Shown here: positions 1 through 64,000 of the stretch, in pieces | How the letters are laid out: each line of letters begins with the position of its first letter | Position numbering within the stretch: the stretch's first letter is position 1 | Origin: a virus | Virus record (IMG/VR): IMGVR_UViG_3300035703_000069 | Span: 6,477 to 70,476 of that record | Reading direction: 5' to 3' (one strand) | DNA: 64,000 nucleotides | The notes under the pieces: generated by a model | Seen by the model: the letters and a program-made list of their open reading frames with translations, nothing else | Database searches by the model: none | What the model was told of the DNA's origin: nothing | Made by a program: the position numbers and the translations under genes

Positions 1-1
1 A

Positions 2-241
2 GACATTGCCAAGATTGCTATCGGTAAAATCTGGGAGAAACTACGTGGTGTTCCTGCTGATACGGCAAAGCTCATCTCAATGGTGCATGACGAGATCGTT
101 CTAGAGGTTCAGGAAGAAGAGGCTGAGCATTGGGCTACTGCCTTGAAGGAAGCGATGGAGTCTGCAGGAGCTGAGGTTTGTCAGCAAGTGCCGATCGTTG
201 CTGAGGTGTCGTGGGGCAAAACTTGGGCTGATGCCAAATAA
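2..241 (+). CDS. polA: DNA polymerase family A, C-terminal fragment (runs off window start)
   Basis: Frame 2 reads DIAKIAIGKIW...MVHDEIVLEV...VSWGKTWADAK*, with PolA motif C (HDE) and the typical GxxW terminus. Confidence 0.88.
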   Translation, partial: DIAKIAIGKIWEKLRGVPADTAKLISMVHDEIVLEVQEEEAEHWATALKEAMESAGAEVCQQVPIVAEVSWGKTWADAK

Positions 242-297
242 CCGCTTTCCTTTTGCTGACATCCTCCCTAACCTGGTTAGTCCATTTCTATATCCCA

Positions 298-684
298 ATG
301 CTGACTGGAGCGGACCTGATCGCCTTCGTCAAAGAAAACGACGGTATGAACCAGATGGAGCTTGCTCGTGGTGCGGGTTATCTCCGCGTTACTAAGACAG
401 GTCGTGAGCAGGTACTTGTCAAGCAGTTCTACAACTCGCTGCTTGCTGCTAAAGGCATGCCTATTCCCCTGGGGCGTACTCCGGGTAAGAGCGCACAGTT
501 TGCGACCTCGGTGCACAAGTCTGGTGTGATCCTGCTGGGCAAGACCTACTCGGAGAAGTTCGGCCTCAACCCGGGAGATGAGCTTGAGATTCTCCTTGAG
601 GAGGACTGCATCAAGCTGGTGCCCCTGCCTGTGCAGCCTGTGGCGGCCCCTGTGGTCAAGAAGGTCGTTCTGACTGTGGCTTGA
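298..684 (+). CDS. Cyanobacterial AbrB-like (cyAbrB) transcriptional regulator
   Basis: MLTGADL...LARGAGY...FYNSLLAAKG...SVHKSGVILLGKTYSEKFGLNPGDELEI matches the cyAbrB pattern. Confidence 0.85.
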   Translation: MLTGADLIAFVKENDGMNQMELARGAGYLRVTKTGREQVLVKQFYNSLLAAKGMPIPLGRTPGKSAQFATSVHKSGVILLGKTYSEKFGLNPGDELEILLEEDCIKLVPLPVQPVAAPVVKKVVLTVA

Positions 685-685
685 G

Positions 686-904
686 TTGAGCGCGTCAGAG
701 GCCCGGGCTCGGTATTTGCGGAAGCTCGTCCACATTGCAGAGAAGCTGCCGAACGGGTTGCTTCAACGCCTGGTGGACGACGCTCAGTTCTTCGAGGACT
801 GGAACCTCCGCAAGCGCCGGGCTCGGGCTTCCGCGCGTCTGGCTCAGTACAAGGGGTGGGAGGTCAAGGCCGAAGAGCGCTACTGGAAGGGCGTTCGGCG
901 CTGA
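686..904 (+). CDS. Hypothetical protein
   Basis: 72-aa ORF packed directly after cyAbrB. Confidence 0.6.
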   Translation: MSASEARARYLRKLVHIAEKLPNGLLQRLVDDAQFFEDWNLRKRRARASARLAQYKGWEVKAEERYWKGVRR

Positions 905-998
905 CCTGACGGGGACGCTCTGCAGATGCCCCCTAGATTGGTTGGGCCTGCGGTGCAACCACACCCAGGCCCCGGATCACCCAAGTCGCAAAGCGATC

Positions 999-1760
999 AT
1001 GAACATTCAAGCGCTTCAGAGCCGTTCGTGGAATGGCACCCCGATCTCGCGGCGTACGACGGATGGGTACGTCAACGCCACGGCCATGTGCCGCGCGAAT
1101 GGCAGGCAGTGGTCTAAGTACCGCGAAACCGACCGATGCCAGGAGTACATCGACGCGCTCGCTGAAACCTCCGATTTTGGAGGTTTGAGCCCGATCGAGA
1201 CACGAGCTGGAAATGGTGGAGGCACCTGGGTTCATCCCCAGGTCGCTGTCGACCTAGCCCGTTGGATCAGCGCTCCCTTCGCCGTCTGGATGGACGGCTG
1301 GTTCCTGGAAGAGCTGGAGGTTCGAGGTTCTCAAGTGCGGGACACGCCACCTGAGTTCGCGGCTCTTCCTGTGGAAGCCATGCTCACCACGCTGGAGCGG
1401 GCTGCGATCCTCATGGAGCAGTTCGGCGGTCTCGACGATCGGGATCAGCTGCTGTTCCGAGATCTGACTCGCAATACCGTGCTGCGAGCTGCAGGCTCCA
1501 CCATCGCGCTGCCTCCAGCCCCCGAGGACGAAGAACTCACGCTCTCGGATGCCTGGTTGGAAGTGACCGGGTCGCCTCTGCCTCGGCGGGATGGTCCGGG
1601 TGTCGGTCGTCTGGTTGCCGCGCTCTACCGGGAGGAGTTCGACAAGGAGCCACCGACTCGTATGCAATACGTCGATGGTGCCCCTCGTCAGGTCAAGAGC
1701 TACAAGCGTGGCTGGCTGGTGGAAGCGGTCAAAGCCGTGTGGAGCCGCGTCAGCGACTGA
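999..1760 (+). CDS. KilA-N domain DNA-binding protein (antirepressor-like)
   Basis: DGYVNATAMCRA...GGGTWVHPQVAVDLARWISAPFAVW is the KilA-N signature; start taken at ATG 999. Confidence 0.88.
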   Translation: MNIQALQSRSWNGTPISRRTTDGYVNATAMCRANGRQWSKYRETDRCQEYIDALAETSDFGGLSPIETRAGNGGGTWVHPQVAVDLARWISAPFAVWMDGWFLEELEVRGSQVRDTPPEFAALPVEAMLTTLERAAILMEQFGGLDDRDQLLFRDLTRNTVLRAAGSTIALPPAPEDEELTLSDAWLEVTGSPLPRRDGPGVGRLVAALYREEFDKEPPTRMQYVDGAPRQVKSYKRGWLVEAVKAVWSRVSD

Positions 1761-1831
1761 CCAGTTCGCTCTGGGGTGGGGCTCCAACCAAGACGTGAAT
1801 GCGCTAGTCTTCGCGTAGATGCACGTGAGTC

Positions 1832-2104
1832 GTGGCTGCCGACCTCGGGGTTGTCATTCTTCAGGAGCTCCGCTCCATCAGTCAGCGTCTCGAGCAGTTG
1901 GAGCAAGCTCTGCCGGCTGTCGATCGCACTTGGCTGACGCCCACTGAGATGAGCAAGCTTTGCGGGGTCACCCCTCGGACACTGCAGAGCTATGTCTCAA
2001 GCGGTCGCTTGGGGCAAGCCAGCTTCAAGCGTGAAGCTCGGGGTAAGACGTTCAACTACCGGTACCACCGCGAGTTGGCCTTGCGGGATCTCGGGCTCCG
2101 CTGA
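1832..2104 (+). CDS. Probable excisionase / MerR-type HTH protein
   Basis: WLTPTEMSKLCGVTPRTLQSYVSSG HTH; lies tail-to-tail with the integrase. Confidence 0.65.
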   Translation: MAADLGVVILQELRSISQRLEQLEQALPAVDRTWLTPTEMSKLCGVTPRTLQSYVSSGRLGQASFKREARGKTFNYRYHRELALRDLGLR

Positions 2105-2106
2105 GC

Positions 2107-3237
2107 TCAGTCGGCCTCGGTTGCCATGGCTGTTCGAAGGTCGGCGGCTTGGATGTGACGGTGGTAGGTCTGCTCGTGGACCGTGGCGCTGTGGCCCATC
2201 GCTCGGGCGCAGAGCGTCAGGCGTTTGCCGCCCTCGATGCTGCGGATTGCCCAACGGTGGCGCAGGTCGTACAGGTCGAACTCGGGGAGGTGAGCTTCGA
2301 TGATTGGGCGGATCTCCTGCGAACGACGACTGTGGCGCCAGGAGTCGACGAACTTTTTCCCGAGGGCGGAGTTGTACTCGTCAGGTTGAGTCCAGCGAGT
2401 CCCACCAGGGATTGAGATGTTTTGAAGGTCAAAGCGTGCGATCCATGCGCGCGGTAGTGCGAAGCAGGTGCGCTTGGCGGGGGCGCGGTTGCGGCGTTTG
2501 ATGGTGAGGCAGTCGGCTGTGCCGTCCTCGTGGAGCACGAGCGAGGGGACTTCGGCGGGGCGGCAGCCGAACGCTGCCAGAGCGGCGTAGCACCAGCCCC
2601 ACTTCGTCGGGCGGAGAGCGTCGAGTAGGGCGAGGATTGCTTCGTCCTCGGGGATGGTGCGGTCAGCGGGTTCGTAGTTGCCTTTGAGGGCGGAGAGCTC
2701 TTCGAGGTTGCCGGGGATTCCCTGGTGTTTTGCGAGGCGCTTGAAGACTTTGCAGCACTCGAGCCGCGTGCGGGTGCCGGGCGGTGTCGCAGCGGCGGTT
2801 TTTAAGAGCTGCTGAAGTGTGCAGGGGGCTTTAGTGGGAAGGCGTCTGAGCTCCAGGGAAATGCGAGACCAAGTGCGCTCCGAGGCCGGGGTGCGTGGGC
2901 GCACTTGCCAGTAGTGGGTCTCGAAGGCGTGGATCGCCGCGGCGCAGCTCAAGGGTGCGTCAGGGCGCTCCGCTGGGGTGTGGACCGGTGTGGACCACGG
3001 AAGATTCGGGGGATAGGAGCCCTTCGTGATGGCTTCCTGTAGCTGAAGGCAACGAAGCTCAGCCGTGACCAAGCTCGTTGGGACAGCGGGGAGATCCAGT
3101 GAGATCCGTTTGCGTTTGCGGGTTCCGTCGTCCTCGGGGAAGGTTCCTCGCACGACAAGCGCCTGGCGGCGTTGCTCGATCAGCATCCGGAGCCCTCGCG
3201 AACGGAGGGTTTCGTTCACAGGAGCCAGGTCAAGCAT
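2107..3237 (-). CDS. int: Tyrosine recombinase (phage integrase)
   Basis: Catalytic motifs FGCRPAE, YDLRHRWA, AMGHS and HEQTYHRHI; adjacent to a tRNA fragment. Confidence 0.92.
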   Translation of the reverse strand: MLDLAPVNETLRSRGLRMLIEQRRQALVVRGTFPEDDGTRKRKRISLDLPAVPTSLVTAELRCLQLQEAITKGSYPPNLPWSTPVHTPAERPDAPLSCAAAIHAFETHYWQVRPRTPASERTWSRISLELRRLPTKAPCTLQQLLKTAAATPPGTRTRLECCKVFKRLAKHQGIPGNLEELSALKGNYEPADRTIPEDEAILALLDALRPTKWGWCYAALAAFGCRPAEVPSLVLHEDGTADCLTIKRRNRAPAKRTCFALPRAWIARFDLQNISIPGGTRWTQPDEYNSALGKKFVDSWRHSRRSQEIRPIIEAHLPEFDLYDLRHRWAIRSIEGGKRLTLCARAMGHSATVHEQTYHRHIQAADLRTAMATEAD

Positions 3238-3340
3238 GAGCGTGGACCATTTGTGGACCACTTTCCCACGCGTGCCGGTGCGAATCAACGCGAGAGCTCC
3301 TGGGAGAGGTGCCGCTCTCGGATGATTGAAAAGCTTGTCG

Positions 3341-3360
3341 GGGCCTGAGATTTCAGGCCC
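3341..3360 (-). terminator. Hairpin downstream of the tRNA-Ser 3' fragment
   Basis: GGGCCTGA-GATT-TCAGGCCC is a perfect 8-bp inverted repeat. Confidence 0.55.
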
Positions 3361-3369
3361 TGACTGGAA

Positions 3370-3425
3370 CGGAGAGGGTGGGATTCGAACCCACGGAGGC
3401 TTTCACCTCGCCGGTTTTCAAGACC
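3370..3425 (-). other. attP core: 3' part of tRNA-Ser(TGA)
   Basis: Minus strand GGTCTTGAAAACCGGCGAGGTGAAAGCCTCCGTGGGTTCGAATCCCACCCTCTCCG contains an anticodon loop, long variable arm, T arm and 3' acceptor strand. The 5' half is absent. Confidence 0.85.
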
Positions 3426-3520
3426 AAAGACAAGATCAGTGGTAGCAGCGTGTTTGAAGGGTAGTGCGAAGAATGTGGACCGTTTGTGGACCGTTAGCCT
3501 TGTGAGTACGCGGTTTGCAG

Positions 3521-4663
3521 ATGGCCGGCACGAAGGCGAAGACGTACCCCAATACCTGGGAGGGCGTTGAGCAGGCGGCCAAGGATGCGGGGGCGAAGCA
3601 TGTGCCGTTGGTCGCCGCGCAGTGGGCTCTCGAGAGCGGATTCGGCAAGCACGCTCCCGGCCAGAACTACTTCGGTCTGAAGGGCACTGGGAAGGGGCGC
3701 AAGACCAAGGAGTTCGTCGACGGGAAGTGGGTGACGATCACGGACGAGTTTCTGGAGTTTCCCGATCTCGGGGCGTGTGTGCGTTACCTCGTGACGCGGT
3801 GGTACAAGGACTGGGATCAGTACGAGGGGGTGGACCGGGCGCCGACCTCCGAGGCCGGGGCCAAGGAGTTGGTCAAGCAGGGCTATGCGACGGATCCTCA
3901 GTACGCCCAGAAGCTGATCAAGCTGCTCGAGGAGCATGCGCCGCGGACCGAGCCCCCGAAGCCGGTGGTGAAGGCATCGCCGAAGGCGATCTTGTACCGG
4001 ATCGAGGCAACGCAGGACACCTGGCTGAAGAAGGAGCCGGTGCAGGCCACCGAGCTCGGGGAGAAGGAGAGGGTGAGCTGCCCAAAGGGGCGGGATTATG
4101 CAGTTGTTGCATACGCCGAGTGCCCGGCAGATGGGCATGCGCAGGTGGAGTTGGCCGCGGGGGCGGGGACGTGGTTCCTGTATGAGCCGCACTGGCGCAA
4201 GGTGATCGGTGCAGGAGAAGCGATGCGCCCCGAGGTCGACTGGAGTGACTTCAACTGCTTGGTGACGCCGAACCTCAGCGTCGGGGAAATTTTGCAATTT
4301 GACAGGCGCCGAATTCCCGGGCCGGCGGCGTCGGTGCGGACTCGACTGCTGCGGACTGCTGCAGAGTTCCAGCGGGTTCGCGAGGCGTGGGGGCGGCCCC
4401 TGGGGGTGACGAGCTTCTATAGGCCGGAGCCGATCAATGCCCAGGTGGGAGGGGTGCCGGGCTCGAGGCACGTCCTCGGGGAGGCGTTTGACCTCTACCC
4501 GGTGGACCGGAGCCTGGACAGCTTCTACCAGTGGATTCGCACTCGGTGGACCGGGGGGCTGGGAGATGGGCGATCGCGGGGCTTCGTGCACCTCGACGTG
4601 CGCGGTGGTGGCGGCTTTGTGCCGGGTGCCGGGGTTAGGCCTGCGGCCGAGTGGATCTACTGA
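3521..4663 (+). CDS. Endolysin: N-terminal GH73 glucosaminidase-like domain plus C-terminal peptidase M15A
   Basis: AAQWALESGFG..NYFGLKG..GYATDPQY (GH73); TSFYRPEPINAQVGGVPGSRHVLGEAFD...FVHLDVR (M15). Confidence 0.88.
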   Translation: MAGTKAKTYPNTWEGVEQAAKDAGAKHVPLVAAQWALESGFGKHAPGQNYFGLKGTGKGRKTKEFVDGKWVTITDEFLEFPDLGACVRYLVTRWYKDWDQYEGVDRAPTSEAGAKELVKQGYATDPQYAQKLIKLLEEHAPRTEPPKPVVKASPKAILYRIEATQDTWLKKEPVQATELGEKERVSCPKGRDYAVVAYAECPADGHAQVELAAGAGTWFLYEPHWRKVIGAGEAMRPEVDWSDFNCLVTPNLSVGEILQFDRRRIPGPAASVRTRLLRTAAEFQRVREAWGRPLGVTSFYRPEPINAQVGGVPGSRHVLGEAFDLYPVDRSLDSFYQWIRTRWTGGLGDGRSRGFVHLDVRGGGGFVPGAGVRPAAEWIY

Positions 4664-4806
4664 TGGATGACCGCACTCGGGAGAACTGGGCGAAGGTCAA
4701 GGAGGCCCTGGAGCGCGCCGGCAAAACCAGCAGCCCCTTCTATACGAGGGCGGTGGCGGTACTGACGACGGGGCGCGACCCGGGGCCGGATTTCGGAAGG
4801 AAGTGA
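4663..4806 (+). CDS. Small hypothetical protein (47 aa)
   Basis: MDDRTRENWAKVKEALERAGKTSSPFYTRAVAVLTTGRDPGPDFGRK*, with TGATG overlap on the lysin stop; below the ORF-track cutoff. Confidence 0.7.
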   Translation: MDDRTRENWAKVKEALERAGKTSSPFYTRAVAVLTTGRDPGPDFGRK

Positions 4807-4990
4807 AGCGCCTAGATCCGTTGCGGGGCAGCGGGTTTGAGGTATTGGCGTTGACAATGTAATTGCCAATATGTAGAGGCGCCGGGGACCTTTCCTTTGG
4901 TGTGGGGATGACCCAGGCGTGCGGGGACAGGGGCCTGGGCGCTATCGCTCAAAGCCTAACGAACTCCTAATCAGCGCCAAATTTGGAGTT

Positions 4991-5115
4991 GAGGGGTCGT
5001 GTCGGAATCGAACCGACTTTCCGAGTGCGTTGTCCGCCTGTCCTTACCAATGGACTACCGACCCAGCGACCCCCAGGTTTGAGCTTCCGCGGAGAGGCTG
5101 AGGGGGTGTTGCTGA
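4991..5115 (-). ncRNA. manA-like structured RNA with a tRNA-like 3' domain
   Basis: Minus strand ACCCCCTCAGCCTCTCCGCGGAAGCTCAAACCTGGGGGT, then GGGTCG..GTCCATTGGTAAGGAC..GGCGGACAACGCAC..GTCGGTTCGATTCCGAC.CGACCC. D and T arms are present but the anticodon stem does not pair. Resembles the manA motif as I recall it. Confidence 0.6.
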
Positions 5116-5131
5116 CACCAGGCTAGGTGCC

Positions 5132-5965
5132 TCAGTACGTGCCGCCGTCGATGGTGATGCCGTCGATGGAGCCGCCGGTGATGTTCACGTTGCTGGCGTT
5201 CTGGGTGCTCATCGTCCCGAGGCCGGTGATGTCGGTGTTGGGGATGGTGGCGGAGGCGGTTAAGGCGTTGGTGCCGGAGCCTTTGACGTAGCCGGTGAGG
5301 GTGGTGGCGCCGGTGCCGCCGTAGGCAACGCCGATGGTGGAGGCGTTCCAGACGCCGCTGGTCAAAGTGCCGACGGAGGTCAGCGAGCTGGAAACCACGC
5401 CGGAGCCGAGCCCGGTTTTACTCAGGACGCTGGTGCCATCGATGCGGAAGGAGAAGCCGGCGGCGAGCTCGATGTTCTGGTTGGACGTCCAGCTGTCAGT
5501 GGCGTCGTACCAGAGGAAGGTCTTGTCGGTGCCGGCTTTGAGGACGATGCCCCCGCCGTTTGCGCCGGCGTCGGTCGGGGAGGCCGTGGCACCGAGCTCG
5601 AGGGTCAGATCGTCAACACTGACCGTGGTGCTGTTGATCGTGGTCGTCGTGCCGTTGACGGTGAGGTTGCCGCCAACGGTGACGTTGCCGGTGGTCGCCA
5701 GGCTCGGGATGGTCGCACCACTTAGGTCGACCGTGCCAGTGAAGGTCTTGTTACCCGAGATCGTCTGGGCGCCAGTGAGATTGACGAAGGCGCCGGGGCC
5801 ACCGATGGCAATGATTGCGGTGGCTGTGCCGTTCTGCCCGCCGGTACCTTTGCCGTAGTAGAGGATTTCGTTGACCTCGTTGAAGGCAACTTCAGCGTTC
5901 AGGAGCGAAGAAGGAGCTCCGGCTTCACCAGAGACGCGACGGCGGATGCGAACTGGATTGGCCAT
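5132..5965 (-). CDS. Tail fibre / virion structural protein
   Basis: G/T/S-rich beta repeats (GNLTVNGTTTTINST, GGTGATT) and C-terminal IDGGTY. Confidence 0.75.
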   Translation of the reverse strand: MANPVRIRRRVSGEAGAPSSLLNAEVAFNEVNEILYYGKGTGGQNGTATAIIAIGGPGAFVNLTGAQTISGNKTFTGTVDLSGATIPSLATTGNVTVGGNLTVNGTTTTINSTTVSVDDLTLELGATASPTDAGANGGGIVLKAGTDKTFLWYDATDSWTSNQNIELAAGFSFRIDGTSVLSKTGLGSGVVSSSLTSVGTLTSGVWNASTIGVAYGGTGATTLTGYVKGSGTNALTASATIPNTDITGLGTMSTQNASNVNITGGSIDGITIDGGTY

Positions 5966-5968
5966 GGC

Positions 5969-6235
5969 TTAGAAGTTGCCTCCGTCGGTGGTTGTGAGGA
6001 AGGTGTGGGCGGCGTCTGCTCTGAAAGCGCCAACTGTGTTGTCGTAGTACACGAGAGAGCCGTCTACAGGGGAAACAGCGAGGACCGGAAGTTCGACACC
6101 CGCTGGGCCTTGAGGGCCTGCAGTGACGATCTCGACGGTGGCGGTCGCGCTCGGAGCTTCTACCAGCGTAAAAGCGCCGGATATTTCGGTCACTTCGACG
6201 AAGGCAGAGGTCGTTGTGGCGACGACTGTTGTCAT
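5969..6235 (-). CDS. Small structural protein (short collagen-like GPQGPAG; DGGNF end)
   Basis: ORF in the tail operon sharing the DGGxF/Y terminus with its neighbour. Confidence 0.65.
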   Translation of the reverse strand: MTTVVATTTSAFVEVTEISGAFTLVEAPSATATVEIVTAGPQGPAGVELPVLAVSPVDGSLVYYDNTVGAFRADAAHTFLTTTDGGNF

Positions 6236-6570
6236 GGTGTTGTGTATCCTTGTTCTGCGATTATTCCGCCTTCTAAGTAATACTCTCTTTCGCCAATAGC
6301 ATTTACAAGTAAGACGTCGTAAACGGTCTGATCGGGTAGTGTTTCTGTGGCTGCTGCGGGAAGCGACATTTTAATTTTGCCGGCAGCACGATCTGTGTAG
6401 GTGATTGTGAAGTCGGCGTATTTCTTGCTACGGGCTTGATCCCAGATCTGGGAATAAACAGTCCAGCCTGCAAGGTTAATAGCGGCTTTATTGCTGTCGA
6501 GGAAGCGCAGTTGAACGCTGTAATCAGCGCGGCGCTGCAACCTGATGTTGTAGACCCCGGGCTGGATCAT
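6232..6570 (-). CDS. Tail-associated protein (BppU N-terminal-like adaptor)
   Basis: AINLAGWTVYSQI...YDVLLV...EYYLEG pattern, in tail gene context. Confidence 0.65.
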   Translation of the reverse strand: MIQPGVYNIRLQRRADYSVQLRFLDSNKAAINLAGWTVYSQIWDQARSKKYADFTITYTDRAAGKIKMSLPAAATETLPDQTVYDVLLVNAIGEREYYLEGGIIAEQGYTTP

Positions 6571-6606
6571 TTGCGAGTCCTCCTGGGGTAGTTTACCGAG
6601 CTCGGA

Positions 6607-6915
6607 TTAGCGAGAAGCGTTGCGCAGCACGGCTTTGATTGGGGAGTAGAGCGCGACGACTTGGTCGATTTGACGGGCGGTGGCGGGGTTGCCTGTGGCT
6701 TGTGCGATGGTCGAGGCGATCTCGGCAGTCATGACCTCGGGGCTGGCTGTGCGGAGCAGCGTTGGCATTTCGTCGTCGAGGCGCTCGTAGACGTAGGGCA
6801 GGGCTTTGCGCAGCGGGCGGTCGATGACGGCTTTAGCCAAGGGCTTGATCACGGCCTCGGTGAGACCCATGAAAAGGAAGGCGATCAGGCCGTCGATCAG
6901 GGTGCGGAGGGACAT
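6607..6915 (-). CDS. Hypothetical protein with N-terminal hydrophobic segment
   Basis: MSLRTLIDGLIAFLFMG...; start at ATG 6915. Confidence 0.6.
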   Translation of the reverse strand: MSLRTLIDGLIAFLFMGLTEAVIKPLAKAVIDRPLRKALPYVYERLDDEMPTLLRTASPEVMTAEIASTIAQATGNPATARQIDQVVALYSPIKAVLRNASR

Positions 6916-6919
6916 GAGG

Positions 6920-7165
6920 TCAGGAGGTAGGTGGGCTATTGCGTTTGCGCACCGAGCTCGTGCTGTTGGGGCTGTCGGTGATGTAGGCCCACATCGTTGA
7001 GGTCGCGCCCCCGGCGACGGTGAAGGCTTGGGTCCATTGGTTGCCACATTGGCCAGGGCGGCGCCATTCGCAGCTGGCGACGTTGGCGCTGGCCATCACC
7101 ATCATGTAGCCGTAGCACCCGACCAAGAGGCGCAGAACCAGCGTCACGATGGTGGGGTGGTTCAT
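6920..7165 (-). CDS. Small membrane protein (possible holin/lysis accessory)
   Basis: Hydrophobic N-terminus; ATGA overlap with the upstream gene. Confidence 0.5.
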   Translation of the reverse strand: MNHPTIVTLVLRLLVGCYGYMMVMASANVASCEWRRPGQCGNQWTQAFTVAGGATSTMWAYITDSPNSTSSVRKRNSPPTS

Positions 7166-7407
7166 GTCGAGGTGGCCTCGAGCTTGGCGACGCGCTGCTC
7201 CAGGCCGTTGATGCGTTGGTAGGTCTCTTTGCGGTCGGCCTTGATGTCGACGTGGAGCTCCTCGAGGCGGAGGGCGACGTTCTCGACGGCGGCGGTGAGC
7301 TTGATGACGGCTTCGCGCCCGTCGCGTGCGCTGCGGTTAGCGCCACCGACGCCCATTGCTCCGACAGTGATGGCGGCGCCGACGACGGCTGCGGCTACTT
7401 CAATCAC
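7162..7407 (-). CDS. Membrane-anchored coiled-coil protein (holin-like)
   Basis: N-terminal TM helix followed by a coiled coil (RINGLEQRVAKLE). Confidence 0.6.
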   Translation of the reverse strand: MIEVAAAVVGAAITVGAMGVGGANRSARDGREAVIKLTAAVENVALRLEELHVDIKADRKETYQRINGLEQRVAKLEATST

Positions 7408-7445
7408 GACAGAGCGGATCGTACAAACCAGCGTAGCGAAGCTGA

Positions 7446-7589
7446 TTAGCGGCCCTGTCCGCGTAGTTTTTTACGTCCGCGGCGACGAGGGCGGGAGTTT
7501 TGGCCTTGTCCTTGGGAGGTGGTCTTTGGCTTGCCGGGGGAGAAGACCAGACGCGATGCGGAGACGCCTGTTTTGCTCTTGACGGCCAA
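7446..7589 (-). CDS. Small basic protein (47 aa)
   Basis: TTG start; MAVKSKTGVSASRLVFSPGKPKTTSQGQGQNSRPRRRGRKKLRGQGR*; not in the ORF track. Confidence 0.65.
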   Translation of the reverse strand: MAVKSKTGVSASRLVFSPGKPKTTSQGQGQNSRPRRRGRKKLRGQGR

Positions 7590-7694
7590 GGGTTTGGGGC
7601 AGTTGGTACAGGTTAGCCGCGCTCGGGATTCTTAGACTGCAGTGGCGACTTCGCCGGTTCGTATCTGCCTACATAGGCGAAAGAGGACAGCCAC

Positions 7695-8153
7695 ATGGCA
7701 TCTCCGGTACAGATCAAACGTTCAGCTGTTGCTGGCAAGATTCCGCTGACGTCGGACTTAGCGCTTTCTGAACTTGCGATTAACACGCATGATGGCAAGC
7801 TTTATACGAAGACTGATCGCGGAGGTAGTGTTGCTATTACCGAGATCGGCAAGACAGGCGGGGAGTTCACCGAGTCGGTGCAGTTAGCTGCAGGTTCGAC
7901 TGAGGTGTACAGCGGGGCGTACTACCCGTTTGTGTCGCAGGTGGACATCGGGACGGACCCGAATCAGATCTCGGTGAATCACATGCTCGGACGGCTGGCG
8001 TTCCAGGATGAGCTGGCGAGTGTGATTCCGGCGCAGACGGTGCCCGGCGGGGCGAAGGAGATCAACTTCGAGTATGTGTCCGACACCTCGATCAAGGTGA
8101 GGATGCGAGGGTCGGACGGTGTTGTGCGCTCGGCGACGCTGACGCTGAGTTAG
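7695..8153 (+). CDS. Tail fibre-related small protein on the opposite strand
   Basis: N-terminus (IKRS..P...ELAIN..DGKLY) resembles that of 5132..5965; GTDPNQISVNHMLGRLAFQDE resembles a motif in 11578..15099. Confidence 0.7.
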   Translation: MASPVQIKRSAVAGKIPLTSDLALSELAINTHDGKLYTKTDRGGSVAITEIGKTGGEFTESVQLAAGSTEVYSGAYYPFVSQVDIGTDPNQISVNHMLGRLAFQDELASVIPAQTVPGGAKEINFEYVSDTSIKVRMRGSDGVVRSATLTLS

Positions 8154-8452
8154 TCCCCGGCGAATACACGGACAGGGCTGCTGGGGGTGACCAGGTAGGC
8201 ATCCCAGCCGTCAGGTAGGCCAGCGGTGAACTTGGCGTTGACGTGCCAGCCATCGAGCGTGGTGGGTGGGGTGATCTCGTCGCCGGTCTCGGGATCCCAC
8301 TCGCCGCCCTCGGTGATGGTGCCGATCACATCGAGGATGTGCGTGTGGGATAAGAGCAGCGGGCGAGGGGACTCGTCAGCGATCCAGAGGCCAGCGGATT
8401 CGCAGGCGCTGGTGAAGGCGGCCTCGTCAGTGAAGCGCAGGAAGTAGGTCAT
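8150..8452 (-). CDS. Tail fibre-associated hypothetical protein
   Basis: LDVIGTI...GWHVN...PVRVFAG; lies downstream of the fibre genes. Confidence 0.7.
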   Translation of the reverse strand: MTYFLRFTDEAAFTSACESAGLWIADESPRPLLLSHTHILDVIGTITEGGEWDPETGDEITPPTTLDGWHVNAKFTAGLPDGWDAYLVTPSSPVRVFAGD

Positions 8453-8682
8453 TCGAGGGGCTCCAGGGGCAGGGGCTCGGGCAGGGCGTCGGGGTCGGGG
8501 AAGACGTAGCCCAGCTCTTCAGCGCGGGCGATGGCTTCGGCTTCGTCGGTGAAGATTTCGACGGTGTGGGGAGTCACCAGCTCGGTGCCGGGCTCCATCT
8601 CGCTGTATTGCAGATAGCCGTCGTCGTTGTGGATGACGACGTAGCTCAGTTCGGTGAAGGTGTGAACGGCCATGGTGATCAA
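8449..8682 (-). CDS. Small acidic hypothetical protein
   Basis: Overlapping start/stop codons with both neighbours. Confidence 0.6.
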   Translation of the reverse strand: MITMAVHTFTELSYVVIHNDDGYLQYSEMEPGTELVTPHTVEIFTDEAEAIARAEELGYVFPDPDALPEPLPLEPLE

Positions 8683-11573
8683 GCGTTGCGGGTGATGGTC
8701 CAGCCGCGAGCGACCAGAGCGTTGTAAGCAGTGACGGCGTTAGCGGTCCAGGTGGAGGCGCCTGCGTTGGTGCCGCCCTGGAGGCTGAGATTGCCGTTGG
8801 AAGTACCAGCTGCGTTGATGCTCACCAGGATGTTTTCGAGGGATGCGGCGGTCAGGGCGCAATCACGGAAAGCGTCGAGATAGCGGGTGCAGGTGGTGTT
8901 ATCGAAGAGGTTGGCGGGGAAGACCGCGAGAGCGCCGCAGCTGCGCCATGTTTCGCGGAAGCCGGTGTATGTGTTGCTTGCGTCGGACGCGAGGCCGGTT
9001 GCTGAGTCGAAGTCAAGTGCAGGCAAACTTGTTAATCCGTCGTTGTTGTACCAAGCTTGGCTAAAGTTGGTACCTGATCCAGTGTTGACCAACGGGAAGC
9101 TGGTGAGACTGGAGCAGTTTCCCCAGGTGCTGCTGAAGTTAGTTACTGCTGAGGTATCAATTAACGGGAAACTGGTGAGGCCGGAACAGTTATACCAAGC
9201 GTTGGTAAAGTTAGTGCCTGCTGAAGTATTGATCAGCGGGAAACTGGTGAGGCCGACGCAGTTGCGCCAAGCGTTAACGAAGCTTGTAGCCGCTGAGGTG
9301 GCAATCAACGGGAAACTGGTGAGGCCGGAACAGTCATACCAAGCGTTGTTAAAGTTAGTGCCTGCTGAAGTATTGATCAGCGGGAAGCTGGTAAGACTAG
9401 AGCAGTTGTACCAGGCGCCGCTAAAGTTAGTACCCGCTGCAGTGTTTATCAATGGGAAGCTGGTAAGGCTGGAGCAGTTGTACCAAGCTTCGGCAAAATT
9501 TGTACCTGCTGCAGTGTTTATTAACGGAAAGCTGGTAAGATTAGAGCAGTTGAACCAAGCGGCGCTAAAGTTAGTGCCTGCTGCAGTGTTTATTAACGGA
9601 AAGCTGGTAAGATTAGAGCAGTTGAACCAAGCGGCGCTAAAGTTAGTGCCTGCTGCAGTGTTTATCAATGGGAAGCTGGTAAGGCTGGAGCAGTTGTACC
9701 AAGTAGAACCAAAATTGGTCACATTCTGCGTTTGATCCCCAGCGGCAGTAAAGGCAGTCAAGCTGCTGCAGCCATTCCACGCAGCAAGGAGATTGGTAGC
9801 TGCGCTGAAGTTAAACGCCGGAAATGTTCCAGTGATGCTGCTGCAACCACGAAACGCATTGCTCCAATCCGTCACCCCGCTCGTATCAGGCAGATTCGTG
9901 GTGCGCGCCGATGTGCTGAAGTTCATCTGCGTGCAGCCGTAGAAGGCGTTGGCCATCGTGCTCGGGGTGCGGAACACGCTACTGCCGTTTGCGTTGGTAC
10001 CCCAAGCGGCGATCTGCAGCAGGTCTGGCGCGTTGGCGATGTTGTTGAAGTAGATGTTCTGCATCTTGCCCTCAACCCAAACGGGGTAGATGCCAGCAGA
10101 GGGATAGGTGTGCGTCAGGCCAGCAGCGCCGACTTCGGCAGCGGCAAGCTCGAGGGCGGACTCGGTGCCGTCGCCCCAGGTGATCACGATGTCGTTGTCG
10201 TTGGCGGCGCTTTCGGCGGGCAGCGTGAAGGTCTTGTCGCCGGAGGTGCTGGAGCCTTGGGTGTTGATCACCAGCGCCAGTGAGCCGGCCGGGCCGACGG
10301 GGCTATAGGTGTCTGCGTTGATCGGGTCGAGGTCGTTGCGGACCAGGGCCTCAGCGACGGCGGGCGTCAGCTCACCGGACCAGGCGTAGACGGTGTTGAT
10401 GTAGCCGTTGAACGCCTTGGTGGGGTCTACGGCGTCGTGGCCGATTGAGAGCTGGTTCAGGCCGGTGGGCACTGAGCTGCTCAGCGATGCTGCGTAGCGC
10501 GAGGAGTCGCGGGTGTATTGGTAGTTGTTGGCGCCCCAGGTGATGATGTTGCGCTCGCGGTTGGTGGTGGGCACCGGGAGCGGGAGGGAGCTTTTGCTGG
10601 TGCCGTCGTAGTTGGCGATCAGCGCCAGCGAGTTGTAGGTGCTGGTGTTGGAGAGGTAGGCCAGGTCTATCTTGTCGTTGCTGCTGTTTTTGAGGCTCAG
10701 CAGCGTGTCATTCTCGTTGGCCGTGATGGCGCGGGCGTCGATGTAGACGGAGCCGCTGGCGGGGAGCGGTGCCTCGATAGACAGGAGATCGGCATCCCTA
10801 CTGACTTCTGTTGAGTCAGTAGGGATGTAGGAAGTGAGTTCTGTCCCTACCTCCGTCTGCGCCCCCCAAGCATAAAAGTGTCGATTGATATCTCCTTGGT
10901 AACTGGGTACAGAAGCGTTATTTGGATTTACGGCTCCCGACAGAGCAAGGCCGTAGGTGGTCTGAGTACCCACTCGCGTCGCGTTAAAGTACAGCCTATA
11001 CCATCCATTCGCAAGCTTATGCACTCCGCTAAAGTTTGTATTGACAGAATAGACGATCGCTTCAGTGTCAAAATCGAATGTAATTACATGCCATGATTGG
11101 TCGCCTCGATCAGCAAGTATAACATACTTGCCCGAACCGCGCTTGACATATGCTGACATTGTGTAACTTGCGCCAGCAGTAGCGCCTGCTGTGTTGCTGT
11201 AAAGATAGTGCGAATTAAGGACGGAGGTCTCTGCTACCTTGTCAGCTGTTGTGGTCCCATCGGGCGCAGCAACCTGATCTGCAGTTACAACTACAAATTC
11301 CTTAGTCCATGCAGTATTGTCATCAAATTGAGAACTTTTCTTTGTTTTGTTTGTCGAGCTTGGTTGAATGAGTAGTCCATTTAGGGTTCCGGTTGCATAG
11401 TCGTACTCGAACCTTGGCTCGCTGGCTGGTGCGGTTTTTAGAATCCCGTCGAGACCTATATAAGTCGCTGCCGTGTTCCGCGTAAACTTAAACCTCGGGT
11501 CAATCCGCTGCGACGCCCTCGGGTCCAGCAGCACCTGCGGGCGGTTGTCGTAGAAGAGCTCTTTGATGGCCAT
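8679..11573 (-). CDS. Tail fibre / receptor-binding protein with carbohydrate-binding-like, PKD-like and 24-aa LRR (BspA/DUF285-like) repeats
   Basis: FTRNTAATY..APDGTTTAD..WGAQTE; ITWGDGT..HTYPSAG; tandem NCSSLTSFPLINTAAGTNFSxAW repeats. Confidence 0.8.
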   Translation of the reverse strand: MAIKELFYDNRPQVLLDPRASQRIDPRFKFTRNTAATYIGLDGILKTAPASEPRFEYDYATGTLNGLLIQPSSTNKTKKSSQFDDNTAWTKEFVVVTADQVAAPDGTTTADKVAETSVLNSHYLYSNTAGATAGASYTMSAYVKRGSGKYVILADRGDQSWHVITFDFDTEAIVYSVNTNFSGVHKLANGWYRLYFNATRVGTQTTYGLALSGAVNPNNASVPSYQGDINRHFYAWGAQTEVGTELTSYIPTDSTEVSRDADLLSIEAPLPASGSVYIDARAITANENDTLLSLKNSSNDKIDLAYLSNTSTYNSLALIANYDGTSKSSLPLPVPTTNRERNIITWGANNYQYTRDSSRYAASLSSSVPTGLNQLSIGHDAVDPTKAFNGYINTVYAWSGELTPAVAEALVRNDLDPINADTYSPVGPAGSLALVINTQGSSTSGDKTFTLPAESAANDNDIVITWGDGTESALELAAAEVGAAGLTHTYPSAGIYPVWVEGKMQNIYFNNIANAPDLLQIAAWGTNANGSSVFRTPSTMANAFYGCTQMNFSTSARTTNLPDTSGVTDWSNAFRGCSSITGTFPAFNFSAATNLLAAWNGCSSLTAFTAAGDQTQNVTNFGSTWYNCSSLTSFPLINTAAGTNFSAAWFNCSNLTSFPLINTAAGTNFSAAWFNCSNLTSFPLINTAAGTNFAEAWYNCSSLTSFPLINTAAGTNFSGAWYNCSSLTSFPLINTSAGTNFNNAWYDCSGLTSFPLIATSAATSFVNAWRNCVGLTSFPLINTSAGTNFTNAWYNCSGLTSFPLIDTSAVTNFSSTWGNCSSLTSFPLVNTGSGTNFSQAWYNNDGLTSLPALDFDSATGLASDASNTYTGFRETWRSCGALAVFPANLFDNTTCTRYLDAFRDCALTAASLENILVSINAAGTSNGNLSLQGGTNAGASTWTANAVTAYNALVARGWTITRNA
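9040..9790 (-). repeat. 72-nt tandem coding repeats (~10 units)
   Basis: Recurrent AACGGGAAGCTGGTAAG...GCAGTTGTACCAAGC units; two adjacent units near 9510-9660 are near-identical. Confidence 0.9.
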
Positions 11574-11577
11574 GGGA

Positions 11578-14500
11578 TCAGGCGGTGGTGGTGGACTTGA
11601 TGATCACGAAGTTGAGAACCACCGCCTCAGACAGTGATCCAGCGGTGAGGTTGCGCAAGACGATCTTCACCGAACCGCTTGCAATGTCCAACGTACTGAC
11701 CGAATAAGCGCCAGCTGTAGCGCCGGACTTAATGCTGACAGCAACAACATCCTGGGGCGAGATCTGGCTGTTTGTCAGTGTAAACGCGACGGCTGTATCA
11801 GCTGCCAACGCTGCACCGTTCATCGTGATCTGACCGCATGGCGTGTTCAGCGTGACGCCTGTGCTCTTGTCAGTCGACTGCGTGACGCTGCCGCCGCCCT
11901 GGGCGTAGCCGCACCACTCATCGACGAATGCCATCCGGCCCAGCATCCCGGACACGGGCACCTCATCGGCGTCGGTGCCGGTCTCGAAGCTGAAGACCTT
12001 GGCGCTTAGCAGCGCGTTGTACTGGCGCCAGTAGTTCAGCCCAAGGTTGGTGATGACCTTGGGTTGGTTGTTGTCGAGGATCGCAGCGTCCGCACTCGGG
12101 ATGGCACCGCCTTGGATGTCTTCGAGTGTGGCCAAAGCCACGGCGCCGAGTGGGCTCGGATCCGTCGATAGACTCGCGCTCAAGGAGAACGTCGGCTTGC
12201 CGAGGATGCTGACGTCGTTGAACGTGCTTGTGCCACCGGCGTTGATACCAGTGGGGAACTCGGTGACGGGATCTTCCTCCACCGTTGCCAAGGCTGTCAG
12301 GCTCTGGGACTGACCGGTGTTGAGGTCCTCAATGCCGGTGCTCTTGACGATGAAGCCCTCTTCGTTGAAGCCAGAGGGGTAGACGCGGCCACCGAGCTCG
12401 TTGGTGAAGTAGTAAGTGAACTTGTTAAGGGCGGAGAGCTGCTGCTGCACCGCCGGGAACGCCTTGGAGTAGTTGAGCGTGCCAGCCCACTCGAAGGCGT
12501 GCGCAAAGAGGCGCAGTACTGAGGGGCGGCGGAACTCGGCAGCCCAGCAGTTGCGCGAGGTGGCTAAGCCGCCGGATGGGGCGGTGGGGAAGTGGGTGGT
12601 GTTGTTGACCTTGCGGATGCGCTCAGTGGCCGCTCTCGGTTGGAGTGCGGTGTGTGCTGCGCTTTCGCTGAAACCCAGAGCGCGGAGGAATTGGTAGGCG
12701 CCGAGGTAGTCGTTGCTGGAGCGGTACTGATCCTGCAGCGACTTCGTTACACCGGTTGCACCGGTCGCGGTCCAGAGCGTCGAGAAGTCGAAGCCGAGCG
12801 TCGTGCTGGCTTGGACGTTTGCCGTGTCGTTGTCCAGGACCAGGGCGAAGCTCTCGTTGCTTTGCTTTTCGTCCGCCTGGTGGGCGTTAGGCATGTGGAC
12901 ATATGATTCCTGCCAGTCAGCCGCAGGAGGTGCACCCGAGCTCGGGGTGGTGGTGTCACGTAGAGCTGTGAAGTGCTTGCTGTTGTAGGTGACCGTTGTG
13001 CCTTCGCGGTAGAAGGTGCTGTTGGCGTAGATGATGCTGGGGTTTGTACGCCGCAGCTGGATCTCCATCCCCTTGTAGATGGCATTGAACTGCGGATAGT
13101 CCGCTGCTGTGATGTCGACGTTGACAACACTGCTGATCGTCAGCGGCTCACTCGTGGGCAGGGTGCCGTTCACGTAGGGATCGACGTCCCCGAAGAGGGT
13201 CGGTGCTGTGGGGTCCAGCTGCAGGATGTAGTCCCGTTGCACCAGGCGGGTCGGTGCAACGACGGAGAACATACCGATGGAGAGGCGGCGCTCGGCGGCA
13301 GTGCGGGTGTCGACCAGACGACGGATGTAAACGCGGCGGCCAACCGCTCGGTTGGTAACGCTGTTCGGAGGGATGCCCGGGCTGGTGCCGGCCTCGTCTT
13401 GGAGACCGGGGGCGTCGCCGGCTGTACCTTTCAGGCGGATCAGGTTGCCGTCGGCTGTGCTCCAGGCGTTGCTGGCTAGCTGGGCGCGCCAGTCCGTACC
13501 GTTGGGGTTTTCGACCCAGATGTAGCTGTCAGCGCGGAGGCTGTAACCGAGGTCGCCCAGGATCTTAGGCACCGTGGTGGATCCGTCCTGCGCGACGAGG
13601 TCATCGTTTAGGTAGATCCGAATGTCACCGTCGACGTAGCTTTCGACTGTGCCGAGGTAGTACTTTTGGATATTGCCTGTTTTCGCGCTCAAATTGAGCG
13701 GGGCTTTGAAGTAAGCAAAGCGCCACTCTTTATCGAGATCGAATGCTTTGGACTTGTAGCCCGTGGAGATCGCGACGCAACCACCAAAGGAGCTGTTGGA
13801 GTTGGTGATCGAGATCTCGGCACCGCTCTCGGTGGCGTGGTGGACGCCTTGGCCGATGGCGAAGATCGAGACTTCTTGGATGAAGGCACCGTTGATCGCA
13901 CGGATGTGGTAACTCCGGCGGGAGGGCTTCATCCGAACGTTGTTCGGATCGCTGGTGATGTAGGTCTCGTAGCTCGGCATCTGCTGCCAAGCGTTGGTTT
14001 GGTACAGCTCCCAGCAGGTCATGTCCTTCTGCAGGGACACGCCGGTGTAGTTGGCGGTCACCATGGACTTGAGGCCCTCGACCTTGGCGCCGTCTGCGTG
14101 GATCCCGCCCATGCCGTACTCGGAGCGGACCGAGCAGTTGAAGATGTAGGGCGAGGCGCTGGCGGTGGTGTCCCAGTCCGGGCCAGGGGTGTCGTCGATT
14201 GGGCCAACGATCTTGTACTCGGTGGCTCGGGTGACCGTCAGTGCGGCGCTGAGGTTGCCGCCGGAGCCCACCGAGCTGTACACCTTGGTATAGAAGGCAT
14301 CGAGCTCGGTTTTGCTGGCGAAACCAAAGCCGGAGAGCAGGTGATGGCTGCTGTTAGCATTCACCTTGTCCATGAAGGTGAAGCCGAAGAAGTAGCCGGT
14401 GCCGGTGATCTTGAAGATCTCGCTACGGTTACTGCGATCAGCCAGCTCGTCGGTGTTGGCCGGTACCCAGGTAGGGCGGAAGGTGCATTTGCGCAGGTCC

Positions 14501-15099
14501 GGCCCGCAGAGTGAGCAGCCGCGGGGCAGGAGCACACCGCCGCTGGCGGGGTTGAACTTGATTAGCTCGGTTGAGTCGGGCTCGTAGCCGTCGACCCAGT
14601 TGCCGGTTGGGTTGCTGGTGCCGGGGTCGTTGTAGACCGTGTGGACACCGGGGGCGAGGACGATCGAGACGCAGTCGAGGTGCGCCCTCGGGTCGGTGTA
14701 CGTGTACCAGCTCTTGCTGGTGATGATGGCGGCTTCTATGACCGCCCGGTTGATTGTTTTGAAGGGGCGGCTCGGGGTATAGCCGCAGGTCAGGCGTTGC
14801 TTCTCAAGGCGTTTGAGCTTCGCGGCGATCTTTTCGTTATCGGTCGCGCCTGCTGGGAGCTCGTAGTCGTTGTAAGCACCAGCGGCGAATGTGTCGCTGC
14901 CGGTATAGGGGTTGACGTAGAGCGTGAAGGGTGCAGTGAGCGGGTCCACCATCTCGGTGTTGCCCGCCTTGACGTTGGCGTTACCCGCCAACTGACGCAT
15001 CAGGTCGTTGAGCGTGGCGATCTGCTGCCGGAATTCGGCCTGCGTCGCATTGATGTTGTCGATGGCGCCTGTGACGCCGGCGTATTTCAGGCGAGCCAC
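11578..15099 (-). CDS. Large tail fibre / tailspike protein (beta-helix-like)
   Basis: 1173 aa; LYVNPYTGSD..PFKTINRA..LAPGVH beta-helix cap; fibre-like C-terminal domain. Confidence 0.75.
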   Translation of the reverse strand: MARLKYAGVTGAIDNINATQAEFRQQIATLNDLMRQLAGNANVKAGNTEMVDPLTAPFTLYVNPYTGSDTFAAGAYNDYELPAGATDNEKIAAKLKRLEKQRLTCGYTPSRPFKTINRAVIEAAIITSKSWYTYTDPRAHLDCVSIVLAPGVHTVYNDPGTSNPTGNWVDGYEPDSTELIKFNPASGGVLLPRGCSLCGPDLRKCTFRPTWVPANTDELADRSNRSEIFKITGTGYFFGFTFMDKVNANSSHHLLSGFGFASKTELDAFYTKVYSSVGSGGNLSAALTVTRATEYKIVGPIDDTPGPDWDTTASASPYIFNCSVRSEYGMGGIHADGAKVEGLKSMVTANYTGVSLQKDMTCWELYQTNAWQQMPSYETYITSDPNNVRMKPSRRSYHIRAINGAFIQEVSIFAIGQGVHHATESGAEISITNSNSSFGGCVAISTGYKSKAFDLDKEWRFAYFKAPLNLSAKTGNIQKYYLGTVESYVDGDIRIYLNDDLVAQDGSTTVPKILGDLGYSLRADSYIWVENPNGTDWRAQLASNAWSTADGNLIRLKGTAGDAPGLQDEAGTSPGIPPNSVTNRAVGRRVYIRRLVDTRTAAERRLSIGMFSVVAPTRLVQRDYILQLDPTAPTLFGDVDPYVNGTLPTSEPLTISSVVNVDITAADYPQFNAIYKGMEIQLRRTNPSIIYANSTFYREGTTVTYNSKHFTALRDTTTPSSGAPPAADWQESYVHMPNAHQADEKQSNESFALVLDNDTANVQASTTLGFDFSTLWTATGATGVTKSLQDQYRSSNDYLGAYQFLRALGFSESAAHTALQPRAATERIRKVNNTTHFPTAPSGGLATSRNCWAAEFRRPSVLRLFAHAFEWAGTLNYSKAFPAVQQQLSALNKFTYYFTNELGGRVYPSGFNEEGFIVKSTGIEDLNTGQSQSLTALATVEEDPVTEFPTGINAGGTSTFNDVSILGKPTFSLSASLSTDPSPLGAVALATLEDIQGGAIPSADAAILDNNQPKVITNLGLNYWRQYNALLSAKVFSFETGTDADEVPVSGMLGRMAFVDEWCGYAQGGGSVTQSTDKSTGVTLNTPCGQITMNGAALAADTAVAFTLTNSQISPQDVVAVSIKSGATAGAYSVSTLDIASGSVKIVLRNLTAGSLSEAVVLNFVIIKSTTTA

Positions 15100-15138
15100 A
15101 CCGCTTTAGCGCTCAGTTAGTCGCAGTCTAGCGATGCT

Positions 15139-16734
15139 CTACGGGGTGATCTTGATGGCGATTTCACCGGTTACGACGAAATCACTGCTGCCTGCGATGA
15201 GTGCGTCAGCACGGGTATTGATGCGAGTATTAGTAAGTAATAAGTCGCATTGATAGTAGGCGGAGCCGCTTAGTTGTCCGCAATTATTATCGCGGTTCTG
15301 ATAGAGCCAGAATCTGGCATTGCTCTTGCAGCCTTGCTGGGTCAACAGCACCAGCCGCAGTAGGGCCATGGAGTCCTGGCCTGCGCTCGTGGACTTGTGG
15401 TCTACGAGGAACTGGAGAGAGCCGGCGCCACGGACCAGGGCCTTGGTGTTTTCGCCGAAGGTCTCGCCGATGGCGGTCATGTCCAGGTTGGCAGCGTCGA
15501 TGTCGAGAGCCCATTCCTGAAGGTCGGCTTGGAACAGCCAGCCGCGGCTAGCGGGGTCATCCAGAGTCGCTGTGATCGCACTCGGGACAGTGATTACGTC
15601 TGAGAGCGGCTGCGACGTGCTCGGGAGTGTCAGGGGCTTGATCGAATTGGCTGCGCTGTTCAGTGCTGTTTGGTAGGACGAGGAGTCGGCGTAGCGGGCG
15701 ATGACGAAGTTGCCGCAATCGACGCGGCGTAGGGGCTTGGTATCGGCTGTGATCTGATTGTGTGCTGAGATCTCGGAGTCGTAGAGACAGATTCGACCGA
15801 GGGCGTCCTGCTCGATGAAGCCGTCGAATTGCGTTGTGAAGCCGGTGTCTGCGTTTCTGTTGTAATAGAAGAACTGAAGGAGAGCAGGCAGGGGAATCAA
15901 ATCTTCTAGTGCTTGCTCTGCAGGGTTCAGTGTCAGAGTGCTCAGGTCAGCTGCAGCCGTATTGATCGCGGCTGTGTAACCGGGGTCGCTTTGGTATTTA
16001 CTCAGAACGATATTGCCGCAGTCTGCTGGGAGGATGACGTACTCGGTGGCACCAGCACTGGGAGCGCTGTAGAAGCGGACTCGATTGTTAGCGTCCTTGA
16101 CGATATATGCCGTGAAGTTGGTGGTCAGTCCTGTAGCGGCATTGCTGTTGTAGAAGGCAGCAGTGTCGTCCCCGGTTTGGTAGTAGGGATCGTTTTGGTT
16201 GGTGGTGTGATCTCGCGCTGGGCCGACTTGCCAGTAGGAGCCGGCATAGACACCGAGGCCGCTCGGGCAGTCGGCGTAACCGTCACCGTTGAAATCGATT
16301 GGTACACCGGTGATGCTGGCGAAGATCACGCGGTCGCCGGTTTTGAAGTTGCTGGCGTTGACGGTTAACGAGGCCGGCAGGGGTGTGTTGTTGATCTGAG
16401 AGGACGCAATGCCGACGTGTTCAACGCGGTAGTGCGGACCGTTCTCGTTGGTTTCGGGACCGTCGTAGAAGTCACGGGCGGGGCCGAGCTCGTAGATGGA
16501 GCCTCGGTAAATGCCGTGGCCTTCGGGGCAGTCGGCATACCCATCTCCGTTGAGGTCGAGTGGGATGCCGTTGGCGGCTGTGAAAAGAACGCGGTCGCCC
16601 GTCCAGTAGTTGTCGTTGCCGAGCTCGATGCGGACGGGGTTGGTGGTGAAGGTGATCGCCGCTGGGGCGAGCGCCATCGGCTCCGGCCATTCCCGGCTGA
16701 GCTCCAGGATTCCGCCGTTGCCGAGAAGTGCCAT
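15139..16734 (-). CDS. Tail tube-like structural protein with a duplicated inserted domain
   Basis: C-terminus (WALDIDAANLDMTAIG..GAGSLQFLVD) resembles 16734..17150; two TGDRV..NGDGYADCP..GPARD copies. Confidence 0.7.
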   Translation of the reverse strand: MALLGNGGILELSREWPEPMALAPAAITFTTNPVRIELGNDNYWTGDRVLFTAANGIPLDLNGDGYADCPEGHGIYRGSIYELGPARDFYDGPETNENGPHYRVEHVGIASSQINNTPLPASLTVNASNFKTGDRVIFASITGVPIDFNGDGYADCPSGLGVYAGSYWQVGPARDHTTNQNDPYYQTGDDTAAFYNSNAATGLTTNFTAYIVKDANNRVRFYSAPSAGATEYVILPADCGNIVLSKYQSDPGYTAAINTAAADLSTLTLNPAEQALEDLIPLPALLQFFYYNRNADTGFTTQFDGFIEQDALGRICLYDSEISAHNQITADTKPLRRVDCGNFVIARYADSSSYQTALNSAANSIKPLTLPSTSQPLSDVITVPSAITATLDDPASRGWLFQADLQEWALDIDAANLDMTAIGETFGENTKALVRGAGSLQFLVDHKSTSAGQDSMALLRLVLLTQQGCKSNARFWLYQNRDNNCGQLSGSAYYQCDLLLTNTRINTRADALIAGSSDFVVTGEIAIKITP

Positions 16735-17150
16735 CAGAACGCGCCGGTGGGTTTCCCGGAGATGGTGAAGCTGATGGGCACAGAGACCAGGTCGCCGACG
16801 GAGATGCCGGGGCCGGCGGCTGTGATCAGGGCGTCGCCGGAGATTGTGCCGACTGTGCTGGCTGTGTCGAGGACAAGCTGCAGGCCGGAGAGCGTCTCGG
16901 TGTCGCTGAGGATCTGGTTCATCAGATCAGCGGTGCCGGTGTCGCTGGGGTCATAGAGCAGGGTGCCGCTACCGCTGGTGCTGCGGATGCCGTAGGCGTA
17001 GGTGCGGTCGCGCTGTCCAATGCCGGTGGTCTCGAGGGCATCACGGTTGATGTCGAGTTTGACGTCGCGGACTTTGGCGATGGTCGAGTAAGCGGCCGCG
17101 CTCGAGACTTTGAATTTGAGGAGCGCCGTGGCGCTTGTTTTGACGGCCAT
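16734..17150 (-). CDS. Tail tube-like protein
   Basis: VRDVKLDINRDALETTGIG...SGSGTLLYD...ISFTISG. Confidence 0.7.
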   Translation of the reverse strand: MAVKTSATALLKFKVSSAAAYSTIAKVRDVKLDINRDALETTGIGQRDRTYAYGIRSTSGSGTLLYDPSDTGTADLMNQILSDTETLSGLQLVLDTASTVGTISGDALITAAGPGISVGDLVSVPISFTISGKPTGAF

Positions 17151-17163
17151 CGCTCTCGGGCTT

Positions 17164-17568
17164 TTAGGTCAGTCTAAGTTCGGCAACTAGGCGAAGATTC
17201 ACTGATGAGCGGCCCGGAGCGATGCTATCGACGGTTGGGGGCTCTTCGGTGAAGAACCACTTCATGCCGGCACCGGTAGAGAATGTAGAGAGCCAGTTAG
17301 CTAGGTTTGTAGAGGCGCCGTTGAAGATGATGCTGGGTAATGTGAGATCTGTCGTAGCACCTTTGGCGTCGTTGTAAGCAGCAAGTATCAACGCCGCATT
17401 GTCGTCAGTGATGTTTGCGAAACCGAGTGTGAGTTGGGCCTGCGAGGGTCGGCTACCCCAGAGGCGCCGGGTGGTCACGCCTGACTGACTGGTGATGCCG
17501 GTGGTGGGCCACTTCGGGGCGACGAAGCTGCGGCTTGTCGGTTCGATAGTGGGGAAGGTGACAGCCAT
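17164..17568 (-). CDS. Distal/minor tail protein
   Basis: Position next to the tail-tip gene; FPTIEPTSRSF N-terminus. Confidence 0.6.
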   Translation of the reverse strand: MAVTFPTIEPTSRSFVAPKWPTTGITSQSGVTTRRLWGSRPSQAQLTLGFANITDDNAALILAAYNDAKGATTDLTLPSIIFNGASTNLANWLSTFSTGAGMKWFFTEEPPTVDSIAPGRSSVNLRLVAELRLT

Positions 17569-20500
17569 CAGCCTTGAATCGTCCAGTTGCTAGAGGACGT
17601 GGTGCTACCGAGCTCGATGTTCTCGGCGAGGTTCAATACACCAGATCCGTTGGTGGGCATGTGCACCGCCTCAATCGTAAAGGTGCCGTCGTCGTTGGGC
17701 GTAATGCGCTCGATTTGGTAGGTGCGGACTTGCGTGCTCGGGATTTTGACGGTGAAGACGATGCCGGCGGGTGTGGCTTGGCTGCCGTTGGCGCTGACAG
17801 CGAGGGTCGTGTCGTAAGGAGCGGTGGCGGCTTCGCCGTTCCAGGCGATGACGTCGTAGGCACCGTCGGCCAGGGTCTTGGTGGAGACCAGGGAGCCGCT
17901 AGGCGTGACGACGCCGTTGTTGAACTGGTCGTACTCGGTGCTATCCATGGCGACACGGATGTAGTCGCTGGGGGCCATCTGAGCGAGGACGCCCTCGTGG
18001 GTTGTGGTGAAGCGGATCGAGTGCGTGGGGATCCGGCGCATCCGGATGATGTACTTCGCTGCGTCGATGGCGTGCGCCGGGTTGGTGCAGTAGTCGCTCA
18101 TGTCGAGGGACTGCATCGTGGCGCCCTCGGGGGTAGAGGCTTCGCGGACGATCACCTCGCGGACGACGGGGAAGAGGCCGGGGTTGGTCAGGTCCGTGGA
18201 GGCACGCTCTTCGCGGTAACGGACGGAGACCTGAATGGGGTCGCGGTCTTCGGGGTCCAGGTATTGGAGCTGGAAGGATCCCTCGGCGATATTGCCTGCG
18301 GTGAAAAGGCCACGGATCGTGACTGCGGTGGTGGGCAATGCCCGGCGCAGGAAGAACTTGCCATCGCGCTCGCCGAAGATCAGCAGATGGGTAGCGGCGA
18401 TGTCCGCGGCCCACTGGCGAAGGTTGACGCGGTCCGCGATCACGCCGTCGTAGAAATACCTACTGTCCTGGCACCATTGAGCGGCCTCCTGGAAGGAGGT
18501 GAAGTCGATCATCTGGTCGGTGATCAGATTTCCGGCGCCGTAGGTGGTGTTCGTCAGCAGGTCGAGCAGGACGTCCGGGAAGAGGTGCGTGGAACCGGTG
18601 CTGAGGCCGTTGAGCAGGCGCCGGCAGGTCTTGCCCGCGGTGACGTAGCAGGAGAACTGGTTGAACTGCTGCCACTCGACCGAGGACATGATGTTGACCC
18701 CGAGCAGGGCCAAGTTGTCGTAGAGGGGCGCTGTGGCGTTGGGGACGATCTCGTTGATGTAGACGACCTCGTGCTCGGGGCCATTGGCGGCTGAGGATTG
18801 GATTTCCTCGTAAACGAAGGCTTCGGCGAGCTTGCCCCATGTGTCGATGTGGGAGAAATCGCCGTTGGCGTAGGGGGTGTCGGAGCGGGCGATTCCTAGG
18901 CCGTTCTTGGCACTGCGTCGGCGACCAACAGGGATGGAGAAGGTGTTTTCGGAGTGGGCGACGGAGGTGCCGGTGAAGCGCACTGTGACACCGCCCTCGC
19001 TGACTGTTTGCGCGGTGGTCAACGCAGAGTCGAGCACGTACAGCGTGCCGATACCCCCGTTGCGCACTTCATAGCTCGAGTAGGGCTCGATTTGGAATTC
19101 CCACTGCTTCACAGAGGGCATGTCCAGTTGGATATAGTTGAAGACGTTTTGCTGGGTAGCTCCGCGGACGCCGTAGGCGTTGCTAAGTTTGGTGAATGTG
19201 TTGGTGCTGCCAGCTTCTCGGTAATAGATAGCGAAGAACGAGTATCGCTCAACCGGAGCAGAGATCGTGTTCGACTGGTGAATGTCTGTTTTGAGGGTGC
19301 TGCCTTTTTCGATGATGTCGTCCTTGTAGTCGAGGCAGGCACGGTTATCACAGTCGTCGAAGCTGAGCGACTCTTTGAAGTTGCAGATGCCGCCGACCCG
19401 GATGCCGAGCCGAGAGCGGATGCCAAATTCGACGGTCTTGCAGGCTCGGGTTGTCGAGATGCTGGCGATCGCGCAGCGGAGAATGTGACCGTCGGTTGAG
19501 GCGACGTTGCGCCATTCGACGGAGGGGCGTGATTCGTTCCAGGTCCAGCCGTCCAGTTGCGCTTGGCTTGAGCTGTTGGTTGTGACGGAGCCGGTGCGCA
19601 CCGTGGTGAATGAGGCGGTGACGGAGCTCCCTGAGCCCGAGCTGATATCCGCGTCGGACACGAAGGCGCTTGGCGTGCGGTCGGTGCAGATTGCGAGGCC
19701 GGATCCAATCTTGTAGAGCTCGCCCTCGATGAGGTTGTCGTCCCAGGTCTTCTGTCGACCGGAGACACTGGCAGCTACGTCATCAGCGGTTTCGATGTAG
19801 GCCTTCTTGGCGTTGAACTTGAGGGTGAAGGTTGCGGTTACGTTTGACCCCGCGTTGACCTTGCCGGAACTGGCGATCATCTGGGGGATTTTCTTGAATT
19901 TGAACTGAGGGGTGCTGAACGATTGCGTGGTGGATAAGCCCGAAATTGAGCCTCCTCCGCCAGATATGGATACGTTCGTAACAAGTCCGTCCCCGTTTTT
20001 GGTCACACTCAATGTCGGTGCCGAGACCGTTCCTCCATCGGATGTGAACTGCTGCTTGACTTTTGTCCTGACAAGAATCTGCAGGGGCAGGCGAACTACG
20101 ACGTCGTCCTCAGGGTCGTCGGCCGTTAGGTCGTTCTTCCACTTCAGAATGAAACGGACAGCTTTCAGCGTCTGGAGATAGAGGTTCAAGTTCTCGTTGT
20201 TGTTATCGCTGTCCTCGAGGCCGTTTGTGTTGAAGATGACGTTGACGTTGAACGAGCCCTTCCCCTTGGAATCAACAGTGATCGGGCCCGAGATGCTGGC
20301 GCTGATACGACCTTCGAGGTCTCCGATGATGTCTGTGTTCTCGTCCTCGGTGTCGTCGTGGTAATGAGCAAAGCCCTTGTTGATCGACTTGACGAAGGTT
20401 CCGGCGCCTTGTTTCGCCCTGGTTTCTTTTGAGAACACCCAGTCGCTTGGGGTGGTCAGGCTCTTGACGTCCCTGCTGAAAACGGTGTCTTTATCGGTGC

Positions 20501-21512
20501 TGTTGTATAGCGTGTAGGAGGTGGTGCCGCCGATGCTGCCCAGGCCGCTGCTAGTGATGGCCGCCCGCGATGAGAAGTAGGTCTGGGCCTTCTTCTTCTG
20601 GACCCACGCGACGTCATCGATGGTGCATTTGACTTTGGCGTCGCCGTCATCGCCCTCGGGGATGAGCTGGGCTTGGACGATGGGTTTGACCGTGGGGTTC
20701 AGGCGGAAGCCGAAGTCGTTGCCGATCAGGTTGTAGACGCCGAAAGTGGTCTGGTTGTTGGGGCGGTTGGCGCTGCTGAAGCTGGCGGCTCCATTGACCA
20801 GGAAGATGTCGCCGCTGCTGGCGGCGCCCTTGTCCGTGCTCGGGTTGCGGCCGAAGACGTAGTGCGTGGAGTTGATGCGGCTGGTTAAGCCGTGGGCTGC
20901 GGTGTAGCGCCCGTACACCGTCATGCGGCTACCTGCGGCGGTGGCGCTGCCGTAGTTGTAGGAGGCAAGGGTGTTGCCACCGGCGGCGAAGTTCTGAATG
21001 TCGATGGCACCGATGGGGCCTTCGCCGATCAGGAAGATGGCCCGCAGCATCTGGGAGCCACCAAGGCTGTAGATCTGGGACCAGAGCAGGGAGGTGTTGA
21101 CGCGGACGCCGCCGTAGGTCACGCCGCTGACGGACTCGCGCAGGGCGTAGACCAGGGGGACGATGGCGCCGAGGGTGGTGATGTCCTGGGCGGAGTCGAA
21201 GCCGTAGCGCGGGGCGAAGCGTTCGTTCTCGGTGCGGGCGCGGCCCCCGCGGTTGCGGCTCTTGAGTTGGGCGGGGCGCGTGTCGTCGGGTTGAGGTTTG
21301 AAGAAGGACGCCGCGATGGTGAAGCCGACCGAGAGGACGGTCAGCACCAGGGAGATGATCGCGAGGGTTTCGGCGCCGGCTACGACCGACGGCTGGGGGC
21401 CTTCGGCGGCGCGTTTTTCGACCTCGGCTTTGAAGAGGGCGTAGTCCTCGTCGCTGATGCCCAGCAGGGAGGCGAGGTAGCGGTCGGCGGGGAGGATCCG
21501 AGGGTCGGACAT
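17568..21512 (-). CDS. Central tail / host-specificity (tail-tip) protein
   Basis: 1314 aa; LGAIVPLVYA..LLWSQ..IGEGPI resembles a lambda J-type N-terminus. Confidence 0.75.
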   Translation of the reverse strand: MSDPRILPADRYLASLLGISDEDYALFKAEVEKRAAEGPQPSVVAGAETLAIISLVLTVLSVGFTIAASFFKPQPDDTRPAQLKSRNRGGRARTENERFAPRYGFDSAQDITTLGAIVPLVYALRESVSGVTYGGVRVNTSLLWSQIYSLGGSQMLRAIFLIGEGPIGAIDIQNFAAGGNTLASYNYGSATAAGSRMTVYGRYTAAHGLTSRINSTHYVFGRNPSTDKGAASSGDIFLVNGAASFSSANRPNNQTTFGVYNLIGNDFGFRLNPTVKPIVQAQLIPEGDDGDAKVKCTIDDVAWVQKKKAQTYFSSRAAITSSGLGSIGGTTSYTLYNSTDKDTVFSRDVKSLTTPSDWVFSKETRAKQGAGTFVKSINKGFAHYHDDTEDENTDIIGDLEGRISASISGPITVDSKGKGSFNVNVIFNTNGLEDSDNNNENLNLYLQTLKAVRFILKWKNDLTADDPEDDVVVRLPLQILVRTKVKQQFTSDGGTVSAPTLSVTKNGDGLVTNVSISGGGGSISGLSTTQSFSTPQFKFKKIPQMIASSGKVNAGSNVTATFTLKFNAKKAYIETADDVAASVSGRQKTWDDNLIEGELYKIGSGLAICTDRTPSAFVSDADISSGSGSSVTASFTTVRTGSVTTNSSSQAQLDGWTWNESRPSVEWRNVASTDGHILRCAIASISTTRACKTVEFGIRSRLGIRVGGICNFKESLSFDDCDNRACLDYKDDIIEKGSTLKTDIHQSNTISAPVERYSFFAIYYREAGSTNTFTKLSNAYGVRGATQQNVFNYIQLDMPSVKQWEFQIEPYSSYEVRNGGIGTLYVLDSALTTAQTVSEGGVTVRFTGTSVAHSENTFSIPVGRRRSAKNGLGIARSDTPYANGDFSHIDTWGKLAEAFVYEEIQSSAANGPEHEVVYINEIVPNATAPLYDNLALLGVNIMSSVEWQQFNQFSCYVTAGKTCRRLLNGLSTGSTHLFPDVLLDLLTNTTYGAGNLITDQMIDFTSFQEAAQWCQDSRYFYDGVIADRVNLRQWAADIAATHLLIFGERDGKFFLRRALPTTAVTIRGLFTAGNIAEGSFQLQYLDPEDRDPIQVSVRYREERASTDLTNPGLFPVVREVIVREASTPEGATMQSLDMSDYCTNPAHAIDAAKYIIRMRRIPTHSIRFTTTHEGVLAQMAPSDYIRVAMDSTEYDQFNNGVVTPSGSLVSTKTLADGAYDVIAWNGEAATAPYDTTLAVSANGSQATPAGIVFTVKIPSTQVRTYQIERITPNDDGTFTIEAVHMPTNGSGVLNLAENIELGSTTSSSNWTIQG

Positions 21513-21889
21513 CAGACGAACTCGTAGTAGGGGAGGCGCTTCATCACTGCGAGGGGGATCCAGCAGACGCCGCGTTTGTGGTGGACCATGAGCAGGCCGT
21601 CATCGACCACCACGCCGACGCCCAGGCCGTTGGGGCCGTTGTGGAACAACGTGACCGCGTAGGGCTGGGGCTCCGCGAGTATTCGGGTGCCGGCATCCCA
21701 TAACTTCTGCAGGTCACGCCAGTGCCCCTCCCTGGCCAAGTCAAGCCATTCCTGGACAAAGGGGGGATGGTGGACGCCGGCCTCGTCGAGGACGGACCAA
21801 ACCATCAGTAGGCAGTCGCAGGCGATGCCGTCCTCGGGGTGGGCGCCGAAGCCGTGGGGGAGGCCGATCCAGTGCATCCAGGTCGGCAT
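21512..21889 (-). CDS. NlpC/P60-like tail assembly protein
   Basis: MPTWMHWIGLPH...DCLLMVWSV...GVGVVVDDGLLMVH; lambda K-like position; TGATG overlaps. Confidence 0.65.
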   Translation of the reverse strand: MPTWMHWIGLPHGFGAHPEDGIACDCLLMVWSVLDEAGVHHPPFVQEWLDLAREGHWRDLQKLWDAGTRILAEPQPYAVTLFHNGPNGLGVGVVVDDGLLMVHHKRGVCWIPLAVMKRLPYYEFV

Positions 21890-22368
21890 CAGCTCACCAC
21901 CAACGTTGCTGAGGTCGGGAGGGCGCCGACCAGGCGCGTGTTCAGGTAGCGGTTGGGTACCTGCTCGCGGACGGCGTCCAGGGGTGAGGTGAGTTTGAGC
22001 AGGATCTTCTCCGTGTCCATCTCGTAGCGGGCGACGCGCCAGATCTCGGTGCGGATCAGGGCGGTGTCGGCGAAGGTCTCGGGGTTCAAGGAGACGGTCT
22101 TGAGCTCGAGCAGCCAGCCGGAGTTCACGGCCTCGGCGAAGACATTGACGGTGATGGCGTTGGTGCCGGCACCGAGGGTGGCTTCGGAGCGGTCGCCTCC
22201 TTTGCTGCCGGCGCCGGTGGAGACGGCGAAGGGGACGAATTGGTAGGTCACGCCGCCGTAGATGCGGGGCTGGTTCACCGAGAAGTTCTGGTAGGCGTGT
22301 ACCGGTGAGGTGGCCGTGCCGTTGCGCTGGGTGAAGCGGGCGTAGTTGACGAAGGCGAAGGTGCTCAT
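21889..22368 (-). CDS. Minor tail protein (gpL-like position)
   Basis: Follows the tape measure; YQFVPF...LTSPLDAV. Confidence 0.65.
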   Translation of the reverse strand: MSTFAFVNYARFTQRNGTATSPVHAYQNFSVNQPRIYGGVTYQFVPFAVSTGAGSKGGDRSEATLGAGTNAITVNVFAEAVNSGWLLELKTVSLNPETFADTALIRTEIWRVARYEMDTEKILLKLTSPLDAVREQVPNRYLNTRLVGALPTSATLVVS

Positions 22369-25300
22369 CAGTTGATACCGACCTTGCGGCGGGAGGTGAC
22401 ACTGTTCTGCAGCGCTTCGAGGGTCAAGGCGCGACCGCGCTCGGCGGCTTGGGCCATACCGCGCTGGTGCTGCTCGGCGGTGACGTAGGTCACGTTGTTG
22501 ATGACCTGGGACTCGAAGCGGACGTCGAGGGGCTTGGGGTTGTTGATGGCGGAGACGGTTTCGCGCTCGGAGCGCTCGGCCAGGACGCGCTCGGTGGACT
22601 TGGTGAAGGGAATCGAGGCGCCGTAGAGGGTGGAGAAGGCGTTGGAGACCGAGGAGCTGGAGCCCTGTTGGAAGGGCACGGTCATGCCGTTGGCTTCGGT
22701 GCTGGAGCCTGCTCCGGACCTGCCCGTGAAAGCGATCTTGTCGTTGGGGATGATCGTGCCGTTGCCCTCGGGGACGAAGAGCTCGGGGCCGATCTCACCG
22801 ACGATGTATGGGCGGCGGGCGGAGACGGGGCCGCCGGCGGCACGTTTACCCAGGCTGGAGATGCCGCCGAAGATGGAACCGAGGCCGCCGAGGACGCCGG
22901 CGATGCCCATGAGGGTGCCGTAGGTGCCGCCCTCGGAGTCCTGCATGGCTTGGATGGCGCCGGTGATGGCGAGGGCGCCGGTGGCGACACCGGTCATGGC
23001 GCCAAGGAACTTGCCGAAGCCTTGCTCGCCGGATTTGGCGGCGTTACCGGTCTGCTTGCCTGTGGTATCGGCCACCGTGCCGAGGTGAGTGAGGGATTCA
23101 CCGATGCCAGCGAATGAATCGGCTAAGTAGCTCTCCATTTCGGCTACGTACTCGGGGCCTTTACCTGCTAGGCGGGTCATCATTTCGTAGTCAGATTCGG
23201 GGCCTGCCCCTAGGCGCCCTTGCTGCTGCAACGCGGCGGTGTTGGCCTGAATGGCCTGGGTATTCAGGTCGAGGTTCAGGTTGTTCTGTTCCTGAAGTGC
23301 CTTGGTGGGGTCCTGCATGCCGAAGACGTCTTGGAGGGTCTTAACGAAGAGGTCCTCCATTGGCTTGAAGGCGGCGTCGAGCACCATGCCGGTGAGCTTG
23401 TCGGTAATAGAGCGGGACATCTGGGCGACCGCTTCGCTTAAGTCGCCGCCGCTCAGGAAGCTTTGGGCGAGGCCCTTGTAGCCATCAGTGACGGCGCGGG
23501 AGGCTTCGCGGATGGCGGCCATTTGGCTGACGAAGCGCTTGACCTGCTCGTCCATGGCACCGAGCTCGGTTGCTGCGGAGCGGGTTTTCTCGGCGAAGGC
23601 GGTGAGCTCGCGTGTGACGTCCTCGGTGGTCTTGGTGGCGTCTTGCTCGAGGCGGATCCGCTCCTCGGCGATGCGTTGCTCGGCTTCGATGCTGCGCAAC
23701 GCCCTTGAGTTGTCGCCGACGAAGGCTTGCGCCATGGTTGCTTGGGCTTGGACGCCGGCGCGTTGCACGTCGAAGCGGATGGCGCCGGTGGCGCGTTTCA
23801 GTGCCTCGACGGCGTTTTGCTGCTTAGTGAGCTCGAGGTTGCGTCTGCGGGCTGCGGCCTCTTTGGCGAGTTCGTCGACGTACTTCTTCTGGCGCTCTGC
23901 GAGTTGGGCGGTGAGCTTGTCGAACTCGGCCTGGGTGATCTGGTTCTTCTTGAGACGGTCGCCTGCGGCGGTGAGGATTTGGCCGCGCTCGCGTTCGGCG
24001 ATGAGCTCTTTGGACTTCTGCTCGACAGCGATGCGGATCTGCTCGGGGTCGTAGAGCTCGGCAGAGATGCCGCGGAGAGCAGCGAGCGTGCCGGTGAGCT
24101 CGATGGCTTGGTTGTCGTACTCCTCGAGGGCGACCTTGGGGAATGCGGCCTTGGCGATGGCCTCGAAAGCGGCGGCGGTGCGGGCGTTGGTGAGTGCCGC
24201 TTGCAGCGAGTTAGCGCGTTCCATGGCGGAGGCGACGCCACGCACGGCTTCGGCGTACTTCTCAACGGCGGGGGCGCCGATGTCGTCGAAGGAGGGGGCT
24301 TGGGGAGGGGCGATCGGTGCGGCACCACCTGCTTTGGACCCTGGTGCGAGGTGCCCTACCCAGGATTTGCCTGTGCCTGGCAGCGCTCCAGTGATGCCTC
24401 CGCGGCCTGTGTTTCCTGAAATGTTGGCGAGCGGCACTGGAACTTTGGTGCCTTCAGGGACGAAAAGATCGATGGACCGTCCGTCTCCGCTGTGACGGTG
24501 CTGTTGAGCGGCTTGGGAAAGTGTTCTGCGGTAATAGCTGTCGTCTTTACCGCTCTGGATCTTGGTGCCGTCTGATAGTTCGACGGGAATGCCTTTGTCC
24601 AGGAGCCCTTTCAGGACCGGGATGACGTCACTAATGAGGTCGTTGAGGCTGCCGGTGTTGGTCTGGAAATGACCGTGGACCCAGCCGGCTGCGTTGTCGA
24701 CCCTGCCGGTTGAGCCGAAGGTTGCGGCTCCGCCACCAGTGCCGGCTGCGGTCTGCCCAGCGGCTTGGCGTTGGTAGTCAGCAATGTTCTTTTCGTAGTC
24801 GCCGGCGCGTTTGCGGATCTCGGCGATCTTTTTCTCGTTCTCGAGGCGGTAGTTGGCAATTTCCCGCTCGAGGTTGGCGGCCTCGATGACGATCGACTTC
24901 TTGGCGGCCTCGATGTCAAGCTCGCCGCGCTCGCGAGTAGAGAGGTAGTTGTTGAGCGAGTCAAGGGCGGCGGCGGAGGCACCTTCTTCTCCCTCGATGA
25001 GCTTGGCGTTGGCCTGCTCCATCTGGAAGATGCGGAGCTCGCCGGCGGCGCGGAAGATCTCGACTTCCTTTTGGGCGAGGTTCTGGCGCTGCTGGAAGAG
25101 ATCGTTGTCGAGCTGGCGGCGGTAGTCGCCAATTTCTTTCTCAAGGTTGACGCGGTTCTGGGCTTCGAGGCGGATGTTGTCAGCTGCGGCTTTCTTGTTG
25201 ACTTCTTGTGACCACTTGGCTTTCTCGGTCTCGGCTCGTTTTTCCTGCTCCAACCGCTTACGGAGGACCGCGTCGGAGAATAGTTCTCCTGGTCTCTGGT

Positions 25301-27647
25301 CTAAGAATGCGTCAAAGTTGGCTGGATTAAATAGCTGGGCCAAACGACGTGCGTAATCACCTAGGTCAAGTTCATTTCCAGATGTGAGATCTTTGATCTC
25401 TTCTATCTTCTTTCTGACGTCTTCGAGACGCTGTACGGCCTCGTCATACTTGGAGTTTACAAGTGACTCTTCAAATGCCTTGGCTCGTTTGGTTGCTTCG
25501 TCCGCGGAGTCTCCAATGTCCTTGTATGTGGTGTTAAGTCGCCTCAGCGCTTCTTCTGCTCGTTTGTCACTCGCGAGCTTGTCCTGTGCTTCCTTCCATG
25601 CGCTGAAACGCTCGAGCAATAGGCCCAGTGCCGCGGTGATGGCAAACATCATTAGGTTGAATTTAATGAAGTTGCCGATCAGGCCGACAATTCCGCCGCC
25701 TGCGGCTTTGCCTTGTGTGTTAAGAGAGCCAATTTTGGAACCCGCTTGTTGGGCGGCTGCGCCCACAGCATTCAGTTGAACGACAACCTGCTCAAGTTCG
25801 GACTTAAGGGCTTTGAGTGCGACACCTGACGGCTGCCATGCAGTTAGGAGACTTTTCCCTGCTGTACTGGCAGCTACTGCGACTGTTCCTATGTAGGCAA
25901 TAAGACCACCTATGATTGCCCTGAGTTTATTGAACTGGGTAATTACGAACTCAGTTGCTTTTCCCCAGTTCTCTAGGACGCCTTTGAATAGGAAGCCTGC
26001 TTTGATAAGGGGGATCACTCCAGTTATCTGCAGAAGCCGCATATTCGCGCTTATCTGCGAGATTTCTTGAACTAGGGGTAGTTTCAGAAATTCGCCCCAC
26101 ATGGCCAGGAAGCCGCTCAAGCCTTTTGTTGCGGCAAGGAGTGCGGGTGATATGGCTTCAAACGCCCCGATCAGGGCCTTTAACTGCTCCAGTTTTAAGC
26201 TGAGTAACCCGAGTGCGAGAGCAGAAAGTCCTTTTGTAATCGCACCAAATGCGTTGATTACGCGCTCTGTGAGCGTAGCCAGCTGTAAGTAAACACTGTC
26301 CAGCGCTTTGTTGACTTCTACGGTGACACGCTTGATGGCGGCTTCTACGCCCTTAAGTACATCGTCGGCACCGAAGCCGGCTTCGCTCACGGAGCTCCGA
26401 GCGTTTGTGGTTCCTCGACTACCGGCCCCACCACCGCCCCCTTCAGTGCGCCTTGCGCCTCCAGATGCACCCGATGTCCGCCCGAATCCAATGCTGAGTA
26501 AATTCCCAAGTGACGAGCCGGCCTGCGAAGAAATGCTGAATAGCTCTTTTCGGATGCTGAATAGGAAACCGAAGACCTTTGACAGACCGTCGATCAGTGG
26601 ATCCAGTAATCCGCGCCCGAAGTTCTGATTGATGAGCTCAGAGAGATCCTTGATGTTGGAGATGACACCTGCGAAGCCTTCGGCCGCGATGCGCTGACCA
26701 GCAACGGCTCCTGCAAGGCGGTCTTCGAGGAATTTGACGACACCACCGGCCTGGGTTTTGGCCTTGGCGATGTCTTCGTTGGTGATACCTAGCGATTTCG
26801 CCAGGTAGGAGTCCATGGTGATGTCACCACGGAGGATGGAACCGATCTCCTGGCGGGCCTGGTAGAGCGGGATACCGAAGGTACCGAGAGCGGCGGCAAA
26901 GTTGATGGCAAGGTCTTCAGCTTCTTTTAGCCCTCCTCCGATTTGCCCCACCTGCGACGCGACAATGCCGAAGACCTCGATGACGTCATTAGAAGTCACT
27001 CCGGCTAGCTCGATTGACCGCTCTCGAATGGAATCGATTCGCTTGCCCACCTCACCGGTAAGTGAAACGATCTTCTCGTACGGATCAGTTATTTCGGTGT
27101 TGCCTTTGAATACTCTGTTGGTCGAGGCCAGTGTTGTCTGCGTCTTAAGGATCGTTTCCCTAAGCTGGATCTCGCGACCGATGGTCTCTTTGAACAGGCC
27201 GCCGAATGCGGATTGAGTTATCTTTACTGCTTCGTTGATTGCGTAAAGGCTAAAGGCAATTCTCGTTAGTTTACCTACAAGTGTTTCTGCTGCTTTTCCC
27301 GCTGTATCAAGTGTTCCTTTGATTACAGCGCCGGCGTCTCCTACGCTTTTGCTGCTTTCGCCAGCCGCCGTGCCAACAGCACGTAACTGCCCAGCGACTT
27401 CATTAAGATTACTGATTGGTCCTACAGGGAGTCTGCTAGCAACTCTGTAAAACTCTTGTATACTATTTGTTGCACTTGTTACGTCCTTCTTGAGATCTGA
27501 AAAGTTTTTGCTTACATCAGAGTAGTTTGGTATTTCAATCTTGATCTGACGAAGTTTTGACGCTTCATCTGCAAGACGCTGAACTGTTCCGAGTTTCTTC
27601 TCGGCTTCCTGAGTTTCAGCTGTAACTTTGAGCTGAAAATCAGCCAC
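22368..27647 (-). CDS. Tape measure protein
   Basis: 1759 aa, Ala-rich and helical; C-terminal RAAGGPVS..YIVGEIGPELFVP motif. Confidence 0.9.
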   Translation of the reverse strand: MADFQLKVTAETQEAEKKLGTVQRLADEASKLRQIKIEIPNYSDVSKNFSDLKKDVTSATNSIQEFYRVASRLPVGPISNLNEVAGQLRAVGTAAGESSKSVGDAGAVIKGTLDTAGKAAETLVGKLTRIAFSLYAINEAVKITQSAFGGLFKETIGREIQLRETILKTQTTLASTNRVFKGNTEITDPYEKIVSLTGEVGKRIDSIRERSIELAGVTSNDVIEVFGIVASQVGQIGGGLKEAEDLAINFAAALGTFGIPLYQARQEIGSILRGDITMDSYLAKSLGITNEDIAKAKTQAGGVVKFLEDRLAGAVAGQRIAAEGFAGVISNIKDLSELINQNFGRGLLDPLIDGLSKVFGFLFSIRKELFSISSQAGSSLGNLLSIGFGRTSGASGGARRTEGGGGGAGSRGTTNARSSVSEAGFGADDVLKGVEAAIKRVTVEVNKALDSVYLQLATLTERVINAFGAITKGLSALALGLLSLKLEQLKALIGAFEAISPALLAATKGLSGFLAMWGEFLKLPLVQEISQISANMRLLQITGVIPLIKAGFLFKGVLENWGKATEFVITQFNKLRAIIGGLIAYIGTVAVAASTAGKSLLTAWQPSGVALKALKSELEQVVVQLNAVGAAAQQAGSKIGSLNTQGKAAGGGIVGLIGNFIKFNLMMFAITAALGLLLERFSAWKEAQDKLASDKRAEEALRRLNTTYKDIGDSADEATKRAKAFEESLVNSKYDEAVQRLEDVRKKIEEIKDLTSGNELDLGDYARRLAQLFNPANFDAFLDQRPGELFSDAVLRKRLEQEKRAETEKAKWSQEVNKKAAADNIRLEAQNRVNLEKEIGDYRRQLDNDLFQQRQNLAQKEVEIFRAAGELRIFQMEQANAKLIEGEEGASAAALDSLNNYLSTRERGELDIEAAKKSIVIEAANLEREIANYRLENEKKIAEIRKRAGDYEKNIADYQRQAAGQTAAGTGGGAATFGSTGRVDNAAGWVHGHFQTNTGSLNDLISDVIPVLKGLLDKGIPVELSDGTKIQSGKDDSYYRRTLSQAAQQHRHSGDGRSIDLFVPEGTKVPVPLANISGNTGRGGITGALPGTGKSWVGHLAPGSKAGGAAPIAPPQAPSFDDIGAPAVEKYAEAVRGVASAMERANSLQAALTNARTAAAFEAIAKAAFPKVALEEYDNQAIELTGTLAALRGISAELYDPEQIRIAVEQKSKELIAERERGQILTAAGDRLKKNQITQAEFDKLTAQLAERQKKYVDELAKEAAARRRNLELTKQQNAVEALKRATGAIRFDVQRAGVQAQATMAQAFVGDNSRALRSIEAEQRIAEERIRLEQDATKTTEDVTRELTAFAEKTRSAATELGAMDEQVKRFVSQMAAIREASRAVTDGYKGLAQSFLSGGDLSEAVAQMSRSITDKLTGMVLDAAFKPMEDLFVKTLQDVFGMQDPTKALQEQNNLNLDLNTQAIQANTAALQQQGRLGAGPESDYEMMTRLAGKGPEYVAEMESYLADSFAGIGESLTHLGTVADTTGKQTGNAAKSGEQGFGKFLGAMTGVATGALAITGAIQAMQDSEGGTYGTLMGIAGVLGGLGSIFGGISSLGKRAAGGPVSARRPYIVGEIGPELFVPEGNGTIIPNDKIAFTGRSGAGSSTEANGMTVPFQQGSSSSVSNAFSTLYGASIPFTKSTERVLAERSERETVSAINNPKPLDVRFESQVINNVTYVTAEQHQRGMAQAAERGRALTLEALQNSVTSRRKVGIN

Positions 27648-27674
27648 TGCACCGCCTTATTCGTTATCCGTATG

Positions 27675-28153
27675 TTACGGCTGCCTTTCGGCCGGGGTTA
27701 GAAGCGCCGTAAGGACGTGAACGGGTAGGCGGCGTTGTTTACCGAGCTCGGTGAGGATGAAGCGCGTGGGCTGGTCAGGCCCTTCTGCTTCGGTTGTGGA
27801 GGGTCGCCAGTCGGGGAAGGGCAAGAACTCCTGCACCTTTGTCTTGGGTGCGGCGCGTTTGGAGCCGGAGAAGCCGTGCGCGATTTGGAGAAGGATTTGG
27901 GTGAGGCGAGCTGTGGGTAGAGCCGCGAGGTTCGCTCGGGACTGTTCGTGATCGTCGAGTTGCCGTAGTGCCCAGCGGACGGCGTTGATGGGGGTGCGGA
28001 GGAAGCGCTCTCGGGGGAAGTCGTCCCCAAGAGGGGACATGCGGAGGCGGACGTAGATCGCATCCCAATCGGTGATCGGAGAGCGCAGGTGCTCCTCACA
28101 CTGCTTCAGGATTTGCTCGGGGGTGGGCTGAATTCTGGCTCGTCCTCGGGGGG
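27675..28153 (-). CDS. Tail assembly chaperone, -1 frameshift (GT) extension
   Basis: The -1 frame is open from the slippery site into ORF 27675..28040. Confidence 0.75.
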
Positions 28154-28657
28154 CTTTCCCTCGCTTGCGGGCTCGGGCCAGCCGTCACGCTCCCAGGCGA
28201 TCATCTGGAAGACCTCTTCCATGAGCTTGGTGGGCATGGATTCGGTGTCGGACTCGGTCCAGTCGGGCACCTTTTGCCAGTCCTTGGTTTTGGGCAGCTT
28301 GACCTCGGCGCGGTGCTGCATGAAGAGGGTGACGAAGGCCACCTGCTGCTCAACAGCGCCGATGCTGTTGCGCTGCATGTCTTCGAGCTCGGTGGCGTAG
28401 TCGTAGAGAACGTCTTGGTTATCGGTGCTGGCGTTGCTGAGGAGGTCGATTGCTTCTTTAGTAGAGATGCCCTTGTCTTCGGCTATACGTTTCGCGAGTT
28501 TGATGGATGCGAAGGTTGATCGTGACTGTTTACGCGAAAGAGCCTCGATTCCTTTGGCTTCACCTGGGACGAGATCGTGGTAGATGGGAAAACGGAAGGG
28601 GCCGATCTCGTGGTATTCCTCGGGGGCAAAGAGAAGTGAAGCGTACTTACTCATCAC
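28106..28657 (-). CDS. Tail assembly chaperone (G)
   Basis: Between major tail and tape measure; ends just after an in-frame G GGA AAG. Confidence 0.8.
   Translation of the reverse strand: MMSKYASLLFAPEEYHEIGPFRFPIYHDLVPGEAKGIEALSRKQSRSTFASIKLAKRIAEDKGISTKEAIDLLSNASTDNQDVLYDYATELEDMQRNSIGAVEQQVAFVTLFMQHRAEVKLPKTKDWQKVPDWTESDTESMPTKLMEEVFQMIAWERDGWPEPASEGKPPEDEPEFSPPPSKS
28154..28160 (-). promoter_or_regulatory. Programmed -1 ribosomal frameshift heptamer GGGAAAG
   Basis: Plus strand CTTTCCC; read in frame as GAG GGA AAG, identical to the lambda G/GT site. Confidence 0.82.
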
Positions 28658-28880
28658 GAAGGGGGAGCGCTACCTGCCACGCACGGAATGGCGTGAGTTG
28701 GTTGACGAGCTCGGGGGGAAGTTCAACCTCAAGACTAGCGCCGTTATACGCTAAGCGTATACGATGGCTCTGGACGAGGGGTTCCAGGTAGAGGGCGCCA
28801 CAGTGGAGCGTGTCGCCTTCTTCCACACAATTAACTGCAAAGACCGTGTTGAGTGGGTCTATAAGAATGTCGTGCTGCAT
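28647..28880 (-). CDS. Hypothetical protein
   Basis: 77-aa ORF between major tail and chaperone. Confidence 0.6.
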   Translation of the reverse strand: MQHDILIDPLNTVFAVNCVEEGDTLHCGALYLEPLVQSHRIRLAYNGASLEVELPPELVNQLTPFRAWQVALPLRDE

Positions 28881-28886
28881 AAGTGC

Positions 28887-28913
28887 AAAGAAAAAGGCCC
28901 CTTTACGGGGCCT
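28887..28913 (-). terminator. Intrinsic terminator after major tail gene
   Basis: Minus strand AGGCCCCGTAAAGGGGCCTTTTTCTTT. Confidence 0.8.
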
Positions 28914-28935
28914 GGGTGTTTGACGCGCTCGGGGA

Positions 28936-29940
28936 TCAGGCGGTGCGGAAGGTGGTCGTGAGACCTTGCACGGGGCGCTTCACGCCCGATGCCGAAGCGG
29001 TGCCGTTGGCATCGACCGCTTGGGTGATGGCGCCGTCGGCGACAACCAGCCGGAAGATGGTGCCAGCAGCGAGGTCCGCGCTCGGGTTGATGGTCACCAC
29101 GTTGGATGCCAGAGACACTGTCGCGGGCACCTTCACGCCGGTGGAGGCGTTCTCCAGGCTGAAGCCGGAGCCGTCGGTTTGACCCAGGGCGAGTTGGGTC
29201 AGGGCGATGGTGCCGTTGCTGGTGTAGGTGACCGTGATGTTGTCGCCCACGGCTACAGCCGATACGTTGTTGGCCGGGCTCGTGGCAGCTTGGCGGGTGC
29301 CATTCACCAGGAAGAGCAGGCTGGACTGGACGCCGCCGCTGCTGATGGCCGAGGCGCCGGCGTCATAGCGACCGAAAACGGGGCGGGCGCGTGACATCAG
29401 GTCGAACGAGATCTCGGTGAGCCCCTCAGCGGTGAGGTTCTCCGAGTAGTTCTGGATCACCGCGTTGAAGCCGGTGAAGTCGTAGATGTAGTTGCCCGAA
29501 GCGCCGTCGGCCTGGCCCAGCTCCTTGAGGAACTCGATGTAGATCTCGTAGTCCTTGTTGTAACGGGCCTTCTGGATCAGGGAGAAGCCCTCGTTGTAAC
29601 CGCCGCGGAAGACCGGGCAGTTTTGGCCGGCGGGGACTTCGGTGTCCTTGAGGAAGTAGGCGGTCACCGAGGCTTGCACGGAGGAGCCCGTGATCACGCT
29701 GTCCATCCAGCCGTCATCTCCCAGGAGGCGGAACTCCTGGTTGTTGTCGTTGATCTGGAAGCTCGTGTTGGTGATGCCCTGGAGCTCGACGTAGCTGGCG
29801 CCGGCGTCGAGGGTGGGCAGGGTGATGGCGCCCGCGGTGGAACGCGAGGCGAAGTAGCGACAGGGAGGGGTCAGATCCACGGCGCGGACGATGGTCCGGT
29901 GCGCCTTGTGGAACGACAGCCCGATGGCGTAGTCAGCCAT
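28936..29940 (-). CDS. Major tail protein with C-terminal Ig-like (Big_5-like) domain
   Basis: Strong codon bias; TSPANNVSAVAVGDNITVTY...VTINPSADLAAGT Ig-like tail; followed by a terminator. Confidence 0.8.
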   Translation of the reverse strand: MADYAIGLSFHKAHRTIVRAVDLTPPCRYFASRSTAGAITLPTLDAGASYVELQGITNTSFQINDNNQEFRLLGDDGWMDSVITGSSVQASVTAYFLKDTEVPAGQNCPVFRGGYNEGFSLIQKARYNKDYEIYIEFLKELGQADGASGNYIYDFTGFNAVIQNYSENLTAEGLTEISFDLMSRARPVFGRYDAGASAISSGGVQSSLLFLVNGTRQAATSPANNVSAVAVGDNITVTYTSNGTIALTQLALGQTDGSGFSLENASTGVKVPATVSLASNVVTINPSADLAAGTIFRLVVADGAITQAVDANGTASASGVKRPVQGLTTTFRTA

Positions 29941-29952
29941 TGTTGGGACTCC

Positions 29953-30426
29953 TTAAGGGATCGGGGGGTTCAGGACGGCGCCGCGGATGCGTGCCGTGAG
30001 GGACTCGAAAGTCGCCTCGGTTCGGGCCAGGTAGGTGACCGGGTCCCGGGGGAAGGCACGGGAGAGGCGACGGGCAATGTCCAGCAGAGATGCCGGCATG
30101 CGAGTGCCCTCCTTGGTGCCGTAGTTCGTGAAGCGGACGGTCCAGCTCTCGAAGGAGATGACGCCGCCGACCGAACCGGGGCTGGTGATCTCGGGAACGT
30201 CCTCGATGACGCACTCGATGCCGGTGATGGTCCAGTTGGAGGGGACCATGGAGGCGCCGGTGACGTAGACCGCGGGAACGCGGCTGGAGTCGGGGAGCGT
30301 GTAGTACCCGGGCCAGGCGGTGTATGCCTTGAGGGTGGTCCTGTCGCTCTGGTAGAGGTCGAGGATGTGGAGCTCAAGGGTCCGCCGCAGCGCGGTGACC
30401 GGTGGGCACTGGGTGGAGATCGTCAC
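29953..30426 (-). CDS. Tail completion/terminator-position protein
   Basis: GTG start overlapping the upstream TGA; synteny. Confidence 0.6.
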   Translation of the reverse strand: MTISTQCPPVTALRRTLELHILDLYQSDRTTLKAYTAWPGYYTLPDSSRVPAVYVTGASMVPSNWTITGIECVIEDVPEITSPGSVGGVISFESWTVRFTNYGTKEGTRMPASLLDIARRLSRAFPRDPVTYLARTEATFESLTARIRGAVLNPPIP

Positions 30427-30797
30427 TGCTGGGCCTCCAGCGCAGAGCGCAGCAGTTGGCCGAACTTGGCCGGGGCCTCCTCGAGGGGGGCTTTGGTCCA
30501 GGGGCGGCCGGGGAAGCGGAGGCCGGTGGTGGCAACTCCGCCCTCGTGGACTTGGCCGGCGTATTCGACGGGCCAGGTGAAGGTGATGGAGCCGTCGGCG
30601 TTGACGACTCGGGTCTGGCTGGCGCGCAGGCGACCGGTGTCCACGATGTCCCGCACTTGGGGCGGGGTGGGGTACTCCCACTTCACGGCGGAGATTTCCT
30701 CGGTGAAGCGGGTGTCGAGCCAGGTGCCGAGTTGGCGGGTCGCCTGGGCGACGGCCGTGTTCAGCGCTTGGTTCAGTTCGCGGCGGCGGGGGGCCAT
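30423..30797 (-). CDS. HK97 gp10-like neck protein
   Basis: IVDTGRLRAS...YAGQVHEG...RPW motifs. Confidence 0.75.
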   Translation of the reverse strand: MAPRRRELNQALNTAVAQATRQLGTWLDTRFTEEISAVKWEYPTPPQVRDIVDTGRLRASQTRVVNADGSITFTWPVEYAGQVHEGGVATTGLRFPGRPWTKAPLEEAPAKFGQLLRSALEAQQ

Positions 30798-31195
30798 CAG
30801 TTGGGTCCTCCAACGACGCGGAAGGTGCCTTCGATGGATTGGCGCAGGTCCTGCCGGTGGTAGGAATCCATGGCCAGATCGAAGACGAGCTCGAAACGTC
30901 CTCGGTATCCGTTGATCACTGCTTCGGCTTGAGAGCCGTTGGTGATGCGGGGGTCGAGGATCGCTGGGCTGAGCAGGCGGCCTCGGCAGGAGTAGGTCGT
31001 GTTGTCCATGCCGGCCTCGGCTTTCCAGGACGGTGCCTGGAGAGTGAGGGCGGCGAGGTATTCGACGATCTCGGTGGATTGGGTGGCGTTGCCAGTGGCG
31101 GGATCTGTTGTGGCCAAACCGGTGCCGACCTCGAACGCAAGCTGGGCGTTACCCCAGGGGGCGTAGGCGGCAAGGGTGGTGGCCGAGATCGCCAT
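30797..31195 (-). CDS. Head closure / head-tail protein
   Basis: Synteny within the neck cluster. Confidence 0.6.
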   Translation of the reverse strand: MAISATTLAAYAPWGNAQLAFEVGTGLATTDPATGNATQSTEIVEYLAALTLQAPSWKAEAGMDNTTYSCRGRLLSPAILDPRITNGSQAEAVINGYRGRFELVFDLAMDSYHRQDLRQSIEGTFRVVGGPN

Positions 31196-31197
31196 GG

Positions 31198-31506
31198 CTA
31201 GAGGGCGAATCCACTGAGGGCGAGGCTGTCGAGCAGCCGCTTGTACTCCTGGCCGTAGAGCGTGGCGTCGAGGCCGGAACCCGCAGGGGCACCGGCTTTT
31301 GCCTCGATCTGGAGGCCGATCTGCATCGTTCGAGTCGCTAAAAGATGCGCAGTGAGGTAACCGACAGCGTCTGTGTGAACAGCGCCGAAGACGGTGGCGG
31401 AGGCGTAGCGTCCGGCCTCGGCCAGCGCGCCTTCAACCACCGAGAGCGATTGTTCGCCGAACTCGGGGAAGCGAAGGAGGAATGCGCTGGTCGAGGGAAC
31501 TGCCAT
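31198..31506 (-). CDS. Head-tail adaptor (DUF4054-like)
   Basis: FLLRFPEF...LTAHLL...TLYGQEY. Confidence 0.78.
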   Translation of the reverse strand: MAVPSTSAFLLRFPEFGEQSLSVVEGALAEAGRYASATVFGAVHTDAVGYLTAHLLATRTMQIGLQIEAKAGAPAGSGLDATLYGQEYKRLLDSLALSGFAL

Positions 31507-31922
31507 TAGCCGTTACCTTCAGTGATCGCAGTGATCCGCTTGCCGATGGCATTGCGGACTTTGATGCGCTGCTCTTTAGCGGCCCACTTGTTGAGCTGTT
31601 CGATGTCGAAGGATGCTTCGACGAGCTCAAGTGCCTGGGTGATGGGCAGATCCGCGATGGTGTCTGCGTTCACCGAGGTGGTTACACCGTCCTCGGTTGT
31701 CACCTCCTCGGCTTCGATGCGCAGGGCACCGAGCTTGAGGAGGCTTTTCACCACGTCGTAGTCCTTGATCTTTTCCCAGACGGCCTCGGGGAAATTCCGA
31801 GTGACGCCAGAGGCGACTTGAATGTGGTCAGAGAGACCTGCGCCGCCTACGAACGAGAAACCGATGGTGCATTCTTTGTCCATCGGGGGATTTTCAAGTT
31901 CGGGTCGGTAAACGAGGATCAT
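31506..31922 (-). CDS. Hypothetical virion-associated protein
   Basis: 138-aa ORF right after the capsid gene. Confidence 0.65.
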   Translation of the reverse strand: MILVYRPELENPPMDKECTIGFSFVGGAGLSDHIQVASGVTRNFPEAVWEKIKDYDVVKSLLKLGALRIEAEEVTTEDGVTTSVNADTIADLPITQALELVEASFDIEQLNKWAAKEQRIKVRNAIGKRITAITEGNG

Positions 31923-31961
31923 GACTAAGACGAGATGAATGGATAACCGATTCTGAAAAGG

Positions 31962-32879
31962 TCAAGCCTTCTCAAGGACGATGGCGCTCTTGGGGTAGTA
32001 GAGCGCGAGGCCGCCGATGCGTGCGTGAGCAGCAACGGAGAACTCCAGGGCCTGACGCAGGGGAGGCAGGAACTCCAGGGGCTGGGGGATGTGCAGTTGC
32101 AGCTTGTCGGGGCTGCGGTCGTACACCACGATGCGGTCCTTGGAGAGGGAGCCGCCCGATTTGCCGGCCTCGAGCTCGTTGATGGGCTCGATGGCGGAGA
32201 TCATCGGGTTGGTGCGCAGGAAGAACTCCATCACCGTGGTGTCGGAGGTGGTGCTGCGCGGGGTGGTGGAGATGACGCGGTACACGTTGTAGGGCACCAG
32301 CATCGTGTTAGGCATCTCCTTCATGTTGGAGTTCTGCACGAGGCGGGTGGGCGCCTCGTTGAGCAGTTCCAGCATTTCGTCGGTGGTAACACCGGCGGTG
32401 TCGAACCACTTGTTGGGGACAAGTTTGTCGACTTGGTCGTTGTTGAAGAAGCCCTTCATGCCGGAGGGGGCATCGCCGAAGTAGGCGATCTCCTGCACTT
32501 TCTCCTCGTAGGCGCGGCGCACAGCGTTGGCGCGACGCTGCTCCAGGTTCATGCCGGGCACCATGGCGGCGGCACGGGTTTCCTGGATGGTGTAGGCGAA
32601 GGATGCACCGAGGGAGCGAACCGGGTGGGTCACTTCCTTGCGGAGCACGTCAGCGCGGGGCAGGTCTTGGGCCTTGTCCCCGATCACCTTCATCGAGCCT
32701 TGCTTGTCGAAGACGCGATAGGTGAAGGAGTCAGCACCATTGCCCACTTCAGAAGAAATGGGGATCAGGCTGCTGTACTTGATGTCGGCGTACTCGACCT
32801 CGAAGGTGCGAGCCAGGATGGTTTCCAGCTCGCGGGCGAGAAAGATGCCGACCTCGTCGTTACGGATTTCGGTGGTCAT
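31962..32879 (-). CDS. Major capsid protein (DUF2184 family)
   Basis: FLARELETI...DLPRAD...AYFGD...GFFNN...GGLALYYP; strong codon bias. Confidence 0.9.
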   Translation of the reverse strand: MTTEIRNDEVGIFLARELETILARTFEVEYADIKYSSLIPISSEVGNGADSFTYRVFDKQGSMKVIGDKAQDLPRADVLRKEVTHPVRSLGASFAYTIQETRAAAMVPGMNLEQRRANAVRRAYEEKVQEIAYFGDAPSGMKGFFNNDQVDKLVPNKWFDTAGVTTDEMLELLNEAPTRLVQNSNMKEMPNTMLVPYNVYRVISTTPRSTTSDTTVMEFFLRTNPMISAIEPINELEAGKSGGSLSKDRIVVYDRSPDKLQLHIPQPLEFLPPLRQALEFSVAAHARIGGLALYYPKSAIVLEKA

Positions 32880-32896
32880 GGGAGGAAGCTCCGTGA

Positions 32897-33508
32897 TCAA
32901 GTGTCGGCGGAGTAGGTCATGCCGGGGATGTCAATCTCCAGCAGAACCAGGCCCGCGGCGGTGGTTTCAGACAGCCAACGAGCGCCGGTGATGGCGACGG
33001 TCTTGTTGGCGACGGCGGTCTTGGTGAAGCGACCGAGGAAAGCCCCGGCGACGGTGCCGGAGTGGTCCGCGTTGTAGAAGCGGACTGCGTCGCCCAGGGC
33101 GATGGCAGTGGCGCTATACACCCAGACCACGCCTTTGGAGACCACGTTCACGGTCTCTTTGTCGGGATAGCCCAGACGACCATCCGAATAAATCGGGGTC
33201 GGGATGGGGGTGTACACCATGCCCGCCTTGGCACCCTCGATGGTGAGGGTGTCTACGGTGATGCCCTGAATCAGGGTGGTGCCGGTCGCGATCTCGACGG
33301 CGAGGGCGTCGTTGCTGGTGGGGCTGTTGTCGGTTGCAACCAGCACGCCATAAGGGATGGCGGCGCCGGATTGGTTGCGATAGCTGCGGCAGACGTAGGC
33401 CTGCAGGTCAGCCAGCATGCCCTCGTGACCGGCAACTTCGCGCATCGGGTAGCTGCCCTGGGCGCCGGTGGGGTTGGTGACGGTAGTGGCGGTGAAGGTA
33501 ACGGCCAT
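32897..33508 (-). CDS. Head decoration/cement protein
   Basis: AIPYGVLV...VVSKGVVWV; between the DUF2213 gene and the capsid gene. Confidence 0.75.
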   Translation of the reverse strand: MAVTFTATTVTNPTGAQGSYPMREVAGHEGMLADLQAYVCRSYRNQSGAAIPYGVLVATDNSPTSNDALAVEIATGTTLIQGITVDTLTIEGAKAGMVYTPIPTPIYSDGRLGYPDKETVNVVSKGVVWVYSATAIALGDAVRFYNADHSGTVAGAFLGRFTKTAVANKTVAITGARWLSETTAAGLVLLEIDIPGMTYSADT

Positions 33509-33520
33509 GGAAGGAACTCC

Positions 33521-34783
33521 TTACTTAGTGGCGGTGAGGGGACGCTTCCAGGCTTCCGCTTGCTTGGCGCGGTAGGTGTCTACCGAGGAAGCAGAGCCAC
33601 GGCCGGCACCTTTCAGTGCGTCGCGGAGGGAAGTGGTGCTGTCGGCGCGGTCCTCCTTGGTTTCAGGCTCATCGCCTGCGTCCTCGGGGGTTTCTTCGCC
33701 TGCTTCGTCCTCGTCGGCATCAGCGCGGGCGGCGAGAATGCCGTCCACAACGCCTTGGACGTAGCCAGATTCAGCGTCTTCGCGAGGAGCGGAGCCTGTG
33801 AGGTTCTCGAACGCCTGGGCGTAGAGGTCCTCGTTATCGATGCCGTCGAATTTGAAGTCTTCGGCGAAGGCGGGTGCCAGCTTCTGCAGCGTGGCGAGGC
33901 GAGCAGCGACGAGTTGGTCGAGCTCGGCTGTGTCGATGCGGCTGGAGGAGGTGGATTCGAGCTCGGTGACACGCTCTTCGAGAGCGTCGGCTCGGCCTTC
34001 AGCGGCCTCTTTTTCGTAGGCAAGGGCGTCGATCTCTTCCTGCTGCGCATCGAGCTTGGTGGCAAGCTGATCGCGCTCAGTAGTCACAGACTTGAGCTGG
34101 CGCTCCATGTCCCGTGCGAAGGACTGGACCGCGCTAGCTGCTTCTGCGGGCAGATCGATCTCCAGGCCGTCGAGTTTGACGGAAGCCATTACGGGAGATG
34201 CAGGTGTACAGGGCTGGAGCGCCGGATCGAAGGCGACGGCATCGGCCGCATCCATGCGATCCATGAGCAGGCGAACCTCCGGGCCAGCCCGGCCGCGGGG
34301 GACGATCGCGATGTGGTTCACCCGGATGTTGCGCTGAACGCCGTCGTAGGACTCGCCCTCGGGGGTGATACCGGGAGTCGGGTCGAAGTCGACCTTGTAG
34401 CCGGCAGAGACCTCAGTGGCGTCTTTGCGCTTGATCTTTTCGATGCTGTCCTGGTCAGTGACGACTAGGGCAACTTCGACAAAACCGTCGTTGTACCGGA
34501 CCTGGCTACCGGAGTAACCGACCTGGAACTGCTTGGTATTGGCGGAATCGAGAAGAACAGGTGGGTGACCCCACGTTGCGGGTTTCATGCCGAACGTGGA
34601 GAGCGATTCCGGGGAACTGACCTCTTCTGGAGGACGGTATTCCCGGACCTGGGAGCCATCCGCGCGCTTGTAGAGCTGAGTGCCTACACGCGCAGCACGA
34701 CACCAGACGCGGAGATAACCCTCGTCGGTGGTTTCGCTGCCCGTAATGGGCGCGAAATCGTAGCGAGAAACGGATGTTTCCAT
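33521..34783 (-). CDS. DUF2213 protein (putative prohead protease plus scaffold)
   Basis: TDEGYL..ARVGTQLY..EYRPPEEV..EVSAGY..QRNIRVNHIAIVPRGRAGPEVRL, then an acidic coiled coil. Confidence 0.88.
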   Translation of the reverse strand: METSVSRYDFAPITGSETTDEGYLRVWCRAARVGTQLYKRADGSQVREYRPPEEVSSPESLSTFGMKPATWGHPPVLLDSANTKQFQVGYSGSQVRYNDGFVEVALVVTDQDSIEKIKRKDATEVSAGYKVDFDPTPGITPEGESYDGVQRNIRVNHIAIVPRGRAGPEVRLLMDRMDAADAVAFDPALQPCTPASPVMASVKLDGLEIDLPAEAASAVQSFARDMERQLKSVTTERDQLATKLDAQQEEIDALAYEKEAAEGRADALEERVTELESTSSSRIDTAELDQLVAARLATLQKLAPAFAEDFKFDGIDNEDLYAQAFENLTGSAPREDAESGYVQGVVDGILAARADADEDEAGEETPEDAGDEPETKEDRADSTTSLRDALKGAGRGSASSVDTYRAKQAEAWKRPLTATK

Positions 34784-34845
34784 GGCGTCAGCTTAAGGCT
34801 TATCGCTGCAAGCGTTAGGCTTATTCGGATAGCGTATGGCCGGAA

Positions 34846-35061
34846 GTGGCGATCTATCGTCAGCTCGCACTTTGTGAGCGTATTAGACAGCTAAGAGGGA
34901 AGACGGGATACACGCAGACGCAGATAGCGGAGAAACTTGCTATCAGTCAAGCAGCTTATTGTCGCTTGGAAAAGGGGGAAATTGAGTTCGCAGTATCAAA
35001 GCTATTTGAGTTAGCAGACTTGTATGGGATCTCGGCCTCGGGGCTGATCGAAGGGCTCTAA
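34846..35061 (+). CDS. XRE-family HTH transcriptional regulator
   Basis: IRQLR..YTQTQIAEKLAISQAAYCRLEKG. Confidence 0.85.
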   Translation: MAIYRQLALCERIRQLRGKTGYTQTQIAEKLAISQAAYCRLEKGEIEFAVSKLFELADLYGISASGLIEGL

Positions 35062-35270
35062 GGGTTATAGATCTCGGTGTGGTAGACCACGGCGCCCTCG
35101 GCGATCAGGCGACGTCGGATGTCTGTCGCTTCGTGGGCGGGGCACAGAAGTGTCTGGGCTCCGGCGTGGTTCCAGAACCAGAGGCGGGTGATGGCGTGCT
35201 CGGGGGGATGAGCGGGTTTCACCGGCGTGAGGTCTTTCCAGAGCACTTCCATTTCGCCCGGGAGAGGCAT
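35058..35270 (-). CDS. Hypothetical protein
   Basis: 70-aa ORF at the end of the cluster. Confidence 0.55.
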   Translation of the reverse strand: MPLPGEMEVLWKDLTPVKPAHPPEHAITRLWFWNHAGAQTLLCPAHEATDIRRRLIAEGAVVYHTEIYNP

Positions 35271-36280
35271 AGGGGCGTGTTGCGATCAGGGCCGGAGCAG
35301 TCCTTGCCGTGCGACTTCATGTCACCGAAGCTGCGGGCGCAGTAGCGGTCGCCCTTGTCGGTGCCGGGGGCGATCTTGTAGCCCTTGGCGCCGTAGCGAA
35401 CGGTGTTTTTGCGGCCGGTCTCGGGGTTGGTGACGACCTTGGTGTACTTCTTGCCGTCCTCGGTGTCGTTTTGCGCTTGCTTCTGGGCGGTAGGGACGCA
35501 GTTGGGCACCTTGCGCTTGCCTTTGCGCTTCATACCGATCTGCTCGTAGCCCTCCCAGCAGGCGTCGCGGCGGGTGGGTGGTTGGAGTTGGACCGGGGCG
35601 TAGTGCTGGATGTAGTTGTCGCGGCGGCCGAAGCCTTGGGCCCGGCGGCGCCGCGGTTGGCCGGTGCGGGGATCGATGGGGATGCCTTCGCGCTCGGGGG
35701 TGCTTCGAGGGAGCTGGGCTTGGATTCCGCCAGGTAAGCGGCGTTGGTCCGGGGAGCGGTAGCCGGGTTCGTAGCGGCGGCGAGCGGCTTCGGTACGGAG
35801 ACGCAGCTCGCGCAGGCCGGTCTTGATCGCCATGCCGGTGGCTTCACCGGTTGTGGCCATGGTGTTGCCGATTTGACCGAGGCGGCGGACTTCCTCGCGG
35901 GCGGTCTGGGCGATGGCGCCCTCGGCATTACGTACTGCAGCCGCGGTGTTGGCTCGCATGCGCTGAGTCTTGGATTGGCGCGGAGGTGCGGGTTTGAGAA
36001 GGGCTCGAGGTGTTAGGCCAGGAAGGCGTGGCTGCACGGTGGGGCCCAGTCTCGGAAGGCGCGGAGGTCCCGAGGATGTAGCTCCAGTGGCTGGAGAGTT
36101 TCCTTGGCGGGTGAGGGCATAGGCCCCGGCTCCGAGAGCAGCGACACCGAGTCCGGCGGCGATGGCTTTGCGTGTAGGGAACGAGCCCTTTTGGCGGCAG
36201 GTTTTGCTCGCCGCGATGTGGCTTTGACCGCAGGGGCGGCCTTTGGCGTCAAGTCGGAGCGTGGCGGGGGTCAGATCCAC
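35219..36280 (-). CDS. Modular basic protein (LTPATLRLD-CG..C family) with CWEGY..VPNCV and YCARS..WKC modules
   Basis: Shares its N-terminus with 36284..36973; TM-like segment; Cys-containing C-terminal modules. Confidence 0.75.
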   Translation of the reverse strand: MDLTPATLRLDAKGRPCGQSHIAASKTCRQKGSFPTRKAIAAGLGVAALGAGAYALTRQGNSPATGATSSGPPRLPRLGPTVQPRLPGLTPRALLKPAPPRQSKTQRMRANTAAAVRNAEGAIAQTAREEVRRLGQIGNTMATTGEATGMAIKTGLRELRLRTEAARRRYEPGYRSPDQRRLPGGIQAQLPRSTPEREGIPIDPRTGQPRRRRAQGFGRRDNYIQHYAPVQLQPPTRRDACWEGYEQIGMKRKGKRKVPNCVPTAQKQAQNDTEDGKKYTKVVTNPETGRKNTVRYGAKGYKIAPGTDKGDRYCARSFGDMKSHGKDCSGPDRNTPLCLSRAKWKCSGKTSRR

Positions 36281-36283
36281 GGC

Positions 36284-36973
36284 TCAGATTGCGAGTCGGT
36301 CGAGCTCGGGGGAGAAGCCGGCGGCGTAGACGGAGTCGCGGCGACCGCTCAGGGGGCGGTCGTACGCGGAAGAGGCCCAACCAGTGCCGCTGGTTGTGGA
36401 GCGCATACCAGAGGTGCGCATGCGAGTGCCCTGGTAGGCACGACGCACGCTCCTACGAACACCAGCTGCACCTCCAGCACGCTGGAACCCTGCAAATGCC
36501 CCGATAGCGGCTTCTTGGCCCACACCAATAGCGGCGTTGCGTCCGGCACTCTTGAGGAATTCTTTGGAGAGCTCTTTTTTGCCCATGCGAGAAGCTTTGC
36601 TTGCGGCCGCTACTTGAATCGCGGAAGCGCCGAGCTGCATGTTGCGGTAGCCACGGCTCGCTTCGCCAAGGTTGCCCCTCATCGCACCTTCAAAGGTCTG
36701 CATTAGACCGAAACCGACAGCAGCGCCACCACCAAGGCGTGCTGCAAGTTCGCCGGTGGCTTTGATTTTGTTGCCAACGCCCTTGGTGCTGCCCTTCGCT
36801 TTGTTGAAACGGTTTGCTGCGATGGGGTCACGCATCAATGTGCGGAACTCTTTCTTTGCTGCAGCTTGGGGATCGACCTTCTGCGCCGTGCCCTTGGTGC
36901 ACTTTTCGCCCTCGGAGATGGCGCCGTTGCCGCATTTGAGGTCGAGGCGGAGGGTGGCGGGGGTGAGAGTCAT
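36284..36973 (-). CDS. Modular basic protein (LTPATLRLD...RRDSVYAAGF family)
   Basis: Conserved termini shared with its neighbours. Confidence 0.75.
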   Translation of the reverse strand: MTLTPATLRLDLKCGNGAISEGEKCTKGTAQKVDPQAAAKKEFRTLMRDPIAANRFNKAKGSTKGVGNKIKATGELAARLGGGAAVGFGLMQTFEGAMRGNLGEASRGYRNMQLGASAIQVAAASKASRMGKKELSKEFLKSAGRNAAIGVGQEAAIGAFAGFQRAGGAAGVRRSVRRAYQGTRMRTSGMRSTTSGTGWASSAYDRPLSGRRDSVYAAGFSPELDRLAI

Positions 36974-36976
36974 TGA

Positions 36977-37972
36977 TCAGAACTCCAGAGTTGCGGTATC
37001 GAGCTCGAAACCGGCGGCGTAGACCGAATCTTTGCGCCGGCGCTTAAATGGTTTGATGCGGTTAGGGCCCCAAACTCCGATCTCGGTGCGCAGGCGCTTT
37101 AGCTCCGCTCGCGTGTTCTCTAAGGCTTTCCGGACTTCAGCGTTACGCGCTTTTGATACTTCCATCTGAGCTTCCAGAGCGGGATTGTTACCCCGGGCCA
37201 GCGACTCAAGCTCATTCAGTCGACCGCGATCTGCTGCTTTAGCCAAGTCACTCGCTGTTCCAGGCTTATTGATAGCACCTGGTTTTGGTACGCGAATGTT
37301 TCCAAGATCAAAAGGTACGGCAGGCTTATTTCCTTTGTTTCGCACCTTGTTGACTAAAGCAGCCGCACCCACCCCGGCTCCAACGGCCAGAGCAGTAATA
37401 CCTAAAGCTTTGATCTTGTCTTTATTGGAGGTCTTAGGCCGCTTCCCGTAACGTGCTTCCCACGTCTTATTGGCTGCTTTGAGTCGGCCTACCGGGCCTT
37501 TACCTCTACCTACATGGCACGTTTTATTGTCTGCGATGCCAGAAGCCCCGCACTTCTTGTCCAGGCGCTCAGCGGTGTCGAGGCGGGCGCGGATGTAAGA
37601 GCGGGTGCGGTTTTGGATACCGAGCTCGCAAGCAGCGAGGTACTCCTGAGGGGTCAGGGCGTCGTTGCGGTCCATCTTCTTGCCACAGTTGCCGTCGCAC
37701 TTGGCTTTGCGCTTACCGCAGTTGCAGCCTTCGCCGTCCATCGGCTTTTTGCCGTACATGCCACCGTCCATGGGGGCTTTGGTGTGCTTGGCGCCCTTGG
37801 CGCTGCGCTTACGGGAATGGGACTTGGCGCCATCCATCTCTTCGGTGCCCATTTCCTCTTCCTCTTCGCCCTCGGGCTTGATTTCGATCTCGATGGAGGG
37901 CTTGTTCTTGTCGGCGTGGCCTTCGCGAAGTCCTTTCTCGTAGGCGCCGGACTTCTTGGTGGAGGCGGGCAT
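36977..37972 (-). CDS. Modular protein (RLDKKCG..C; RKDSVYAAGF family)
   Basis: Repeated MDG/RxD motifs, Cys module, TM-like segment. Confidence 0.75.
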   Translation of the reverse strand: MPASTKKSGAYEKGLREGHADKNKPSIEIEIKPEGEEEEEMGTEEMDGAKSHSRKRSAKGAKHTKAPMDGGMYGKKPMDGEGCNCGKRKAKCDGNCGKKMDRNDALTPQEYLAACELGIQNRTRSYIRARLDTAERLDKKCGASGIADNKTCHVGRGKGPVGRLKAANKTWEARYGKRPKTSNKDKIKALGITALAVGAGVGAAALVNKVRNKGNKPAVPFDLGNIRVPKPGAINKPGTASDLAKAADRGRLNELESLARGNNPALEAQMEVSKARNAEVRKALENTRAELKRLRTEIGVWGPNRIKPFKRRRKDSVYAAGFELDTATLEF

Positions 37973-38047
37973 GGCTATAGGGCGCGTCCGCCCGGTTCCT
38001 GATACGGTCAGTTTATGGACGTGTCATAAAGGGGATAAATCACGTCT

Positions 38048-38923
38048 CTATCCCACGGGCGTTGGGGCGAGTTGCTCGAAGACGGCGGCGCGGTTGAGGT
38101 TGACGAGCTCGGGGGACAGGCGGGCGATGGCGGTGCTCACTTCTTTGGTGTGGCGTTCGCGCTGTCCCGCGTAGTCGGCGTCGATAGCAGCGAGATCGGC
38201 ATCCCATGGGGCGAGATAGCAGCGACACCGTGGGTGACAGGGGGCTTTGATCTCGGCGCGTTTGTAGATCTGGCCCGCTCGGGGGGCACAGATGTCGCAG
38301 GAGCGGTCGTCCGCGGTGGCGTACCACATACAAAGATCGATGCCTTGTGTGGCGTAGTACGTGTTGGAGGCGTCGTTGTAGGCCCGCAGCGACTCGGTGC
38401 GGACGATGGCTTCGGCGCGGGCTTTGACGACACCGAGGCGGGAGCGCATGTCGCGGACCATGTCATCGGTGGGGCGGCCTTCAGCGACACCCTGGGCGAC
38501 GATCTCGGCTGAGGTGGTGGCGAAGTATTCGCCGTGTTTGCGGAGGTAGCCCTTGGATTGGGCGGCGGCTGCAGCGGTGGCTTCGAGGGGGATCGAGACG
38601 TCGATGCGGGAGCGGTCGGGGCGCATTTGTTCGGTGAGGTTGGACGCGACCTCGATCCCGCGGGTGCTGGCTTCTCCGACGAGGTTGCGCAGCAGCGTGT
38701 CGTAGGCGTCGACTCGGTCGGGGCGGAAGGCGGGGACGAGGTTTCGAAACTCCTGCAGTAGGGCGAGGTTGCGTGATGCAGGATCTGCATAACCCACGCG
38801 CATGTGAACCCGAGCGCGGCGCACCAGGCGGTTGAAGCTTTGATCGAGGACGCGGTTCAGCAGGCGCAGCGTGCCGTCCTCGGTGGTGCGGAGGGTCAGG
38901 TTGTAGCGCTCAACGACGTCCAC
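38048..38923 (-). CDS. Head morphogenesis protein (MuF / SPP1 gp7)
   Basis: RAEAIVRTESLRAYN...WYATADDRSCDIC...PCHPRCRC. Confidence 0.9.
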   Translation of the reverse strand: MDVVERYNLTLRTTEDGTLRLLNRVLDQSFNRLVRRARVHMRVGYADPASRNLALLQEFRNLVPAFRPDRVDAYDTLLRNLVGEASTRGIEVASNLTEQMRPDRSRIDVSIPLEATAAAAAQSKGYLRKHGEYFATTSAEIVAQGVAEGRPTDDMVRDMRSRLGVVKARAEAIVRTESLRAYNDASNTYYATQGIDLCMWYATADDRSCDICAPRAGQIYKRAEIKAPCHPRCRCYLAPWDADLAAIDADYAGQRERHTKEVSTAIARLSPELVNLNRAAVFEQLAPTPVG

Positions 38924-41795
38924 GGTCCATCTCCACCTGGGAGCGCTGGATCAGGAGGTAGTCCGCCATGGCTTGTGCCCGCACCGCAGGGCCGTAGGTC
39001 TTGATGCGAGACCAAAGCTCGTCCGGGCTGATCAAGCCGCCGGCAGCGCGCTCCGCATCAAGGCGGGAGCCCTCGAAGTACTGGGCGTACTGCCTGGCGA
39101 GGTCTTTGCCTGCCGGGGAGCTGAATTCGCGTTGGCCTTGGAGGAAGGTGACGAACTCGGTTGCGGTGTAGCCACGGCCTTGAGCGCGACCTTGATAGAT
39201 GGCTTCGCGCCCTTCGCGGCGTTGCCCGCGAGAGACACCGACGTCGACCACTGCGCGGGTGGCGCGACGGAAACGCTGGAGCTGTTCAGACTCGGGGACG
39301 CCGTAAGCGATGCCATTGGCGAGGGCCTCGCAGTTGTCCTTGGTCAGGGAGAACTTGTAGTCAGTGCCGGCGATGCGGATGGCGCGCTTGACGACTTCTT
39401 CGTTGGTTAAGGGAGTGCCTGTGGTGGCTTTGAACTTGGGATCGGGGGCTTTGACCAGGGGCGTCATGAGGGCTTGAGAGGTTTTCAGGCCCGGCTTGGT
39501 GGCGCCGATCTCGGCAACGTCGGTCCAGCTGAAGCGGGACTTGTTCGTGTTGGCAATAACGGCTCGGACCTTGCCGTCTTTCCCTTCTCCCAGGTAGATG
39601 CCGAAGTGCGCGGCGGGGTCTTTCTCGTTGCGGAAATAGACCACGTCACCCGGTTTGAGGCCGGATTTCTGGGTGTAGTAGTAGCCCATGGCTTCGCTGG
39701 CACTTTTGGTGCCGGCCTCTTGCTTCATGGACTTGACGAGGTCTTTGATGCCCGGGCTCGGAGCCAGGGGAGACTTCGTTGGATCGCTCAGGGTCTTGAG
39801 GTTGTAGGCGACGCTTCCGGCTACAGCCAGGGCGACTGCGCCCCCGGCGACAGCCGCGATGATTGCGGCTTTGCGTTTTTGGTCGCTCTCGGGGGTAGGG
39901 GCGCCTTGGCCCTTCCGGCATTCATGCGCCTTCGGAATGTGCGAGGCGCCACAGGGCTTTCCCAGGCGCTTGCCCTCCTGAAAGTCGGCGCGGGCGGCGA
40001 GGTAGGTGGCAGTGCGGACGAGCTCGGGGGAGCAGTCGGCTTCGTCGCCGCGGCTGGCGATGATCCGATCCGCTTCGGCAGCGGCGGCTTCGGGGGAGAG
40101 GCCACCCTGCGTGAGGGTGCGGATCAGCTCGGAACGGGAGCGAACACGGCGGCGGGCGGGGCGGGGTTGGCCGGTGGTGCTGGGTGCTGCAGCGCGGGGT
40201 GTGGCTTCGCGGGGGGAGCGGACGCGGACAGCGCCGGTGAAGCCGTAATCGGATTGGAGTAGGCGCATGGCGTCTGCGGTCGTTGTGATCGGACGGCCTG
40301 CGAGCTCGGAAGCGGCGCTGAGGGCGAGGCGGTCGGTGATGGAGTAGGTGCTGCTCCGGGTGCCGGCGACGCGGGTGGCGAAGTAGGCGGTGCGGATCAG
40401 CTCAGCGTGGGCGTCACCTGCTACGGGGCGGGTCAGCCCCATCCGGCCTGAGAGGTATCGCGCTCGAGTGAGGTCGGCGGAACCGAGGATCTCGCCGTAG
40501 CCGCGTTGACGGAGGGAAGGGTCAAGAGTGCTGGCGCCCGCGGTGTTGCGGGCGATGTCGCCGACTTCCTTGTAGAAGTCGTTGAAACCACGGACCGTGC
40601 GGCCGTAGATGGTGTTGGCATAGGCAGCGGGGCTGCGGGTGAGGACGCCCTCGATATGACCTTCGAGCTCACGGCGGATTGCTGGGGAGTAGCCGGCAGA
40701 GCCTCCGCTGCTGCGGACCACGCCGCGCATGAAGGTACCGAGGTCGGCTTCGTTGATGGATTCGCGGCCACCAGAGCGGGAGACGCGGAAGCCTTGTTGT
40801 TTGGCCAGGGCGATGAGGTCACCACGCTCGGTTTCGACCCGGGCGGTGATGGCGTCTTTGATGGAGCGGGTGGTCAGGGCCTCGTCGCCGGTGAGATTGA
40901 ACTGGCGGGCGAGGTGTTCTTCAGCGGTGGGGCGAGCGAAGACGCTGAACTTGGAGTTGCGGTCAGCGCCGACGCCGGATTCATTGATGCTGGAAGTCCA
41001 GAAGGCTTCGCGGTGCTTTTGGTTCCAGGTGTAAAAGTTGTCGGAGCTGGATTCGCGGTCGACGCGGTTGGTGTCGACGACGAGTTGGCCCGCGTTGTCG
41101 CGCAGTGGGGCGCGGGAGAGCATCGCTTCGCCACCTGTGCCCAGGGTGGCGCGCATGACGTCGGGACCGGATACGGCCTCGGTGGCGAAGCGCGCAGTGG
41201 CAGCTCCAACGGCACCTGATACAGATTCGCGGGTACGAGCTCGTTGTGCCCCTACTAACGGCAGCGAGTCGAGGACTCTGCTGATGCCGGCACGGGTGGC
41301 ACTGTTGATGTCGGCGCCGAGGCCGTTTCGGTAGCCGAAGGTGTTGTTCTTCATCAGGATCGCGTGGATCCCGAGGCCGCCGGTGACGACGGCTAGGCCG
41401 ATGCCGATGGCACGGGTGCGATCTTCGAGCTTCTTCTGGAGCTCTTTCTTCTGCTGGATGTTGCCCGGGGCGACTTTGACGGCGCCGCGGATGATGGCGC
41501 GTTTGCCGCCCTCGACCTCGGAGAAGTTGCCGCGGACGACTCCTCGGCTGATTCGACCGAAGCCGCGTTGGATGTTGGCGAGGCCGCCGAGGGGGTCGGT
41601 CTTGACGGCACGCAGGTGGGGGTCAGTCCCTTGACCCTTGAGGCGGCAATCCCAGGTAGGAGGGATGCAACGGTTGCCGCACCGAATGTTGGGCGGGTTG
41701 CACTGGACGTTGCGCGTGGTCTTGCGAGCGTCGAGGCGTTCTCGAGCTGCGAGGTACGCCGCGGTGCGGATGGTCTCAGGAGTCTGGTTTCCCAT
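38910..41795 (-). CDS. Large modular head-associated protein with C-terminal LRAT/NC-like papain-fold domain
   Basis: Two RTAxYLAAR repeats with Cys modules; KPGDVVYF..HFGIYLG..YKFSLTKDNCEALAN; TGATG overlap with the portal gene. Confidence 0.75.
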   Translation of the reverse strand: MGNQTPETIRTAAYLAARERLDARKTTRNVQCNPPNIRCGNRCIPPTWDCRLKGQGTDPHLRAVKTDPLGGLANIQRGFGRISRGVVRGNFSEVEGGKRAIIRGAVKVAPGNIQQKKELQKKLEDRTRAIGIGLAVVTGGLGIHAILMKNNTFGYRNGLGADINSATRAGISRVLDSLPLVGAQRARTRESVSGAVGAATARFATEAVSGPDVMRATLGTGGEAMLSRAPLRDNAGQLVVDTNRVDRESSSDNFYTWNQKHREAFWTSSINESGVGADRNSKFSVFARPTAEEHLARQFNLTGDEALTTRSIKDAITARVETERGDLIALAKQQGFRVSRSGGRESINEADLGTFMRGVVRSSGGSAGYSPAIRRELEGHIEGVLTRSPAAYANTIYGRTVRGFNDFYKEVGDIARNTAGASTLDPSLRQRGYGEILGSADLTRARYLSGRMGLTRPVAGDAHAELIRTAYFATRVAGTRSSTYSITDRLALSAASELAGRPITTTADAMRLLQSDYGFTGAVRVRSPREATPRAAAPSTTGQPRPARRRVRSRSELIRTLTQGGLSPEAAAAEADRIIASRGDEADCSPELVRTATYLAARADFQEGKRLGKPCGASHIPKAHECRKGQGAPTPESDQKRKAAIIAAVAGGAVALAVAGSVAYNLKTLSDPTKSPLAPSPGIKDLVKSMKQEAGTKSASEAMGYYYTQKSGLKPGDVVYFRNEKDPAAHFGIYLGEGKDGKVRAVIANTNKSRFSWTDVAEIGATKPGLKTSQALMTPLVKAPDPKFKATTGTPLTNEEVVKRAIRIAGTDYKFSLTKDNCEALANGIAYGVPESEQLQRFRRATRAVVDVGVSRGQRREGREAIYQGRAQGRGYTATEFVTFLQGQREFSSPAGKDLARQYAQYFEGSRLDAERAAGGLISPDELWSRIKTYGPAVRAQAMADYLLIQRSQVEMDRGRR

Positions 41796-43612
41796 CAGTA
41801 CTGCTCCCATCCGGCGCGGAGGGCTTCTGCTTCGCCCTCGGATACAGGGGAGAGCCCGGCTACAGTCTGCCGCGGGTAGAACGAGGCGACTGCCCGCCTG
41901 GCGCTTTGCAGTGTGCGGAAACCAATGGCATAGGGACCGTCAGACAGCTGCCCCTCCACATCGAATCGAGCTCGGTAGAGCTTGCGTCCGTGAGCGCGCT
42001 GAGGACCTACTACGAATAGCGGAGCGTTTACTCCTGCATCAATTCTTTGCCCATCAGGTGCTACTAAAAACCCTATACATACATCGTTTTTCCGATGCGT
42101 TTCTTTAATGCGGTATCCGTGTACGTAAATCTGTTCTGCTGAATCTGTTTTTGATTCTTGCTCTGGTTGGGGTGACTCTGCAGTCTCCTCCTGCGGCTGT
42201 TCACCTTCAATAGGTGCAGGCGGGTTGTTCAGTGCGTCCGCTTGGGCCTGATAGCTCATCATTTGGCTCTGGAATGATGCGTCTGCTTGAGTAACGAGCT
42301 GCTCAGTGATGACTTCACTAAGGGTTGTCTCAATGCTGTACTCCGTGCCTCCAAAGCGGGCTTCGCGCACCTCGAGAGCGTTTAGGACACCAAGATTGAT
42401 GTATTGGGCGTCGATCTGAGCAACCTGAAGACGTAAGGCAGTCTTTTCACTTGCCGTCTCGGTGAAAACGCTCGGGAACTCGACGCTCCACTTCTGAGGG
42501 GGCCGCCCTCGGGTTGGTCCTTCGCGCGAGGCGAGGATGTAAGTGAAGACTTCGGTCACCGCCGTTCGGCAGTAGAGCTCCTGCCACTGCTCGACAAGGG
42601 TTGCCCAGACGCGCTCTTCGAAGCGTCCCTCTTTGCCCAGGCCCCCGGGGGAGTCGCCCATGAGGATCGAGGCAGGCCAACCGGTCGCTGCTTGGAGATC
42701 CTTTACGAAGGGATCGGTCGCCGAGGCGATGTTGCTGAGTGCGCGGTTGAGAAAGCTCAGCTCCTCCTCGGTGTCGACGACCATGCCGCCGTAGACCGAG
42801 CGGCTGAGGTTGTTGGCCTCGAGGCGCTTGCGCAGATCGCTCTCGTTGCCGGAAGCGATGCGGTTGAAAAGACCGGGGATCTTGTGGACAAAGAGATCGG
42901 AGTCGGTGGTCATCGACTCCAGGCCCGACATCGCGGTCTCGTAGCGCTTGTACGCCTCCCAGACGAGTTGGAGCACCGGAAGGCCCCAGCCGGTGTTCCG
43001 CACTCGGACGTTCCAGGGCAGGTACAGCCCGTCGAAGCGCGCTACGCGGGATGAGTGTATGCGCACATTGACATATTGCCCTTGTTGCTCAGATGTGAGC
43101 CGCTGCGCGGTGGTGATCCGGTAGTGCGAGGGCTTGGTGTAGTCGGTGATCGAGAAGTCTTCCGGAATCAGCTCCCAGCGGGAGAGGGGCACATAGCCCC
43201 GGACAGCGCGTATCCGCGCGGGGTCGACGGGCTCCTCCGGAGGGAGACCGTCATCGATCAGAAGCACCAGGCCGGCACCGCCGTAGAGGCGCTGAAGCTT
43301 GACGACCTCGGCAAAGGCGTGGTGAAACTGGGTGACCTTGAGGTACTCCTCGAAGTCGGCGATCAGGTCGTTGGCGTTCTGCTGCTCGTCACCGCCAAGC
43401 TTGATCGTGGTCCTGTGGCGCAGGATTTCATCGGAAATGGCATCGACGTAGCGTCTGGGGATGCCGTGGACGTAGAGGGCTTCGAGCTCGCCCTCGCTGA
43501 GAATGGGTTTAGAGCCTACAGAAGTAGCAACTGTCTTGTCCTTGGTCGTTAGACCCATGCCGGACAGTACATTTACTAACGCACCATCATTCCGGAAATT
43601 ATCAGCATTCAT
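41795..43612 (-). CDS. Portal protein (DUF1073 family)
   Basis: RLYGGAGLVL..IHSSRV..GWGLPVLQ..AATGWPASILMGDSPGGL; an upstream GTG at 43669 is an alternative start. Confidence 0.88.
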   Translation of the reverse strand: MNADNFRNDGALVNVLSGMGLTTKDKTVATSVGSKPILSEGELEALYVHGIPRRYVDAISDEILRHRTTIKLGGDEQQNANDLIADFEEYLKVTQFHHAFAEVVKLQRLYGGAGLVLLIDDGLPPEEPVDPARIRAVRGYVPLSRWELIPEDFSITDYTKPSHYRITTAQRLTSEQQGQYVNVRIHSSRVARFDGLYLPWNVRVRNTGWGLPVLQLVWEAYKRYETAMSGLESMTTDSDLFVHKIPGLFNRIASGNESDLRKRLEANNLSRSVYGGMVVDTEEELSFLNRALSNIASATDPFVKDLQAATGWPASILMGDSPGGLGKEGRFEERVWATLVEQWQELYCRTAVTEVFTYILASREGPTRGRPPQKWSVEFPSVFTETASEKTALRLQVAQIDAQYINLGVLNALEVREARFGGTEYSIETTLSEVITEQLVTQADASFQSQMMSYQAQADALNNPPAPIEGEQPQEETAESPQPEQESKTDSAEQIYVHGYRIKETHRKNDVCIGFLVAPDGQRIDAGVNAPLFVVGPQRAHGRKLYRARFDVEGQLSDGPYAIGFRTLQSARRAVASFYPRQTVAGLSPVSEGEAEALRAGWEQY

Positions 43613-43800
43613 TTCCACGGTGGCCGTAGGGCTGATTGATATAGAAAGATTATCGCTGAGCGTCGACACTGCGAGAGAAACTTGTTAGTGAGCCTTTTTG
43701 TATAGACTAAAGTTATCGATGCTAGTTAGATACGTAAGGTAACCTTTTCAATGCTTCGCTTAGCCGGTCTCGGTACGCTTGGTCAGCGGCCGGACGGCGC

Positions 43801-44121
43801 ATGTTGGACCATCACATCGATGGGTCCCTCCTCTGCTCGAAACGCTTTGCGAAGTTGCGATTCCGCCAGGGCATCTTGAGCTCCTGGGATGGTTGCTGCG
43901 CGTACTGCGGAGCCCCAGCGGGCACGCTGGATCACGTCAAGGCGAAACGTCGCGGCGGGCCCACAGTGCAGCGCAACTTGGTGGCGGCCTGCGCGACGTG
44001 CAACCGGGCGAAGGGTTCCGAGGAGTGGCTCGTGTGGTTCCGGGCTCAGTGCTTCTGGGAAGCGCACCGGGAAGACGCGATCTACGAATGGATGGGGGCT
44101 GCGAGGATCGAACTCGCCTGA
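43801..44121 (+). CDS. HNH endonuclease (Zn-binding)
   Basis: [31 protein letters not shown]. Confidence 0.88.
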
Positions 44122-44165
44122 GGCCGATTATGAGTCGGCTGCTTTCACCAGATAGCTAAGCCCCC
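44093..44165 (-). tRNA. tRNA with CAT anticodon (likely Ile2, possibly Met)
   Basis: GGGGGCTTAGCTATCTGGTGAAAGCAGCCGACTCATAATCGGCCTCAGGCGAGTTCGATCCTCGCAGCCCCCA forms a full cloverleaf with all four stems pairing. Confidence 0.88.
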
Positions 44166-44428
44166 GGACTCGGGATGTCGTTGAGAATCGCGTAGTCCCC
44201 AACAATGCGCAAGGCAGCTTCGTTGTAGGCACGGGCGGCTTCGATTTCACAGGTGTAGACGCCAATCTGGTAGCGCACTCCCATGTGAGTGATAGCAGCT
44301 CGATAGGGATGCGTGGCAGTACCTTTGGTCACGCCGCGAAAGCGAGAGAAGGCGTCTTTACGTAATGGACGGCGCGCTTGCGATAAGTAGAAGTCCTTAT
44401 CGCTCATGCGTTTGCGGTAATACGGCAT
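44156..44428 (-). CDS. AP2-domain DNA-binding protein
   Basis: SRFRGVT..YRAAI..IGVY..EIEAARAYNEAA...YAILN. Confidence 0.8.
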   Translation of the reverse strand: MPYYRKRMSDKDFYLSQARRPLRKDAFSRFRGVTKGTATHPYRAAITHMGVRYQIGVYTCEIEAARAYNEAALRIVGDYAILNDIPSPGA

Positions 44429-44432
44429 ACAA

Positions 44433-45914
44433 TTAAATGTGAGCGAAGAATCCTGCAGTATTTGGAGTCTCTGGAATGGCGTGACAGGCGAACGCTAGAG
44501 CCATGACGCAATCGTCGTGTGCTCCAGATGCAGCTTCTCGTTGGCCGGATTCTTTCTGTTGGAAAGCGCGAAGCTCATTAGGAATGGCGCCCTCGGGGAA
44601 GATCAGGTCGTCGTGCTCCATCAGGAACAGGATGCGATCGGTAGCAACGATCTTGCTAGGGCGGCTGGTGTTGAAGGTTTCGATAGCATATTTGGGCAAA
44701 GCAGTGGAGAGCGCTTCTGCGATCACAGCGCCCATTGCTTGTTTCTCCACGATTACCCGCTCTGGAAGGTAATCTTCTATGAGGCTTTTCACATGGCGCA
44801 AGCTGTAATCGGTGCTCTTGCCGTTCTCGTGGTACATGCCAACGACCTCGTAGGGCGTTTCGGTGATGTCCAGCACGATCGCTGTGAAGTAATCGTTGCC
44901 ACCGGCGTTGGGGTCGACACCGATCACGTAGGTGCGGCCGACGGAGCCACACTCACGCCAGTGGCCTCGGGTGGCGCGGCGCACCAGTTCCGATGGGAAC
45001 ACCTGGGTGTCGGTCGCGCCGAACGCCAGCTCGTATTCGGAGTCCCATGCGGCCTGGGTCATCCGGCGCGATTCGCGGGTCTTCCGGGCCCACTGGGGGT
45101 CGTGGCCGTAGATCGGGTGCTGTGAGTAGTGGATCGCGACGCGGTTCCAGCTGTCGTTCACCAGGGCCAGGCGGTCGTTGAGCGCTTCGATCTCGCGGCG
45201 GCGGACGTAGTCGTACCAGTCTTCGGGGGTGCCTTGGTGCCAGAGCTGACCGAACCAATCGAGCTCTGTGTCGGGTGTCGAGGTGACGATCACCTTGGCC
45301 GCGTCGCCCACCATGGAGAGCGTGGGCATGGCGCCTCGGTAGATCTCGGCAGCGCCGTCGAGGAAGGCGCCTTCGTCCATGAAGAGGACGGAGCAGCTGG
45401 GGATACCGCGGGCGGCGCGAGGAGAAGCCGGGAGGAAGTACAACGTGCCACGCCCTTCGATGGCGATCTGCGTGTTGGAGTCCGTTAAGTAGCGGATCGC
45501 TTCGCCCTCGATGCTGTTCGCCATGGCGCGCACACGGCGGCCGAGCTCGGAGGCGTCCTGCTGCGTCTTGGAGAAAATCACCGCTGCGAAGCCGCGCTCG
45601 GTGAGCGCCCGGCAGAGCAGGTAGGAGCAGACCGTCTCCGAGGCGCCCATCTGGCGCGACTTGTTGATGATCGTGTTGGGGTGCTTGTTGATGGAGCGCA
45701 CCAGCGCCTCTTGGTACTCGTAAGGGACAAAGGGGGCCACGGTGCCGCTCGTGCGGATCCAGGTGCGCTTGGCGAAGGCGGGCCAGTCCTCCACGCCGGG
45801 GAGCTTCGTCGGGGCGACGGCGGGGTCGAAGTTGGCGGAGCGCGCCTTGCGGCGGGCGAGCTCGAGGCGGAGCTTGTCGGCCCGGCGCTGCAGCTGCGCG
45901 AGGGAGGCGGTCAT
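44433..45914 (-). CDS. terL: Terminase large subunit
   Basis: PYEYQ, KSRQMGAS (Walker A), LFMDE (Walker B), TSTP, IGVDP and HDDCVMALA. Confidence 0.93.
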   Translation of the reverse strand: MTASLAQLQRRADKLRLELARRKARSANFDPAVAPTKLPGVEDWPAFAKRTWIRTSGTVAPFVPYEYQEALVRSINKHPNTIINKSRQMGASETVCSYLLCRALTERGFAAVIFSKTQQDASELGRRVRAMANSIEGEAIRYLTDSNTQIAIEGRGTLYFLPASPRAARGIPSCSVLFMDEGAFLDGAAEIYRGAMPTLSMVGDAAKVIVTSTPDTELDWFGQLWHQGTPEDWYDYVRRREIEALNDRLALVNDSWNRVAIHYSQHPIYGHDPQWARKTRESRRMTQAAWDSEYELAFGATDTQVFPSELVRRATRGHWRECGSVGRTYVIGVDPNAGGNDYFTAIVLDITETPYEVVGMYHENGKSTDYSLRHVKSLIEDYLPERVIVEKQAMGAVIAEALSTALPKYAIETFNTSRPSKIVATDRILFLMEHDDLIFPEGAIPNELRAFQQKESGQREAASGAHDDCVMALAFACHAIPETPNTAGFFAHI

Positions 45915-46387
45915 TCGTCCTCGGGGTCAGCGCTTCGCAGCAGCTCGGGGTACTCGTCCTCGGGGGATTCTTTGACCTCTTCGCTGGGGATCTGGAGAAG
46001 TCCGTACATCTGGTGCTCGAGGTCGGACACCGTGCGCTCGAGCATCTTGCGCTCCTGGTAGGCGGCGGCGCCGTTGAGCAAGGCGCGAGAGGCGGCGATG
46101 CGGTCGGATGCCCTTGCGTTGGGGTCGTTCATGATCTCGGTCAGCGTGGAGATCGCCTCGGGCATGAGGGCGAGGCCACGCGACTCGCTGGTATCGATTA
46201 GTTCTTGCTGGAGAGTGTAAATAGCACGTTGAACAACGGGCTTTTTACGCCAGTTGTAGAGAGCGCGTTCGCTAATACCTAAAGCTCGAGAGACTTCACG
46301 GCAGTTCTTTCCGCGGGCGAGAAGTTCTGCCGCCATGCGTTCTTGCTCACGGAGGCCGTCGATCGGCGATGGATTCGTCCTCGGCAT
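45911..46387 (-). CDS. Terminase small subunit (HTH)
   Basis: EVSRALGISERALYNWRK HTH; ATGA overlap with terL. Confidence 0.75.
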   Translation of the reverse strand: MPRTNPSPIDGLREQERMAAELLARGKNCREVSRALGISERALYNWRKKPVVQRAIYTLQQELIDTSESRGLALMPEAISTLTEIMNDPNARASDRIAASRALLNGAAAYQERKMLERTVSDLEHQMYGLLQIPSEEVKESPEDEYPELLRSADPEDE

Positions 46388-46426
46388 GTGCGGATTTGTA
46401 CTGCTTATGGCTGATACGTTCCGAGT

Positions 46427-46654
46427 CTAGGTAGGTTTGCGCATGGCGTATTCGAGCGCTGCGCAGAACTCATAAAGGGAGCGGTGGTCGTAGCGCAGCA
46501 GGTCTCGGGCAGCGGCAAGGCGCGCGGCGTCGGTGACGTCGTGGAGAACGGCACGAAGCCCGTGCTCGATGCAATCGCCCTCGGGATGGAGGGCGGCTGC
46601 GCGTTTGAATGTTGCTACTAAATGGGGCAGGGAATAGTGCTCGTTAAGCCGCAT
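46427..46654 (-). CDS. Hypothetical protein
   Basis: 75-aa ORF in an operon. Confidence 0.55.
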   Translation of the reverse strand: MRLNEHYSLPHLVATFKRAAALHPEGDCIEHGLRAVLHDVTDAARLAAARDLLRYDHRSLYEFCAALEYAMRKPT

Positions 46655-46913
46655 CGGACTGCGCCAGGGTTGTCACCACTGAAGCAACGATGGCTTCGAG
46701 ATGCGGGCGTGGTACGCCGGAAACAACACGAGCGGCGTTCTCGACGGCCTGGGCGTAGGCGCGAGGTGTAGGGCGAGGCGCCGGAGCCTTACCTAGGGCT
46801 CGCTCGCGGATGAGTTGACCGCGGGGGATGAGGAGCGCTGCGGCTTCGGTGTCGAGGCGGAGGCGTTCTTCGGGGGTGAGGAAGACTTTGGTTTCGAGGC
46901 GCTTTGACGACAT
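46644..46913 (-). CDS. Ribbon-helix-helix (MobC/NikA-like) protein
   Basis: KVFLTPEERLRL..AAA....GQLIRERALG. Confidence 0.6.
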   Translation of the reverse strand: MSSKRLETKVFLTPEERLRLDTEAAALLIPRGQLIRERALGKAPAPRPTPRAYAQAVENAARVVSGVPRPHLEAIVASVVTTLAQSDAA

Positions 46914-46955
46914 CGTTATGACGTTATGTGGGGTGTGAGAGGGCTGGGAAGGTGT

Positions 46956-47192
46956 CTATTGGGCTTCGAGCTCGGTGGCGATAGCGAGGAGGCGATAGCG
47001 CACCATCAACAGGCTCGGAATCATGGCCGGAGATCCCGGCAAAACCTGATCTGCAGCAGCTCGCAAAGCGGCAGCGACATCGGATTTGATCTGGTCAATC
47101 GAGTTCGGACAGGCGTAATACGGCACGTCGTAGCGCTTAAGCGTCACGGCGTTCAGCACTGCTTGTGTGGCGGGTGAAAGTTCTTGAGTCAT
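46956..47192 (-). CDS. Hypothetical phage protein
   Basis: LSPATQAVL..AAALRAAADQV..LAIATELE. Confidence 0.65.
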   Translation of the reverse strand: MTQELSPATQAVLNAVTLKRYDVPYYACPNSIDQIKSDVAAALRAAADQVLPGSPAMIPSLLMVRYRLLAIATELEAQ

Positions 47193-47216
47193 TGTTAAAC
47201 CTCGTAGTGTGTAGTA

Positions 47217-47798
47217 CTAAACCCGCGCCAAGGTGACGCTCTCGGGTTGGTTTTGATACTTGCCTTCGCGGTTCTCGTAGGAGACGGCGCAGGGTTCGCC
47301 CTCGAAGAACAGGGCTTGGACAATGCCTTCGTTCGCGTAGATGCGGCAGTCAGCGCCGGATGAGTTGCTGAACTCCAGGGTGAGGTGGCCTTTCCAGCCG
47401 GCTTCGCCCGGGGTCGTATTGGCGATCACGCCCATGCGGGCGTAGGTGGATTTACCTATGAACAGGCAGGTGATGCTCGAGGGGATGGCGAGGTACTCCA
47501 GGGCGACCCCGAGGCCGTAGCTGTGGCCAGGGAGGATGAAGTAGCTGCCGCGCTCGTCCTCGTGCAAGGGGACGGCCTCGAGGTTGGCGGGGTTGAATTC
47601 CTTGGGATCCATCACGGTGCCGGGGACGTGGCGGAACACGAGGAATTCGCGGGGTGACAGGCGAAGGTCGTAGCCGTAGGAGCTGCAGCCATAGCTCAAT
47701 ACCTTGCGGTCTTCGATCTGGCGGATGAGGTCAGGCTCGAAGGGCTGGATCATGCCGCCAGCAGCGCGGACGCGGATCCAGATGTCGTTTTTCAGCAT
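47217..47798 (-). CDS. dcd: dCTP deaminase
   Basis: MIQPFEP..LSYGCSSYGYDLRL..GKSTYARMG..GWKGHLTLEFSN..YANEGIVQ..KYQNQ. Confidence 0.93.
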   Translation of the reverse strand: MLKNDIWIRVRAAGGMIQPFEPDLIRQIEDRKVLSYGCSSYGYDLRLSPREFLVFRHVPGTVMDPKEFNPANLEAVPLHEDERGSYFILPGHSYGLGVALEYLAIPSSITCLFIGKSTYARMGVIANTTPGEAGWKGHLTLEFSNSSGADCRIYANEGIVQALFFEGEPCAVSYENREGKYQNQPESVTLARV

Positions 47799-48046
47799 GT
47801 GGATAGGAGCTTGGCGAGGTGAGAGCGGAAGTCGGCCCAATGGATGCGGACGTTGTGCCCGCTCCATTCCACGGAGCCGGTCGGAATCACGATCTCGGTG
47901 TGTTGGATCGTTTGGAACCGGTGACCACAGCAGGGACAGTCGCGGCGCCGCCAGAAGTGGCCTTGGGTACTGCGGGTCGTGCGCTTCACGTCGGTGACGA
48001 GGGAGCCGCACTCGGGGCATGGAGGACCTATGCGATTTACTCCCAT
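47792..48046 (-). CDS. NrdR-like Zn-ribbon protein (no ATP cone)
   Basis: CPECGS..TDV..T..RRRDCPCCGHRFQT. Confidence 0.7.
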   Translation of the reverse strand: MGVNRIGPPCPECGSLVTDVKRTTRSTQGHFWRRRDCPCCGHRFQTIQHTEIVIPTGSVEWSGHNVRIHWADFRSHLAKLLSTC

Positions 48047-49179
48047 TGGTCGGGGGCGTTAGGCGAGGTGGTGGGGTTAATCGGGCTGGTGGCCCAGCGG
48101 AGGGTGGCACCGACCACAAGGCCCAGGGCGATGACGAGGACGGCGTAGCGCTTCATGCGAGTTGAGTGAGATAGATCGTGACGGCGAGGATTCCCAGGAG
48201 CCAGGTCAATCCGAAGACGATGACGGGGGGCATTGGGGATACATGCGGAGGAGTTGCGTCTTGCGCTCATCGATGAGATGGGCGGAGGAGACGATGGAAC
48301 AAGGGCCGCTCTCGGGGATGCAGATCCGGTAACAGTCGTGGCCGTGGGCATCGACGTAGTAATCGACAAGGAGATCGTCTGAGTTCATGCGACCTCGTAG
48401 GTGCTGCCGACGTACTTCTGCCAGAGGCCCGTGTAGGTGTGGTGCAATGGGTGGTCGCTCCGATCGCGGCCGTCGTAGGCGTAGAGCGTGTCGAGGAGCT
48501 CGGTGCGGGCCAACTGCACCAGGGGGTCGCACCCTGGCATGAACGAGTGGGAAGTGGTCTCAGACATGAACAGGGTGCGATGGGGTGATTAGAAGTCGTC
48601 CTCGGTGGCGAGGAGGTCTGCCTCGAGCGCGCGCGAAGCGGAGCGGAGTGACTTCGTCTGGCGACCGGCGCGGTCGACAGCCTCGGCGGTGTCACCGACG
48701 GCACTAAGCAGAGGGCCGGCGACAGGGGCGAGCTCTTGGCAATACGAGGCGAGTGAAGTCCAGAACGATTGAGTCATGACGAGATGCGTGGATGATTTCA
48801 GAACAGCGGAGCGCGGAGCGCCACGATGCGGAGGTTGGACCAACCGAGCTTGAGAAGAGCTCGGGCACGTAGGCCGGCGGTGTCCAGATCCGCGAAGCGG
48901 ACCGCGGCGAAGGGGTCTGAGACCTCTTCGACAGGGACGCCACCGATGCCGGTGCAGGCGGCGAGGAAGCCGGCCTCGGTGCGAATCACATACCTAGTGG
49001 TGTAGTGACGGCATGACAAAGGATCCTGCAGGAACAAAGCGGGAATCGATGCCACGTTGTTTGAGATTTGCATTGGCTTTTAGGATTTCATTGGCTGTAG
49101 CAAAGGTGGTGTAAAGCGCTATTCCTGTGGTGATCTGCATTAGTTCATACGCAGCAAAACCTGCCATGGATGTGTCCAT
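48037..49179 (-). other. Cluster of small hypothetical genes (e.g. 48206..48388, 48385..48567, 48589..48777, 48798..48989, 48994..49179)
   Basis: Tightly packed minus-strand ORFs with overlapping start/stop codons. Confidence 0.55.
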
Positions 49180-49344
49180 GTCGACGGGCGGTGAAGAACG
49201 CGGTGCGGGTTGGTGCGGCTGAGGGCAGGGCCCGCTTGGTCATTCTGCCGCGCTTCCCATAGGGTGGGAGCGCGCAGGCTCGGTGAACTCACAGCGACCT
49301 GCGTGGATGATCCGCCCTGGGGGTGAGAGCCCAGGGCGTTTTTC

Positions 49345-49638
49345 TCAAACGCGGCGCACTCGGTAGGTGACGAGCTCGGCGCCTGCGGCGTCCATCTCTT
49401 GGACGGAGAGGACACCGCGGTTGAAGCGGTCGCGGTCAGCGCGGTCAAGGCCGGGCATGGTGACTTCGGAGACGCACTCGGCGAAGGCGGCCATCCAGTA
49501 GGGGACGATGCCGTAGACGTGACGGTGCGCGACATCACCAGGGTTGGCGTACTCGAGCACGGGTGCTTTGACGCCCTTGTCATTGAGCCAAGCGATCAGG
49601 CTTTGGTTCTTAGTAACGATGATGTTGCTTTCGGACAT
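49345..49638 (-). CDS. Csx16-like (Cas_VVA1548-like) protein
   Basis: IIVTKN..LIAWL...VYGIVPYWMAA...RGVLSVQEMDAAGAELVTYRV parallels the Csx16 pattern VTRH..W...VIGTLP.HLAA...ELS.EEM...GA.L..Y.V. Confidence 0.65.
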   Translation of the reverse strand: MSESNIIVTKNQSLIAWLNDKGVKAPVLEYANPGDVAHRHVYGIVPYWMAAFAECVSEVTMPGLDRADRDRFNRGVLSVQEMDAAGAELVTYRVRRV

Positions 49639-49667
49639 TAGAGAAAGAGTGAAAGAATTGTGTGGAT

Positions 49668-49685
49668 AAAAGGGGCTGAAGCCCC
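49668..49685 (-). terminator. Intrinsic terminator
   Basis: Minus strand GGGGCTTCAGCCCCTTTT. Confidence 0.7.
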
Positions 49686-49741
49686 GAAATCACACAAGGG
49701 CAAGACAAGCTTGCCGCGGGCAACGAGTGGAGGACGTAAGG

Positions 49742-50254
49742 TTAGGCCACGTGTTTCCATACCTTGCGGAGTCGGACAAGGCTAATTAAAGATGCGTCTA
49801 CGCCAAAGCGTTCTGCCATGACATTAAGAGGAGCGTCCGAGTCGCGAATGATCCGCACAGCCCCTTCAGTAAGTTTGGCCCTGGGGTTTGCTGAGCCTTT
49901 CAGCCCTACCCTGCGGTTTCTCAATGCCGTGTCTTTCATGTTTTGTACATGATCACCGACATAAAGATGCGCTGGATTGCAGCAACGTGTGTTGTCACAG
50001 GTATGCAAAGCATGCTCAGTAGGTAAAAGCTCTCTATTAAGTGAGAGGGCTAATGCAACACGATGGGCGCGGACCATCCGTCCTCGTAGACAGATGGCGC
50101 CGTAACCGAGACCGGAGCCTTTAAGGCATCCTTGCCATTCCCAACACTCATTGCCCATTCCCCTTTGCACCTTGGACCAGAAGCGCTGCTCAAACAAACT
50201 GCGCTCTTCCGAATCACACGGAGGTAAAAGCAACGTCATACCAATGCCAGACAC
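49742..50254 (-). CDS. HNH homing endonuclease
   Basis: RFWSKV..CWEWQG..AHRVA..HTCDNTRCCNPAHL..N..D; lower GC than the flanks. Confidence 0.88.
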   Translation of the reverse strand: MSGIGMTLLLPPCDSEERSLFEQRFWSKVQRGMGNECWEWQGCLKGSGLGYGAICLRGRMVRAHRVALALSLNRELLPTEHALHTCDNTRCCNPAHLYVGDHVQNMKDTALRNRRVGLKGSANPRAKLTEGAVRIIRDSDAPLNVMAERFGVDASLISLVRLRKVWKHVA

Positions 50255-51309
50255 GCTTCACGTGCACGGGTGATGCGGCGTGCACTTTCCCCGCCCCAAA
50301 GACTGGTAAGGCGGATGCGGGCGCGCTCGGTTTCGTCTTTGGCGCGGCCGACGTCGTGTGTTTCGGCCTGGGTGATGGCGTTGAACAAGCCGTAGACGGT
50401 GCCGGCCACGCCGGGGATGTCGCGGATCCCTAGGCCGGTTTCGCCGGCGTAGTGGCTGCGGATCGTGGCGACCTCGGGGATGTCACCGAGGGTGCGGGGA
50501 CGGGTGGCACCGGACTTGTCCTTGTAAGGGGTGGCGAGCTTGTCGGCGTAGGTGGTCTCGAGGACGCGACGGGCGATCTCAGTGGTGAGTTGCACGTTGG
50601 TGAGGTCGCGCAGTTCGTTGATTGATTGGCGGAAGCTCCGGCGCTCCAGGTCGATCAGCAGCGGGAGGCGCTCGGCGAACTGCGTGACGGATGCGGTGTG
50701 CTTGGCGCGGAGCCCGGCGCCCTTGGCGACGGCTTTGCCCACCGCTTTGCCGGTGAGATAGGCGAGCTGGTTGGCGCAGCGCAGGCGGACGTCGCTGAAG
50801 AACACGCCGAAGCCGGAGCTCCCGTCATGGGAGTTGAACAGATGCAAGTAGCGGCGCACCTTGTCGCCGGGGACGACCTCGTCCTCGGTGTCGATTGAGG
50901 CGGTGGCGAACACCTTGCGGCCGTCACGGATCGAGAGGACGTTCTCGATGGTGACGTCCTCGTGGAGGTAGTCGAGGAGGTTGATCAGGGCGTCGTTCTG
51001 CACCGGGGTGTAGCCGGAGCCGTGGATGCCGAGCAGGGCGTCGGTGTCGCTGCGGACGATGGAGCAGTGCTCGGGGGACTGCATCGGGCCGTCCGGTCCC
51101 ATGAAGAACGCGGGGCGCTTGTCGGCGGTCCAGTTGAGGCCGGCGATCTCGAAGGCGTCACGGGCGGTGACGTTCTCGGGGACCATGGTGCCGACGCGGC
51201 CGATGAGCGGGTTCACGGCGTAGCCCTTGTCGCGGTAGCGGCCGTAGACCAGCGGGCCGGTGCCGTCGGCGGCGTAGGCGGTGCTGACGCGGTTGGCGGT
51301 GAAAGTCAC
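50236..51309 (-). CDS. DUF932 (phage/plasmid TIGR03299-like) protein
   Basis: AGLNWT..VRSDT..LG..YTPVQN..NSHDGSS..VRLRCANQL..KHT..GTVYGLFNAIT; start uncertain. Confidence 0.85.
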   Translation of the reverse strand: MTFTANRVSTAYAADGTGPLVYGRYRDKGYAVNPLIGRVGTMVPENVTARDAFEIAGLNWTADKRPAFFMGPDGPMQSPEHCSIVRSDTDALLGIHGSGYTPVQNDALINLLDYLHEDVTIENVLSIRDGRKVFATASIDTEDEVVPGDKVRRYLHLFNSHDGSSGFGVFFSDVRLRCANQLAYLTGKAVGKAVAKGAGLRAKHTASVTQFAERLPLLIDLERRSFRQSINELRDLTNVQLTTEIARRVLETTYADKLATPYKDKSGATRPRTLGDIPEVATIRSHYAGETGLGIRDIPGVAGTVYGLFNAITQAETHDVGRAKDETERARIRLTSLWGGESARRITRAREACLALV

Positions 51310-51393
51310 TTGAGTCGATTGGCTGCGTAGATGAGTGCGCGTTGTGCCGAGGCGCGCCCCTCGGGGCAAGACTAGAGGGGTTGGGGCGAGAGC

Positions 51394-51579
51394 TCAACCT
51401 AAACGGGTTGAGTCAGACGAGGGGAAAAGGATCTCAACGGCGCGCTCGAGCATGTAGGCCATGAGATTCGAGTTGGAGCGGCCCTGCTCGTTAGCAATGC
51501 TGCAGATGCGCTCGTGGACGTGGAAGGGAACGGTGATCGTGACGCGCTGGCTGGAGCGCCGGGAATGGGGGTGGATCAT
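51394..51579 (-). CDS. Ribbon-helix-helix protein
   Basis: RVTITVP..HERI..IANEQGRSNSNLMAYMLE. Confidence 0.75.
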   Translation of the reverse strand: MIHPHSRRSSQRVTITVPFHVHERICSIANEQGRSNSNLMAYMLERAVEILFPSSDSTRLG

Positions 51580-52361
51580 GCGACTGCGGCGAGGGATTGT
51601 TTGCCGCGGATGCCTTCGCGGCGGCGTTGGATGGGCATGAGTTGCGCCCAGGCGGTGAAGGCGTCGGGGTCGTCCCAGCGCTGGGCGGTGAGGTCGACGA
51701 GGACCGGGGCGCCTTCGAGGGGGTGGTCGGTGAAGAACTCGAGCGACGGCGTGTCGCCGTAGAGGTCGCCGTGGATGCTCTTGACGAGCACGGCCCGGGC
51801 GAGGAGCTCCGAAGCACGGGAGAGCAGGCCGAGGTAGCGGCCGTTCACGCGGGCCGAGATACCGGCGACGTAGTTGCCGGGTACGAACTCGCGCAGGAGC
51901 TTGTGCAGGCGGGGGATCTCGAGCAGGGTCGAGGTGTGCGGATCGCCGGGGATGCGGTCGCCGGGCAGCATCTCGAGGCGGGTGTCGCCGTCAAGGATGC
52001 GCCAGGTTTGGAGGTCGCTCTCGGGGATCCAGGCGCTGTCGTCGGCGATCTCGCGCTGGGTAGGTTTGCGCTTGGGGACGCTGTCGGCCCAGATCAAGGT
52101 GACGACGCCCTCGGGGAGCTGGGTGTCTTCGAGGGGGACGCGGTGCTGCTCCGTGGCGTAAGTGCCGGCGCGCGTCGCGGAGACGGTCTGCTCGCAGCGG
52201 TGGTCGCAGGCGATGGCGATGTGGCCATCGCAAGTGGCGAGGTAGCGGTGGCCGCCCCCGGGGCGGCGCACGACCTGCACCAGGCGCAAGGGGTAGCGCT
52301 CTTTCTGAGAGGCGGAAGCGATGTGGGCTGCCGCCTGGAGCGAGGGGAGGTGGAACTTCAT
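51576..52361 (-). CDS. Hypothetical protein (weak beta-clamp-like motif)
   Basis: ERYPLRLVQV...LATCDGH recalls a clamp central-domain motif. Confidence 0.55.
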   Translation of the reverse strand: MKFHLPSLQAAAHIASASQKERYPLRLVQVVRRPGGGHRYLATCDGHIAIACDHRCEQTVSATRAGTYATEQHRVPLEDTQLPEGVVTLIWADSVPKRKPTQREIADDSAWIPESDLQTWRILDGDTRLEMLPGDRIPGDPHTSTLLEIPRLHKLLREFVPGNYVAGISARVNGRYLGLLSRASELLARAVLVKSIHGDLYGDTPSLEFFTDHPLEGAPVLVDLTAQRWDDPDAFTAWAQLMPIQRRREGIRGKQSLAAVA

Positions 52362-52636
52362 GGGGCGGCAGCGTCGAGGGTGTCGTAGTGGTAGAAGGCT
52401 GCAGCCCAGGCGGGGAACTCGGGGTCTTCGGGGAAGGGGTAGCCCTCGAGCTCCCAGTCGGATTCGTGCATGCCGCAGGGGGCGTACCAGCCGCCCTCGT
52501 CGCCGGTCCATCCGGCGCGCCAGCGGGCACCGTCAATGCGGTCTTGCTCAGCCATGGCGGCCTCGACCTGGGAGAGGTGGTCGTACCAGTTGGGACGGCG
52601 CTCGAGTTGGAGCAGGTTGAAGGTGGGGTCGTTCAT
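52358..52636 (-). CDS. Hypothetical protein
   Basis: Overlapping start/stop codons in an operon. Confidence 0.6.
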   Translation of the reverse strand: MNDPTFNLLQLERRPNWYDHLSQVEAAMAEQDRIDGARWRAGWTGDEGGWYAPCGMHESDWELEGYPFPEDPEFPAWAAAFYHYDTLDAAAP

Positions 52637-52896
52637 TCGCCTAGGTGAATCAGGTGGGCTTCGAGGTATTCCTGCACGGAGCGCAGGTGGGAGCGCATCA
52701 CGTCGCGTTGCGTCGCGGCCTGGGGCCAGGCGCCGGGACCGGCGACGTAGTAATCCCGTGCGTTGTGCTCGATCTCGTTGAAGGTGCGGATGGCGTTTTG
52801 CAGGGCGCGGTAGGCGTTGAAGTAGCCCTCGGCCAGCATCTGGCGGGAGGTGCCGTTCAGGTGAACGGTGGGAAGGGTGAGAGATGTTGTTTGCAT
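52633..52896 (-). CDS. Hypothetical protein
   Basis: PTVHLNGTS..HNARDYY. Confidence 0.6.
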   Translation of the reverse strand: MQTTSLTLPTVHLNGTSRQMLAEGYFNAYRALQNAIRTFNEIEHNARDYYVAGPGAWPQAATQRDVMRSHLRSVQEYLEAHLIHLGE

Positions 52897-52900
52897 TTGA

Positions 52901-53221
52901 TCAGTAGCTGATGTGAACGTCGGCGATGCCGTCGAGGGGTACGCCCAGGCGATAGGCGGCACCGGCCGAGAGATCGAGCGAGGCGCAATCACACCGGTCG
53001 GTGATGGGCACCGTGAGGGATCGCCCTCGGTGAGAAACGCGCACTCGGGTGCCGCAGGGGAGCCAGGGATGGGCGGCGCTCACGCCCCAGTGCTGGTAGG
53101 TCTGGCCGCAATAGGTGGTGCGGCCTTGGTACCAATCCGAATAAACAGTGCTTGTCACGACGCGGGCCTGCGCTGGGGCGCAGAGTGCGGCCACAAGGGC
53201 GAGGGAAAGGCGGCGCATCAC
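52901..53221 (-). CDS. RlpA-like DPBB protein with signal peptide
   Basis: YSDWYQGRTTYCGQ..SAAHPWLPCGTRVRV..VPITDR..LDLSAGAA..LG. Confidence 0.82.
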   Translation of the reverse strand: MMRRLSLALVAALCAPAQARVVTSTVYSDWYQGRTTYCGQTYQHWGVSAAHPWLPCGTRVRVSHRGRSLTVPITDRCDCASLDLSAGAAYRLGVPLDGIADVHISY

Positions 53222-54560
53222 TCCTCCAGCGGGGGGAGTGCGGCGATAAAGCCCTGGATCCAGGGGCCGACGTCCTCGGGGGCAAGCGACGCGAGGCCAA
53301 TGTGACGGCCGTCGACTTGGACGGAGAGGCGCGGCTCGCTGCCGAGCTCGCGAATGATGTCGAAGGTGATAGTGCGCGTCACTGGTTCTGCATGTAGAAG
53401 AACGAGGAATTGGGGCCGAAGCTTTCCAATAGGTGGGGAAAGGCGATTTCGATACGGCGCTTGTTGTTTTGGTCGGCTTTGTACCAGGCCTGCGCTAGAG
53501 CGGAGCAAAAGCCGCCGCCGTGTTTCTCCATAGCGAGGAAGGTGCGCCACTGATCGTGTGCTGTCAGCGTTGTGAAAGTCGTAGGGCTCATTTGACGAGG
53601 TTGATGTTGTTAGATACAGGGCGACTCGTGGAGCCGTCCCAGAAGAGGCGCATGCGGTGAACCACGCAGCGGGATGGGGGATGCGTGGCCTCAAACAGCG
53701 CCCAGGCTTCGGCGGCGCTGGGCGCGTCGACATAGCAACCCCAGTTGGAGGTGCCGTTGTTGAGGTAGGTGTACTCGAAGCGGTATTTGTTCATGCGCTA
53801 GCCCCACTGAGGGCGACATAGAAAGAGGGTTCGTTACTAGCGATGCCGCGGGATTGTTCCCACTTCTGGGTGATCTGTAGGCGCTCCATCTCGCGCTGCG
53901 TTTCGATGGAGTAGATCCAGCGATTGCGCTGCTTGAGTACGCACTTGACCTCGCCTAGGGCGACGTTGGTGAGCGCTTTGGTTTGCATGTGGCTCAGGAG
54001 CCAGTCGCGTTCTGCGTCATACGCAGCGGTTAGGCGCTGGATCTCGAGTTGAAGTTCACGCGCTCGGGAGAGGTGCTGGCCGACTTCGCCGGTGGGCACA
54101 TAGGTGCGCTCGCGGCGCTTTACGAAAGAGATGGTCATAGTTCTTTGAAAACGGTTGGCTGCTGACTGGTTCGCTAATCGGTCACCAGTAGCTGGCGGAA
54201 GGTGAAGGGTTCGCCACGTTTGGCGTACTCGCTGAGGAGTAGGTCGACCTCGGTGGGGTCTTCCACCCAGTGCTCGTGCTCCCAGTCGTCTGACAGGAAG
54301 TGCCAGACGGGGTGGGGCTCGAGCACGGGCTCGGGTGCGTCCGGTGGGGAGAGCGGACGCGGATCAGGGCAGTAGGTCATGGGCCTGCGTAGACGGTGGG
54401 CGTCGGGGGCAGCGTCTGCGAGGGGCGCTGGTAGCCGTAGTCGATGGCCATGGCGGCGAGCGCCAGGCCGAGAAGGAAGCCGGCGACGTGCTCGGCAGCG
54501 ATCCATGGGGGCATGGGGCGGCGGCGCGGTGCGCGCTTGGAGCGTAGATGGGTCATGGCA
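53218..54560 (-). other. Cluster of small hypothetical genes (53218..53382, 53379..53591, 53588..53794, 53791..54138, 54174..54380)
   Basis: Chained ATGA/GTGA overlaps. Confidence 0.6.
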
Positions 54561-54585
54561 ATAGGTCAACTGATTCAGGAACAGG

Positions 54586-55314
54586 TCAGACGCCGACGAA
54601 CGAAGCGCCGACGCCGTGGGCCTCGACAAAGATGTCGGTTTTGGCGCCGTCGCACAGGCGGCATGTCAGGCATTGAGCCTGGGAGTCGGCGGCGGTGGCG
54701 GGGCAAAGCTTGCCGCTGTAGGGGGTGTCGCCCTGGGGGACGACAGCGAAGGTGCGCCAGCCCATGGCGGAGGCGTCCAGATAGTCCTGGAAGCTGTCGC
54801 ACGAGGCCTGGAACAGGCCAACCGCCCATTGCGCCCATGGTTGGCGCCACTGGTGGCAGTAGCCGGTGTGGCCATCGGCGATGGCGTTGAGGTTACGCAC
54901 TACGGGCGCGTTGAGGATGCCCGGATCGCCATAGGCACCCCAGCGGATGCGGCGACCGCGTAGGTAGCGGGCGTGGAGCGTGGGGTCGTACTCGGGATAC
55001 GAGCCCCGGGCGAAGGCGTGCCAGACGTTGCCTACGCTTTTGCCCACGTCGACATAGCAAGAGCGCACCCACTTGAAGCGCTTGCGCTTGGCGTCCCACA
55101 CTTGGCGACGGCGGTGCGGGCAGTCACCGCAGATCGTTCGGTCGTCGCCGGACGCGATGGCGTCGAGCGGGTGCACATCCGGGCGGAGGATGAAGACCTG
55201 CACCATGTCGCCGGTCTTGGCGTTGGTGCTTTTGAGTGTCGCGATGGCGACATATGGTTGGCCGTCGATTGGCGAGATGCCACGGTCGATCACGAAGCCG
55301 ATTGGCTTACGCAT
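54586..55314 (-). CDS. Cys-rich conserved phage protein (possible Fe-S/Zn binding)
   Basis: NAKTGDMVQ..ICGDCPH..CYV..RWGAYGDP..HTGYCHQW..CPA..CLTCRLC. Confidence 0.7.
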   Translation of the reverse strand: MRKPIGFVIDRGISPIDGQPYVAIATLKSTNAKTGDMVQVFILRPDVHPLDAIASGDDRTICGDCPHRRRQVWDAKRKRFKWVRSCYVDVGKSVGNVWHAFARGSYPEYDPTLHARYLRGRRIRWGAYGDPGILNAPVVRNLNAIADGHTGYCHQWRQPWAQWAVGLFQASCDSFQDYLDASAMGWRTFAVVPQGDTPYSGKLCPATAADSQAQCLTCRLCDGAKTDIFVEAHGVGASFVGV

Positions 55315-55396
55315 TGCTTGTAACTCACAGCGAGAGAGGATGAGGCGCGATGCGCCCAGAGAGCCCACCCGCAAGGGGAAGGGCTCTGGGGGCGAG

Positions 55397-57016
55397 TCAG
55401 GCGTAGGAACGCAGGAGCGACTCAGCGGCTTTGCGCTGGGCCTCGTTAAAGGTGGCGGCGAGCTCTACGTCGCCTGACGTTGAGACGAACTTCCAGCCTT
55501 GCTGGATGCGGTGAGGATCCACTCCTACGATGTTTTCTAGGATCATTCCGTGCACGGAGTCGTCGTAACGCACAAGGGTTACAGAGAACTTGCGCGTGAA
55601 TTGGATGTTGTCGATTTTCATGGCTTAACAGGGAGATAGCTGGGCATAATTGCGGATGCGGGTTTTCATTGGCCGGATACCTCTATGTCGTGCTGGATTG
55701 TTTCAACCCGGTCCATGCAGTTGGACACGTCGCGGTGTACATGGATGTAGTCCGGATCGTTGATAATCAACTGCTCCACCTGATGGAGCAGGAACCACAC
55801 TTCTGTGGCTTTGGTGTGGGGATCCATCAGGCGTCGGGGTGAGGGGTGAGGCCGAGCTTTGCGAGGGTGGCGCCGGTGGTGGCGTATGGGTTCTGTGCAG
55901 AGAGAGGGCCGCAAAACATCCAGCTGTGGAAGGTGGGCGACCACCAGAGGTCGGAGGGATTGACGCCGACCGAGCGGAGTTGTTCGGCCGTCACGGGAGG
56001 GATGGCTCGGTTGGTGAAATGGGTCTTCACTTGTGCGGTTCCTGAATGGGTTAGTAGGTGTTGAAAGCGTCCTCGGGGCACACTTCTTCTATGTAGAAGG
56101 TGCAGTCCGGGTGACGGCGGGTTAGGCCAGCGAGTTCCAGCACGACATCGGCACGGCTGTAGCCCCAGATGCCGGTGGGGGCGGTACGGGTGCCGAGCTC
56201 GTCGGTGATGGTGGCGTAGATCTCGTAGGTCATTGTTTGGCCTCGATGAGGGAGAAGAGTTCCGCCTTGCAGGCGGAGACGGTGAAAGCAACCACGGTGT
56301 GGAGGCCGTACATGCCGTGGAAGGCGCCGCCGGCCTCGGTGATGAGGGCTATGGCTTGAGGGTTGACGCCTGGTTCGCGGGGGACATCGGCGCGCCAGAT
56401 GAATTCCAGGTAACCAGGGCAGGTGGCCCGACGAGATGCAAACTGCATGGGAATCAGTGAAAAGACGTTCAGTTCAGGAATCAGTCAAGCGGGGTGCCAA
56501 ACAACGCCCATGCGAGGGCCGAACTGGAGTTCGTAATCGGGGGACAAATCTGTTACGTCGGCGTGCTCGCCTTTCCAGACAAGGGCGGAGGCGCACCGTT
56601 TGTCGTCGTAACGCCCAACAGTATCTGCCCAATCATGCAGAAGGTCTGCGACCTCTTGCTTATTGAAGGCGTGCTTGACATCAATACCAGTGGGACAGGC
56701 CCAGTTGCCGGAATCGGCGTGGAGCTGAAGTGTGTAGGACATGGCTAGGGTGCGGGGTAACTGGTTCGGGAATCGGTCAGACAAATACGGTGCGATACCA
56801 CTTGCCGGTCCAGACGCACAAGGCGCCTGAGATGTACTGGACATTGCAGAACGCAATGCGGTAATGGGGTGAGCCCCAGTGCCCGTAGGGCACGATGGCC
56901 TGCGCCACCATGCGTTCAATGCGCGCAAGGCGCATGCCGTGGAAACGGCACGACCCGTGGGCCTTGAGATAACGGGCAAACAAAGCGATGGCGTAGTTGC
57001 GATCGGCGAGGTTCAT
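55397..57016 (-). other. Cluster of small early genes (55397..55621, 55666..55827, 56051..56233, 56230..56448, 56485..56742, 56777..57016)
   Basis: Co-oriented short ORFs downstream of the long structured leader. Confidence 0.55.
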
Positions 57017-57024
57017 AGCAGTAC

Positions 57025-57885
57025 TCACTGCGAGAGGATGAAGGTGCAAAGCACCTCAGCCAAACAACCCCCGGACGCAGTGCGCCAGGGGGAATGTTTG
57101 GGGGAGATGGTTTGTGCTCGCCGGCCGATGTGTAGTGCTCGGAGCACTATCCCACGATCGGCAGGGCGAGATGGTTTGTGCGTGCTGAGCAGAGCCGAAT
57201 GCTCTTGGCCACGGTGGGCACGCTGGCCACCGCTGTGGGGTGTCACCCCACTCCGGTTCGCATTATTAGTGCGGTGTCCGGACTTATTCCCATAGGTAAC
57301 GGCAAGACAGTCGCGCCCCCAATCGCCGGGGTTGCGCTGTCAGCTTCACCGCCTACCACGTATCAGCTTCGTAGGACTTACGTCCGCACCTAGGCTGATC
57401 AGCGATTGGATCGTCGCTGTGTGGTTGGCGTCATGCCGCCGCACCTATCTCCCCATCGCTCCCAGGTCGGTCAGGGCCACGGCCGGTCCCCCGGCCTACG
57501 TGTGGCTTGTCCCTCTGGTGTGGCAGACGTTGGGCACCTTCCCGTAGAGCCGCAAGGGCCCGGGGCCGAAGCCAGGGAGACAAGCGATGAACGCTCCAAT
57601 CCCAGGCACAGCCTTATTGTCCGGCCGCTCCGCGGGCAATCGCCGCCGTTAGAGCATCTCGTGCTTACCGCCTCGCTGTGGCATGCCCGGTCGAAACCGG
57701 GCAGAGACCCCGCGTGGTTGTTGTGACTGACACGGGCGCTGTCACCACCCGATCCGTGGCAGTAGCCTTGCATGGCTCCCGCCGATTGTCAACCCTTGCC
57801 TTTCAGCCTGGATTGGGCGCAACGGGTCCGACGGGAGCAGGGCCCCTTAGGGGATGCTCACAGGGCCGGATCCGTTCCGATGCAT
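57025..57885 (-). ncRNA. Candidate large structured non-coding RNA
   Basis: No convincing ORF; many hairpins with minus-strand UUCG/GNRA loops and several long-range complementary pairs (see findings). Confidence 0.6.
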
Positions 57886-58090
57886 CAAGCATTGCACGGC
57901 TTGCCAAGTCTGGCAAGTAACCAGCCTGTGTCTATTGCGTCTCAGGGTGAGATGTGCTGAGGCCCCCTATAGGGATAGAGTCCCGCCTTGTCTCATGCGA
58001 CGCAGAGCAAGACTGAACGTAGTAACGTATATGTCACGTCCATTACTACAACTTTAATGTATATATGTGTTTTGCCGGTTCTGTATATCT

Positions 58091-58501
58091 CTAACCTAGT
58101 CGCGCCTTGTTGATTAAGCCGTTGATCACATCCGCGCTTGTGGCTTGACGGCGTTCGCACTCGGTGCGGAGCCAACCGAGGTTCTCAACAGTCAGTTGTA
58201 CGTCTAGGCGGAGCTTGCGGTTGAGATCACGCTTTTCTTCTCGCTCGCGAGAGGCGGCGGCGCGTGAAGACATCGACTGCCAGCGCTCCAGTTGAGCGGG
58301 GTCCAGGCGGCCGGTGTTGACCGCATGCTTGAGGCGCGCCTGGACGGCCTGACGGGAGATGCCGTGAGCGCGGCCGACGTCCACCCACTTGACGTAGCCA
58401 TCGCGTTCGTAGAAGGCCTGGCACGTTTCGCAGACTTCGTCTAGGGAAAGCTCAGATACGTAGGGCAAAAGGACAGATGCAAGCGTCCCTAAGACTTGCA
58501 C
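58091..58501 (-). CDS. HTH DNA-binding protein
   Basis: WVDVGRAHGISRQAVQARL. Confidence 0.65.
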   Translation of the reverse strand: MQVLGTLASVLLPYVSELSLDEVCETCQAFYERDGYVKWVDVGRAHGISRQAVQARLKHAVNTGRLDPAQLERWQSMSSRAAASREREEKRDLNRKLRLDVQLTVENLGWLRTECERRQATSADVINGLINKARLG

Positions 58502-58516
58502 GAAGTTTGCCTCTCG

Positions 58517-58738
58517 TCAACCCTGCTCTTCCTCGTCGGCGCTGGGGCCGTGGTAGATCCATTCCAGCTGTTGACGGAGATCGGCCTCGAAGCGGTCGTC
58601 GTCGACGTCGTCTGCCTCCTCTGCTTCGTCTCCGGGTATCTCGACCATGATCCGGCTGATCCGGGGGCTCTTCACCAGGAACTCGAGCAGCCACTGCTCA
58701 TACCAGCGGAGGCCCGTGTTGAAGTCGTCAGTCGTCAT
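58517..58738 (-). CDS. Small acidic hypothetical protein
   Basis: MTTDDFNTGLRWYE...; overlaps the sigma factor stop. Confidence 0.55.
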   Translation of the reverse strand: MTTDDFNTGLRWYEQWLLEFLVKSPRISRIMVEIPGDEAEEADDVDDDRFEADLRQQLEWIYHGPSADEEEQG

Positions 58739-59597
58739 GGCCTTGGCGGGCGAGCTGCGTGCGGAGTTTGCGTAGGGCGGTCTGCTGGACTTGGCCGGCG
58801 CGGGAGCGGGTAAAGCCGAGCTCCTCGGAGATCTCGCGCAGAGTGCGGCCCTCAAAGTACCGGCCTCGGACGATGGCTTCTTCAGTGGAGTTCAGCTGGG
58901 CCAATGCGGCGTTGACATCTTCGCGGGCGGCTGTAGCGAGGATGAACTCGTCGGGCTCGGCGCCGTTGGTGCCCTCCGGGTTGGCAAGGATATCGATCAA
59001 GGGGCTGGTGCTGTCAGCGCAGACGGCGTCGAGGGAGCAGCAGACCGTGCTGGTGTGGGTTTGTAAGAGTTGAGCGATGCGCTCGGGACTGACGTCGACG
59101 GCCTCGGCGACTTCGTTGTGGGAGGGAGGTCGGCCAGCATGTGAGGTGAATTCGTAGCTGAAACGCTGCACCCGGGTGATCAGCTCGTGAGTATTGATAG
59201 GGAGACGAATCGTTCGGGCGTGGGTGTGGATGGCGCGGGTGATGGCTTGGCGGATCCACCAGTAGGCATAAGTGCTTACGGCGTATCCACGGGTGGGGTC
59301 GAAGAGCTCGAGGCCGCGGATCAGTCCGAGGTTGCCTTCCTGGATGAGGTCGGCCATGTCGAGGCCACGGTTCTGATAGCGCTTGGCGATGGAGATGACG
59401 AGGCGGAGGTTCGTGACCGTCATCACCTCCATGGAGCGTTGACCGGCGCGGCGGATACCGAGAGGTGCGGCGTCGCGGCCGTCCTCGTGGTGGAGCCAGG
59501 CGTGGATGCGGCGGCAGTGGCGTAGTTGTGCCTCCTTGGAGAGGACGGGGTGCCGACCAACCTGGGTCAGATAGTCGTGTATTTCGGATTGGGACAT
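58728..59597 (-). CDS. Phage-encoded sigma-70 family (RpoD/group 2-like) sigma factor
   Basis: NLRLVISIAKRYQNRGLDMADLIQEGNLGLIRG.E.FDPTRGY..STYAYWWIRQAITRA; region 4 HTH. Confidence 0.93.
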   Translation of the reverse strand: MSQSEIHDYLTQVGRHPVLSKEAQLRHCRRIHAWLHHEDGRDAAPLGIRRAGQRSMEVMTVTNLRLVISIAKRYQNRGLDMADLIQEGNLGLIRGLELFDPTRGYAVSTYAYWWIRQAITRAIHTHARTIRLPINTHELITRVQRFSYEFTSHAGRPPSHNEVAEAVDVSPERIAQLLQTHTSTVCCSLDAVCADSTSPLIDILANPEGTNGAEPDEFILATAAREDVNAALAQLNSTEEAIVRGRYFEGRTLREISEELGFTRSRAGQVQQTALRKLRTQLARQGHDD

Positions 59598-59974
59598 CGG
59601 GGCATTGTCAACCTAATTAGGGCGGGAGAAGGTAAATGAAAGAGAGGCTTAATGCGTATGGCGCGGGGGTGGGATGTCCTGCTGAGCGGGAAGCGCGGGG
59701 CGGCCGGGCGTATGGACCTGGGAGATGGGCGCCGGGTGCGGGGCGTTGTGCGAAGGACCAGCGCTCTCGGGGTCCAGGTCATCTGTGAGGTGCTCAGCGA
59801 GGGCCCACTGGGCGCGGATGATGTCCTCGAAGCAGCGCTCGAGCAGGGGAGCGGTGCCGGCGTACTCGAAGGCGCCGTCCGGGCCGTCGCGTAACTCCCA
59901 GCGGTAGTAGCCGTCGGGGGTGCTGGCGATGGTGATGAGAAGGGGGGAGGTTAAGGTCACTTTTTTCTTAAGAG

Positions 59975-60511
59975 TCAAGAAAGCCACGTCCACGACTTGC
60001 GATTACGGACATCACTCACTGTTGGCTGACTGATTCGATACTGCGCCGCAAGAACAGAAAGAGGTTCTGAAGATGAGCGAATTGCTCTGACTATTTCTTC
60101 GTTCAACCTGCATTGTGGATTGCGTGTGCCGCGGGAGTGGGTGCCGTGTCTTACTTTGTCAGCATGGTTTGAGCTGCGAGTACCCCACCTCAGATTTGAA
60201 GCGTGATTGTCTGACCTAACTCCGTTGATATGGCATACTTCCTCTCCAACAGCTGGTTCTCTTAAGAAGGTCAGGGCTACTAAGCGATGTACCAGTAAAG
60301 GTTTTGGGCGATTACCGGGCCTTGACAGGCTCACGAAAAGGTAACCATTTGAGCATTTATTGAGCTTTAACTCTTTGCCTCTAAAGCAACGTATCTGCTG
60401 TCCCCAACGACTATGTTGTACGACAGTTCTGTCAACAGAGCGAACCCTGCCATCCTCTGATACTTGATAAAGTCCAACCCAATTCGGGATGTCTCTCCAC
60501 TCGCAGGTCAT
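59975..60511 (-). CDS. NUMOD4-HNH homing endonuclease
   Basis: EWRDIP..GLYQVSEDGRVRS..VHRLVA.TF..VCHINGVRSDN..SNLRWGT; low GC. Confidence 0.9.
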   Translation of the reverse strand: MTCEWRDIPNWVGLYQVSEDGRVRSVDRTVVQHSRWGQQIRCFRGKELKLNKCSNGYLFVSLSRPGNRPKPLLVHRLVALTFLREPAVGEEVCHINGVRSDNHASNLRWGTRSSNHADKVRHGTHSRGTRNPQCRLNEEIVRAIRSSSEPLSVLAAQYRISQPTVSDVRNRKSWTWLS

Positions 60512-61227
60512 GGAGCGAGCCTCCCTTTGAGGAGTCTGCTCTTTTCGTACCATTCGGCGATCTCAGGTGCCCAGCACGCGAAGTGAGGCCACATGAGCTC
60601 GCACATCTGCTGTATCTCTAGTTGCGCGTCCTTTTTGAAACGCAGATCGAAAACGTGCAGCAGGCTGCGTAGGTTGAAAGACACCACGAAGTCCTGGCGA
60701 ATCGCGTAGGGGATGATGTCCCGGGCGTGTTCTTCGCTGAAGCCGCTCTCGAGGGCGAGCTTGTAGCGGCCGGCGGAGTCGATGCAGATGATGCGGTGGA
60801 CGATCCGCTGGTCTTCGGTGTACTCGTACTTCTTGCCTTGGCGGTCTCGGTAGGTGCCGACGGGGCGCAGGTAGAAGACTTCTTCGACGTCGCGCTCGCC
60901 GGTGCACACATCGAGGATGCGCTTGCCGGTGTAGCGGCCGGATTGCACATCGAATGAAACGCCCACCCGGTGGGTGCGGGCTTGTTGCATCACCGAGTGG
61001 GGGAAGCCACCGACGTTGAAGGTGATGGCCGGGTGCTCGAGGGGTCCGTAGTGACCGCGCTCGCCAGCGAGGAGGTGTTTGACGATGAGAGCCCCGGCCT
61101 CGGATTCGCCGGGTGGTTCTTCATCAAAGACGAAGTTTTCGCTGTAGTCCTGGTGCATTGCCCACCAGCAGAGCGTTTGGGGGTGTTCGGTGCGATTGAG
61201 CACCTCGACGCGGAAGTAAGGATCCAT
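60508..61227 (-). CDS. thyX: Flavin-dependent thymidylate synthase
   Basis: GHYGPLEH..QQARTHRVGVSFDVQSGRY..EHARD..NLRSLLH..DLR..DAQLEI. Confidence 0.93.
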   Translation of the reverse strand: MDPYFRVEVLNRTEHPQTLCWWAMHQDYSENFVFDEEPPGESEAGALIVKHLLAGERGHYGPLEHPAITFNVGGFPHSVMQQARTHRVGVSFDVQSGRYTGKRILDVCTGERDVEEVFYLRPVGTYRDRQGKKYEYTEDQRIVHRIICIDSAGRYKLALESGFSEEHARDIIPYAIRQDFVVSFNLRSLLHVFDLRFKKDAQLEIQQMCELMWPHFACWAPEIAEWYEKSRLLKGRLAP

Positions 61228-61481
61228 CAGCCCTTGCGGAAAGTGATTGGCTTCGACGAGCAGTGGATCTGGGGGATGCGCCAGGTCTTGCCGTCACGGT
61301 CGTAGAGATGCAGATGGGGGAAGCCCAGCCACAGTTCGCCTCCGATCACCGTGAAGGTGTCATCGGTCGGGTGGCCCTTCACGTAGACCAAAGAACCGAT
61401 GCGGAAGCGCCAGGGGTAGACCTGATGGGTATCCGCTGGCTTTGACGCAAGCGTCATCGGTACTGACGGGATGATGGGCAT
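61227..61481 (-). CDS. Hypothetical protein
   Basis: TGATG overlap with thyX. Confidence 0.55.
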   Translation of the reverse strand: MPIIPSVPMTLASKPADTHQVYPWRFRIGSLVYVKGHPTDDTFTVIGGELWLGFPHLHLYDRDGKTWRIPQIHCSSKPITFRKG

Positions 61482-61484
61482 GGC

Positions 61485-62057
61485 TCAGGACGCGAGTGAA
61501 AGAGGAGCGACGATTTCGCGGACCCGGCTGTGCAGCGTGAGTAGCGAGCCGTCGTTGACGATGTGGCGGTCGAACAGGGGGTATTCGTCGAGACCGCCCT
61601 CGGAGGCGTGTTCGGTGTTGCGCTCGTTGCCTGGGCGTTCGATGCGCCAGAGCTCCCCGCCGAGGCGGCGGATCAGGGCGGCTTCGTTGGGGAACCTGCA
61701 ATCGTCCACGACGACAGGGATGCCGGCCTCAAGCTTTGACTGTGTTGCGCGTTCCCAGCACATCAGCCAGACCTGAGGGTGTACGCACCCCCGGCCCCAC
61801 TCGGTGCCGAGAAGCTGCATCAGCTGTCGGGGTGTGGTGCGGATGCCTTCGATGACATCGTTCTTGCCGGCCTCGAGGAAGTGGTCGATCTCGCTCGGGC
61901 CGTAGCCCAGTTGAATCAGGAAGGTGCGGACCATCAACTTGATGGGGCGCGCGAAGGGCACGGTGTAGAAGCCGTGCTCGGTGAGGTAGGCAGCGACGGT
62001 GGATTTACCGCTGCGTGGGGCGGGGCTGTAGAGGCCGATCAGGCGAGGTGATGTCAT
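61485..62057 (-). CDS. Deoxynucleoside monophosphate kinase
   Basis: SGKSTVA..FARPIK..TPRQLMQLLGTEWGR..VVDDCRFPNEA..HASE. Confidence 0.9.
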   Translation of the reverse strand: MTSPRLIGLYSPAPRSGKSTVAAYLTEHGFYTVPFARPIKLMVRTFLIQLGYGPSEIDHFLEAGKNDVIEGIRTTPRQLMQLLGTEWGRGCVHPQVWLMCWERATQSKLEAGIPVVVDDCRFPNEAALIRRLGGELWRIERPGNERNTEHASEGGLDEYPLFDRHIVNDGSLLTLHSRVREIVAPLSLAS

Positions 62058-62455
62058 GAACGGGTGCGGCGTTCGACGATGGAGGGATCAAGGATTCCGA
62101 GCAGGGCGAGGTGCATTGCCACGCCTGCGCGGCGGTAGATCTCGGGAGGGCGGCCTCCGTTCTTGGGGTCGCCGAGGATTGACCAGAGCAGTGCGGTGAA
62201 CTGACCTGTGATCAGGTCCGCGTTGCTCGGCTGGGCGAAGAGTGCGACCAGCGAGTTCAAGCTGTGCGACGCGAGGATCTCAGGGTCGAATCCGAGGTTC
62301 GCAAGTTCGTTTGCGAGGGAGCGCAGCGTGGTGCTGCCCGGGGCAAGGTCCGAGTAACTCAGGCCGCGCTCGGCAGCGAGTTGACCTACCAAGGAGCCGG
62401 CGAGCACGGTGGCGAGATACTCCTCGAGCTTGTTGGGGTCGTCAGCCACGGTCAC
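62054..62455 (-). CDS. Hypothetical protein
   Basis: GTG start overlapping the exonuclease stop. Confidence 0.6.
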   Translation of the reverse strand: MTVADDPNKLEEYLATVLAGSLVGQLAAERGLSYSDLAPGSTTLRSLANELANLGFDPEILASHSLNSLVALFAQPSNADLITGQFTALLWSILGDPKNGGRPPEIYRRAGVAMHLALLGILDPSIVERRTRS

Positions 62456-63132
62456 CTCGCGTAGACGAAGCGTTGAAGCCTCGCCAAGAAGTGCTGGTAG
62501 TACTGAGTGAGGCCGCTCTCGTCGATGATTTCGATCTGTGGGGCTTCGTCGGGCAGAGCGACAACGAGCATCGCTTGTTTGATCGCTAGGCCCATATGGC
62601 CGTACACGTAGTTCGCGGCGTTGACGTAAGCCGCGCACTGCAGGGAGTACTCGTAGATCTTGTTGGGTTTGCGGGGTGAGTCGGCTGTCTTCCAATCGAG
62701 GAGTGTCGGCTGCATATCGTCCGTGTCGAGATAAGCGACACAATCCAGGGCGCCGGCGTAACCGTCGGGGTGCCAGACACCGCCCTCGAGCAGGAGGGTG
62801 TGGTTGATGCGGTTGAGGAAGCGGCGGCTGCTCTTCCAGTACGGAGTGAGCAGAGCGTCGAAGCGAGGCTCGGTGCCGTCGGTGAGGAAGCGCTCGATGT
62901 TGGTGTGGTGGCCGGTGCCGCGAAAGCAGGCGATCTTGAGGATCTGATCGGCGCGCTCGATGCCGATGGATTCGCGCCACTCGTCGAGGCCTGAGTTGTC
63001 ACGGGAGCCGGAGAGCACCGTGGTGACGGAGGGCATGCGCCCGCTGGGAGTGTCGTAAGTGCGGGTCTCGCCGTCGTGCCGCACGAGCTCGTAGCGGGGC
63101 AGGGCGCGTAGACGTTCGGTGAGGACTGACAT
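62452..63132 (-). CDS. PD-(D/E)XK exonuclease (Cas4/Mgme1-like phage nuclease)
   Basis: PSVTTVLS..RGTGHH..YAGALDC..LLDWKT..YSLQCAAY. Confidence 0.85.
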   Translation of the reverse strand: MSVLTERLRALPRYELVRHDGETRTYDTPSGRMPSVTTVLSGSRDNSGLDEWRESIGIERADQILKIACFRGTGHHTNIERFLTDGTEPRFDALLTPYWKSSRRFLNRINHTLLLEGGVWHPDGYAGALDCVAYLDTDDMQPTLLDWKTADSPRKPNKIYEYSLQCAAYVNAANYVYGHMGLAIKQAMLVVALPDEAPQIEIIDESGLTQYYQHFLARLQRFVYAR

Positions 63133-63142
63133 GGCGAAGTGC

Positions 63143-63172
63143 AAAAGAAAAGGGCGGGTTGGAAGCCGCCCC
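63143..63172 (-). terminator. Intrinsic terminator
   Basis: Minus strand GGGCGGCTTCCAACCCGCCCTTTTCTTTT. Confidence 0.7.
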
Positions 63173-63190
63173 GTTTATGAACCAGTCAGC

Positions 63191-63727
63191 TCAGGCCGTC
63201 GGAGCGGCCCAGGGATCCTTGCCCTCGTACAAGGCGTCGAGGTTGACCTCGGGCATCGTCTCGTACTGCTTGGCGATCTCGGTTTTCACCGGTTTCGGCG
63301 GAGCGGCGAGCAGGGTGTAGGTGATCTTTTCGCCTTTCTGATCGCGAGCGATCTTGATGTCGTACTGCGACCAGTCGCCGTAGTCCTCGTCAGCCAGGTA
63401 CTTGGCGAGCTGCTTGAGCACGGAGATCTGAGTGAGCTCGAGGATCTTGAACTCGGAGTCGTCATAGTCCCAGACGACGCCGGCCATGAACTTCTTAGCA
63501 GCGATGCTGCCGTTCATGTCGGGCTTGATGTTGTCGGGGAGCTCTTCGGGCTTCAGTTCCCAGCGGACGGGCTTGTTTTCGGTCGTCCAGGCGGTGTAGC
63601 CCGAGATGCCGTGGCCCATGTAGCGCAAACGCTTTTCGCCGTCGATCTTGCTGAGATTGACGTAGCGACCAGAGCCGCCGGACTCGGTGAGGACTTCTTC
63701 AAAGAAGGTTGCGTCGAGGACTGCCAT
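63191..63727 (-). CDS. Probable single-stranded DNA-binding/annealing protein
   Basis: VWDYD..KILELTQ..YDIKI.R.....TY..NLDALYEGKDPW; next to the exonuclease. Confidence 0.6.
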   Translation of the reverse strand: MAVLDATFFEEVLTESGGSGRYVNLSKIDGEKRLRYMGHGISGYTAWTTENKPVRWELKPEELPDNIKPDMNGSIAAKKFMAGVVWDYDDSEFKILELTQISVLKQLAKYLADEDYGDWSQYDIKIARDQKGEKITYTLLAAPPKPVKTEIAKQYETMPEVNLDALYEGKDPWAAPTA

Positions 63728-63743
63728 TGGAAAGGGGGTGTTC

Positions 63744-63926
63744 TTAAGTGAGGGGCGAAGTGCCCTTGGTTAGGACGAGGTGCATACGCACCAATCCCTC
63801 GCAGGCCTGCGAAGGTGAAGCGTCCGTGGCCCGGGCGAGGTTGACCAAATGCTCGTAGGCGGTGTCTGTGAGATACAGGTGCCGCTTGCGCTTCAGCTCG
63901 CCGTAGAGGCGGTGCTTGGTGCCCAA
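63744..63926 (-). CDS. Small DNA-binding-like hypothetical protein
   Basis: YGELKRKRHLYLTDTA..L..LA....SPS. Confidence 0.55.
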   Translation of the reverse strand: MGTKHRLYGELKRKRHLYLTDTAYEHLVNLARATDASPSQACEGLVRMHLVLTKGTSPLT

Positions 63927-64000
63927 GGCATTTGGTCAACTGAAATCAGCCTAGTTCGGTCGAGGGGTGCCGTCAACCGATCTCGGAAAGGTTGGCCGAG

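Follow-up and report, generated by a model that had tools for sequence, protein, structure and literature searches.

The gap ahead of the early genes of this virus is a composite region in which DNA repeats and tandem promoter-like sites are followed by a long untranslated leader that ends in a hairpin module just before the first gene. It occupies 57017-58090 on the minus strand (1074 nt, from the stop codon at 58091 to the ATG at 57016) of the window, the 64-kb stretch of DNA that was analysed as a whole. On balance, this 1.07-kb control region probably provides the early gene train with a modular untranslated leader that acts in cis. Two parts of the leader carry the evidence for a functional RNA: a covarying domain of about 300 nt at 57185-57480 and the hairpin module that closes the gap.

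The window is taken from a viral record of 70,476 bases (positions 6477-70476) that CheckV classes as complete, and nearly all of the genes in it lie on the minus strand. Read in that direction, the gap is preceded by genes for ThyX, a dNMP kinase, an HNH/NUMOD4 endonuclease, a sigma-70 family factor and a 136-aa protein, and is followed by small genes without a family and then by the terminase, portal and tail genes. PHROGs and Pfam searches of 20 neighbouring proteins recognised the sigma factor, HNH/NUMOD4, ThyX, the dNMP kinase, a DUF932 protein, a dCTP deaminase-like protein and phrog_2554; none of the 20 was identified as a protein of replication or antitermination. The 136-aa protein gave no match in tblastn, and a scan of viral contigs for its relatives confirmed none. 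The terminase is nearest to those of cultured cyanophages of Cylindrospermopsis and Nodularia (30-33% identity) and the sigma factor to that of Synechococcus phage S-CBS3 (38%). Judged by these two matches, the host is probably a cyanobacterium.

Relatives of the region were found through the 79-aa first gene, which led to two viral contigs whose alignment revealed a nearly invariant block before the ATG. A 28-base pattern taken from this block is present in 45 viral contigs, and a 20-base form of it in 34 metagenome contigs. Among 185,579 species genomes a single contig matched, a 3.4-kb piece binned with a Myxococcota MAG. This distribution indicates that the module is borne by phages and not by their hosts. 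A reading of the module as an attP site was rejected, there being nothing in host genomes that corresponds to it. Across 84 occurrences the start codon lies 30-41 nt after the pattern, and the N-termini encoded there fall into 15 clusters. The end of the module is always 0-3 nt before the start codon, whichever of about 15 different first genes comes next. The whole unit measures 939-1277 nt in 29 distinct representatives, and its interiors form mosaic subfamilies. Two full-length relatives of the window's own gap were found, one diverged (L051, which is the same as L060 there, about 80% identical) and one near-identical (L076).

The gap is non-coding. Over 58180-56920 codon-position periodicity stays at 0.01-0.22, where the median for the window is 0.26, and this is the longest run of low periodicity in the window (the next longest is 720 nt). 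Indels relative to L051 break the reading frames, and the flanking small genes belong to no protein family. Rfam 15 returned no match at E up to 10 over 56700-58300, in agreement with the earlier statement that no known family was recognised. In 82.9 kb from 8 related loci nothing reached the gathering score, and the single Rfam match within the window is a tRNA at 44093-44165. The domain at 57185-57480 and the module family, which comes in two types, are uncatalogued in Rfam. A blastn search of the gap against 50,697 phage records found no match. The parts of the region and their neighbours are collected in Table 1.

Table 1. Features of the control region and of its surroundings (window positions)
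Feature	Position	Strand	Remarks
Sigma-70 family factor	58728-59597	minus	upstream of the gap
Third promoter-like site, same type	58492-58520	minus	pattern match; ahead of the 136-aa HTH-like gene
136-aa HTH-like protein			upstream of the gap; Pfam HTH_AsnC 17.4 bits, weak and below cut-off
AT-rich box	58050-58069	minus	5' edge of the unit
Phased GAGAC/GTCTC repeats	57925-58049	minus	upstream of promoter-like site P1; copies at 57990-57994 and 57939-57943
Promoter-like site P1	57888-57916	minus	TTGCCA, 17 nt, TGC AATGCT; predicted start near 57881
Promoter-like site P2	57764-57792	minus	TTGACA, 17 nt, TGC AAGGCT; predicted start near 57757
Leader middle, lineage-specific	57481-57757	minus	blastn conservation only in L051/L060/L076
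Conserved multi-helix RNA domain	57185-57480	minus	RNAalifold, 8 sequences, 91 pairs
Inserted hairpin between 14-nt direct repeats	57104-57181	minus	hairpin at 57118-57167; repeats GCACAAACCATCTC, repeat family D2
Type-1 module	57017-57120	minus	long hairpin of helices P1+P2 (extendable by P0), P3, C/U-rich linker, P4, ATG
First gene after the leader	56777-57016	minus	79 aa, no family
Type-2 module copy, diverged	55304-55420	minus	R1 33.5 bits, E 6.5e-9; R2 112.7 bits
Terminase	44433-45914		after the small genes

The 5' end of the unit carries signals of two kinds. At its edge stands an AT-rich box that reads CACATATATACATTAAAGTT in the window, where its coordinates were set by eye (the script's own match there is at -954), and ACATATACATTTTTT(CTAG) in most relatives. 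With up to 4 mismatches to ACATATACATTTTTT, the box lies 864-1202 nt upstream of the core in all 42 loci with enough upstream sequence. Inspected by eye, it fits neither a promoter with a -35 element nor a terminator. The initial 150 nt of the 29 unit representatives contain 79 copies of the pentamer GAGAC (18.2 per kb), compared with 9 copies in their other 26.2 kb (0.34 per kb). This is a 53-fold enrichment at the upstream end, and the offsets of +50, +70, +92 and +121 are kept across units. We take the repeats and the AT box to be signals at the level of DNA, as candidate operators or iterons.

The second kind of signal resembles promoters. Aligned unit starts contain repeated blocks of TTGAC, 17 nt, TGC and a weak -10 hexamer. 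Written as TTG[AC]C-N15/16-TGN-[ACT]ANNNT, this pattern has 60 forward and no reverse matches in the 29 units (three in 17 units, two in 4, one in 1 and none in 7), at offsets of about +139, +231/260 and +351/380. Visual inspection of the 7 units without a match shows a variant that has TGCTAGGTT and a longer spacer. Both strands of the window together hold just 4 matches, and 3 of these, at 58520, 57916 and 57792, belong to the minus strand. The last two are promoter-like sites P1 and P2 (distinct from the module helices of the same names), and by sequence pattern they form predicted tandem promoters of host type, co-oriented with the genes. In L051 the -35 and -10 elements of P1 are kept and the spacer has diverged at constant length, which is the pattern expected of a promoter. 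A hairpin proposed earlier, CTTGCCA/TTGGCAAG, coincides with the -35 element of P1 plus spacer. A generic sigma-70 scan misses both sites because their -10 hexamers are weak; the consensus scan for promoters and terminators reported no promoters, and 18 terminator-like sites where 14.6 were expected, with none called in the gap.

Conservation of the leader is graded. By blastn, 57023-57120 is kept in all relatives, 57164-57247 in about 17 of 30, and 57285-57477 in 7 viral and several metagenome loci. RNAalifold folds the 57185-57480 domain into several helices closed by a long-range helix in which UAGGUGCGGC pairs with GCCGUUACCUA. In this structure 96.0% of cells pair, compared with 33.7-41.3% when the partners are slid. 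Two-sided changes across the 8 relatives occur at 12 pairs, a number reached by none of 500 shuffles; the 8 sequences represent about 3 lineages, and the structure was derived from these same sequences. The inserted hairpin, which has a folding energy of -27.6 kcal/mol (z -3.6), is absent from L051 and L060.

Folding strength is just as uneven along the leader. The 3' part, 57017-57480, folds far better than shuffled sequence (z -4.85 on the minus and -5.73 on the plus strand, with 0 of 60 shuffles as good), whereas 57481-57757 folds no better (z -0.19; 26 of 60 shuffles do as well). Four coding stretches of the same length, used as controls, range from z -2.19 to +0.52. In 150-nt sliding windows the strongest values are z -5.3 at 57000-57149 and -3.8 at 57300-57449, and z is about 0 over 57450 to 57750. 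For the stretch 57025-57885 as a whole, z from only 20 shuffles is -5.12 (minus strand) and -2.84 (plus strand). The leader interiors of 7 other units range from z -0.16 to -6.55 and are of unrelated sequence in other subfamilies, so the family does not have a large folded RNA as a fixed feature. Relative to L051 the leader middle carries indels of 13 nt and 6 nt, which exclude a conserved reading frame there. When the changes in L051 are placed on the minimum-energy fold of 57480-57885, 8 pairs are kept after a one-sided and 6 after a two-sided change, 12 break and 11 fall in gaps; a joint fold of the 5' half of both sequences has 6 compensatory pairs. From this comparison, which is of the window with L051 only, some local hairpins of the 5' half may be kept. 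A 156-nt contig from an aquatic metatranscriptome is identical to 57452-57607 (depth 2.2; DNA carry-over is possible), which is weak evidence, and a 269-nt contig at 57933-58194 comes from another sequencing run that is probably DNA. Small shares were seen in 2 of 8 runs, and contigs over the region came from 2 of the 4 runs examined.

The terminal module of the gap, type 1, is the most conserved part. Its P3 hairpin pairs GAGGUG with CACCUU. Over 48 distinct sequences, 95.1% of cells in helices P1, P2, P3 and P4 pair, against 41.8-55.1% in slid controls. The helices are nearly invariant and two-sided changes occur at only 4 of 29 pairs. These are 40:71 (A-U or C-G), 41:70 (G-C or A-U), 110:120 (U-A or A-U) and 49:63, which is mostly a U.C mismatch that becomes G-C or U-A in 4 sequences. 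The minimum-energy fold has -44.4 kcal/mol (z -4.5), and the R1 model matches its own sequence at 123 bits. In the window this fold pairs GCACAAACCAUCUC with GAGGUGCUUUG as helix P0 and so creates a P0+P1+P2 rod of about 28 bp; the related locus L008 has P3 and P0 forms of nearly equal energy. P0 is invariant in relatives, and P1, P2 and the P1' helix of type 2 are supported by covariation; the rod of about 28 bp is predicted only. Intrinsic terminators have a GC-rich stem-loop with a U-tract immediately behind it. The type-1 stem consists of 11 bp with one U.C mismatch, followed by UUGUUUGG or UCUUUUGG, and is not called by the consensus terminator scan; of the 8 positions of its U-tract only 5 are U, and the tract is paired with the A-tract.

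Two further elements of the module were considered and set aside. A pseudoknot between CACUGCG in the P2 loop and CGCAGUG before the ATG was dropped since the second word is AGCUGUG in most relatives and forms P4 instead. An in-frame upstream TTG at 57049, after GAGGUG, is taken as chance, as relatives differ by 1-4 nt in linker length and do not keep the frame. As to the strand, the sequence-only reading had preferred the minus on account of its hairpin loops. Folding energy does not separate the strands. A minus-strand preference is nevertheless favoured by G-U pairs that are invariant at columns 38:73 and 51:61 of type 1 and 17:36, 48:207 and 53:162 of the 57185-57480 domain, since these would be A.C mismatches on the other strand.

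A diverged, type-2 copy of the module is found where a 74-aa gene, with its stop codon at 55397-55399, gives way to the 242-aa phrog_2554 gene, whose ATG is at 55314; the R1 match to this copy spans 55304-55413. The type-2 model, R2, recovers the type-1 copy at 39.7 bits, and this genome has two copies only. In most relatives type 2 is located 0.6-2 kb downstream of type 1. Its long hairpin has two-sided changes at 6 of 10 pairs in 22 distinct relatives, with 96.6% of cells paired, and a P0'-P1'-P2' rod is predicted. Both types begin with a long hairpin and a short GC hairpin; a C/U-rich linker then leads to a small hairpin whose end is at the ATG. The A-tract/U-tract and GAGGUG are confined to type 1, and termination or a Shine-Dalgarno-like word is therefore not the shared function of the module family.

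Module ends are also places where genomes part. The window and L076 are 99% identical in the gap and differ from helix P1 onward, and the sequences of L051 and L060 agree fully as far as P4, after which their genes differ. These breakpoints show the conserved module ends serving, at the least, as apparent crossover points of recombination. In L059 two type-1 copies flank the 79-aa gene, and such duplicates imply that the module works without promoters directly ahead of it.

Taken together, these results change the picture drawn by the sequence-only reading, which had proposed a single multi-domain RNA of about 860 nt (57025-57885) like GOLLD or ROOL, with a leader as its alternative. A conserved structured RNA does head the early genes: it lies on the minus strand, in 57185-57480 and the terminal module, and covaries at 12 two-sided pairs in the former (8 sequences) and 4 in the latter (48 sequences). 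The single RNA is unsupported. The 5' 130 nt of the proposed molecule contain promoter-like site P2, the middle 280 nt are lineage-specific and fold as shuffles do, and the last 100 nt are the repeated pre-gene module and not the end of a unique RNA. A leader is the better fit. All the local hairpins listed at that stage are present (57684-57703, 57564-57573, 57374-57385 and 57306-57310/57337-57341, with 57374-57385 nested in 57362-57367/57394-57399), and those at 57306-57341 and 57362-57399 are helices of the conserved domain. The complementary words of five long-range pairs are likewise present, but four of the helices are not kept in the diverged relative L051/L060. One arm is lost there from 57454/57583, from 57506/57574 and from the pseudoknot candidate 57592/57806, and 57652/57853 acquires an A.A mismatch; the helix that persists, 57775/57832, has a single C-to-U change.

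In the leader reading, RNA polymerase would start at P1 (about 57881) and P2 (about 57757) and produce an untranslated leader of 740-865 nt, on which the terminal module would act in cis. The long irregular hairpin P0+P1+P2, of up to about 28 bp, has in the type-1 copy an A-tract before it and UUGUUUGG or UCUUUUGG after it. It could be an attenuating terminator that requires read-through or a site of double-strand processing comparable to the RNase III sites of T7; in both cases leader and early mRNA would become separate. GAGGUG may have competing partners, CAUCUC upstream and CACCUU/CAUCUC downstream, the choice of which would set the form present. The 300-nt upstream domain might modulate the hairpin step or stabilise the leader. 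Within this scheme, control by attenuation and read-through is a reasonable possibility, processing and stabilisation can be entertained more tentatively, and control of translation start is somewhat unlikely.

Other accounts of the region have to be set against a cis-acting leader. That the gap conceals a protein gene, intact or decayed, is hardly credible. Open frames of 100-106 codons do run through 57471-57773 (minus) and 57406-57726 (plus) and periodicity rises slightly, to 0.17-0.22, at 57700-57341, but the codon-position pattern of that rise is wrong (0.78/0.69/0.57 against 0.71/0.38/0.70 in phage genes), indels of 13 nt and 1 nt relative to L051 break the frames, and frames of such length are the chance expectation at 62% G+C. 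The region could also be an element of the DNA itself, a replication origin and/or a recombination linker whose RNA folds are incidental; the repeats would then be iterons, the promoters would activate the origin and the conserved ends would be sites of crossover. Such an element would suit the AT box and the GAGAC repeats that follow it with their enrichment and their spacings of about 10-11 and 20-22 bp, the mosaic breakpoints inside the module (window and L076, L051 and L060) and the mosaic subfamilies of the unit; the PeSL cassettes of T4-type phages, as presented in the accessible portions of PMC2839356 and PMC4122927, are a precedent for shuffling by regulatory cassettes. Compensatory changes and conserved G-U pairs in three alignments argue instead for selection on a minus-strand RNA, no replication genes are recognised beside the region, and a recombination role can follow from conservation without being its cause. 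We regard a purely DNA-level element as improbable.

The remaining account keeps the RNA and alters its fate: the transcript from P1 and P2 would be ended or cut at the type-1 hairpin and released as a free RNA of about 0.7-0.82 kb, acting in trans or by put-like antitermination. It is a doubtful account with several attractions, namely the tandem promoters directly ahead, a stable GC-rich hairpin with a U-rich tail at the 3' end, a conserved covarying 300-nt domain, and a unit whose length is held (939-1277 nt in 29 representatives) while its interiors swap. The lone metatranscriptome contig falls in the leader, with none in 2.1 kb of flanking genes, which is a very weak pointer in the same direction. 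Only two convincing minus-strand terminators are called in 20 kb (63172 and 49685), so help with read-through would be useful. Against a free RNA stand an interior that is unconserved across subfamilies and often folds like shuffles, as the window's own middle does, the short U-tract with its A-tract partner, and the finding that neither the window nor the 8 related loci have Rfam similarity to any known large RNA. A discrete RNA of 0.7-0.8 kb whose junction domain acts on the host machinery, for example as a large put-like RNA, is an unlikely product in our estimation. In that put-like role it would render the host polymerase, in a cyanobacterium that lacks Rho, resistant to hairpins along a one-directional genome of 57 kb, and the swappable interior would reflect an arms race.

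Under the cis-acting leader, which we favour, uncultured freshwater phages, probably of cyanobacteria, would share a strict common layout for switching on their first genes. In this layout DNA repeats and promoters in tandem precede an exchangeable stretch of untranslated RNA, roughly 0.5-0.8 kb long, and after it a hairpin module that hardly varies is joined to any first gene. Its elements make up a defined set for studying read-through, RNA processing and translation start in Rho-less hosts, and the conserved ends would explain how early accessory genes are swapped between phages. A literature search, at the level of titles and the opening parts of abstracts, found no description of such leaders in cyanophages, nor of the 300-nt domain or the two-type module family.

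Several known systems bear comparison. GOLLD, ROOL, HEARO, OLE and raiA are names of Rfam families, and GOLLD and ROOL are large RNAs of phages and prophages. The region resembles these two in size class and phage setting; unlike them it lacks an Rfam match and a multi-domain core that is constant across relatives, and it sits in a 5' leader. The read-through leaders of lambdoid phages include nut with N, qut with Q (together with tR' and the 6S leader RNA) and the put RNA of HK022. Put RNAs are about 70 nt long and form two stem-loops directly after the promoter, through which they influence RNA polymerase in cis. The likeness is that a promoter-proximal RNA element and a U-tailed hairpin precede the genes and have to be passed by transcription. 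No N-, Q- or put-like element was identified here, however, and the conserved parts of this far longer leader are at its 3' end, in contrast to put. The boxA word of cyanobacteria is GAACCTTGAAAA, according to the available text of PMC8461337. Allowing up to 3 mismatches, this rrn-type word has no match in the window's unit; the nearest, at 58070-58081 with 3 mismatches, lies upstream of the promoters, and the 31 matches window-wide against 28.4 expected are at the level of chance. A boxA-like word, GCACCT(A/T)GACAA, occurs near +250 in 7 of 29 related units and is thus a feature of some subfamilies only.

PeSL cassettes, each an early promoter with a terminator stem-loop, are described in the accessible parts of PMC2839356 and PMC4122927 as lying around variable small early genes, with recombination breakpoints in them. 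By that partial account both systems place short conserved non-coding stem-loop cassettes beside variable small early genes and recombine there. The present module has no promoter-like site of its own, those being found only 0.65-0.9 kb upstream, so it does not qualify as a PeSL in the sense of that text; it also ends exactly at the start codon and occurs in two structural types, which sets it apart from the cassettes as outlined there.

The early region of coliphage T7 has tandem promoters A1-A3, an RNase III site, R0.3, before gene 0.3 and more such sites between the early genes; sites of this kind are irregular double-stranded hairpins of some two helical turns that stand between cistrons. 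The leader described here would measure 740-865 nt, its 300-nt junction domain has no counterpart in T7, and the two regions share no sequence similarity. The likely host is a cyanobacterium, and a site of RNase III type is here a predicted rod only. In organisation, however, the two regions are alike. Each has tandem promoters of host type (predicted in this phage), a gene train that runs in one direction, a long non-coding stretch before the first gene, and long irregular hairpins that stand just before start codons and are repeated between early genes.

Breakpoints of recombination fall within the hairpin module that precedes the first gene of the early operon (57017-57120), as seen when three related loci, L076, L051 and L060, are compared with the window. 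The L076 gap is 99% identical to that of the window, with the variant switch at helix P1 of the module and a different first gene. The L051 and L060 sequences agree fully up to P4, the last helix before the ATG, and diverge beyond it. In a 3-kb metagenome contig (L059:538-1265), the 79-aa gene is flanked on both sides by modules of this type (type-1); the downstream one has only the P-1 hairpin block ahead of it, without promoters. The window itself carries a diverged, type-2 copy, which shows that the frame listed as 262 aa from TTG 55374 starts instead at ATG 55314, giving a phrog_2554 gene of 242 aa.

Other features of the window
Feature	Position	Strand	Remark
tRNA Arg-ACG	4993-5064	minus	
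tRNA Met-CAT	44093-44165	minus	
Type-2 copy of the hairpin module	55304-55420	minus	
Stable 50-nt hairpin flanked by two exact 14-nt word copies	57104-57181	minus	
Hairpin with conserved loop UUCGGCUC and covarying stem	57183-57215	minus	precedes the module in most relatives
AT-rich box, then GAGAC/GTCTC words	57925-58069	minus	upstream of promoter-like site P1
Third promoter-like site, same type as P1 and P2	58492-58520	minus	overlaps the GTG (58501) at which the 136-aa gene is listed to start

The stable 50-nt hairpin, with its flanking word copies, is missing in L051 and L060 and found in L005-type units; it resembles either a small insertion whose target was duplicated or the product of slippage. 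The stem of the hairpin at 57183-57215 appears among relatives as GAGCA/UGCUC, GGGCA/UGCCU or CCUGGCA/UGCCAGG, and its loop word GGCUCUG is found again in the long hairpin of type 2, on its 3' strand.

Other elements vary among related units. A boxA-like word, GCACCT(A/T)GACAA or GAACCTTGACAA, occurs at about +250 from the AT-rich box in seven of the 29 (L003, L004, L006, L017, L026, L032 and L033); neither form is present in the window's own unit. One unit subfamily (L014, L015 and L025) shares an open frame of 85-88 codons inside its leader, between 494 and 239 nt upstream of the conserved module core; in these units it may be a small gene. The sole match among species genomes, L049, is a 3.4-kb contig of phage-like character that had been assigned to a Myxococcota MAG; it is probably a piece of phage DNA binned there by mistake.

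Upstream of the gap, the 136-aa gene probably starts further downstream than its listed GTG, for example at an in-frame TTG near 58468. Its HTH-like product, encoded next door, is a candidate binder of the GAGAC/GTCTC words. These are 53-fold enriched relative to the remainder of the units and keep conserved, roughly helical-phase offsets upstream of promoter-like site P1; together with the AT-rich box, they resemble operators or the iterons of an origin.
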